This document shows, piece by piece, positions 1-14,248 of a stretch of DNA of 14,248 nucleotides. The translations under genes were made by a program, and so were the position numbers. The notes under the pieces were generated by a model. The model searched no databases and was not told the origin of the DNA. It worked only from the letters and a program-made list of their open reading frames with translations. The stretch is from a virus. Its lineage: Duplodnaviria > Heunggongvirae > Uroviricota > Caudoviricetes. The DNA is taken from IMG/VR virus record IMGVR_UViG_2585427739_000001; one strand, given 5' to 3'. Position 1 is the stretch's first letter. Each line of letters begins with the position of its first letter.

Positions 1-1130
<1,130 letters not shown>

Positions 1131-1153
<23 letters not shown>

Positions 1154-1418
1154 TTAGCCCAGTTTTCTTCGATGACAAAACGTATACCTGAGGAGGTTCT
1201 TTTCTCTGGTCTTCCATTACACGTCTCATTGTTGCCATAAGTCCGCCGTGCATCAGCATTTCAACAAAGAACGCTGACCGAACACCTGACGACTTAAGCA
1301 TGCCAGAAAATTCACTTGCCAATTCCATTAACTCTGCGATGTTTTCAGGAACTTTTTGGCAGTTATCTTCCTTGTATAAGGAAATCATTCTTTGAAGCTT
1401 TTCTTCTAATTGGTTCAT
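1131..1418 (-). CDS. Hypothetical protein downstream of Rz; reading frame crosses the IS5 terminus at 1153, so the C-terminus is probably truncated or replaced by IS5 sequence
   Basis: ORF from ATG at 1418 (MNQLEEKLQRMISLYKEDNCQKVPENIAELMELASEF...). The last ~7 codons are encoded by IS5 end sequence. No family recognised. Confidence 0.3.
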
Positions 1419-1567
1419 AGCGTCTTTACCTTTTAGAAAGTGAGCCTGTCTCACAGAAAAGCCGCCCCGAGATGGTCGCCACCATATACGGCAGTTCTCA
1501 GGCTCAACTTTCTGAAAGGCTCGGGTGATGTAATATGCGCGTGAGATGCGCTGTGAAATTCAGATGT

Positions 1568-1591
1568 AAAAAAAGCCCCGCATCGCGAGGC
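1568..1591 (-). terminator. Intrinsic terminator downstream of Rz (minus-strand sense)
   Basis: Minus-strand RNA GCCUCGC-GAU-GCGGGGC followed by U7 (plus strand aaaaaaagccccgcatcgcgaggc), about 30 nt after the Rz stop. Confidence 0.6.
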
Positions 1592-1623
1592 TCATTAAAT
1601 GGACTTTGTGATTTGCAAAAAAA

Positions 1624-2082
1624 TTATTTCAGGCATTGCGTCCTGATGTATTCCTGCAGGTAGTTAACCTGCGCGGTTATCTTGTCGATTCCACTTCGGA
1701 GACGGTAATAATTGAGTTCAGCATCTGCTGTAAGTCCTGGGCTTTCTCCATCGCCCATGCCGCTGGCTCCGGTCGTTGACTTTGCACAGGTGGCGGCGAC
1801 TTGCAGGCGCTTACGCCCAGCAGAAACATCAGCACGGAGACTTTCGATAGTCGCGTTAGCATCAGCAAGCTCCTTTGTGTATCTTGCATCGAGCGCAGCA
1901 ACATCACGCTGACGCATCTGCATGTCAGTAATTGCCGCGTTCGCCAGCTTCAGTTCTCTGGCATTTTTGTCGCGCTGGGCTTTGTAGGTAATGGCGTTAT
2001 CACGGTAATGATTAACAGCCCATGACAGGCCGACGATGATGCAGATAACCAGAGCGGAGATAATCGCGGTTACTCTGTTCAT
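1624..2082 (-). CDS. Rz: Rz i-spanin (inner-membrane spanin subunit)
   Basis: Translation [66 protein letters not shown]... is closely similar to lambda Rz. Start overlaps the R stop; the ORF track offers a start 4 codons upstream. Confidence 0.9.
1677..1862 (-). CDS. Rz1: Rz1 o-spanin lipoprotein, embedded in the +1 frame of Rz
   Basis: Embedded ORF with a lipoprotein-type signal ([20 protein letters not shown], lipobox VSAC) followed by a proline-rich segment ([13 protein letters not shown]), the classic Rz1 architecture. Start chosen at the Met preceding the signal peptide. Confidence 0.7.
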
Positions 2083-2576
2083 TGCTGACCCCACAAACAG
2101 ATTTCACGCTCAATCTCACGACGAGTCATGAGACCTTTCCATTGCTTACCGCCAGCATATGTCCAGCGACGTAGCTGATCACATGCGCCTTTGATATCGC
2201 CCTGGTTTATTTTGCGAAGAAGCGTCGATGTTCTGAAATTGCCAGCACCCACGTTGTAAACGAATGAGTAAAGAGCGCCGCGCATTGTTTCCGGTATATC
2301 GACTTTGATGTACGGGTTAATTTGTCTGGCGACCGTGGCAAGGTCTTTATTCAGGAGGGCTTTGCATTCTGCTTTGGTATACGTTTTACCGAGCATGATG
2401 TCTTTTCCTGTATGCCCGTGACATACAGTCCATACACCAACAATATCTTTGTATGGTATGTAGCTGGCACCTTCCAGACCATCGTTACCACTTGGGCCAG
2501 TGATTAACACAGATGCTATAGCAATAGCCCCGCCACCAATAGCAGCAGCAACAGCTTTTCGTAATGATGGAGGCAT
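2079..2576 (-). CDS. R: SAR endolysin (phage 21 R-type lysozyme with N-terminal signal-arrest-release domain)
   Basis: 165 aa, [36 protein letters not shown]... then a lysozyme core; near-identical to phage 21 R / DLP12 RrrD as I recall them. Confidence 0.9.
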
Positions 2577-2791
2577 TATCCACCTCTCGCAGCCTTGCGC
2601 TTATCTTCTTTAATCTTGAAATAAAGGTTTGTCAGGTACGTCAGCAGGCCAAATACCAGGCTACCCAGCACACCTATTGCTGCCCACTGTGAGGGCGTGA
2701 CTTTATCGAGCAGCTGTAAAAACCAGTAACCGGCACTACCTGCTGAGGTGCCATAGGCGACACCCGTTGTTAACTTATCCATGGATTTCAT
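2576..2791 (-). CDS. S: Pinholin S21 (dual-start holin/antiholin: 71 aa from M1, 68 aa from M4)
   Basis: [71 protein letters not shown] matches phage 21 S / DLP12 EssD; stop overlaps the R start. Confidence 0.9.
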
Positions 2792-2913
2792 AACCCCACC
2801 TCGCAGACAAAGCGGGTGTAAATTGAGGGAATACTACGAAACGTAACAGACTCGGAGTCAGTGAATAACTCAGGTATTGGGTTATCAGCTAATATCGAGA
2901 CTCAAAAAATGGA

Positions 2914-2936
2914 AAAACCCGCTCGACGGCGGGTTT
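2914..2936 (-). terminator. Terminator-like hairpin upstream of S on the late-gene strand
   Basis: Plus strand aaaaacccgc-tcgacg-gcgggttt; on the minus strand the stem is followed by UUUUUCCAUUUUUU. Function as a late-transcript attenuator is inferred only. Confidence 0.35.
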
Positions 2937-3363
2937 AAGCTGTGTGACGAAGTAACCACTCTTAACAGCATAACCAATTTTTTACGTACGTAAACCACTA
3001 AATGATATTTGCGAGAATGCTACCGAGTATTGAAAACACCACTACAAATACATAAGCAAATCTCAACAAATAACCAACAAATAATTTCCAGTGTTATTTT
3101 TAGCCAATTTAAATTGAACCTTCAAATTATAGAGCACTTATAAATAACAGCCGTTAATATAAATTGGCTAATAGATTTATTTTTATTCAGCCAAGAGCTA
3201 TGAATAGGATTCGATAGAAAAAAGTTCAGATAAAAATAGAGATCTACTTCACAAATCAAACGAGAAACCAAAACTTACATCTTGAAATAATCACATTGAT
3301 TAGATGAATATTTATCGCGCAGTGACATCATTTTTTAATAATAGTTCAAAAAAAGGGCTCACG

Positions 3364-4461
3364 ATGAAAAAATTAACAGTGGCAATTTCTGCTGTAGCTG
3401 CATCAGTACTGATGGCGATGTCTGCTCAGGCAGCTGAAATTTATAATAAAGACAGTAACAAGCTGGATCTGTACGGGAAAGTTAATGCTAAGCACTACTT
3501 CTCCTCTAATGATGCAGATGATGGTGATACTACTTATGCCCGTCTTGGCTTCAAAGGTGAAACCCAAATCAACGATCAACTGACTGGTTTCGGTCAGTGG
3601 GAATATGAATTCAAAGGCAACCGCGCTGAATCTCAAGGTTCCTCCAAAGATAAAACCCGTCTTGCCTTCGCTGGCCTGAAATTCGGTGACTACGGCTCCA
3701 TCGATTACGGCCGTAACTACGGTGTAGCATACGACATCGGTGCGTGGACTGACGTTCTGCCAGAATTCGGTGGTGACACTTGGACTCAAACCGACGTGTT
3801 CATGACTCAACGTGCAACTGGTGTTGCAACCTATCGTAACAACGACTTCTTTGGTCTGGTTGATGGTCTGAACTTTGCTGCTCAGTACCAAGGCAAAAAC
3901 GATCGTAGCGATTTCGATAACTACACTGAAGGTAACGGTGATGGCTTCGGTTTCTCTGCTACCTATGAATACGAAGGATTCGGTATCGGTGCAACTTATG
4001 CGAAATCTGATCGTACCGACACTCAAGTTAATGCAGGGAAAGTTCTTCCTGAAGTATTTGCTTCCGGTAAAAATGCAGAAGTTTGGGCCGCAGGTCTGAA
4101 ATATGACGCTAACAACATTTACCTGGCCACTACCTATTCTGAAACCCAGAATATGACTGTATTTGCTGATCACTTCGTTGCTAATAAAGCCCAAAACTTC
4201 GAAGCTGTTGCACAATATCAGTTCGATTTCGGTCTGCGTCCGTCCGTTGCTTACCTGCAATCTAAAGGTAAGGATCTTGGAGTATGGGGCGATCAGGACT
4301 TAGTCAAATATGTTGATGTAGGTGCAACCTATTACTTCAACAAAAATATGTCTACTTTCGTTGATTACAAAATCAACCTGCTTGACAAAAATGACTTCAC
4401 TAAAGCACTCGGTGTAAGCACTGATGACATCGTTGCTGTAGGTCTGGTTTACCAGTTCTAA
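3364..4461 (+). CDS. nmpC: Outer-membrane general porin, NmpC/Lc/OmpD family (prophage moron, apparently intact)
   Basis: 365 aa with signal peptide [23 protein letters not shown]|AEIYNKD, porin-typical beta-strand repeats and C-terminal ...VGLVYQF. Encoded between Q and S on the opposite strand, as in DLP12 and phage PA-2. The ORF-track start at 3304 is an upstream extension. Confidence 0.88.
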
Positions 4462-4471
4462 TCTGATTACG

Positions 4472-4511
4472 AAAAAGATATGTTGCGGGAGGCATTGCCT
4501 CCCCAACATAT
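4472..4511 (-). terminator. Long hairpin plus U-run on the minus strand immediately past the nmpC stop; candidate late-operon early terminator (tR'-like)
   Basis: Imperfect palindrome atatgttgcgggaggcattgcctccccaacatat (4477-4511) preceded on the plus strand by aaaaa, which reads as stem plus CUUUUU on the minus strand. Confidence 0.4.
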
Positions 4512-4592
4512 AAGTGGCTCCCTCAAGCCACTTCCTTTAGAAGCACAACCTTGCTTCTAACTATATAAACCTTCTGTTATATATTACCCTTT

Positions 4593-4623
4593 ATTTTTGG
4601 GGGCGTCTCAACGCCCCATTTTT
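4593..4623 (+). terminator. Hairpin with flanking T-runs between convergent nmpC and Q; candidate nmpC terminator
   Basis: tttttgggggcgt-ctca-acgcccc-attttt: GC-rich stem followed by a T-run on the plus strand. Confidence 0.45.
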
Positions 4624-4650
4624 AATAATTTTTAGTAAACAATTGGCATA

Positions 4651-5034
4651 TTAATTAGAGTTATTAACAACGATATCCATCTCTAACCGGATATCTAATG
4701 CCATTAACATCCCTTCAATTATGCCCTCAGCCTTCTGTAACCTTTTCCCGATATAACCATCAGAGCAGCAATGCTTACCTGCCAGTGACATGAATGTCAT
4801 ACCGACTACATAATAATCTACTAATAAATCGTGCAAATCGCTGTTGTTCTTTTTCAGACGGGCCATGCACCCGCAAATAATCATCGCGTCATCGTCACAA
4901 CATTGCGGGCGAGATTTTACTTTTGAAGTAATTAATCCCTTAAAACCGGCGGCAATGGACGACCAGGTCACATCTTCATGATTATTAGCCGCCCACGCTC
5001 CCCAACGCTCAAGAACCATCTGAATATCACGCAT
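4651..5034 (-). CDS. Q: Late-gene antiterminator Q (phage 21/DLP12 QuuD type)
   Basis: 127 aa from [26 protein letters not shown]... with Cys-rich zinc-binding region ([16 protein letters not shown]); matches Q21/QuuD as recalled. The ORF track adds 5 upstream codons. Confidence 0.88.
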
Positions 5035-5119
5035 CAACTTACTCCACAAAAATCAGACCAGAACGCCAATTACAAGCAAAAATCAACAAAACAGTATTAG
5101 TTGATTGTTATCTCTGACT

Positions 5120-5260
5120 TCATACTCCTGCTCCTGTCAGGGTTTTGGCGTAATTCTTCAGTATTCGGTAATCGGTCAAAACAGAACCGGGGAAACGATA
5201 TAAGCGCAGACGCCCCCAGCGGTGGCGAAGAAGTTCTGCCATATTAAACTCAAACATCAT
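5120..5260 (-). CDS. ylcG: Small protein YlcG-like (46 aa)
   Basis: Hand-translated [49 protein letters not shown] between rusA and Q; the ATG overlaps the rusA stop (ATGA). Absent from the ORF track because it is under 60 aa. Confidence 0.5.
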
Positions 5261-5619
5261 TCATTCCCCATTTCGGTGATGGTCAGTTCCAGCCTCCCAC
5301 CTTTGGTAACAGGCATCTTCACAACGCGGTAATCAACGACCTGAGCATCATCCAGCCAGAAACCTGCTTTAGTGAGTGCGTCAAAAGCGGCTTTTTGCAG
5401 ATTATCCAGGTCACGGCGACGGCGATCCGGCATGTGGCACTCAATGCGGATTTTCACAGGCATAGCCAGGCCGATATCCAGCATTGCGTTTTTAATGATT
5501 CGGGCGACGTTATCGCGGTATGCCTGCCCCTCTGCGCTGACGTGCGTGCGCCCGCGATTATGGCGGTAATAGCGATTATTGCTCGGAGGCCAGGGTAATG
5601 TGATGCTGTAGGTATTCAC
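5257..5619 (-). CDS. rusA: Holliday-junction resolvase RusA
   Basis: 120 aa [50 protein letters not shown]... matches RusA as recalled. Apparent GTG start overlapping the upstream TGA. Confidence 0.9.
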
Positions 5620-5744
5620 GCCTTAATAACCCCCTCTTTCAGCCAGATAACCTGTGTTCTCGCCATACCTTCCAGCGCGCATTCTTTTGCATATGCAGCA
5701 TCGACTTGCTTGGCATGCCCTTTACCGGCAATCTTCTGTATGCG
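5616..5744 (-). pseudogene. ybcO: 3' remnant of a ybcO-like nin-region gene (about 42 codons, no start codon, in-frame stop immediately upstream)
   Basis: Hand translation of the minus strand gives ...[42 protein letters not shown], resembling the C-terminus of DLP12 YbcO as I recall it. The frame is closed by TAG just upstream. Confidence 0.35.
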
Positions 5745-5825
5745 CTAAACCTAGATAGAATCCACTCTGTGCACATTGAAGCCCGCTCTATGCTTCCTTT
5801 CAGGTATTGAAGGGATTGAGATGGG

Positions 5826-6173
5826 CTAAGCATTATTGGCCTCCTGCATCAGGAGAAAGACAATCATGGCGGCGCGGAGAGGTCTGGTATCAAATATTGG
5901 GCTTACGCCTTTTGCATCCACACACCATTCAGTTAACTGGTCTAAGATAGAAATCCTGTATTTCTCAATAATCGGCCATGAAGCGCTCGGATCATTGCAG
6001 TAGTCAGGCAAAGGGTTTAATGGCTCAAGACTTACATCGGCATTTCCGTAATACCATTTGTTGGTGTTATTCCCTGATGTTTCAGGCTTACATGCCCAAA
6101 GGCCTTTAAAAATTATGTCTCCTACCATTCGGTTAATTTCAAAATCACTTAACTGTGAATAATCCATTGTCAT
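5826..6173 (-). CDS. Hypothetical nin-region phage protein (about 115 aa)
   Basis: [55 protein letters not shown]... with GAGGA upstream; the ATG overlaps the upstream gene stop (ATGA). Family not recognised with certainty. Confidence 0.55.
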
Positions 6174-6346
6174 TTCCTCGCACGATGTCTTAGCCACCGG
6201 ATATCCCACAGGTGAGCCGTGTAGTTGAAGGTTTTTACGTCAGATTCTTTTGGGATTGGCTTGCGTTTATTTCTGGAGCGTTTCGTTGGAAGGTATTTGC
6301 AGTTTTCGCAGATTATGTCGGTGATGCTTCGTCGCTGTCGTCTCAT
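6170..6346 (-). CDS. ninE: Small basic Cys-containing nin-region protein (NinE-like, 58 aa)
   Basis: [58 protein letters not shown]; start ATG overlaps the methyltransferase stop (ATGA). The NinE assignment is from memory and tentative. Confidence 0.45.
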
Positions 6347-6870
6347 GCAGCCCTCCTGACGCCCTGCCCGATCGCCATCAATGCCGCTTTGGATACGGTA
6401 GTAAACATCCGTCGAGGACTGATGAACGGTCGCCAAATCAGCAGCATGGAGCCTTTGCTGTTTCCCTTCTTCTCCAGCCCTGTCGATGGTTCGATAAAAT
6501 TAATCCGTCCATCAGTGATAATACGAACTTCGTCAACACTCTCCAGAGCCTTGCTGAACCATCCGACAGACATATCCTCTGGCACAAGCATCACTACCGT
6601 CTGTCGCTGTTGTATACACTGCTCAGCGGCTTTTTCCACCCACGGCCTGATATTGCTGTACGGTGGGTTATTCCAGATTGCACCGTGGCTTACCCACTCA
6701 GAATTGAGCGCGTCGTCGTCCTCAGTTAGCCAGTGAGCGCACAGAGCATTTTTGTCGCTCGCTGCCGAATCCAGCCAGAATCCAAACTCAATATCCAGTG
6801 CATCAAAAAGCCAAAGCGGCGTTTGCCAGCAGTCCTTGTCGTGTGCTGGCGTATTTGATTTGATAGTCAT
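6343..6870 (-). CDS. Phage orphan DNA N6-adenine methyltransferase (phage Dam family)
   Basis: 175 aa [41 protein letters not shown]...IWNNPPYSN...: a DCWQTP N-terminal motif and an NPPY catalytic motif typical of phage N6-adenine methyltransferases. ATG overlaps the ninB stop. Confidence 0.75.
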
Positions 6871-7307
6871 GCAGCCCGATCTCCCCATCGCGCTTTCCAT
6901 TCGAGAGCTAGTCGCGCTTCGTCTGACCACTTAACGCCACGCTCTGTACCGAATGCCTGTATAAGCTCTAATAGCTCCGCAAATTCGCTTACACGCATCC
7001 TGCTGGTTGACTGACCTATTACCACAAAGCCATTCCCGGCAAGGTTAGGAACAACATCCTGCTGCTTTAATGCTGCGGTAAACACACACTTCCAGCTTTC
7101 TGCATCCAGCCAGCGACCATGCCATTCAACCTGACGAGAGACGTCACCTAAGCAGGCCCATAGCTTCCTGTTTTGGTCTAAGCTGCGGTTGCGTTCCTGA
7201 ATGGTTACTACGATTGGTTTGGTTGGGTCTGGAAGGATTTGCTGTACTGCGTGAATAGCGTTTTGCTGATGTGCTGGAGATCGAATTTCAAAGGTTAGTT
7301 TTTTCAT
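6867..7307 (-). CDS. ninB: NinB (Orf-family recombination mediator)
   Basis: 146 aa MKKLTFEIRSPAHQQNAIHAVQQILPDPTKPIVVTIQERNRSLDQNRKLWA... essentially identical to lambda NinB as recalled. Confidence 0.92.
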   Translation of the reverse strand: MKKLTFEIRSPAHQQNAIHAVQQILPDPTKPIVVTIQERNRSLDQNRKLWACLGDVSRQVEWHGRWLDAESWKCVFTAALKQQDVVPNLAGNGFVVIGQSTSRMRVSEFAELLELIQAFGTERGVKWSDEARLALEWKARWGDRAA

Positions 7308-7323
7308 GACTTCCCTCTCCCCC

Positions 7324-7354
7324 AAATAAAAAGGCCTGCGATTACCAGCAGGCC
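7324..7354 (-). terminator. Intrinsic terminator between ren and ninB (lambda tR2 position)
   Basis: Stem ggcctgc / gcaggcc with an 8-nt loop, followed on the minus strand by a U-run (plus strand ataaaaa). Confidence 0.65.
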
Positions 7355-7380
7355 TGTTATTAGCTCAGTAATGTAGATGG

Positions 7381-7671
7381 TCATCTTTTAACTCCATATA
7401 CCGCCAATACCCGTTTCATCGCGGCACTCTGGCGACACTCCTTAAAAACCAGGTTCGTGCTCATCTTTCCTTCCCGTTCTTCCCTGGTAGCAAACCGGTA
7501 ATACACCGTTCGCCAGACCTTACCTTCGATAACCAGAAGACCTGCCCGTGCCATTTTAGCCGCGGCCTGATTTATGCTGGTTACTGTTGCGCCTGTTAGC
7601 GCGGCAACGTCCGGCGCACAGAAGCTATTATGCGTCCCCAGGTAATGAATAATTGCCTCTTTGCCCGTCAT
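7381..7671 (-). CDS. ren: Ren protein
   Basis: 96 aa MTGKEAIIHYLGTHNSFCAPDVAALTGATVTSINQAAAKMARAG... matches lambda Ren as recalled. Confidence 0.92.
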   Translation of the reverse strand: MTGKEAIIHYLGTHNSFCAPDVAALTGATVTSINQAAAKMARAGLLVIEGKVWRTVYYRFATREEREGKMSTNLVFKECRQSAAMKRVLAVYGVKR

Positions 7672-8369
7672 ACACTTGCTCCTTTCAGTCCGAACTTAGC
7701 TTTAATTTCTGCGATCTTCGCCAGAGCCTGTGCACGATTTAGAGGTCTACCGCCCATAACAGGAAGTTGTTTTACTGGTTCAGGTATCGTCTCACCACGG
7801 TTAATTCGCGCTGTCATACAGGTCAGTTCATCGGCAGCCTTGCGCCGTAATTCCGCATCAGTAAGCGCATTGGCCCGCATGTTCTGATACAGGTTGGTAA
7901 CCAGCCAGTAGTGCGCGTTTGATTTCCACGGATAAGACTCCGCATCCGGATACAGGCCTCGCTTCCGGCAATACTCGTAAACCATATCAACCAGCTCGCT
8001 GACGTTTGGCAGTCCGGCGATAACGGATGCTTCTTCCCGGCACCATGCAACAAACTGCCCGGGTGATGGCAGAAATGGTCGATTCTGCCGACGGGCTACG
8101 CGCATTCCTGCGTTAACCTGTTCCATTGTGGTGATCCCGTTTTCCCGGAAAGCCAGAACCCACTGGCGGCGGATTTCGTTCAGTTCGTTCTGGTCACGGT
8201 TAGCCAGACTCGCCGGGAAAGTTGCCAGTAACTGGCTGAACACACCGTTGATGATCTGCGCTACCTGCTGTACCTGTGGCTTTTCGTCGTACTGTTCCGG
8301 CATGTTGTTGGCGATCCGACGCATCTGCTCACGGTCAAAGTTAACCATCTGTGCGGCGATGTTTTTCAT
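7668..8369 (-). CDS. P: Replication protein P (DnaB helicase loader)
   Basis: 233 aa MKNIAAQMVNFDREQMRRIANNMPEQYDEKPQVQQVAQIINGVF... matches lambda P as recalled. Confidence 0.93.
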   Translation of the reverse strand: MKNIAAQMVNFDREQMRRIANNMPEQYDEKPQVQQVAQIINGVFSQLLATFPASLANRDQNELNEIRRQWVLAFRENGITTMEQVNAGMRVARRQNRPFLPSPGQFVAWCREEASVIAGLPNVSELVDMVYEYCRKRGLYPDAESYPWKSNAHYWLVTNLYQNMRANALTDAELRRKAADELTCMTARINRGETIPEPVKQLPVMGGRPLNRAQALAKIAEIKAKFGLKGASV

Positions 8370-9265
8370 AGATCCACCCCGTAAATCCAGTCAGTGTTTG
8401 TCAGGTCGAGTTTTGGTTTTCCGGCTGTCACGCCAGCCTGTTGCTTGTTACGGTTGATTTCGAGCTGGGTCCACTTGTCGCGGAGTTTGGCCGGACTCAG
8501 CACGTTACCGGACCAGAAGTTGTCCTGGCAGGCCCAGCGGAAAAGCACACACATATCGCGGTGGTTACGTCCGTCACGTTCACGCATCAGGCGGATATCG
8601 TTAGCCCACCCAGCAAAATTCGGTTTTCTGGCTGATGGCGCGATGGTCTTCACCATGTCAAACATCCACTCTGCGGCGGTCAGGTCTTCTGCTGTTCCCC
8701 ACTTGCTGCCGCTCTGAATTGCAGCATCCGGTTTCACCACAGAAAGGTCGTTTTCTGGCTGGTCAGAGGATTCGCCAGAATTCTCGGACGAATAATCTTT
8801 TCTTTTTTCTTTTGTAATAGTGTCTTTTGTGTCCCCCTGTTTTGAGGGATAGCAATCCCCCAATTTGAGGGATGTTTTATCCCTCGTTTTAGGGGATTTT
8901 CCCTCGTTTTGAGGGATACACCATTCTGAGATGTTTTTATTTGGTCCAAACATGCCGCCTTGCTGCTTGATAATATTCATTCTGACGAGTTCTAACTTGG
9001 CTTCATTGCACCGTTTGACAGGTAACTTTGTAATCTCGCTAAGTTGAGAATCGGTGATTCTGTCCATTGGTTTATTCCACCCATAGGTTTTACGCAGAAT
9101 GGCAAGCAGCACTTTAAACTGTCGCTTGGTCAGATCTGCGCCCGAATAAGCCTCAAGCAGCATATTTGATAGTCTGGCGTAACCATCATCGAGATCTGCC
9201 ACATTACGCTCCTGTCCGGCAAAGTTACCTCTGCCGAAGTTGAGTATTTTTGCTGTATTTGTCAT
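8366..9265 (-). CDS. O: Replication initiator O
   Basis: 299 aa MTNTAKILNFGRGNFAGQERNVADLDDGYARLSNMLLEAYSGADLTKRQFK... matches lambda O; contains the ori iterons. Confidence 0.93.
   Translation of the reverse strand: MTNTAKILNFGRGNFAGQERNVADLDDGYARLSNMLLEAYSGADLTKRQFKVLLAILRKTYGWNKPMDRITDSQLSEITKLPVKRCNEAKLELVRMNIIKQQGGMFGPNKNISEWCIPQNEGKSPKTRDKTSLKLGDCYPSKQGDTKDTITKEKRKDYSSENSGESSDQPENDLSVVKPDAAIQSGSKWGTAEDLTAAEWMFDMVKTIAPSARKPNFAGWANDIRLMRERDGRNHRDMCVLFRWACQDNFWSGNVLSPAKLRDKWTQLEINRNKQQAGVTAGKPKLDLTNTDWIYGVDL
8786..8918. repeat. ori: Origin of replication (ori-lambda type): four ~19-bp iterons plus adjacent AT-rich region, inside the O gene
   Basis: Four direct repeats of the tccctc-gtttt-gagggat type at about 8833-8850, 8855-8873, 8879-8897 and 8900-8918, with an AT-rich stretch at about 8790-8830. 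Confidence 0.9.
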
Positions 9266-9274
9266 AATGACTCC

Positions 9275-9351
9275 TGTTGATAGATCCAGTAATGACCTCA
9301 GAACTCCATCTGGATTTGTTCAGAACGCTCGGTTGCCGCCGGGCGTTTTTT
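9275..9351 (+). ncRNA. oop: oop antisense RNA (overlaps the cII 3' end), ending in an intrinsic terminator
   Basis: gttgatagatccagtaatgacctcagaactccatctggatttgttcagaacgctcggttgccgccgggcgtttttt matches lambda oop RNA as recalled; GC stem plus T-run at 9331-9352. Confidence 0.75.
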
Positions 9352-9591
9352 ATTGGTGAGAATCGCAGCAACTTGTCGCGCCAATCGAGCCATGTCGTCG
9401 TCAACGACCCCCCATTCAAGAACAGCAAGCAGCATTGAGAACTTGGGAATCCAGTCTCTCTTCCACCTGCTGATCTGCGACTTATCAACTCCCACAGCTT
9501 CCGCTGTCTTCTCAGTTCCAAGCATTGCGATTTTGTTAAGCAACGCACTCTCGATTCGTAGTGCCTCGTTGCGTTTGTTTGCACGAACCAT
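9298..9591 (-). CDS. cII: Transcriptional activator CII
   Basis: 97 aa MVRANKRNEALRIESALLNKIAMLGTEKTAEAVGVDKSQISRWKRDWIPKFSMLLAVLEWGVVDDDMARLARQVAAILTNKKRPAATERSEQIQMEF. The ORF track adds an upstream extension. Confidence 0.93.
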   Translation of the reverse strand: MVRANKRNEALRIESALLNKIAMLGTEKTAEAVGVDKSQISRWKRDWIPKFSMLLAVLEWGVVDDDMARLARQVAAILTNKKRPAATERSEQIQMEF

Positions 9592-9670
9592 ATGTAAGTA
9601 TTTCCTTAGATAACAATTGATTGAATGTATGCAAATAAATGCATACACCATAGGTGTGGTTTAATTGGAT

Positions 9671-9702
9671 GCCCTTTTTCAGGGCTGTGATGTGTAAGAG
9701 CG
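9671..9702 (-). promoter_or_regulatory. nutR: nutR (boxB hairpin and boxA) downstream of cro
   Basis: Plus strand gccctttttcagggc (boxB palindrome) and atgtgtaagagcg (reverse complement of boxA CGCTCTTACACAT). Confidence 0.8.
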
Positions 9703-9709
9703 GTGTTAT

Positions 9710-9919
<210 letters not shown>

Positions 9920-9936
9920 TTAGTACATGCAATTAT

Positions 9937-10000
9937 TATCACCGCTAGAGGTAAAACAGTCAACACGCACGGTGTTAGATATTTATCCCTTGCGGTGATA
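9937..10000. promoter_or_regulatory. OR: Right operator OR1-OR2-OR3 with divergent promoters pR and pRM
   Basis: OR1 tatcaccgctagaggta (9937-9953), OR2 caacacgcacggtgtta (9961-9977), OR3 tatcccttgcggtgata (9984-10000), lying between divergent cro and cI. Confidence 0.85.
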
Positions 10001-10007
10001 GATTTAA

Positions 10008-10724
<717 letters not shown>

Positions 10725-10763
10725 TGAAACCACTTTTATCTACAATTTACAGGGCGGTAAACA

Positions 10764-11321
10764 TTGGCAAAAATAGATGATTATCAGCCAAGCCAAGTAG
10801 AAGTTGATAAAGTACTTTATTGTAAAAAAATAGTTAACTTTTCTGGCGTTAAATGGAAACAGAAACCAAGTCGCTCTGATATGTGGCTACAAGCTCATAT
10901 CATCCCCTTGGATGAGGATTGTATACCTATACAAGGGCTAAAGTTTGAACTGAAATGGAAACCAGATCAGGATTCAGAACCTGATGACCCGATTTCTTAC
11001 CCTAAAATAAATATTATTGCTTTCTATCATAACAAGAGGGTTTTCGCGGTAGATACCTATCACTTTGACAAACACACGAATAGTTACAAGGTCGATCATC
11101 CGAAGTACCAAGATATCATTTACGGTGCTCATTACCATGTATACTATGAAGAAGCTGGATACTATAGTGATAGAATAGCGTTTCCAATCGAAGATGACAT
11201 AAACCCAGATGACCTGGTAGGGTATTGGAATTACTTCTGTAAACATCTGAACATAACTTACTCTGGGAGAATACCTTTACCGCTTGAAGATGAGTCGGGG
11301 CAAATGGGGTTTGGAATATGA
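10764..11321 (+). CDS. Uncharacterised protein A (185 aa) in the rexA position; first gene of a two-gene cassette
   Basis: ORF immediately downstream of cI (39-bp gap, no terminator seen). Only available start is TTG at 10764 preceded by AGGGCGG; the next in-frame ATG is at codon 40. Acidic, Tyr/His-rich, no obvious transmembrane segment, visibly AT-rich. Confidence 0.6.
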   Translation: MAKIDDYQPSQVEVDKVLYCKKIVNFSGVKWKQKPSRSDMWLQAHIIPLDEDCIPIQGLKFELKWKPDQDSEPDDPISYPKINIIAFYHNKRVFAVDTYHFDKHTNSYKVDHPKYQDIIYGAHYHVYYEEAGYYSDRIAFPIEDDINPDDLVGYWNYFCKHLNITYSGRIPLPLEDESGQMGFGI

Positions 11322-12070
11322 TGTGCTCAACAGTGATCTCACAACTAGGTTTCGAATGCCATCCAATAGGCAAGACCTTGAGAATTATCAGTCCATTCAC
11401 TTACTGTGATGATGGAGAGCATGTCGGTGCCTTTATCCGTGAAGTCAATGGTAGGTATTTAGTTAGTGACAGATGCGATGCCTTAATGAATATGGAGGCA
11501 AGAGGGATCTCGCTTACCAAAAAACGACTTGATGAGATACGACAATTACTGCTTAAAGAAGGCGCAGAACTCAATGCTCGAGGAGAAATCATTGCTTGGG
11601 CAACAGAAAAGGATGTCGGTGCGATTACATCGAACATAATTAGAGCTGGTATACTCGCATCAACTTTGTCGTTAGACTGGTATCAGCCAGTTCAAGCTGA
11701 AAAGTTTGAAAGTATGGTTATTGATTATCTATATCACACAGAGCTTAGAGAGGCACTTTCTCTTCGTGAAAACGTATATGGCTTGAGTGGACATCAAATT
11801 ACCGTCCCTGTAACAATAAAAACCGACATACCTAAATACGTTTTTACATCAAGCGTGAAACACGGAGGAAGCTGGAATAGTGCTTACTCATTGCTTGGGA
11901 AACTAATTGATCTTAAAGCTTCAAGTGAGGAGTATAACAACAGATTTGTTGTTATAGACAGCGAAGCAATTGGTGATCAAATGCAACAACTCTCCTTACT
12001 CTTCCATGAATCAAGCCAAGTTCTACCATTCTCCAAAAGAGAGACTTGGATTAAGAGACTTGCAGCATAA
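11318..12070 (+). CDS. Uncharacterised protein B (250 aa) in the rexB position; second gene of the cassette
   Basis: ATG at 11318 overlaps the stop of protein A (ATGA), implying translational coupling. No recognisable family and no long hydrophobic helices; followed by an intrinsic terminator. Confidence 0.65.
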   Translation: MMCSTVISQLGFECHPIGKTLRIISPFTYCDDGEHVGAFIREVNGRYLVSDRCDALMNMEARGISLTKKRLDEIRQLLLKEGAELNARGEIIAWATEKDVGAITSNIIRAGILASTLSLDWYQPVQAEKFESMVIDYLYHTELREALSLRENVYGLSGHQITVPVTIKTDIPKYVFTSSVKHGGSWNSAYSLLGKLIDLKASSEEYNNRFVVIDSEAIGDQMQQLSLLFHESSQVLPFSKRETWIKRLAA

Positions 12071-12075
12071 TACAA

Positions 12076-12100
12076 CCCGGCCTCAGCGCCGGGTTTTCTT
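12076..12100 (+). terminator. Intrinsic terminator ending the cI/cassette transcript
   Basis: cccggc-ctcagc-gccggg followed by ttttcttt. Confidence 0.75.
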
Positions 12101-12258
12101 TGCCTCACGATCGCCCCACCTAAAAACACATAACCAATTGTATTTATTGGAAAATAAATAGATACAACTCACTAAACAACGCAATTCTGATCTCTCCTTA
12201 CATCGCCGAGGCAATACACTCACTCGAAAAAATAAATCCATATAAAAAACATACAGAT

Positions 12259-12325
12259 AACCATTTGCGGTGATAAAATATCTCTAGCGGTGTTGACACA
12301 AATACCACTAGCGGTGATACTTAGC
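12259..12325 (+). promoter_or_regulatory. OL: Left operator OL1-OL2-OL3 with promoter pL
   Basis: OL3 aaccatttgcggtgata, OL2 tatctctagcggtgttg, OL1 taccactagcggtgata; -35 ttgaca and -10 gatact overlapping the operators. Confidence 0.85.
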
Positions 12326-12359
12326 TCGTCAGCAGGACGCACTAACCACCATTGAAGGT

Positions 12360-12392
12360 GAGGCTCTTAAAAATTTAGCCCTGAAGAAGGGC
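12360..12392 (+). promoter_or_regulatory. nutL: nutL (boxA and boxB)
   Basis: gctcttaaaaa (boxA-like) followed by gccctgaagaagggc (boxB palindrome). Confidence 0.8.
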
Positions 12393-12502
12393 AGCATTCA
12401 AAGCAGAAAGCTTTGAGTAGCGCGAAATGCAGCTGCAAGACAGCAACCGTGGGGATAAGCATCACGGCGCGTTACTCAAAGCTAACTGACAGGAGAATCC
12501 AG

Positions 12503-12826
12503 ATGGATGCACAAACACGCCGCCGCGAACGTCGCGCAGAGAAACAGGCTCAATGGAAAGCAGCAAATCCCCTGTTGGTTGGGGTAAGCGCAAAACCAGT
12601 TAACCGCCCTATTCTCTCGCTGAATCGCAAACCGAAATCACGAGTAGAAAGCGCACTGAATCCGATAGACCTTACAGTGCTGGCTGAATACCACGAACAG
12701 ATTGAAAGCAACCTGCAACGTATTGAGCGCAAGAATCAGCGCACATGGTACAGCAAGCCTGGCGAACGCGGCATAACATGCAGTGGACGCCAGAAAATTA
12801 AGGGAAAATCGATTCCTCTTACCTAG
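12503..12826 (+). CDS. N: Antiterminator N
   Basis: 107 aa MDAQTRRRERRAEKQAQWKAANPLLVGVSAKPVNRPILSLNRKPKSRVESALNP... with arginine-rich motif; AGGAGA RBS upstream. The ORF-track start at 12413 is a leader extension. Confidence 0.93.
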   Translation: MDAQTRRRERRAEKQAQWKAANPLLVGVSAKPVNRPILSLNRKPKSRVESALNPIDLTVLAEYHEQIESNLQRIERKNQRTWYSKPGERGITCSGRQKIKGKSIPLT

Positions 12827-13381
12827 TTACTTAGATATTGGCCTTGGCTTTATCTCAATATTATATGGATCATAGCTGGCAACTAATTCAGTCCAGTAAA
12901 TATCCTCAATAGGGAATAATATATGCTTCCCGTTCCATCGGGAAAAAGTTTTGTTCAACACACCAAGCTCAATCAACTCACTAATGTATGGGAATTGTTT
13001 TGATGTAACCACATACTTCCTGCCTTCATTAAGGGCTGCGCACAAAACCATAGATTGCTCTTCTGTAAGGTTTTGAATTACCGATCGCACTTTATCGTTT
13101 TGCATCTTAATGCGTTTTCTTAGCTTAAATCGCTTATATCTGGCGCTGGCAATAGCTGATAATCGATGCACATTAATTGCTAGCGAAAATGCAAGAGCAA
13201 AGACGAAAACATGCCACACATGAGGAATACCGATTCTCTCATTAACATATTCAGGCCAGTTATCTGGGCTTAAAAGCAGAAGTCCAACCCAGATAACGAT
13301 CATATACATGGTTCTCTCCAGAGGTTCATTACTGAACACTCGTCCGAGAATAACGAGTGGATCCATTTCTATACTCATCAA
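12827..13381 (-). CDS. sieB: Superinfection exclusion protein SieB (convergent with N)
   Basis: 184 aa MMSIEMDPLVILGRVFSNEPLERTMYMIVIWVGLLLLSPDNWPEYVNERIGIPHVWHVFVFALAFSLAINV... with hydrophobic N-terminal segments; position and size match lambda sieB. Confidence 0.8.
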   Translation of the reverse strand: MMSIEMDPLVILGRVFSNEPLERTMYMIVIWVGLLLLSPDNWPEYVNERIGIPHVWHVFVFALAFSLAINVHRLSAIASARYKRFKLRKRIKMQNDKVRSVIQNLTEEQSMVLCAALNEGRKYVVTSKQFPYISELIELGVLNKTFSRWNGKHILFPIEDIYWTELVASYDPYNIEIKPRPISK

Positions 13382-13505
13382 ACTGTAGGGGTTGTAATAG
13401 TTTATCCGATTTCTCGCTGTAGGGGTACACGAGAACCACCGAGCCTGATGTGGTTAAAAGACAGGCACAATCTTTACTACCGCAATCCACTATTTAAGGT
13501 GATAT

Positions 13506-13592
13506 ATGGAAGAAGAATTTGAAGAGTTCGAAGAGCATCCGCAGGATGTAATGGAACAGTACCAGGACTATCCGTATGACTACGACTATTGA
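13506..13592 (+). CDS. Small acidic ORF (28 aa; lambda orf28 position)
   Basis: MEEEFEEFEEHPQDVMEQYQDYPYDYDY*, overlapping the ral start. Confidence 0.4.
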   Translation: MEEEFEEFEEHPQDVMEQYQDYPYDYDY

Positions 13593-13755
13593 TAAGAATC
13601 AATGGTGTGGACAATTCAAGCGATGCAATGGATGCAAGCTGCAATCGGAATGCATGGTTAAGCCTGAAGAAATGTTTCCTGTAATGGAAGATGGGAAATA
13701 TGTCGATAAATGGGCAATACGAACGACGGCAATGATTGCCAGAGAACTTGGTTAA
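13576..13755 (+). CDS. ral: Ral (restriction alleviation), 59 aa; apparently C-terminally shortened relative to lambda Ral
   Basis: MTTTIDKNQWCGQFKRCNGCKLQSECMVKPEEMFPVMEDGKYVDKWAIRTTAMIARELG*, with stop at 13753-13755. Confidence 0.8.
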   Translation: MTTTIDKNQWCGQFKRCNGCKLQSECMVKPEEMFPVMEDGKYVDKWAIRTTAMIARELG

Positions 13756-13912
13756 CAGAACAACAAAGCTGCCTGATAGTGGCCTTTATTTTTGGCATAA
13801 ATAACAGAATAAACACTGCACTGTGTATTCATTCCAACGAGTGAATACACGGAGCAATGTCGCTCGTAACTAAACAGGAGCCGACTTGTTCTGATTATTG
13901 GAAATCTTCTTT

Positions 13913-13938
13913 GCCCTCCAGTGTGAGGGCGATTTTTT
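13913..13938 (+). terminator. Intrinsic terminator (tL2-like) between ral and ea10
   Basis: gccctc-cagtgt-gagggc followed by gatttttt. Confidence 0.6.
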
Positions 13939-13958
13939 ATCTATGAGGATATGAACAG

Positions 13959-14248
13959 ATGTCAAACATCAAAAAATACATCATTGATTACGACTGGAAA
14001 GCATCAATAGAAATTGAAATCGACCATGACGTAATGACAGAGGAAAAACTTCACCAGATTAATAATTTCTGGTCAGACTCTGAATACCGACTCAATAAAC
14101 ACGGCTCTGTATTAAATGCTGTATTAATCATGCTGGCGCAACATGCTCTGCTTATAGCAATTTCAAGCGACTTAAATGCATATGGTGTTGTGTGTGAGTT
14201 CGACTGGAATGATGGAAATGGTCAGGAAGGATGGCCTCCAATGGATGG
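13959..14248 (+). CDS. ea10: Ea10 (Ssb-like early protein), 5' portion; runs off the window end
   Basis: ATG at 13959 after GAGGA; translation MSNIKKYIIDYDWKASIEIEIDHDVMTEEKLHQINNFWSDSEYRLNKHGSVLNAVLIMLAQHALLIAISSDLNAYGVVCEFDWNDGNGQEGWPPMD... matches lambda Ea10 as recalled; no stop within the window. Confidence 0.8.
   Translation, partial: MSNIKKYIIDYDWKASIEIEIDHDVMTEEKLHQINNFWSDSEYRLNKHGSVLNAVLIMLAQHALLIAISSDLNAYGVVCEFDWNDGNGQEGWPPMD

Follow-up and report, generated by a model that had tools for sequence, protein, structure and literature searches.

Gene layout at the locus

The window, by which we mean the whole 14,248-nucleotide stretch of viral DNA that was analyzed (Caudoviricetes; IMG/VR record IMGVR_UViG_2585427739_000001), contains a porin gene situated between the antiterminator gene Q and the lysis genes. 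Q (5034-4651) and the holin gene S (2791-2576) are both on the minus strand, and the porin gene lies between them on the plus strand (3364-4461). Q encodes a 127-residue antiterminator of the quuD type (Pfam Phage_antitermQ, E 4e-53; quuD in RefSeq), which the list of open reading frames extends to a TTG at 5049. Its product shares 78% amino acid identity with the Q protein of VT2-Sakai and 933W and has a distant match to the Q21 structures 6JNX and 6P18. The holin is of the essD type (Pfam Phage_holin_2_1, E 2e-35; essD in RefSeq), and its gene is the first of a lysis cassette that continues on the minus strand with R and Rz. The spacer upstream of the porin gene (2792-3363) has a G+C content of 34%, compared with 46% for the whole window. 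A sequence-only reading of this DNA had described an opposite-strand porin gene between Q and S with an AT-rich upstream region, and the reading frame, strand, neighboring genes and base composition all agree with that description.

The location on the opposite strand between Q and S-R-Rz is that of the NmpC/Lc cassettes. It is very probable that positions 2996-4701 represent the nmpC/lc porin cassette of the lambdoid phages, a self-contained, opposite-strand 'moron' inserted between Q and Q's own late promoter. Several properties associated with morons are found here, including a terminator in the window, an own promoter that is taken from K-12 genetics, and presence or absence of the unit between otherwise homologous phage genes. 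Most likely, the cassette is not part of the phage late transcript and does not sit inside a late leader. The porin gene itself is not new: it is nmpC/lc, a phage-borne gene familiar since the 1970s-80s and present here as an intact copy, and the associated RNA IpeX has been described since 2006. Of 5426 complete E. coli genomes, at least 2397 (nearly half) contain the Q-porin-S block, which also occurs in viable phages such as PhiR26_1. The availability of an intact copy, unlike the K-12 reference copy, is of modest use.

The porin protein

The listed open reading frame for the porin spans 3304-4461 on the plus strand (385 residues), and the actual start is the ATG at 3364, giving a protein of 365 residues. 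This codon is preceded by AAGGG and is the start given in both RefSeq and PA-2. Another in-frame ATG, at 3304, was considered as an alternative and set aside, as it is without a ribosome-binding site, is unused in RefSeq and PA-2, and would add an N-terminal extension that differs in E. albertii.

The protein belongs to the general bacterial porins (OmpC/OmpF/PhoE family), from which a pore function is predicted. The Pfam Porin_1 profile (PF00267) matches end to end (1-337 of 337, E 5.6e-157), and the NCBIfam OmpC subfamily model gives 529.8 bits against a cut-off of 484 bits. The protein was compared with the solved 16-strand porins by sequence only; residues 24-365 align from the first residue to the last with the mature crystal chains of OmpC, OmpK36, OmpF and PhoE (E 1e-137 to 1e-109). 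This collinearity over complete mature chains indicates that the gene contains no frameshift, which had been named as a possible oversight of the initial inspection. A 23-residue signal peptide (3364-3432) ends at a cleavage site ...SAQA|AEIY, and the C-terminus reads ...VYQF, so that the signal peptide and terminal Phe read from the sequence earlier both hold. The loop-3 constriction motif PEFGGD and a C-terminal aromatic residue, which acts as an assembly signal, are hallmarks of the general porin family; the motif is present here as LPEFGGDTW.

The gene is under strong purifying selection, with dN/dS of 0.02-0.07 against 29 variants, among them a 96%-identical E. albertii copy in a prophage remnant. 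Given the intact NmpC/Lc-type frame, its own control region and its terminator, the proposal that this is a lysogenic-conversion gene appears plausible.

Promoter and 3' untranslated region of the porin gene

The porin promoter region, PnmpC, is assigned to 3165-3363 on the plus strand from K-12 deletion genetics and conservation. In K-12, deletion of the fragment from -199 to -1 relative to the nmpC ATG abolishes nmpC-driven transcription, and PnmpC is active without prophage induction (PMC11677980). A 75%-identical E. albertii copy is conserved only over 3213-3362, and conservation is high in the 113 bp nearest the promoter. Candidate hexamers for this promoter are weak (for example TTGAAA-18-GAATAT ending at 3311). 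A built-in consensus promoter scan of the spacer returned nothing, and a relaxed hexamer scan of this AT-rich DNA returned many 8/12 matches, the homology-supported late promoter among them, and was thus non-discriminating. A CRP-like site (ATTTGTGAAGTAGATCTCTAT on the minus strand; 3235-3255) corresponds through the collinear alignment to misc_binding 1363-1383 of J02580, where it is a prediction of the depositors.

Downstream of the stop codon, the 3' untranslated region (4462-4627, plus strand) folds into four hairpins followed by a terminator hairpin (-63.4 kcal/mol, z = -8.5). This structure is kept in 10 variants, with variation mostly in loops and one compensatory pair, and the region is identical to K-12 at 188 of 189 positions. 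IpeX is described as a 167-nt RNA of DLP12 (review, PMC12197685) that is also found in PA-2 (PMC10690425) and represses OmpC and OmpF post-transcriptionally (PMC12197685, PMC3333887). On the basis of these reviews, we infer that the 3' untranslated region bears IpeX. A search of the whole window against Rfam in E-value mode found no IpeX or other relevant family, the sole match being a chance snoRNA inside the O gene; since IpeX is without an Rfam family, its boundaries in the window are inferred. The intrinsic terminator of the porin transcript (4600-4627, plus strand) consists of GGGGCGT-CTCA-ACGCCCC followed by ATTTTTAATA and was detected by a terminator scan and by folding (-14 kcal/mol, z = -3.5). 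A second, 15-bp G+C-rich hairpin lies just past the porin stop codon (4478-4511) and folds on either strand (-22.7 kcal/mol on the minus strand, -23.3 kcal/mol on the plus strand, z about -5.8). On the minus strand it is followed by CUUUUU and could therefore stop transcripts leaving Q.

These properties bear on whether the lysogen carries the intact porin gene as silent cargo with no present function. Its AT-rich upstream DNA is typical of silenced foreign DNA, K-12 tolerates the disruption of nmpC by IS5, and Prilipov in 1998 is said to have found an intact nmpC silent, or quiescent, in E. coli B. Silent carriage is nevertheless unlikely in view of the low dN/dS across the 29 variants, including the E. 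albertii remnant copy, the high conservation of the 3' untranslated region and of those 113 bp, and the demonstrable activity of PnmpC in K-12. PA-2 lysogens, moreover, make Lc.

Predicted position of the late promoter

The minus-strand segment 2995-2913 shares 77% identity with the pR'-qut-terminator block as annotated in VT2-Sakai and 24B. The predicted pR' (2994-2967) consists of a -35 element TTTACG at 2994-2989, a 16-nt spacer and a -10 element TATGCT at 2972-2967, with a predicted +1 A at 2960; this placement comes from homology, and the hexamers themselves match at only 8 of 12 positions, no better than several chance-level matches. In the Stx phage Sp5 the pR' transcription start has been mapped by dRNA-seq, 258 nt before the 3' end of tR' (PMC7547250), and this start corresponds to window position 2960. 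Across 51 spacer variants, the variability of pR' is 0.001, and no part of the spacer varies less than the promoter block, which makes it unlikely that the 2995-2913 block is a dead relic. The similar divergence of Q (78% identity in protein) and the promoter block (77% in DNA) shows that the two have changed in step. In VT2-Sakai, positions 601-682 (promoter, qut and hairpin) correspond to window 2913-2995 and positions 771-1105 (Q) to window 4702-5036, so that 88 bp separate the two blocks in VT2-Sakai and 1706 bp in the window.

The initial transcribed region (AGTGGTTACTTCGTCACACAGCTT; 2960-2937, minus strand) aligns with the 'putative Q-utilization' feature of VT2-Sakai, has a variability of 0.002 and is a probable Q-loading and pause region. 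The PA-2 record labels 2939-2959 as a CRP site. From +25 to +57 of the predicted transcript, a tR'-like hairpin (AAACCCGC-CGTCGA-GCGGGTTT then TTCCATTTTTT; 2936-2904, minus strand) was identified by terminator scan and folding; its homologue in VT2-Sakai is the first of the terminators annotated downstream of pR'. An equivalent of the second Stx-phage terminator, the one with the mapped tR' 3' end 258 nt downstream, was not found in the window, and the hairpin at 2936-2915 may consequently not be the working tR'.

A different lysis promoter has been published for DLP12. By the numbering of the DLP12 literature, this sigmaE-type 'essDp' would read as a -35 element TGAACT at 3348-3343 and a -10 element TCACT at 3325-3321, with a start at about 3315 on the minus strand. 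The numbering follows from primer Pdlp12Fw, which is defined as -121 and maps to 3436-3417, and the position depends on the coordinates of a later paper. The essDp promoter reportedly goes back to work by Rueggeberg in 2015. It differs from the pR' placed at 2960. Literature searches on essDp and QDLP12 returned nothing relevant, those on the pR' sequence string and the phage 82 promoter yielded no sequence for comparison, and genomic SELEX data for minor sigma factors were too coarse for promoter placement.

Judged by homology and literature coordinates, both starts (2960 and about 3315) would fall between the porin coding sequence and S and be directed away from the former, which places the porin gene between Q and its late promoter. 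The sequence-only reading had instead put the porin inside the late operon leader, where Q-antiterminated transcription must read through it antisense. With the pR'-qut-hairpin block at 2995-2913 and essDp at about 3315, this mechanistic claim is probably wrong, and the sole antisense transcription still to be expected over the porin would be early rightward read-through from Q.

That earlier view amounts to a late promoter directly after Q, as in lambda, with the porin inside a late leader of roughly 1.8 kb that is read antisense toward S. It has the canonical lambda layout in its favor, as well as two chance-level minus-strand hexamer pairs near Q (-10 elements ending at 4625 and 4560), and the porin terminator hairpin is without a U-run on the minus strand and would not stop such transcripts. 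We nonetheless regard it as very unlikely, because the homologue of a mapped late promoter is the most conserved part of the spacer, and because 4462-4650 travels only with the porin, as its own structured 3' untranslated region. The longer segment 4462-4720 near Q occurs only in 36 porin-carrying phage records, while the promoter block occurs in 356. Further, the lysis regulatory fragment of DLP12, as defined in published work (3436 to about 2668), excludes the Q-proximal region, and phages PhiR40_1 and 1720a-02 show the cassette to be an insertion between Q and the promoter block. For this widespread type of late region, the assumption carried over from lambda that a late promoter comes right after Q fails. 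In prophages of the quuD type, models of late transcription, of antisense effects or of cargo expression should put pR' between the porin gene and S.

Inverted repeat in the spacer

An imperfect inverted repeat had been noted upstream of the porin gene and suggested as a regulatory site. The repeat exists, with arms at 3101-3115 and 3156-3170 (1-2 nt from the positions first given) that are complementary at 14 of 15 positions across a 40-nt gap. The proposed regulatory role finds no support: no segment of the spacer varies more than the left arm, and the E. albertii copy conserves only the part downstream of it (3213-3362).

As a working element, the repeat could be a protein-binding palindrome or, lying between the divergent promoters of the porin and the lysis genes, a plus-strand RNA hairpin or insulator. 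When the spacer was shuffled 1000 times by dinucleotides, only 6 of the shuffled versions contained a repeat of this quality, the plus-strand RNA folds at -16.5 kcal/mol (z = -4.3), and a T-rich run follows the right arm. While the repeat is not conserved as a DNA palindrome, all 16 arm combinations retain 12-14 of 15 pairs as plus-strand RNA when G-U is allowed, and pair 3105:3166 switches from C-G to T-A in several of them; the sequences are closely related, which makes this apparent covariation weak evidence. Such a role is quite unlikely, since the inverted-repeat allele is rare (3 of 83 related sequences) and strict complementarity is 11-13 of 15 in the remaining 80. Besides the variability of the left arm and the position outside the conserved part of the E. 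albertii homologue, the repeat lies mostly outside the -199 to -1 fragment whose deletion removes PnmpC in K-12, and an upstream plus-strand promoter is not established.

Proposed expression of the cassette

In the lysogen, a promoter within about 200 bp of the ATG would produce a single porin mRNA. This mRNA would supply a replacement general porin, and its 3' untranslated region would also lower host OmpC and OmpF, so that surface receptors could be changed with permeability kept. Porin expression in a lysogen of this prophage, together with a fall in OmpC, is predicted from the literature. Upon induction, Q would act at pR' (+1 about 2960) and RNA polymerase would pass the hairpin at 2936-2915 into S-R-Rz; with a late start at this position, the late transcript would never cross the porin coding sequence. 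Antisense RNA to the porin would arise only from early rightward transcripts running out of Q, and the hairpin at 4511-4478 may limit these.

The gap from Q to pR' appears open to more than one kind of opposite-strand cargo gene. A more far-reaching proposal is that the gap is a recurrent docking slot for opposite-strand lysogenic-conversion genes, that the porin promoter (about 3318) and the sigmaE lysis promoter (about 3315) start a few bases apart and opposed here, so that porin expression and leaky lysis expression exclude each other, and that the 3101-3170 hairpin, with a hypervariable CCGG-derived tetranucleotide, is an RNA or DNA insulator. We offer this combined model as speculation and hold it to be rather improbable.

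Comparison with known systems

The closest described relative is NmpC of K-12, encoded by the defective prophage DLP12 (qsr'). The proteins are identical at 365 of 365 residues once IS5 is excised from the K-12 gene, the Q-to-S segments are 99.5% identical in nucleotide sequence, and the same neighbors (quuD, essD, rrrD) and 3' untranslated region are present. In K-12, however, IS5 interrupts nmpC behind codon 346 (window position 4404). The copy in the window is uninterrupted, and the IS5 present there is found beyond Rz instead (<1-1153). This prophage also keeps lambda-type immunity, replication and nin regions, none of which occurs in the section of the DLP12 record that was examined.

Phage PA-2 uses OmpC as its receptor and carries the porin Lc (protein 2). 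Its record (GenBank J02580; Blasband, Marcotte and Schnaitman 1986) can be aligned over its whole length with window 1889-4688, a collinear 2.8 kb at 96.5% identity. Lc is identical at 361 of 365 residues, differing by R99H, Q149G, A151T and V154F, and shares the 23-residue signal peptide. Its gene is oriented in the same way relative to R/Rz, and the 3' untranslated region is 99.6% identical. These matches to NmpC and Lc confirm the earlier designation of a complete NmpC/Lc-type porin. Outside Escherichia, the closest porins are Salmonella OmpD and chromosomal orthologues in Citrobacter and Enterobacter, with 74-78% identity over the full length, and nmpC has been treated as the E. coli counterpart of ompD (PMC3333887). 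No nucleotide similarity of the porin upstream region or 3' untranslated region to chromosomal ompD-type loci in other genera was detected, which indicates that the phage porin gene carries its own control regions and IpeX.

Other phages show the same interval with different contents. In phage 1720a-02, Q directly adjoins the promoter block and the slot is empty, as in VT2-Sakai. PhiR40_1 has a similar Q (82% nucleotide identity), the same pR' block (85.5%) and an opposite-strand gene in the same slot and orientation, but this gene (PHROG 3152) encodes a 148-residue lipoprotein-like protein with no similarity to porins. The Stx phages (933W, VT2-Sakai), with their related Q and homologous pR' block, likewise carry cargo in the Q-to-S interval, yet stx is found past pR'/tR' on the late strand, where its expression depends on Q antitermination. 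By homology and literature coordinates, the porin, in contrast, appears not to lie downstream of pR' within the late transcript; it is located ahead of pR' on the opposite strand and would be expressed from a promoter of its own.

Intact porin gene of the nmpC/lc type

The prophage in the window is lambdoid and its forward direction is the minus strand, with a lambda-type repressor gene at 10011-10724 (+), the cro, cII, O, P and nin genes on the minus strand, and Q (5034-4651), the holin gene S (2791-2576), the endolysin gene R (2576-2079) and Rz (2094-1624) also on the minus strand. Between Q and S, and opposite in strand to both, lies a porin gene on the plus strand, which appears in the list of open reading frames at 3304-4461. 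Its true start is the ATG at 3364, giving a protein of 365 aa; this codon is preceded by AAGGG and is the start used in both RefSeq and the lc record of phage PA-2. The protein matches Pfam Porin_1 over its whole length (E 5.6e-157), and residues 24-365 align from first to last with the mature chains of OmpC, OmpK36, OmpF and PhoE deposited in the PDB, which shows that the frame is intact and places a 23-aa signal peptide (…SAQA before AEIY) where one is expected. The PEFGGD motif of loop 3 and a terminal Phe were both found, and the spacer upstream has 34% G+C versus 46% in the whole window. The sequence-only reading, which described a full-length antisense porin with a signal peptide, a terminal Phe and an AT-rich upstream region, is confirmed on these points.

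The gene is the already known nmpC/lc. Across the entire Q-to-S segment, identity to prophage DLP12 of E. coli K-12 is 99.5%, and when the IS5 element that interrupts the K-12 pseudogene after codon 346 (window 4404) is removed, NmpC and the window porin are identical at 365/365 residues. The PA-2 lc record J02580 (GenBank, 1986) aligns over its full length with window 1889-4688 (96.5% identity), and Lc differs from the window porin at four residues. The quuD-porin-essD-rrrD block is present, at a coverage of at least 80%, in at least 2397 of 5426 complete E. coli genomes, and gene order and orientation are identical in phages that form plaques, among them mEp332, PhiR26_1, Kati and the 434B hybrid. 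Values of dN/dS against 29 distinct full-length variants are 0.02-0.07, so the porin protein is under strong purifying selection. The nearest porins outside Escherichia are encoded by chromosomal OmpD-type genes (74-78% identity), with no detectable similarity between the sequences flanking those loci and the window porin.

An intact porin gene, 96% identical and adjoining a bor-like lipoprotein gene, was also observed in an Escherichia albertii record (L089, 231-2503). Ordinary chromosomal genes lie immediately downstream of this pair, and neither Q, S nor the block homologous to the Stx-phage late promoter was detectable in the locus, which looks like a prophage remnant that retained only its two surface-protein genes.

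Location of the late promoter

In lambda, the late promoter pR' directly follows Q, and on this layout the sequence-only reading had placed the porin antisense inside the late leader. When the S-porin spacer was the query of a sensitive search, window 2913-2995 matched several hundred Stx-phage records at ~77-78% identity, coinciding with the VT2-Sakai and 24B annotations 'putative late promoter', 'putative Q-utilization' and 'possible rho-independent terminator'. The homology is collinear, with VT2-Sakai 601-682 corresponding to window 2913-2995 and VT2-Sakai 771-1105 (Q) to window 4702-5036, the two blocks being separated by 88 bp in VT2-Sakai versus 1706 bp in the window. The Q proteins are likewise 78% identical, so Q and the promoter block diverged together.

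The pR' start of Stx phage Sp5, mapped by dRNA-seq, precedes the 3' end of the late terminator tR' by 258 nt (PMC7547250); transferred to the VT2-Sakai record, it falls 7 nt past the annotated -10 and corresponds to window 2960. By homology, the predicted minus-strand promoter consists of a -35 TTTACG (2994-2989), a -10 TATGCT (2972-2967) and an A at 2960 as +1, followed by a hairpin with a U-run (2936-2904), and the S start codon stands at +170 of the predicted transcript. Across 51 distinct variants no other part of the spacer varies as little as this block (0.001-0.002 differences per site per sequence, compared with 0.05-0.12 at positions 2995-3170). The hexamers are weak (8/12), and matches just as weak occur near Q; moreover, mapping in Stx phages placed tR' at a second terminator, of which the window has no equivalent.

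The predicted -35 lies within a perfect 14-nt palindrome at 2981-2994, TTTACGTACGTAAA, and the Stx-phage counterpart, TTTACGATCGTAAA, is likewise a perfect palindrome with a different centre. A mirror-image promoter-like match, TTTACG-17-GATATT, runs in the opposite direction.

A second start comes from DLP12, where PMC7918800 (citing Rueggeberg 2015) gives the lysis-cassette regulatory fragment as -121 to +650. Its forward primer maps to 3436-3417, which would set the +1 of that paper at ~3315 on the minus strand, and TGAACT, 17 nt, TCACT just upstream reads as a putative sigmaE-type promoter. Whichever of the two minus-strand starts is taken, 2960 or 3315, it lies between the porin coding sequence and S and faces away from the porin; the antisense placement in the late leader is therefore probably wrong. 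Judged from homology and published coordinates, the coding sequence very probably lies outside the Q-dependent transcript.

Porin 3' end and proposed function in the lysogen

The cassette inserted between Q and pR' is autonomous: its gene is intact, and it has a terminator and a structured 3'UTR. Four hairpins and an intrinsic terminator make up the 166-nt stretch that runs from the stop codon through the U-run (4462-4627), with a fold of -63.4 kcal/mol (z = -8.5); changes among 20 variants fall mainly in loops, and a consensus fold of ten of these variants contains one compensatory pair. According to reviews, IpeX is a 167-nt RNA of DLP12, found in PA-2 too, which arises within the porin transcript and represses ompC and ompF, lowering OmpC and OmpF (PMC12197685, PMC5069750, PMC3333887, PMC10690425). 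From these descriptions we infer that 4462-4627 is IpeX. An Rfam scan of the window gave no family matching IpeX; its sole match, a sub-threshold snoRNA at 8843-8925 (19.6 bits versus a 46-bit cut-off), covers a run of GGGAT/TCCCTC-type repeats within replication gene O and is due to chance, because these repeats look like origin iterons.

In uninduced K-12, the region from -199 to -1 of the nmpC ATG (window 3165-3363) drives transcription (PMC11677980), and predicted CRP sites in J02580 correspond to window 2939-2959 and 3235-3255. The proposal of a lysogenic-conversion gene is consistent with this promoter activity and with the effect of IpeX. A single mRNA in the lysogen could provide a replacement porin while its 3'UTR turned down the host porins, and such a swap would alter phage receptors and keep permeability. 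During lytic growth, the sole antisense RNA over the porin would be early rightward transcripts leaving Q, and these could be halted, where polymerase is unmodified, at a 15-bp hairpin (4511-4478) followed on the minus strand by CUUUUU.

Inverted repeat upstream of the porin

The imperfect inverted repeat that had been put forward as a possible regulatory site exists, with 14/15 positions complementary, but its arms lie at 3101-3115 and 3156-3170, 1-2 nt from where they had been placed. An equally good repeat arose in only 6/1000 dinucleotide shuffles of the spacer. A regulatory role is unsupported and appears highly unlikely: no segment of the spacer varies more than the left arm, and the repeat falls outside the stretch conserved in E. 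albertii (only 3213-3362) and almost entirely outside the K-12 deletion of the nmpC promoter (PMC11677980). The window allele, CCAA at positions 3104-3107 within the left arm, is carried by 3 of 83 related sequences, and the common alleles CCGA and CCGG leave 12-13 of 15 positions complementary. As plus-strand RNA with G-U allowed, 12-14 of 15 pairs are kept in every arm combination, one pair is altered on both sides among the 83 sequences, and the fold has z = -4.3; this pairing carries little weight because the sequences are closely related and no upstream plus-strand promoter is known.

The tetranucleotide 3104-3107 itself takes 11 states in 83 spacers that are otherwise 86-99.7% identical (CCGA 30, CCGG 22, TTGA 12, CTTA 5, CTGG 4, CCAA 3, CCAG 2, TTGG 2, and CTGA, TTAA and CAAA 1 each). 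Nearly all are obtainable from CCGG through C-to-T or G-to-A transitions, and the site looks like a local mutation hotspot.

Neighbouring genes and related phages

An IS5 copy runs past the left edge of the window, by which it is truncated, and has its terminus at 1138-1153. It breaks a minus-strand gene just past Rz (from 1454 downwards, PHROG 4284) at the site where DLP12, 434B and PhiR26_1 carry bor; here the porin was left whole and the neighbouring gene hit instead. Immediately after the repressor gene, at the rexA/rexB position, two plus-strand genes (10764-12070) have PADLOC matches to A (E 5e-4) and B (E 5.8e-10) of the candidate defence system PDC-M24; further matches are to PHROGs 2017 and 1960, DUF6978 (weak) and DUF1828. 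On either side of the leftward early region are a gene for SieB superinfection exclusion (Pfam E 1e-29) and an N gene of lambda type, at 12827-13381 (-) and 12413-12826 (+); besides the porin, the prophage thus carries at least one more gene that protects the lysogen.

The contents of the interval between Q and pR' differ between phages, and both this variation and the linkage of the Q-adjoining sequence to the porin speak further against a late promoter immediately after Q. The Q-adjoining sequence 4462-4720 was found only in 36 porin-carrying phage records. In phage PhiR40_1, Q is similar (82% nt) and the pR' block is the same (85.5%), but a different opposite-strand gene lies in between. 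The product of this gene (1648-2094 of record L169, +) is 148 aa long, begins with a lipoprotein-like N-terminus (…LLSATIISGC) and matches PHROG 3152, of unknown function, with no match in Pfam or PADLOC. In phage 1720a-02, by contrast, Q immediately adjoins the pR' block.

Follow-up and report, generated by a model that had tools for sequence, protein, structure and literature searches.

The hairpin cluster downstream of nmpC in a DLP12-type prophage is very probably the small RNA IpeX and carries a conserved, predicted antisense match to the ompC ribosome-binding site

RESULTS

Probable identification of the spacer between nmpC and quuD as IpeX

The cluster of hairpins that separates the phage porin gene nmpC from the late antiterminator gene quuD corresponds with high probability to IpeX, an already known RNA that forms the untranslated 3′ part of the nmpC transcript (the lc transcript in phage PA-2). 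To this known element we add one new point, a long and conserved antisense match to the ribosome-binding site of ompC. The whole stretch of DNA analyzed here (14,248 nucleotides, referred to as the window) is a DLP12/qsr′-type lambdoid prophage of E. coli, and its positions 4400-4700 share 100% identity with strain IAI1 and 99.7% with K-12. The features of the locus are the following.

2576-2791: holin gene essD
2996-2905, minus strand: homologue of the Stx-phage late promoter pR′, from an alignment with VT2-Sakai at ~80% identity and a terminator scan
3364-4461, plus strand: nmpC/lc-type phage porin gene, 365 aa, intact; Pfam Porin_1, E = 4.7e-157
4462-4628, plus strand: IpeX RNA region (167 nt), the nmpC 3′ UTR up to and including the intrinsic terminator
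4651-5037, minus strand: quuD, late antiterminator Q, 127/128 aa; Pfam PF06530, E = 3.5e-53; convergent with nmpC

The region of the open reading frame at 3364-4461 bears a porin label in RefSeq genomes, the gene being named nmpC in K-12 DLP12 and lc in PA-2. On the other side, QuuD belongs to the PF06530/Q21 fold family, with a distant match to the Q21 structures 6P18 and 6JNX, and is 77-80% identical to the Q proteins of Stx phages (VT2-Sakai, 933W type). The two genes converge on a 189-bp spacer (4462-4650) that runs from the nmpC stop (4461) to the quuD stop (4651), and the hairpin cluster fills most of it.

This spacer is identical at 188 of its 189 positions to that of K-12 DLP12 and to the sequence downstream of lc in PA-2 (J02580), the sole difference to either being position 4494 in the loop of the first hairpin. 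In work of 2006, Castillo-Keller, Vuong and Misra reportedly localized ipeX to the untranslated sequence that follows the nmpC stop and extends to a predicted Rho-independent terminator, found the same sequence after lc in PA-2, and observed repression of OmpC and OmpF and not of OmpA. In the window, the region 4462-4628, whose ends we set from the stop codon, the terminator position and the reported length, spans 167 nt; it lies directly 3′ of the porin stop, on the porin strand, and ends at the Rho-independent terminator of the porin gene. It shares with the IpeX of K-12 DLP12 and PA-2 the locus, the position after the nmpC/lc stop and the terminator, and its length fits. According to reviews, IpeX is a 167-nt RNA of DLP12, present also in PA-2, which is transcribed from the phage porin promoter within the porin transcript, then processed, and which represses OmpC and OmpF. 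Repression of ompC by IpeX has been reported to be Hfq independent, and genetic evidence has assigned the activity to the porin-sense transcript.

Taken together, the identity of the spacer and the published description of IpeX led us to equate the cluster with this RNA, which supports the alternative offered in the original prediction from the sequence, namely that the region holds a small RNA or a similar RNA element. In contrast to K-12 DLP12, in which nmpC is split by IS5, the gene is intact here, and IpeX can therefore be made from the native porin promoter. A search of positions 4400-4700 against Rfam returned nothing at the gathering threshold and, at a permissive setting, gave chance-level matches to unrelated families (E > 1). 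Likewise, no IpeX feature is present in the RefSeq genome annotations consulted, including that of NC_000913.3, in which micF is annotated. The identification of IpeX therefore rests on sequence identity and on the literature.

Five hairpins and one plus-strand terminator in the spacer

Hairpins were located by an inverted-repeat scan, and a folding energy was calculated for each of them, giving the following set.

4478-4511, both strands: H1, long imperfect palindrome, 15 bp with one bulge (C, 4486), −22.2 kcal/mol for each strand
4512-4533, plus strand: H2, hairpin of 8 bp, loop CCCUCA, −10.4 kcal/mol
4537-4560, plus strand: H3, hairpin of 8-9 bp, loop CAACCU, −9.6 kcal/mol
4562-4583, plus strand: H4, weak hairpin of 7 A-U pairs, loop ACCUUCUG, −1.3 kcal/mol
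4600-4623, plus strand: T, intrinsic terminator of nmpC/IpeX, GGGGCGU-CUCA-ACGCCCC followed by AUUUUU, with the U-rich UUUAUUUUU 5′ of the stem

All four stem-loops that had been noticed within about 160 bp were recovered, at coordinates shifted by about 1 nt from those first given (the string gtggctccctcaagccac of H2 lies at 4514-4531, and the H3 string at 4539-4558); the weak, AT-rich H4 (4562-4583) is a fifth that had been overlooked. The hairpin cluster is beyond chance. The plus-strand RNA 4462-4630 folds with −63.1 kcal/mol versus −29.9 ± 3.5 kcal/mol for 200 dinucleotide shuffles (z = −9.5), and the spacer read on the minus strand also folds better than its shuffles (z = −5.9). With five hairpins, the density indeed exceeds what a single convergent terminator needs, as the original prediction had held.

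The strands to which the two terminator-like hairpins had been assigned also agree with the sequence features. The stem of T (4600-4617; 7 bp, 6 of them GC pairs, −12.5 kcal/mol) belongs to the only plus-strand terminator-like site that a terminator scan found in 4200-5200, where it would end a plus-strand transcript; its tail reads CAAAAA on the minus strand, and T therefore does not look like a minus-strand terminator. The T-run of H1 (CTTTTTCG), on the other hand, is confined to the minus strand. Although H1 with CUUUUUCG on the minus strand looks like a terminator, it was not called by the terminator scan, and no promoter lies upstream of it. Read as plus-strand RNA, H1 forms a stable stem-loop at 16 nt beyond the nmpC stop.

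As to their roles, H1 to H3 and the terminator hairpin would be in the main stabilizing or processing structures. In the plus-strand RNA, H1 could protect the 3′ end of nmpC or serve as a boundary for processing; read on the minus strand, it may be a terminator or insulator that keeps early transcription leaving Q from entering nmpC in antisense. The C/U-rich loops of H2 and H3 (CCCUCA and CAACCU) may add stability or further contacts, and the U-rich stretch before T together with the U-tail after it resembles a typical Hfq-type 3′ module.

Distribution and conservation of the element

Of 5426 complete E. coli genomes, 2510 (~46%) carry the spacer, mostly at ≥90% identity, and it was also found among phages (36 records). 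Per genome, the 189-bp region has a median of one location and never more than three, all of them within this prophage context. All of the 80 viral contigs that encode QuuD carry the same spacer, with Q proteins 99% identical. In strain STEC299, in which Q has been lost, the IpeX element remains with the porin gene, and in strain JB2 an IS5-associated deletion takes the porin gene together with part of the element.

To describe variation within the element, 27 distinct variants were collected from 87 copies (viral contigs, phages and genomes), of which 22 were kept; four were dropped for obvious homopolymer errors and one for a 10-bp deletion. Among the 22 variants, 6 of the 92 stem positions in 4462-4628 vary, versus 17 of the 75 non-stem positions (Fisher p = 0.003). 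Variation recurs at the H1 bulge (4486; C, T or deleted) and in the H1 loop (4494; A, G or T), it is confined in H2 to the loop-closing pair, and in T it affects two central loop bases (CT, TT or TG) while the stem is conserved. The hairpins are thus conserved and the structure is under constraint, with most of the variation held by loops and the bulge.

Which strand is under this constraint is less readily told from the variants. Two substitutions in the H3 stem, 4541 A>G and 4559 A>G, give G-U pairs on the plus strand and C-A mismatches on the minus strand, and over all hairpins three of the strand-diagnostic wobble changes speak for the plus strand (H3 has two of them and T one) and two for the minus strand (one in the closing pair of H2, one in H4). 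No compensatory double substitution was seen in any stem among the 22 variants, and with a 3:2 split of wobble changes covariation does not settle the strand. When the exact H2 sequence was sought among GTDB species representatives, it appeared in E. coli records and in one 442-bp ‘Streptomyces’ contig, which is almost certainly a contamination.

Predicted pairing of IpeX with porin mRNA leaders

IpeX was scanned against the leaders of ompC, ompF and ompA (K-12) and of nmpC. Since full-length duplexes computed without a loop limit gave meaningless giant loops, we used windowed or seed-restricted duplexes together with accessibility. This singled out one segment of the RNA.

4564-4596, plus strand: predicted antisense segment, comprising the H4 loop and 3′ arm and the U-rich linker before T

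The core of the predicted pairing with ompC joins 4568-4582 (AACCUUCUGUUAUAU) to positions −21 to −7 of the leader (AUAUAACAGAGGGUU) in 15 contiguous base pairs, one of them G-U, with the Shine-Dalgarno sequence GAGGG inside; these IpeX positions are the loop and 3′ arm of H4, which make up the core of the predicted seed against ompC. The duplex extends on one side through 4588-4596 with −31 to −23 and on the other through 4564-4566 with −5 to −3, reaching a total of 27 bp over −31 to −3. Its energy of −26.7 kcal/mol compares with −15.1 ± 3.0 kcal/mol for shuffled seeds, of which 0 of 1000 were as good. Against a natural background of 120-nt windows taken from the loci analyzed, 0 of 2297 windows reached the ompC duplex, the best one having −22.9 kcal/mol. 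Opening the partners is predicted to cost 4.4 kcal/mol for IpeX and 6.1 kcal/mol for ompC, leaving a net energy of about −16 kcal/mol, and the low cost on the IpeX side follows from the weakness of H4 and the open linker.

The resemblance is also detectable at the DNA level, where an alignment between the spacer's minus strand and the ompC leader (AAATAAAGG...ATATAACAGAGGGTTAATA) spans 33 columns, with 0 of 1000 shuffles as good. Judged from this alignment, 4564-4596 resembles an ompC-type leader copied in inverted orientation. Both partners of the predicted duplex are well conserved: positions 4568-4591 are invariant in the 22 variants, including loop and linker positions of the class that is variable elsewhere in the element, and 5365 of 5426 E. 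coli genomes have an ompC leader with ≥99% identity.

For ompF, a less extensive pairing was predicted, in which IpeX 4570-4592 faces −14 to +8 in blocks of 10 + 5 + 4 bp that cover the Shine-Dalgarno sequence and the AUG (−18.6 kcal/mol); this is marginally above background (p about 0.03-0.05). The leaders of ompA and nmpC showed no pairing with IpeX above that of shuffles. The predicted pattern, strong for ompC, weaker for ompF and absent for ompA and nmpC, would match the reported target specificity. In addition, the Hfq independence reported for IpeX fits the predicted pairing, as a long duplex should need Hfq less. The complementarity to ompC may be the means of repression.

In their 2006 abstract, Castillo-Keller et al. 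reportedly stated that they had seen no complementarity of ipeX to the part of ompC that is required. The match to the ompC ribosome-binding site is apparently unreported in the IpeX literature consulted.

Alternative readings of the hairpin cluster

According to the original prediction, the cluster may harbor the promoter pR′, the Q-utilization site and an early terminator belonging to the late operon. Read in this way, 4472-4630 would be a minus-strand late control region, with pR′, qut and H1 as tR′, from which a short RNA resembling 6S or StxS would arise. The cluster does adjoin Q on its downstream side, like pR′ in lambda, 21, 82 and Stx phages, a T-run follows H1 on the minus strand, and just past the Q stop the string GTTTAC...TAAAAA is similar to Stx-phage pR′ in its −35 region. 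However, a promoter scan of the minus strand over 4200-5200 found no sigma-70-like site, and the TTTACT has no −10 at a workable distance. (By eye, the minus-strand hexamers TTGAGA, in the terminator loop, and TTTACT were each considered as a promoter and rejected, neither having an acceptable −10 at 16-18 bp.) The homologue of the mapped Stx-phage pR′ lies instead beyond nmpC, at 2996-2905 on the minus strand with about 80% identity, between the upstream/promoter region of nmpC and the holin gene essD. It has a −35 TTTACG (2994-2989), a −10 TATGCT (2972-2967), the equivalent of the start site at ~2960, and a hairpin with T-run at 2936-2905 that the scan called as a terminator. In VT2-Sakai itself, the −35 of the late promoter (TTTACG-16-TATCAT) overlaps the end of Q, and it is to the minus strand of 2996-2905, not to 4472-4630, that the sequence after Q aligns. 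In the VT2-Sakai sequence, 258 nt separate the start site from the T-run of the second terminator downstream of it, and 258 nt is also the pR′-tR′ distance that has been mapped by dRNA-seq and Term-seq in Sakai Stx phages. Thus, going by these alignments, the late-operon control region most likely lies at ~2994-2905, and with the pR′ homologue beyond nmpC, Q and pR′ are separated by the porin cassette (about 3000-4650). Transcription of the late genes would then start beyond the cassette and never cross the hairpin cluster. Together with the fact that the spacer goes with the porin gene where Q is missing, this makes a late control region within the cluster very unlikely.

The other readings accept the cluster as transcribed or structured sequence and differ in what it does. 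The hairpins might act solely in cis, as the nmpC terminator, the terminator of the Q operon and a 3′ protection of the nmpC mRNA, in which case the trans effect seen in multicopy would be an overexpression artefact and the ompC match would have no physiological role. T and H1 do show terminator features on opposite strands, and Castillo-Keller et al. are said to have found ipeX in 2006 as a multicopy suppressor; moreover, according to the literature, the OmpC differences seen among clinical isolates are not accounted for by ipeX levels. Termination, however, needs fewer than five hairpins, and the 27-bp ompC match goes beyond both shuffles and background and falls in an invariant, accessible segment. 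Furthermore, PA-2 lysogeny itself is said, in the 2006 abstract as well as in a review, to lower OmpC through the lc transcript, and we consider a purely cis role unlikely. A functional molecule made from the opposite strand, namely a minus-strand read-through RNA from Q serving as a decoy for, e.g., CsrA or MicC/MicF, would account for the porin-leader-like, GGA-rich motifs AAAGGGUAAU and CAGAAGGUU with the loops AGGUUG and UGAGGG, for the likeness of the minus strand to the ompC leader, and for the changes in the H2 closing pair and in H4 that are wobble compatible on the minus strand only; this strand also folds well (z = −5.9). Nevertheless, three stem changes favor the plus strand, the Q operon is repressed in the lysogen, so that the minus strand would be expected to be silent, and genetics in the literature assign the activity to the porin-sense transcript, which renders this reading extremely unlikely. 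Finally, a REP-finding tool in the literature lists ipeX among the small RNAs with a ‘REP’, which would make the palindromes REP-like dispersed extragenic repeats. The copy number and prophage context given above led us to reject REP elements, and the exact H2 sequence is confined among species representatives to E. coli, plus the apparent contaminant contig; the chance that the palindromes are such repeats is negligible.

DISCUSSION

The observation of a dense hairpin cluster in the original prediction was correct, its promoter interpretation was wrong, and its small-RNA alternative was right, the element being known as IpeX. What the present analysis adds bears on how this RNA might act. We propose that transcription from the porin promoter would pass the stop codon at 4461 and H1 to H4 and end at the terminator at 4600-4623, yielding a structured tail of ~167 nt that is reportedly freed by processing. 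Within this tail, the weakly structured segment 4564-4596 would act as an antisense seed, which would pair with the translation-initiation region of ompC (27 bp over −31 to −3, the Shine-Dalgarno sequence being covered) and, less extensively, with the Shine-Dalgarno sequence and AUG of ompF, and the pairing would block ribosome binding. We give about even odds to IpeX being in this sense a classical antisense RNA rather than a regulator with a ‘novel mechanism’, its 3′ third (4564-4596) silencing ompC through 27 bp across the ribosome-binding site and ompF through a shorter duplex. If it is, then the difference between the two duplexes would explain why repression is Hfq independent for ompC and Hfq dependent for ompF.

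The match to ompC offers a simple mechanism for an RNA whose mode of action was described as unclear, and, if the pairing is the mechanism, it would answer the 20-year-old question of how IpeX works. Antisense pairing would couple expression of the phage porin to the loss of host porins, such that a phage porin and an antisense RNA against the porins of the host, delivered by a single transcript, would swap the porin set. OmpC is the receptor of PA-2; given this, IpeX would be a superinfection-exclusion device. Two further points concern annotation. An RNA carried by ~46% of complete E. coli genomes is without an Rfam model or a RefSeq feature, which is a gap in annotation and makes IpeX unrecognizable from sequence alone. 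And in prophages of the DLP12/PA-2 type, in which the porin cassette is placed between Q and pR′, the sequence right after Q is not to be taken as the late promoter.

Among known regulators of porins, MicF and MicC block the translation of ompF and ompC, respectively, and IpeX is likewise predicted to form an imperfect duplex of ~20-30 bp over the Shine-Dalgarno sequence or AUG of porin mRNAs. The trait typical of these RNAs, extended complementarity to a porin translation-initiation region in an accessible part of the small RNA, was found for IpeX by prediction, and like them IpeX is a terminator-ended small RNA with a U-rich 3′ module. The IpeX region gave no Rfam hit to MicF or MicC. IpeX further differs from the two in being the 3′ UTR of a competing prophage porin gene instead of a free-standing gene, in having its predicted seed in an internal weak hairpin and not at the 5′ end, and in the Hfq independence reported for its effect on ompC.

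In its origin, IpeX is closer to the small RNAs derived from 3′ UTRs that share the terminator of their parent mRNA, such as CpxQ, DapZ, SroC and MicL. Like these, it lies between a stop codon and the intrinsic terminator of the mRNA and is reportedly processed, whereas it is, unlike them, horizontally acquired and unusually long, with five stem-loops in 167 nt. Small structured RNAs next to Q are also known from other lambdoid prophages, namely the 6S RNA of lambda, StxS and the IsrK of Gifsy-1, and in this position IpeX resembles them. These RNAs, however, are made from the Q strand and start at pR′, while the hairpin cluster described here belongs to the porin transcript of the opposite strand, and the homologue of their pR′-tR′ module lies ~1.6 kb away from it.

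Antisense ORF and upstream region of nmpC

The 1980s record of phage PA-2, in which the counterpart of the porin gene nmpC is called lc, carries an annotated ORF1 across the 3′ end of this gene, and the equivalent reading frame is present here:

4300-4509, minus strand, 69-aa ORF annotated as ORF1 in the PA-2 record

The ORF, which starts within H1, the long imperfect palindrome past the nmpC stop, and lies antisense to the 3′ end of nmpC, probably does not represent a gene. Upstream of nmpC (3000-3363), the DNA is very AT-rich and a tandem TTATTTGTTG repeat lies at ~3055-3077 on the minus strand; the PA-2 record has two CRP sites annotated in the corresponding region. A consensus promoter scan of 2500-3500 called none, and the nmpC promoter was not located there.

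The IpeX locus in other records

The laboratory phage 434 mutant 434B (OL657227.1) contains the DLP12 qsr′ segment, with quuD, the IpeX spacer, and the IS5-split nmpC among its parts, which it evidently acquired by recombination with the K-12 chromosome. The E. coli nmpC-IpeX region was also matched at 99% identity in a 442-bp contig labeled Streptomyces alkaliterrae (NZ_VJYK02000722.1), the match covering 123 nt and reaching the end of the contig; the assembly is almost certainly contaminated with E. coli DNA here. Two natural variants were found in E. coli. Strain LR-29-1 has a 10-bp deletion directly past the terminator tail, which places quuD 12 nt from that tail, and in strain JB2 nmpC and the part of IpeX before ~4586 have been lost to an IS5-family element, so that only the terminator remains, adjoining quuD.

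The late promoter homologue and its separation from Q

Homology to the late promoter pR′ of Stx phages was found on the far side of nmpC from quuD, the late antiterminator gene, with the following elements:

2905-2994, minus strand, pR′ homologue
2994-2989, minus strand, −35 element TTTACG
2972-2967, minus strand, −10 element TATGCT
~2960, minus strand, start-site equivalent
2936-2905, minus strand, strong hairpin and T-run after the start

The holin gene essD lies ~115 nt downstream of the hairpin and T-run. Rfam isrK, a short RNA from a phage promoter under antitermination control, matched this region weakly (11.8 bits, below threshold). The −10-like pause element of VT2-Sakai, TACATT, is not kept at the homologue, where the window has TACTTC instead.

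GTTTAC followed a few bases on by TAAAAA occurs at two places on the minus strand (~4620-4638 and ~2975-2995), one directly past the quuD stop and the other at the pR′ −35 region. The two copies may represent a junction repeat that arose when the nmpC cassette was inserted between Q and pR′. In VT2-Sakai, the 3′ end of the Q gene overlaps the pR′ −35 element, and Q carries an extra C-terminal tail of ~18 residues, whereas QuuD (127/128 aa; 4651-5037, minus strand, versus 2465-2938 of the VT2-Sakai sequence) lacks this tail, which is consistent with replacement of the original Q end/promoter junction by the porin cassette.

Follow-up and report, generated by a model that had tools for sequence, protein, structure and literature searches.

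The nin region of the lambdoid prophage considered here contains, between ninB and ninE, a gene for a small protein that resembles an adenine methyltransferase. Its presence raises two questions: which site does the enzyme modify, and what does the phage gain by it? E. coli hosts are already Dam+, and the selective benefit of the gene is therefore not obvious. Our answer, to which we assign a probability of about 0.88, is that it encodes an N6-adenine methyltransferase of the Pfam family PF05869, orthologous to M.EcoVT2Dam, which targets GATC, is expressed with the delayed-early genes and methylates progeny DNA. In the following, "the window" means the whole stretch of phage DNA that was analysed, 14,248 nucleotides in length.

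The gene and its neighbours

The original prediction described an open reading frame for 175 amino acids with the motifs DCWQTP and NPPY and left the strand unstated. The reading frame is real, and the gene lies on the minus strand (Table 1). In the window sequence its ATG occupies 6870-6868 and its TGA 6345-6343, which leaves 175 codons plus the stop. The program that lists open reading frames had extended it to a version of 195 amino acids with a GTG start (to 6930). This version was rejected, because 25 of 25 homologs start at the ATG and RefSeq, in a prophage of 98.7% identity, annotates a CDS of 528 bp. The distance from the GGAG of the putative ribosome-binding site to the ATG is 10 nt. 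The encoded protein reads NNPPYS around motif IV and ends in RRAA.

Table 1. Positions of the methyltransferase gene, its motifs and adjoining elements in the window
Feature	Positions	Strand	Basis or remarks
Methyltransferase CDS, 175 aa (M.EcoVT2Dam ortholog; PF05869/TIGR01712)	6343..6870	-	HMMs; 174/175 identity to orf32
Codons of D13-C-W-Q-T-P18, N-terminal conserved motif	6817..6834	-	Residues 13-18
Codons of N68-P-P-Y71, catalytic motif IV of N6-adenine methyltransferases	6658..6669	-	Residues 68-71
GGGGAG, Shine-Dalgarno-like, within the 3' end of ninB	6881..6886	-	Read from the sequence; putative function
ninB (orf), recombination mediator, 146 aa	6867..7307	-	Pfam NinB 1.2e-54; upstream gene, same operon
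ATGA, ninB stop TGA (6869-6867) over methyltransferase start ATG	6867..6870	-	Sequence
ATGA, methyltransferase stop TGA over ninE start ATG (6346-6344)	6343..6346	-	Sequence
ninE, 58 aa, downstream gene	6170..6346	-	Pfam NinE 7e-44, full length
Intrinsic-terminator-like hairpin between ren and ninB	7332..7355	-	8-bp stem with 6 GC pairs, followed by TTTTATTT (T-run)

On the minus strand the genes are arranged in the order cro, cII, O, P, ren, ninB, methyltransferase, ninE, ninX, a DUF1364 remnant, rusA, ylcG and Q. Beyond Q a porin gene, lysis genes and an IS5-like element complete this window of a lambdoid prophage. The methyltransferase gene is a member of the nin region: it sits between ninB and ninE, shares its strand with O, P, ren and Q, and overlaps both neighbours by an ATGA. 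Both overlaps, with ninB and with a NinE-like gene, had been correctly foreseen; Pfam confirms the identity of the two partners, and ninB is a 441-bp CDS in the RefSeq annotation of the 98.7% identical prophage. Within the methyltransferase gene, an AGGAGG precedes the ATG of ninE by 5 nt. Overlaps of this kind are typical of nin regions (PMC8022706). The overlapping stop and start codons suggest that ninB, methyltransferase and ninE are translated in a coupled fashion.

The hairpin between ren and ninB has the features of an intrinsic terminator, and by its position, together with the lambda gene order, we take it to be the equivalent of lambda tR2. A terminator of this type would make the expression of ninB, methyltransferase and ninE dependent on N-antitermination.

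It had also been claimed that the gene occupies the position of lambda ninC/ninD. By the order of the lambda reference, which is NinB-NinC-NinD-NinE, this is true. A strict replacement of these two genes it is not. In Salmonella phage Oslo the same methyltransferase gene is followed by ninC, and the gene should hence be seen as a mosaic insert after ninB.

Other traces of rearrangement are seen nearby. According to the RefSeq annotation of the 98.7% identical prophage, a truncated DUF1364 pseudogene, which lacks its N-terminus, lies at about 5616-5705 on the minus strand between rusA and ninX; it marks a mosaic junction or a deletion scar within the nin region. Among database proteins, P0002 (233 aa, 41 member sequences) and P0024 are fusions of the methyltransferase with NinE. 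In P0002 the methyltransferase runs straight into NinE ('...GVRRGGMRRQRR...'), and the ATGA junction is gone. P0016 and P0113 are NinB-methyltransferase chimeras, in which an N-terminal part of NinB is joined in frame at or near a tripeptide, 'WLD', that occurs as 'GRWLDAESW' in NinB and as 'GFWLDSAAS' in the methyltransferase. All four may be real variants or artefacts of assembly or frameshifting.

Some features of the window lie outside the nin region. Between cI and N, i.e., at the position of lambda rexA/rexB, a cassette of two genes is found, 10764-11321 (+) and 11318-12070 (+). The product of the second matches protein B of the PADLOC candidate defence system PDC-M24 (5.8e-10) and Pfam DUF1828; for the product of the first, the match to PDC-M24 protein A is weak (4.8e-4) and that to Pfam DUF6978 falls below the cut-off. 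A defence moron carried by the prophage is one possible reading of this cassette. In H41, the closest E. coli prophage, its place is taken by one different 'hypothetical protein'. The space between Q and the lysis genes holds a gene for a Gram-negative porin (3304-4461, Pfam Porin_1 5.6e-157) on the plus strand, opposite to the nin genes; nmpC-like morons of this type are known from lambdoid phages. Directly beyond the Rz/lysozyme lysis genes lies an IS5-family DDE transposase (105-1121, minus strand; Pfam DDE_Tnp_1 1.9e-35, DUF772). The best-matching E. coli prophages lack this IS, and their matches to the window start at 1154-1813, which implies that the prophage in the window is IS-disrupted on its late-gene side.

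Family, fold and probable target site

The original prediction saw in the protein a phage Dam-family adenine methyltransferase and proposed an HMM search as a check. This search was run, and it bears out the assignment. Pfam PF05869, 'DNA N-6-adenine-methyltransferase (Dam)', is matched at 3.7e-65 with 219.1 bits (cut-off 28.1), residues 4-169 covering profile positions 1-167 of 169. The NCBIfam equivalog TIGR01712, 'phage N-6-adenine-methyltransferase', scores 265.6 bits (cut-off 97.05) over positions 1-165 of 165, and PHROG 111, 'DNA methyltransferase', is matched at 8e-88. Among 25 aligned homologs NPPY is invariant without exception (25/25), as are T17 and P18, while D13 and W15 are conserved to at least 90%. 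The protein thus has both the NPPY and the D-x-W-x-T-P of the family, and both align with their counterparts in T1 Dam and M.Phi93DAM. DCWQTP presumably corresponds to the 'x-T-P' motif X of the gamma-class amino-methyltransferases. HP1 Dam we also take to be a member of PF05869, to judge from the Pfam description and from the T1 record, which has the wording 'similar to phage HP2 dam protein'.

The gene is by no means a rarity. Identical DNA (100%) is found in ten records of phage collections, ev207, ev017, PhiR57_1 and PhiR63_2 among them, and DNA of at least 95% identity in 244 phage records, mostly of Stx-converting and other lambdoid phages. At the same threshold, the gene is found in about 29% of complete E. 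coli genomes (1566 of 5426), which have up to five copies each; there it is always annotated as 'phage N-6-adenine-methyltransferase' and always located between NinB and NinE. At the protein level the family has members in 2158 of 50,697 phage records, among them those of T1-like phages and of phages of Klebsiella, Vibrio, Lactococcus and Staphylococcus. It is, in other words, an ordinary, very common and routinely annotated gene of lambdoid prophages, which is present in most Stx phages and was already known.

The enzyme is an orphan, as had been surmised: none of the open reading frames of at least 90 amino acids in the 14.2-kb window, all of which could be assigned, encodes a restriction endonuclease, and the best PADLOC match is 'oMTase, orphan methyltransferase' (1.6e-19).

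An AlphaFold2 model was built from the alignment of 25 sequences (mean pLDDT 78, pTM 0.79). Lack of a methyltransferase fold had been named as a finding that would speak against the assignment; the predicted fold is that of a methyltransferase. More precisely, the model is a single domain with the class-I fold of SAM-dependent methyltransferases, closest to N6-adenine methyltransferases, and it displays no separate target-recognition domain. Foldseek finds viral models of phage 'DNA N-6-adenine-methyltransferase' proteins with TM-scores of up to 0.88. The solved structures that match are all much larger (243-751 aa). Only about 30 residues connect the first strand (residues 31-33, 'WLD') with the NPPY strand (64-67), and they are poorly predicted: confidence is low for the segment that links motif I to motif IV (37-63), with a pLDDT below 50 at residues 42-47. 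A search of all PDB sequences with phmmer and with the 25-sequence profile yielded chance matches only (E above 0.3), and no member of PF05869 appears to have a solved structure.

As to the target site, the original prediction called it unknown. This has to be revised. The protein is identical in 174 of 175 residues to orf32 of the Stx phage VT2-Sakai (NP_050531.1). In a six-frame scan of this 60.9-kb genome, orf32 was the only reading frame with a [DNS]PP[YFWH] motif, and it is also the sole annotated methyltransferase of the phage. The name 'M.EcoVT2Dam' can therefore only refer to orf32. Radlinska and Bujnicki reportedly assayed the cloned gene with methylation-sensitive restriction enzymes in 2001. 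GATC is given as the target of M.EcoVT2Dam in later papers that cite this work (Radlinska & Bujnicki 2001, as cited in PMC6602927, PMC7556043 and PMC7139368); two of them, PMC7556043 and PMC7139368, come from the Radlinska group itself. Small methyltransferases, when over-produced, may yield off-target results, as was cautioned in the case of M.EcoGV (PMC10810198). In lysogen methylomes no study separates an activity of the M.EcoVT2Dam type from that of host Dam (PMC6602927).

Tested distant relatives point to the same site. Dam-like GATC activity is credited to P1, VT-2 and T-even coliphages, with the purification from T1 (Scherzer 1987) as the reference given (PMC7139368). For M.Phi93DAM, SMRT sequencing of phage DNA revealed G6mATC, and digests of phage and plasmid DNA with DpnI and DpnII established the GATC specificity and the protection against DpnII (PMC4190342). 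Most likely, the methyltransferase of the window also modifies the adenine in GATC and acts on the site that host Dam uses. The target is not new: via the near-identical M.EcoVT2Dam it has been assigned since 2001.

The window itself contains 42 GATC sites against 53.6 ± 6.6 expected, i.e., neither significant avoidance nor enrichment. The sites are present and not avoided, which is no argument either way. One of them, at 6878-6881, falls inside the ribosome-binding spacer of the methyltransferase gene (GGAGATCGGG), just upstream of the ATG; a second one, at 6370-6373, lies near the 3' end of the gene, just upstream of the Shine-Dalgarno element of ninE. With 42 sites in 14 kb, both placements are probably due to chance.

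Expression and probable role in the phage cycle

The proposed course of events is as follows. Once the prophage is induced or a cell is infected, transcripts that start at pR and are antiterminated by N would extend past the tR2-like terminator into ninB, methyltransferase and ninE. This tightly packed unit would be translated, with coupling suggested by the overlaps. The enzyme would then transfer methyl groups from SAM to N6 of the GATC adenine on phage and on host DNA. Rapidly replicating phage DNA, with which the limited host Dam cannot keep pace, would thereby be brought to full GATC methylation. The packaged genomes should then resist restriction of the DpnII/MboI type, which cuts unmethylated GATC, independently of the Dam status of the host.

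Two observations fit the expected expression together with the delayed-early genes, which the original prediction had likewise assumed: the tR2-like terminator upstream of ninB and the behaviour of the corresponding gene of phage Phi24B. The product of the latter, CM2, is 100% identical to NP_050531.1, and qPCR groups the gene ('dam') with those linked to the lytic cycle (PMC3342100). As for the function, the virion DNA of lambda and P22 is undermethylated by host Dam (PMC8022706), and topping up the GATC methylation of the progeny is thus the most economical role. A physiological benefit in Dam+ E. coli may result from it. The anti-restriction effect has been demonstrated for M.Phi93DAM and may, by analogy, be shared by the lambdoid enzyme.

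Of course, an additional GATC methylase could also serve the lysogen, by supplementing host Dam for the stability of lysogeny or for the regulation of host and prophage genes. Host Dam is cited as being required for stable lysogeny by the Stx phage 933W, and the authors of the Phi24B study themselves considered that the phage Dam could supplement the host enzyme; its product was detected with a lysogen-culture antiserum (PMC3342100). However, the gene follows pR and a tR2-like terminator and should therefore be repressed in a lysogen. Its lytic-linked qPCR profile in Phi24B also argues against such a main role and fits a spontaneously induced subpopulation. Moreover, the methylomes of lysogens display no motif beyond the GATC of host Dam (PMC6602927). 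An epigenetic main role thus appears quite improbable. Still less credible is the idea that in vivo the protein does not really methylate GATC in DNA, its substrate being RNA or being set by a required partner subunit, e.g., NinB or NinE. A parallel does exist: M.EcoPA8orf6770P, together with its partner PNB-2, methylates 16S rRNA. Yet this enzyme differs in gene and family; it is the MT-A70-type product of gp5 next to int, has DPPW as its motif, is preceded by the gene of its wHTH partner PNB-2 and prefers 16S rRNA (PMC10810198). Members of PF05869, for their part, act as GATC DNA methylases in phages that do not have NinB and NinE as neighbours.

One might finally suspect an inactive remnant, given that the prophage carries the IS5-family transposase (105-1121) and the DUF1364 pseudogene remnant between rusA and ninX as signs of decay. 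The reading frame of the methyltransferase is, however, intact, all invariant residues of the family are present, and its DNA is the one found unchanged in the ten phage-collection records, so that we give this suspicion hardly any credence. A further extension of the picture, in which GATC is read in an unusual way (by a homodimer, or by the short conserved loops 37-63 and 121-140 as a minimal reader) and the gene is at the same time functionally linked to NinB/Orf, we hold, as a joint claim, to be very improbable. An obligatory partnership with NinB or NinE is argued against by the T1 and 936-type members of the family, which work without these neighbours, and the authors of the Orf-family paper expressly deny both homology and a link between NinB/Orf and a methyltransferase. 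If the conserved translational linkage to NinB were functional nevertheless, full GATC methylation of replicating or recombining phage DNA would leave MutH without the hemimethylated or unmethylated sites at which it nicks. Recombination intermediates would then be shielded from mismatch repair, and the homeologous exchange behind lambdoid mosaicism would be favoured.

Comparison with known systems

The enzyme, taken as a GATC methylase of progeny DNA, has to be distinguished from several others of similar name. M.EcoGV and M.EcoPA8orf6770P are also small, prophage-encoded, 'Dam-like' adenine methyltransferases and occur in some of the same Stx phages. The protein of the window is not of their MT-A70 type: it has NPPY, yields no MT-A70 match in Pfam and is encoded in the nin region. 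The prophage enzyme that was reported in NAR in 2023 to methylate 16S rRNA is accordingly not the product of the window gene; it is gp5, has DPPW, belongs to the MT-A70 family and is encoded near int. The two should not be confused, as the Stx-phage 'Dam-like' enzyme of MT-A70 type is an rRNA methyltransferase. Nor is the gene that of M.EcoMIV, the prophage methyltransferase known from the ST131 methylome, since M.EcoMIV carries PF02086.

The classical Dam enzymes of E. coli and T4 are, like DpnM, D12 N6-adenine methyltransferases of the alpha class (PF02086). They contain DPPY and a target-recognition domain inserted between motifs III and IV, and those of E. coli and T4 are about 100 residues longer than the protein of the window. 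The latter matched PF05869 only and not PF02086, and no Dam of the PDB was found by sequence or profile. The term 'Dam-type' is thus true only by specificity and by the name of the Pfam family; sequence comparison reveals no homology to E. coli or T4 Dam. The common GATC specificity of the phage and host enzymes is considered to be convergent (PMC7139368).

Within PF05869 the relatives differ mainly in size and genomic setting. M.Phi93DAM (Phi93_04) of the lactococcal 936-type phage phi93 has 140 amino acids, scores 117.5 bits and is 33% identical to the protein of the window. It is an orphan, too. It lacks the C-terminal stretch of about 35 residues, has NPPY as its only classical motif, and its gene is part of the packaging module, where it is flanked by the terminase genes. 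The anti-restriction benefit is direct there, because the Gram-positive hosts of this phage carry restriction-modification systems of the DpnII type. The Dam of coliphage T1 (ST20, 237 aa, 236.5 bits) is likewise 33% identical and has NPPY and D-x-W-x-T-P in common with the window protein. Its N-terminus is longer by about 45 residues, an insertion follows residue 109, and the phage is virulent, without a nin context for the gene.

The closest relative by far is M.EcoVT2Dam, the product of what is called 'dam' or the CM2 gene in Phi24B. It has the same length, the same position between ninB and ninE and the same overlapping stop and start codons. The sole substitution is at residue 51, alanine in VT2-Sakai and aspartate here; this column is variable among the 25 homologs and adjoins the segment of lowest confidence in the model. 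The phages themselves also differ: that of the window is a non-Stx lambdoid prophage with O and P of the lambda type, whereas VT2-Sakai has a DnaB-like P. By size, the family belongs to the smallest known DNA methyltransferases with sequence specificity. With it, phages of Dam+ hosts retain a second GATC methylase, which by sequence is not recognisably related to the Dam of their host.

Follow-up and report, generated by a model that had tools for sequence, protein, structure and literature searches.

A two-gene cassette in place of rexA-rexB in a lambda-immunity prophage is a candidate defense module

The 14,248-nucleotide stretch of phage DNA analyzed here (IMG/VR record IMGVR_UViG_2585427739_000001, hereafter the window) carries a pair of genes, A and B, between its lambda-type cI gene and OL/pL, where lambda has rexA and rexB. 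The pair is probably a two-protein cargo module that is expressed in the lysogen and has a defense or exclusion function of some kind. Such a role is the leading reading and is favored by two published computational predictions; since no experimental evidence of defense was found, the function rests on genomic context and prediction. The rex locus is the textbook case of prophage exclusion, and the commonest alternative occupant of its slot in sequenced E. coli is the A-B pair, which outnumbers rexAB. A and B are a conserved, never-characterized pair that is present in workhorse strains.

The cassette and its place in the immunity region

The features of the locus are collected in Table 1. The layout described in a sequence-only reading of this DNA (open reading frames of 185 and 250 aa overlapping by ATGA, placed 39 bp after cI with no terminator between, and a terminator 3' of B) was borne out by the ORF list and a terminator scan. 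That reading had also proposed that the cassette replaces rexA-rexB between cI and pL, and alignment with lambda (NC_001416) confirmed this, with homology breaking just past the cI stop codon and returning at about position 12073. With lambda homology confined to the sequence up to the cI stop and from tIMM onward, the cassette replaces the cI-rexA spacer, rexA and rexB precisely. Relatives of this cI are annotated as LexA-family or cI protein in related records. The tIMM hairpin consists of an 8-bp stem and a T run (12074-12095), and pL contains a promoter-like TTGACA-17-GATACT at 12293-12321.

Table 1. Coordinates of the cassette and the features that border it in the window
Feature	Position	Strand	Basis
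cI repressor, lambda-immunity allele, 237 aa; cassette attached to cI	10011..10724	+	ORF list; alignment with lambda cI up to stop codon
cI-A spacer, 39 bp; start of lambda-divergent segment	10725..10763	+	sequence; lambda homology ends at cI stop
Gene A, 185 aa, TTG start	10764..11321	+	ORF list
Gene B, 250 aa, ATG start, overlaps A stop by ATGA	11318..12070	+	ORF list
Intrinsic terminator (lambda tIMM), end of the cI-A-B unit	12074..12104	+	terminator scan; alignment with lambda downstream of rexB
OL operators and pL promoter, downstream border of the cargo slot	12260..12321	+	operator repeats; alignment with lambda OL/pL region
N gene, 3' of OL/pL	12503-12826	+	

A and B are probably co-transcribed with cI from pRM in a unit ending at tIMM, since the terminator scan found no terminator-like site on the + strand of the 39-bp spacer (10725..10763) and the lambda terminator has been retained. 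A single promoter-like match at 10746-10774 is weak and not above shuffle expectation. An internal promoter for the pair was rejected, promoter-like matches in the cassette being no commoner than in shuffled sequence. A search for RNA elements of the type III antitoxin-like or sRNA kind left Rfam empty across the window, and the cassette contains no notable repeats. Several minus-strand ORFs of 78-94 aa lie within the cassette and were treated as incidental.

As first noticed from the sequence, the cassette is more AT-rich than the flanking cI and N, though modestly: GC content is 0.378 in A and 0.405 in B, compared with 0.455 in cI, 0.506 in N and 0.457 in the window, while sieB has 0.391.

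Pairing and distribution of A and B

All 63 IMG/VR viral contigs that carry B have A directly 5' of it, and the ATGA overlap of the two genes is kept in 37 of 38 unique cassettes. The pair persists in homologs down to ~22-30% identity, and relatives of A at 22-37% identity are likewise paired. One natural variant has a frameshifted A and an intact B, a tolerated loss of A. In both genes dN is far below a saturated dS, as befits genuine genes kept by purifying selection; of the two, A changes some 1.5-2 times faster.

In 62 of 63 loci an ORF on the strand of A has its end 29-393 bp 5' of that gene, a distance of 29-160 bp except in a single cluster. This upstream gene encodes an HTH + Peptidase_S24 (CI-type) repressor in 24 of 27 clusters. 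Repressor-linked cassettes were found in Escherichia, Klebsiella, Aeromonas and Pseudomonas; in Klebsiella the pair lies behind a Rac-type repressor, and a Pseudomonas D3-like phage and Yersinia-type phages carry it also. A terminator-like hairpin follows B in 25 of the 38 unique cassettes. The order of repressor, A, B and terminator, for which the sequence-only reading had proposed a survey, thus recurs in many prophage immunity regions, with A always accompanied by B.

Among 5426 complete E. coli genomes, the pair is present in 241 (~4%) and rexAB in 99. The same slot in other E. coli holds rexAB, an NYN-domain gene or other small ORFs, and the post-cI slot is a cargo hotspot. Carriers of A-B include CFT073, ATCC 25922 and the type strain ATCC 11775, and those among extraintestinal pathogenic strains include CFT073, UM146 and APEC O18. 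The pair also occurs in an Stx1a-converting phage.

This distribution bears on the possibility that A and B are lysogenic-conversion or regulatory cargo with no part in phage conflict, acting on the cI/Cro switch, induction, excision, host physiology or the virulence of extraintestinal pathogenic E. coli. Expression alongside cI would suit a modulator of lysogeny maintenance or induction, RexA itself reportedly affects the lambda switch, and the cassette is common in the extraintestinal pathogenic strains just named. However, the repressors found next to the pair comprise at least 24 unrelated alleles besides a Rac-type one, which speaks against a role bound to any single switch, and its presence in Aeromonas, Klebsiella, Yersinia-type and Pseudomonas phages indicates that it is not pathotype-specific. 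Moreover, neither protein contains a DNA-binding HTH, a secretion signal or a membrane segment, and two defense predictors, PADLOC and DefensePredictor, both flag the pair. We consider a purely regulatory or conversion role quite unlikely.

Protein A

The predicted structure of A is confident and beta-rich. Invariant residues are K22, W31, R92, D97, (H104), N106, G121, H123 and H125, and the polar cluster among them (D/H/N/HxH) sits on neighboring strands. The C-terminal tail, SGQMGFGI, is conserved and is predicted with low confidence, and a loop at residues 68-80 is hypervariable and acidic. Judged by its conserved residues, and with no fold or family match to draw upon, A is a putative effector enzyme. 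Its start codon is GTG or TTG in 37 of 38 unique cassettes, which suggests that the dose of A is limited.

Fold, sequence and profile searches found no relative of A among solved structures. The sole match in the sequence and profile searches was to SAKe6, a designed Kelch-like repeat protein, and was rejected as a compositional or repeat artifact because no stretch of it passes alone. A BFVD search with A gave one match, to an uncharacterized phage protein. Readings of the GxHxH...E segment as a cupin, HIT, HNH or beta-beta-alpha-metal site derive from motif and secondary structure, have no fold support, and were set aside as speculative. The Pfam family DUF6978 scores 22 bits against A, below its gathering cutoff of 29.6, and gives weak matches in 7 of 21 A-family members (best E = 1.1e-4), which points at most to a distant relationship.

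The sequence-only reading had remarked on a D...ExK spacing in A (PLD...FELK). This did not survive comparison with close homologs, in which D50 is conserved, E62 is replaced by L and K64 by Q, L or R. A PD-(D/E)xK site in A was rejected since neither E62 nor K64 is conserved.

Protein B

The same reading could assign no motif to either protein, a statement that is now outdated for B, which combines DUF1828 with a probable DUF1829. Its N-terminal domain (residues ~1-120) corresponds to DUF1828 and its C-terminal domain (~128-250) probably to DUF1829; in fold searches the former has a secretion-chaperone/YbjN-like fold and the latter the alpha-beta-beta-beta-alpha-beta restriction-endonuclease fold of the PD-(D/E)xK clan. 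Pfam DUF1828 matches residues 26-110 of B with 33.5 bits, above the cutoff of 22, and is matched by 9 of 10 diverse B homologs; by HMMER, DUF1829 is matched by 1 of 10 (E = 0.049). An HHpred result listed with DefensePredictor gives DUF1829 at 98.8% for residues 155-241 (Table S5; DeWeirdt, Mahoney & Laub, Science 2026). Neither B nor A has a transmembrane segment, the highest 19-residue Kyte-Doolittle means being 1.19 and 0.45, and the earlier observation that RexB-like helices are missing therefore stands.

The top fold matches of B are to the NgoMIV/Cfr10I/PspGI group. The canonical D...(D/E)xK motif is absent or unconserved in B: strand beta2 starts with S157-G158-H159, placing H159 at the D position, and strand beta3 is K173-Y-V-F-T177-S, in which an acidic-x-Lys is not conserved and K173 is lost in distant members. 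For want of conservation at the catalytic D and at (D/E)xK, a canonical nuclease site was rejected. S157-G158-H159, D198, R209 and D/E214 could form a candidate non-canonical nuclease site, which would make B the effector.

The roles of the two proteins would then be reversed, with B a non-canonical PD-(D/E)xK-fold nuclease acting on phage or host nucleic acid and A its sensor or activator; the fast-evolving loop and the tail of A would recognize a phage product, and the LAA end of B would keep the nuclease scarce. Nucleases of the NgoMIV/Cfr10I/PspGI group carry an acidic catalytic residue on a helix, and the invariant D198 of B lies on the helix after beta3, accompanied by the other conserved residues named above. 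Of the two proteins A is the faster to evolve, which is usual for a sensor, and it has the hypervariable acidic loop at 68-80; PD-(D/E)xK domains are also the most frequent effector in those DefensePredictor systems that were validated. Yet the canonical catalytic positions of B are not conserved, the invariant His/Asp/Asn/Lys/Arg set of A resembles a catalytic site more than a recognition surface, and the conserved weak start of A is more readily understood if its product is toxic. The natural variant that has lost A and kept B says nothing either way about the reversed roles. We regard this arrangement as somewhat unlikely.

B ends in RLAA here. Across the 38 unique cassettes the end is LAA in 37 and LVA in one, while LAA is found at the end of 0 of 483 other ORFs. 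LAA and LVA are ssrA-type ClpXP tags; given its ssrA-like tail, B may be turned over by ClpXP, and it may be the putative labile partner, sensor or neutralizer of the pair. The LAA tail could also be structural, as it ends a predicted helix. Since translation of B is coupled to that of A, an excess of B over A does not follow.

A model for the function of the pair

Our tentative model, which we hold to be possible rather than probable, is that A is a dose-sensitive effector restrained by a labile B and released upon infection. The pair would be transcribed with cI from pRM, stopping at tIMM, and the GTG or TTG start would keep expression of A low. A would be an enzyme whose active site is built on histidines and probably binds metal (D97, H104, N106 and H123-x-H125), in a fold that has no solved relative. 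B would bind, restrain or regulate A through DUF1828, possibly by gripping the conserved flexible C-terminal tail of A, and its endonuclease-fold domain, devoid of the canonical catalytic residues, may serve to bind a phage cue or nucleic acid. Shutoff of host and prophage expression by an infecting phage, or a direct perturbation of B, would lead to loss of B and release of A, and the released A would stop growth or phage replication, as in the abortive infection of RnlAB/LsoAB or HipAD/DS-6. Complex formation, enzymatic activity, the lability of B, the trigger and the outcome are all steps that we infer. The weak start of A and the LAA end of B suggest a toxin/labile-neutralizer module for abortive infection. 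The toxin-first gene order of this model is the less common arrangement. A more specific version, unlikely in our estimation, makes the pair a proteolysis-timed "dead-man switch", in which a new-fold histidine/metal enzyme A is held by a degron-bearing B and which would succeed RexAB in function in ~4% of E. coli.

Many of these features would also fit a toxin-antitoxin (TA) or addiction module that stabilizes the prophage or its immunity region through post-segregational killing and does not exclude phages. The two genes are small, overlapping and co-directional, with a weak start on A and a degron-like end on B; they are strictly co-inherited, and they have spread on mobile elements over many immunity types. 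Plasmid-style addiction, however, would bring little gain to an integrated prophage, the slot elsewhere holds exclusion genes (rexAB) and nuclease-type cargo, and relatives in the wider family are embedded in BREX, DISARM and restriction-modification (RM) loci. Addiction without exclusion seems to us very unlikely. It also overlaps with the effector-and-labile-partner model, as many of the TA modules found at such sites have defensive roles.

If A and B do serve in defense, bacterial immunity would gain a protein fold and a domain combination not seen in it before. The pair could also matter for the host range of phage therapy against uropathogenic and avian pathogenic E. coli, and would provide a simple search rule for further systems, namely directly 3' of CI-type repressors. 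The clues that are new here (the weak start of A, the LAA end of B, the invariant His cluster and the conserved tail of A) turn a guess from context into a proposal that point mutants can test.

Comparison with known and predicted systems

The closest parallel in position is lambda RexAB, which occupies the same slot with the same signals, being oriented like cI, following it immediately and ending at tIMM before OL/pL. Both are two-gene cassettes, RexAB being lysogen-expressed as A-B is taken to be, and they are alternative cargos on closely related backbones, of which A-B is the commoner in complete E. coli genomes (241 vs 99). The proteins themselves are unrelated to Rex, as had been claimed from the sequence: BLASTP against RexA and RexB was without a match, E being at least 11 for A and for B against RexA, and B reaching RexB only with E = 0.34 over 24 residues. 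RexA did not come up in either fold search, and no Rex model is among the PADLOC matches. RexB is a polytopic inner-membrane protein, whereas B is soluble and has no hydrophobic segment.

The PADLOC check of the cassette matched only the candidate models PDC-M24A and PDC-M24B, and NCBIfam gave nothing meaningful. B matches the PDC-M24B model PDLC04540 along its full length, with E = 5.8e-10 (residues 2-248; 4-253 of the 256 profile positions), and PDLC04539 with E = 1.1e-7. The match of A to the PDC-M24A model PDLC04536 is weak (E = 4.8e-4) and covers profile positions 79-134 of 148, the C-terminal 38%; 8 of 21 A-family members match one of three models, with a best E of 2.4e-4. The gene order, A then B, is the same in PDC-M24, which is defined as FAM_00129>>FAM_00065 (cassette CAS_00098) and corresponds in Pfam to DUF6978 for A, weakly, and to DUF1828 for B. 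By these profile matches A-B is a distant relative of PDC-M24. PDC-M24 is a PADLOC defense candidate, explicitly without experiments, that was derived from genes lying inside loci of BREX, DISARM and type I RM systems (Payne et al. 2024 preprint). The A-B lineage differs from it in lying behind prophage repressors.

Essentially the same two proteins were also picked out by DefensePredictor, in which WP_001062368.1 and WP_000968518.1 are each listed as "Predicted novel defense gene" and form one transcription unit (Tables S5 and S10; DeWeirdt, Mahoney & Laub, Science 2026). The listed counterpart of A has the very same amino-acid sequence, and B differs from its own by E145D and I245V. The log-odds are 4.90/5.42 for A and 5.64/6.26 for B, with a strict cutoff of 4; the pair is absent from the cloned units of Table S6, 94 (118 in all), and from the tables of validated systems, and stands there as a prediction without a name or mechanism (DeWeirdt, Mahoney & Laub, Science 2026). 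Forty-five percent of the units put to the test with DefensePredictor were validated, and PD-(D/E)xK domains were the commonest effector among them. DefensePredictor draws on genomic context, and its prediction is therefore not independent of the argument from the slot.

Brenes & Laub 2025 (Cell Host Microbe) reportedly screened E. coli prophage defenses, and the A-B pair may already figure there. We found ECOR13 phage records that may stem from related work. Full-text literature searches on the domains, PDC-M24 and the accessions, with that screen outside their scope, found no experimental report on defense by A-B, and nothing on the pair was found beyond the two computational lists (PADLOC PDC-M24 and DefensePredictor). 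The description of the cassette as undescribed thus holds for experiments and not for prediction, the exact proteins being in Tables S5 and S10 of DefensePredictor and distant kin in PDC-M24.

Among validated systems, DS-6/HipAD likewise has two genes, a HipA-like toxin kinase and DS-6B, which joins DUF3037 to a DUF1829-like C-terminal region of the PD-(D/E)xK clan. DS-6B has been proposed as the neutralizer in TA-like abortive infection, and the scheme for A-B is likened to that one. The assignment of DUF1829 in DS-6B is weak (probability 0.78). DS-6/HipAD differs from A-B in having a kinase effector, a DUF3037 and not a DUF1828 N-terminal domain, and no homology to A. In RnlAB/LsoAB the toxin gene comes first and the antitoxin gene second, and the protease-labile antitoxin vanishes upon phage shutoff of host expression, freeing the toxin. 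The logic proposed for A-B would be the same, by analogy and without any relationship of sequence or fold. The restriction-endonuclease-fold nucleases Can2/Card1, NgoMIV, PspGI, Cfr10I and BstEII have in common with B the fold of its C-terminal domain, but B lacks their conserved D...(D/E)xK, and its N-terminal domain is chaperone-like in place of a CARF or DNA-recognition domain. In their organization A and B resemble type II TA systems, being likewise two small, adjacent and co-directional genes that are translationally coupled.

Location and composition of the cassette

The ORF list, with annotation matching phage PhiR57_1 and CFT073, identified the window as a lambda-like prophage oriented in the cI/N direction, with the gene order IS5, lysis genes, nmpC-like porin, Q, rusA, nin genes and ren, followed by P, O, cII, cro, cI, A, B, pL, N and sieB. 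Homology to lambda (NC_001416) ends just past the cI stop codon, restarts at the first base of the hairpin of tIMM, the lambda terminator in this slot, and runs on through OL/pL. The two ORFs between these points, A and B, are therefore an exact substitute for the lambda segment carrying the exclusion genes rexA and rexB. The earlier, sequence-only reading of this cassette as a two-gene replacement of rexA-rexB proved to be real and correctly located. As it had stated, the proteins are unrelated to RexA and RexB by BLASTP, and hydropathy analysis found no membrane segments, RexB-like or otherwise, in A or in B. The ATGA overlap of A and B and the 39 bp gap between cI and A that it described are present, and a terminator scan found no same-strand terminator-like site in the gap and a strong hairpin followed by a T run after B. 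The AT-richness that it noted was also borne out: GC content falls to 0.378 in A and 0.405 in B, whereas cI has 0.455, N 0.506 and the window as a whole 0.457, so that the cassette lies below its surroundings, though not dramatically. The features are listed in the table.

Coordinates of the cassette and of other features in the window and in two compared loci
Feature	Sequence	Coordinates	Strand	Remarks
ORF A	window	10764-11321	+	185 aa, TTG start
ORF B	window	11318-12070	+	250 aa, ATG start
Acidic loop of A	window	10966-11003		residues 68-80
Hairpin and T run	window	12074-12095		terminator scan
tIMM-like hairpin	window	12074-12104		3' of B
IS5 transposase	window	105-1121	-	adjoins Rz
nmpC/OmpC-like porin	window	3304-4461	+	intact, between Q and lysis genes
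Dam-like N6-adenine methyltransferase	window	6343-6930	-	in nin region
ren	window	7381-7671	-	
sieB-type superinfection exclusion gene	window	12827-13381	-	opposite N
A-family gene	L020	3420-4004		missing from GenBank annotation
B homologue	L020	4001-4756		
Frameshifted A	L044	3448-4004		two ORFs; B intact

The ren gene, annotated as 'exclusion protein Ren' in PhiR57_1 and as 'protein ren' in strain DX6, is kept despite the missing rexAB. Ren is lambda's means of escaping Rex exclusion, and the retained gene may be of use against Rex-carrying lysogens or may interact with the new cassette.

Linkage to repressors and the cargo slot

Among the 63 viral loci with B, a same-strand ORF ends 29-393 bp 5' of A in 62. 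When these upstream ORFs were grouped into 27 clusters (<70% identity between clusters), the gap was 29-160 bp in every cluster but one, and 24 clusters consisted of HTH plus Peptidase_S24 (CI/LexA-type) repressors, the other three being two short HTH repressors and one DUF3024 protein. The argument from context is stronger than the sequence-only reading could have known. Within E. coli, a near-identical cassette lies behind at least three different repressor alleles; the cI allele found before A-B in CFT073 is followed in an O157 strain by a different gene of 173 aa, and lambda-type cI elsewhere precedes rexAB, or a small ORF and an NYN-domain gene. Since A-B, rexAB and other genes alternate behind cI alleles, the cI-to-pL interval is a cargo hotspot. 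The cassette is its commonest occupant among those counted: of 5426 complete E. coli genomes, 241 carry it at ≥99% identity and 99 carry rexAB. Carriers include CFT073, ATCC 25922, UM146, APEC O18 and ATCC 11775, and the pair also occurs in seven phage records, including one Stx1a-converting phage.

Alternative cI-to-N cargos were seen at four compared loci, L085 (E. coli DX6), L086 (FRIK1989), L087 (PEC41) and L084 (FSIS11705876), and are further candidates in the hotspot. Examples are a 127-aa hypothetical protein with an NYN-domain (RNase-like) protein, a 126-aa hypothetical protein, and a 173-aa hypothetical protein that sits behind the same cI allele as A-B in CFT073.

An anti-phage function of some kind, which we consider rather probable, is supported by the slot, by linkage to many unrelated repressors and by the alternative cargos, together with two predictors and a nuclease-type fold. 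That the cassette is non-conflict cargo, or a modulator of the switch, seems improbable.

A hairpin like that of tIMM (ACCCGGCC...GCCGGGTTTTT) lies 3' of B in very different hosts. It is found at the compared loci L009, L014 and L017 and in 25 of the 38 unique IMG/VR cassettes, and one copy is on a metagenome contig of 65% GC with a B of just 31% identity. Because its sequence is conserved far better than the A and B proteins, conservation suggests a module-boundary or recombination sequence, or an additional function.

Pairing and divergence of A and B

Both ORFs are genuine genes, and the pairing of A with B is obligatory. Database searches found about 26 protein clusters for A and about 47 for B, mostly from Enterobacterales and Aeromonas, and the A family is evidently small, since only 20 members came up at E≤0.001 when 1.84 billion representative proteins were searched exhaustively with a profile. 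In all 63 IMG/VR loci with B, an A-family ORF extends 4 bp into B, and 37 of the 38 unique cassettes have ATGA at the junction. The order A then B is kept in Klebsiella Rac-like prophages (A 44%, B 65% identical), in Aeromonas caviae prophages (A 37%, B 54%), with metagenome relatives of A of only 22-37% identity, and in a Pseudomonas D3-like phage in which the A gene is unannotated. At L020, Pseudomonas phage VB_PaD_phPA-G (PP083311.1), the order is CI-like repressor, an additional 216-aa gene, A and B, and the A-family gene, whose probable start is an internal MAKQK..., runs into the 5' end of the B homologue.

For both genes dN is far below a saturated dS, and A diverges approximately 1.5-2 times faster than B. 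The sole disrupted A among the 63 viral loci, at L044 (IMGVR_UViG_2526164629_000012), is a single case that could be a sequencing error; it is compatible with A being a dispensable, dangerous partner.

Protein A

Alignment of the A family revealed ten invariant residues (K22, W31, R92, D97, N106, G121, H123, H125, F158 and P173) and three nearly invariant ones (H104, W155 and Q180). In the structural model H104-x-N106 and H123-x-H125 are placed on neighbouring predicted strands, so that their side chains would face the same way, and D97 ends the preceding strand. This His/Asn/Asp cluster suggests a catalytic, probably metal-binding, site. The weak D...ExK spacing noted earlier in A is not conserved among homologues. 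Conservation of the C-terminal tail (...ESGQMGFGI) extends to Pseudomonas, and the tail is modelled with low confidence, a pattern typical of a docking peptide. No other stretch of A varies as much in sequence and length as the acidic loop PDQDSEPDDPISY, which is also modelled at lower confidence and could be a loop for specificity or recognition.

Translation of A starts at GTG or TTG in 37 of the 38 unique cassettes and likewise in most other lineages examined, which is unusually consistent for a diverged family (window 10764; homologous starts in L004-L083). The conserved N-terminus MAK..DY.P.Q.EVD shows that this is the true start, and such consistency suggests that A has been selected to be made at a low level.

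Protein B and a possible mechanism

The model of B (pLDDT 82.4) has two domains, one with an endonuclease fold lacking canonical catalytic residues: beta2 starts with S157-G158-H159, and beta3 (K-Y-V-F-T-S) has no conserved position in deep alignments; conserved elsewhere are D198, R209 and, at position 214, an acidic residue. The domain may be either an inactive binding module or a non-canonical nuclease. The main rival to our favoured reading takes B as a non-canonical nuclease effector and A as a fast-evolving sensor; we regard this reversal of roles as unlikely.

Of the 38 unique cassettes, 37 have a B with LAA as its last residues and the remaining one has LVA, and the most distant homologues have related C-termini (VA, IAA, LAA); among 483 other unique ORFs of 100 aa or more from the same loci, no LAA end occurs. 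ClpX recognises the ssrA tag by its C-terminal LAA, and both LAA and LVA serve as standard strong degradation tags. The GTG/TTG start of A and the LAA end of B are two regulatory signatures not noted before.

The reading that we tentatively favour is abortive infection by a toxin and its labile neutraliser. In this scheme the effector would be A, an enzyme present in small amounts, and B would be a chaperone-like binder of A, and possibly a sensor, that is continuously turned over via its LAA tail; A would be released by an infection that halts gene expression in the lysogen or that targets B. We infer every element of the scheme, be it co-transcription with cI, formation of a complex, catalysis, proteolysis or the trigger. 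A module serving addiction only seems improbable.

Relation to predicted and known systems

The only PADLOC models matched at the locus were the two components of PDC-M24, a two-gene phage-defence candidate, in the right order: B matched over its full length (E=6e-10) and A weakly (E=5e-4), as did several other A-family members. The PDC systems are 145 candidates that were identified inside BREX, DISARM and type I RM loci. DefensePredictor (Science 2026) lists the A and B proteins, in one transcription unit of an ECOR strain, each as a 'Predicted novel defense gene', with log-odds of 4.9-6.3 for the pair, which exceed its strict cut-off of 4; the pair appears neither among the 118 cloned units that it tabulates nor in its validated tables, the overall validation being 45%. 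The amino-acid sequence of A in the window is identical to WP_001062368.1, and that of B to WP_000968518.1 save two residues. Full-text searches with domain names, PDC-M24 and the accessions found no further report of the pair; Brenes & Laub 2025, reportedly a screen of E. coli prophage defences, was outside their scope. The term 'undescribed' is therefore only partly true, for the pair is catalogued as a prediction, yet it is unnamed and we found no published test.

A-B is neither RexAB nor part of any validated system. Distantly related to a PADLOC candidate and already on a published prediction list, it is rated here as a putative repressor-linked prophage defence or toxin-antitoxin-like cassette. 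In DS-6/HipAD, validated in the same DefensePredictor paper, the partner of a toxin kinase is a protein that matches DUF1829 weakly, and a toxin-antitoxin-like working has been proposed.
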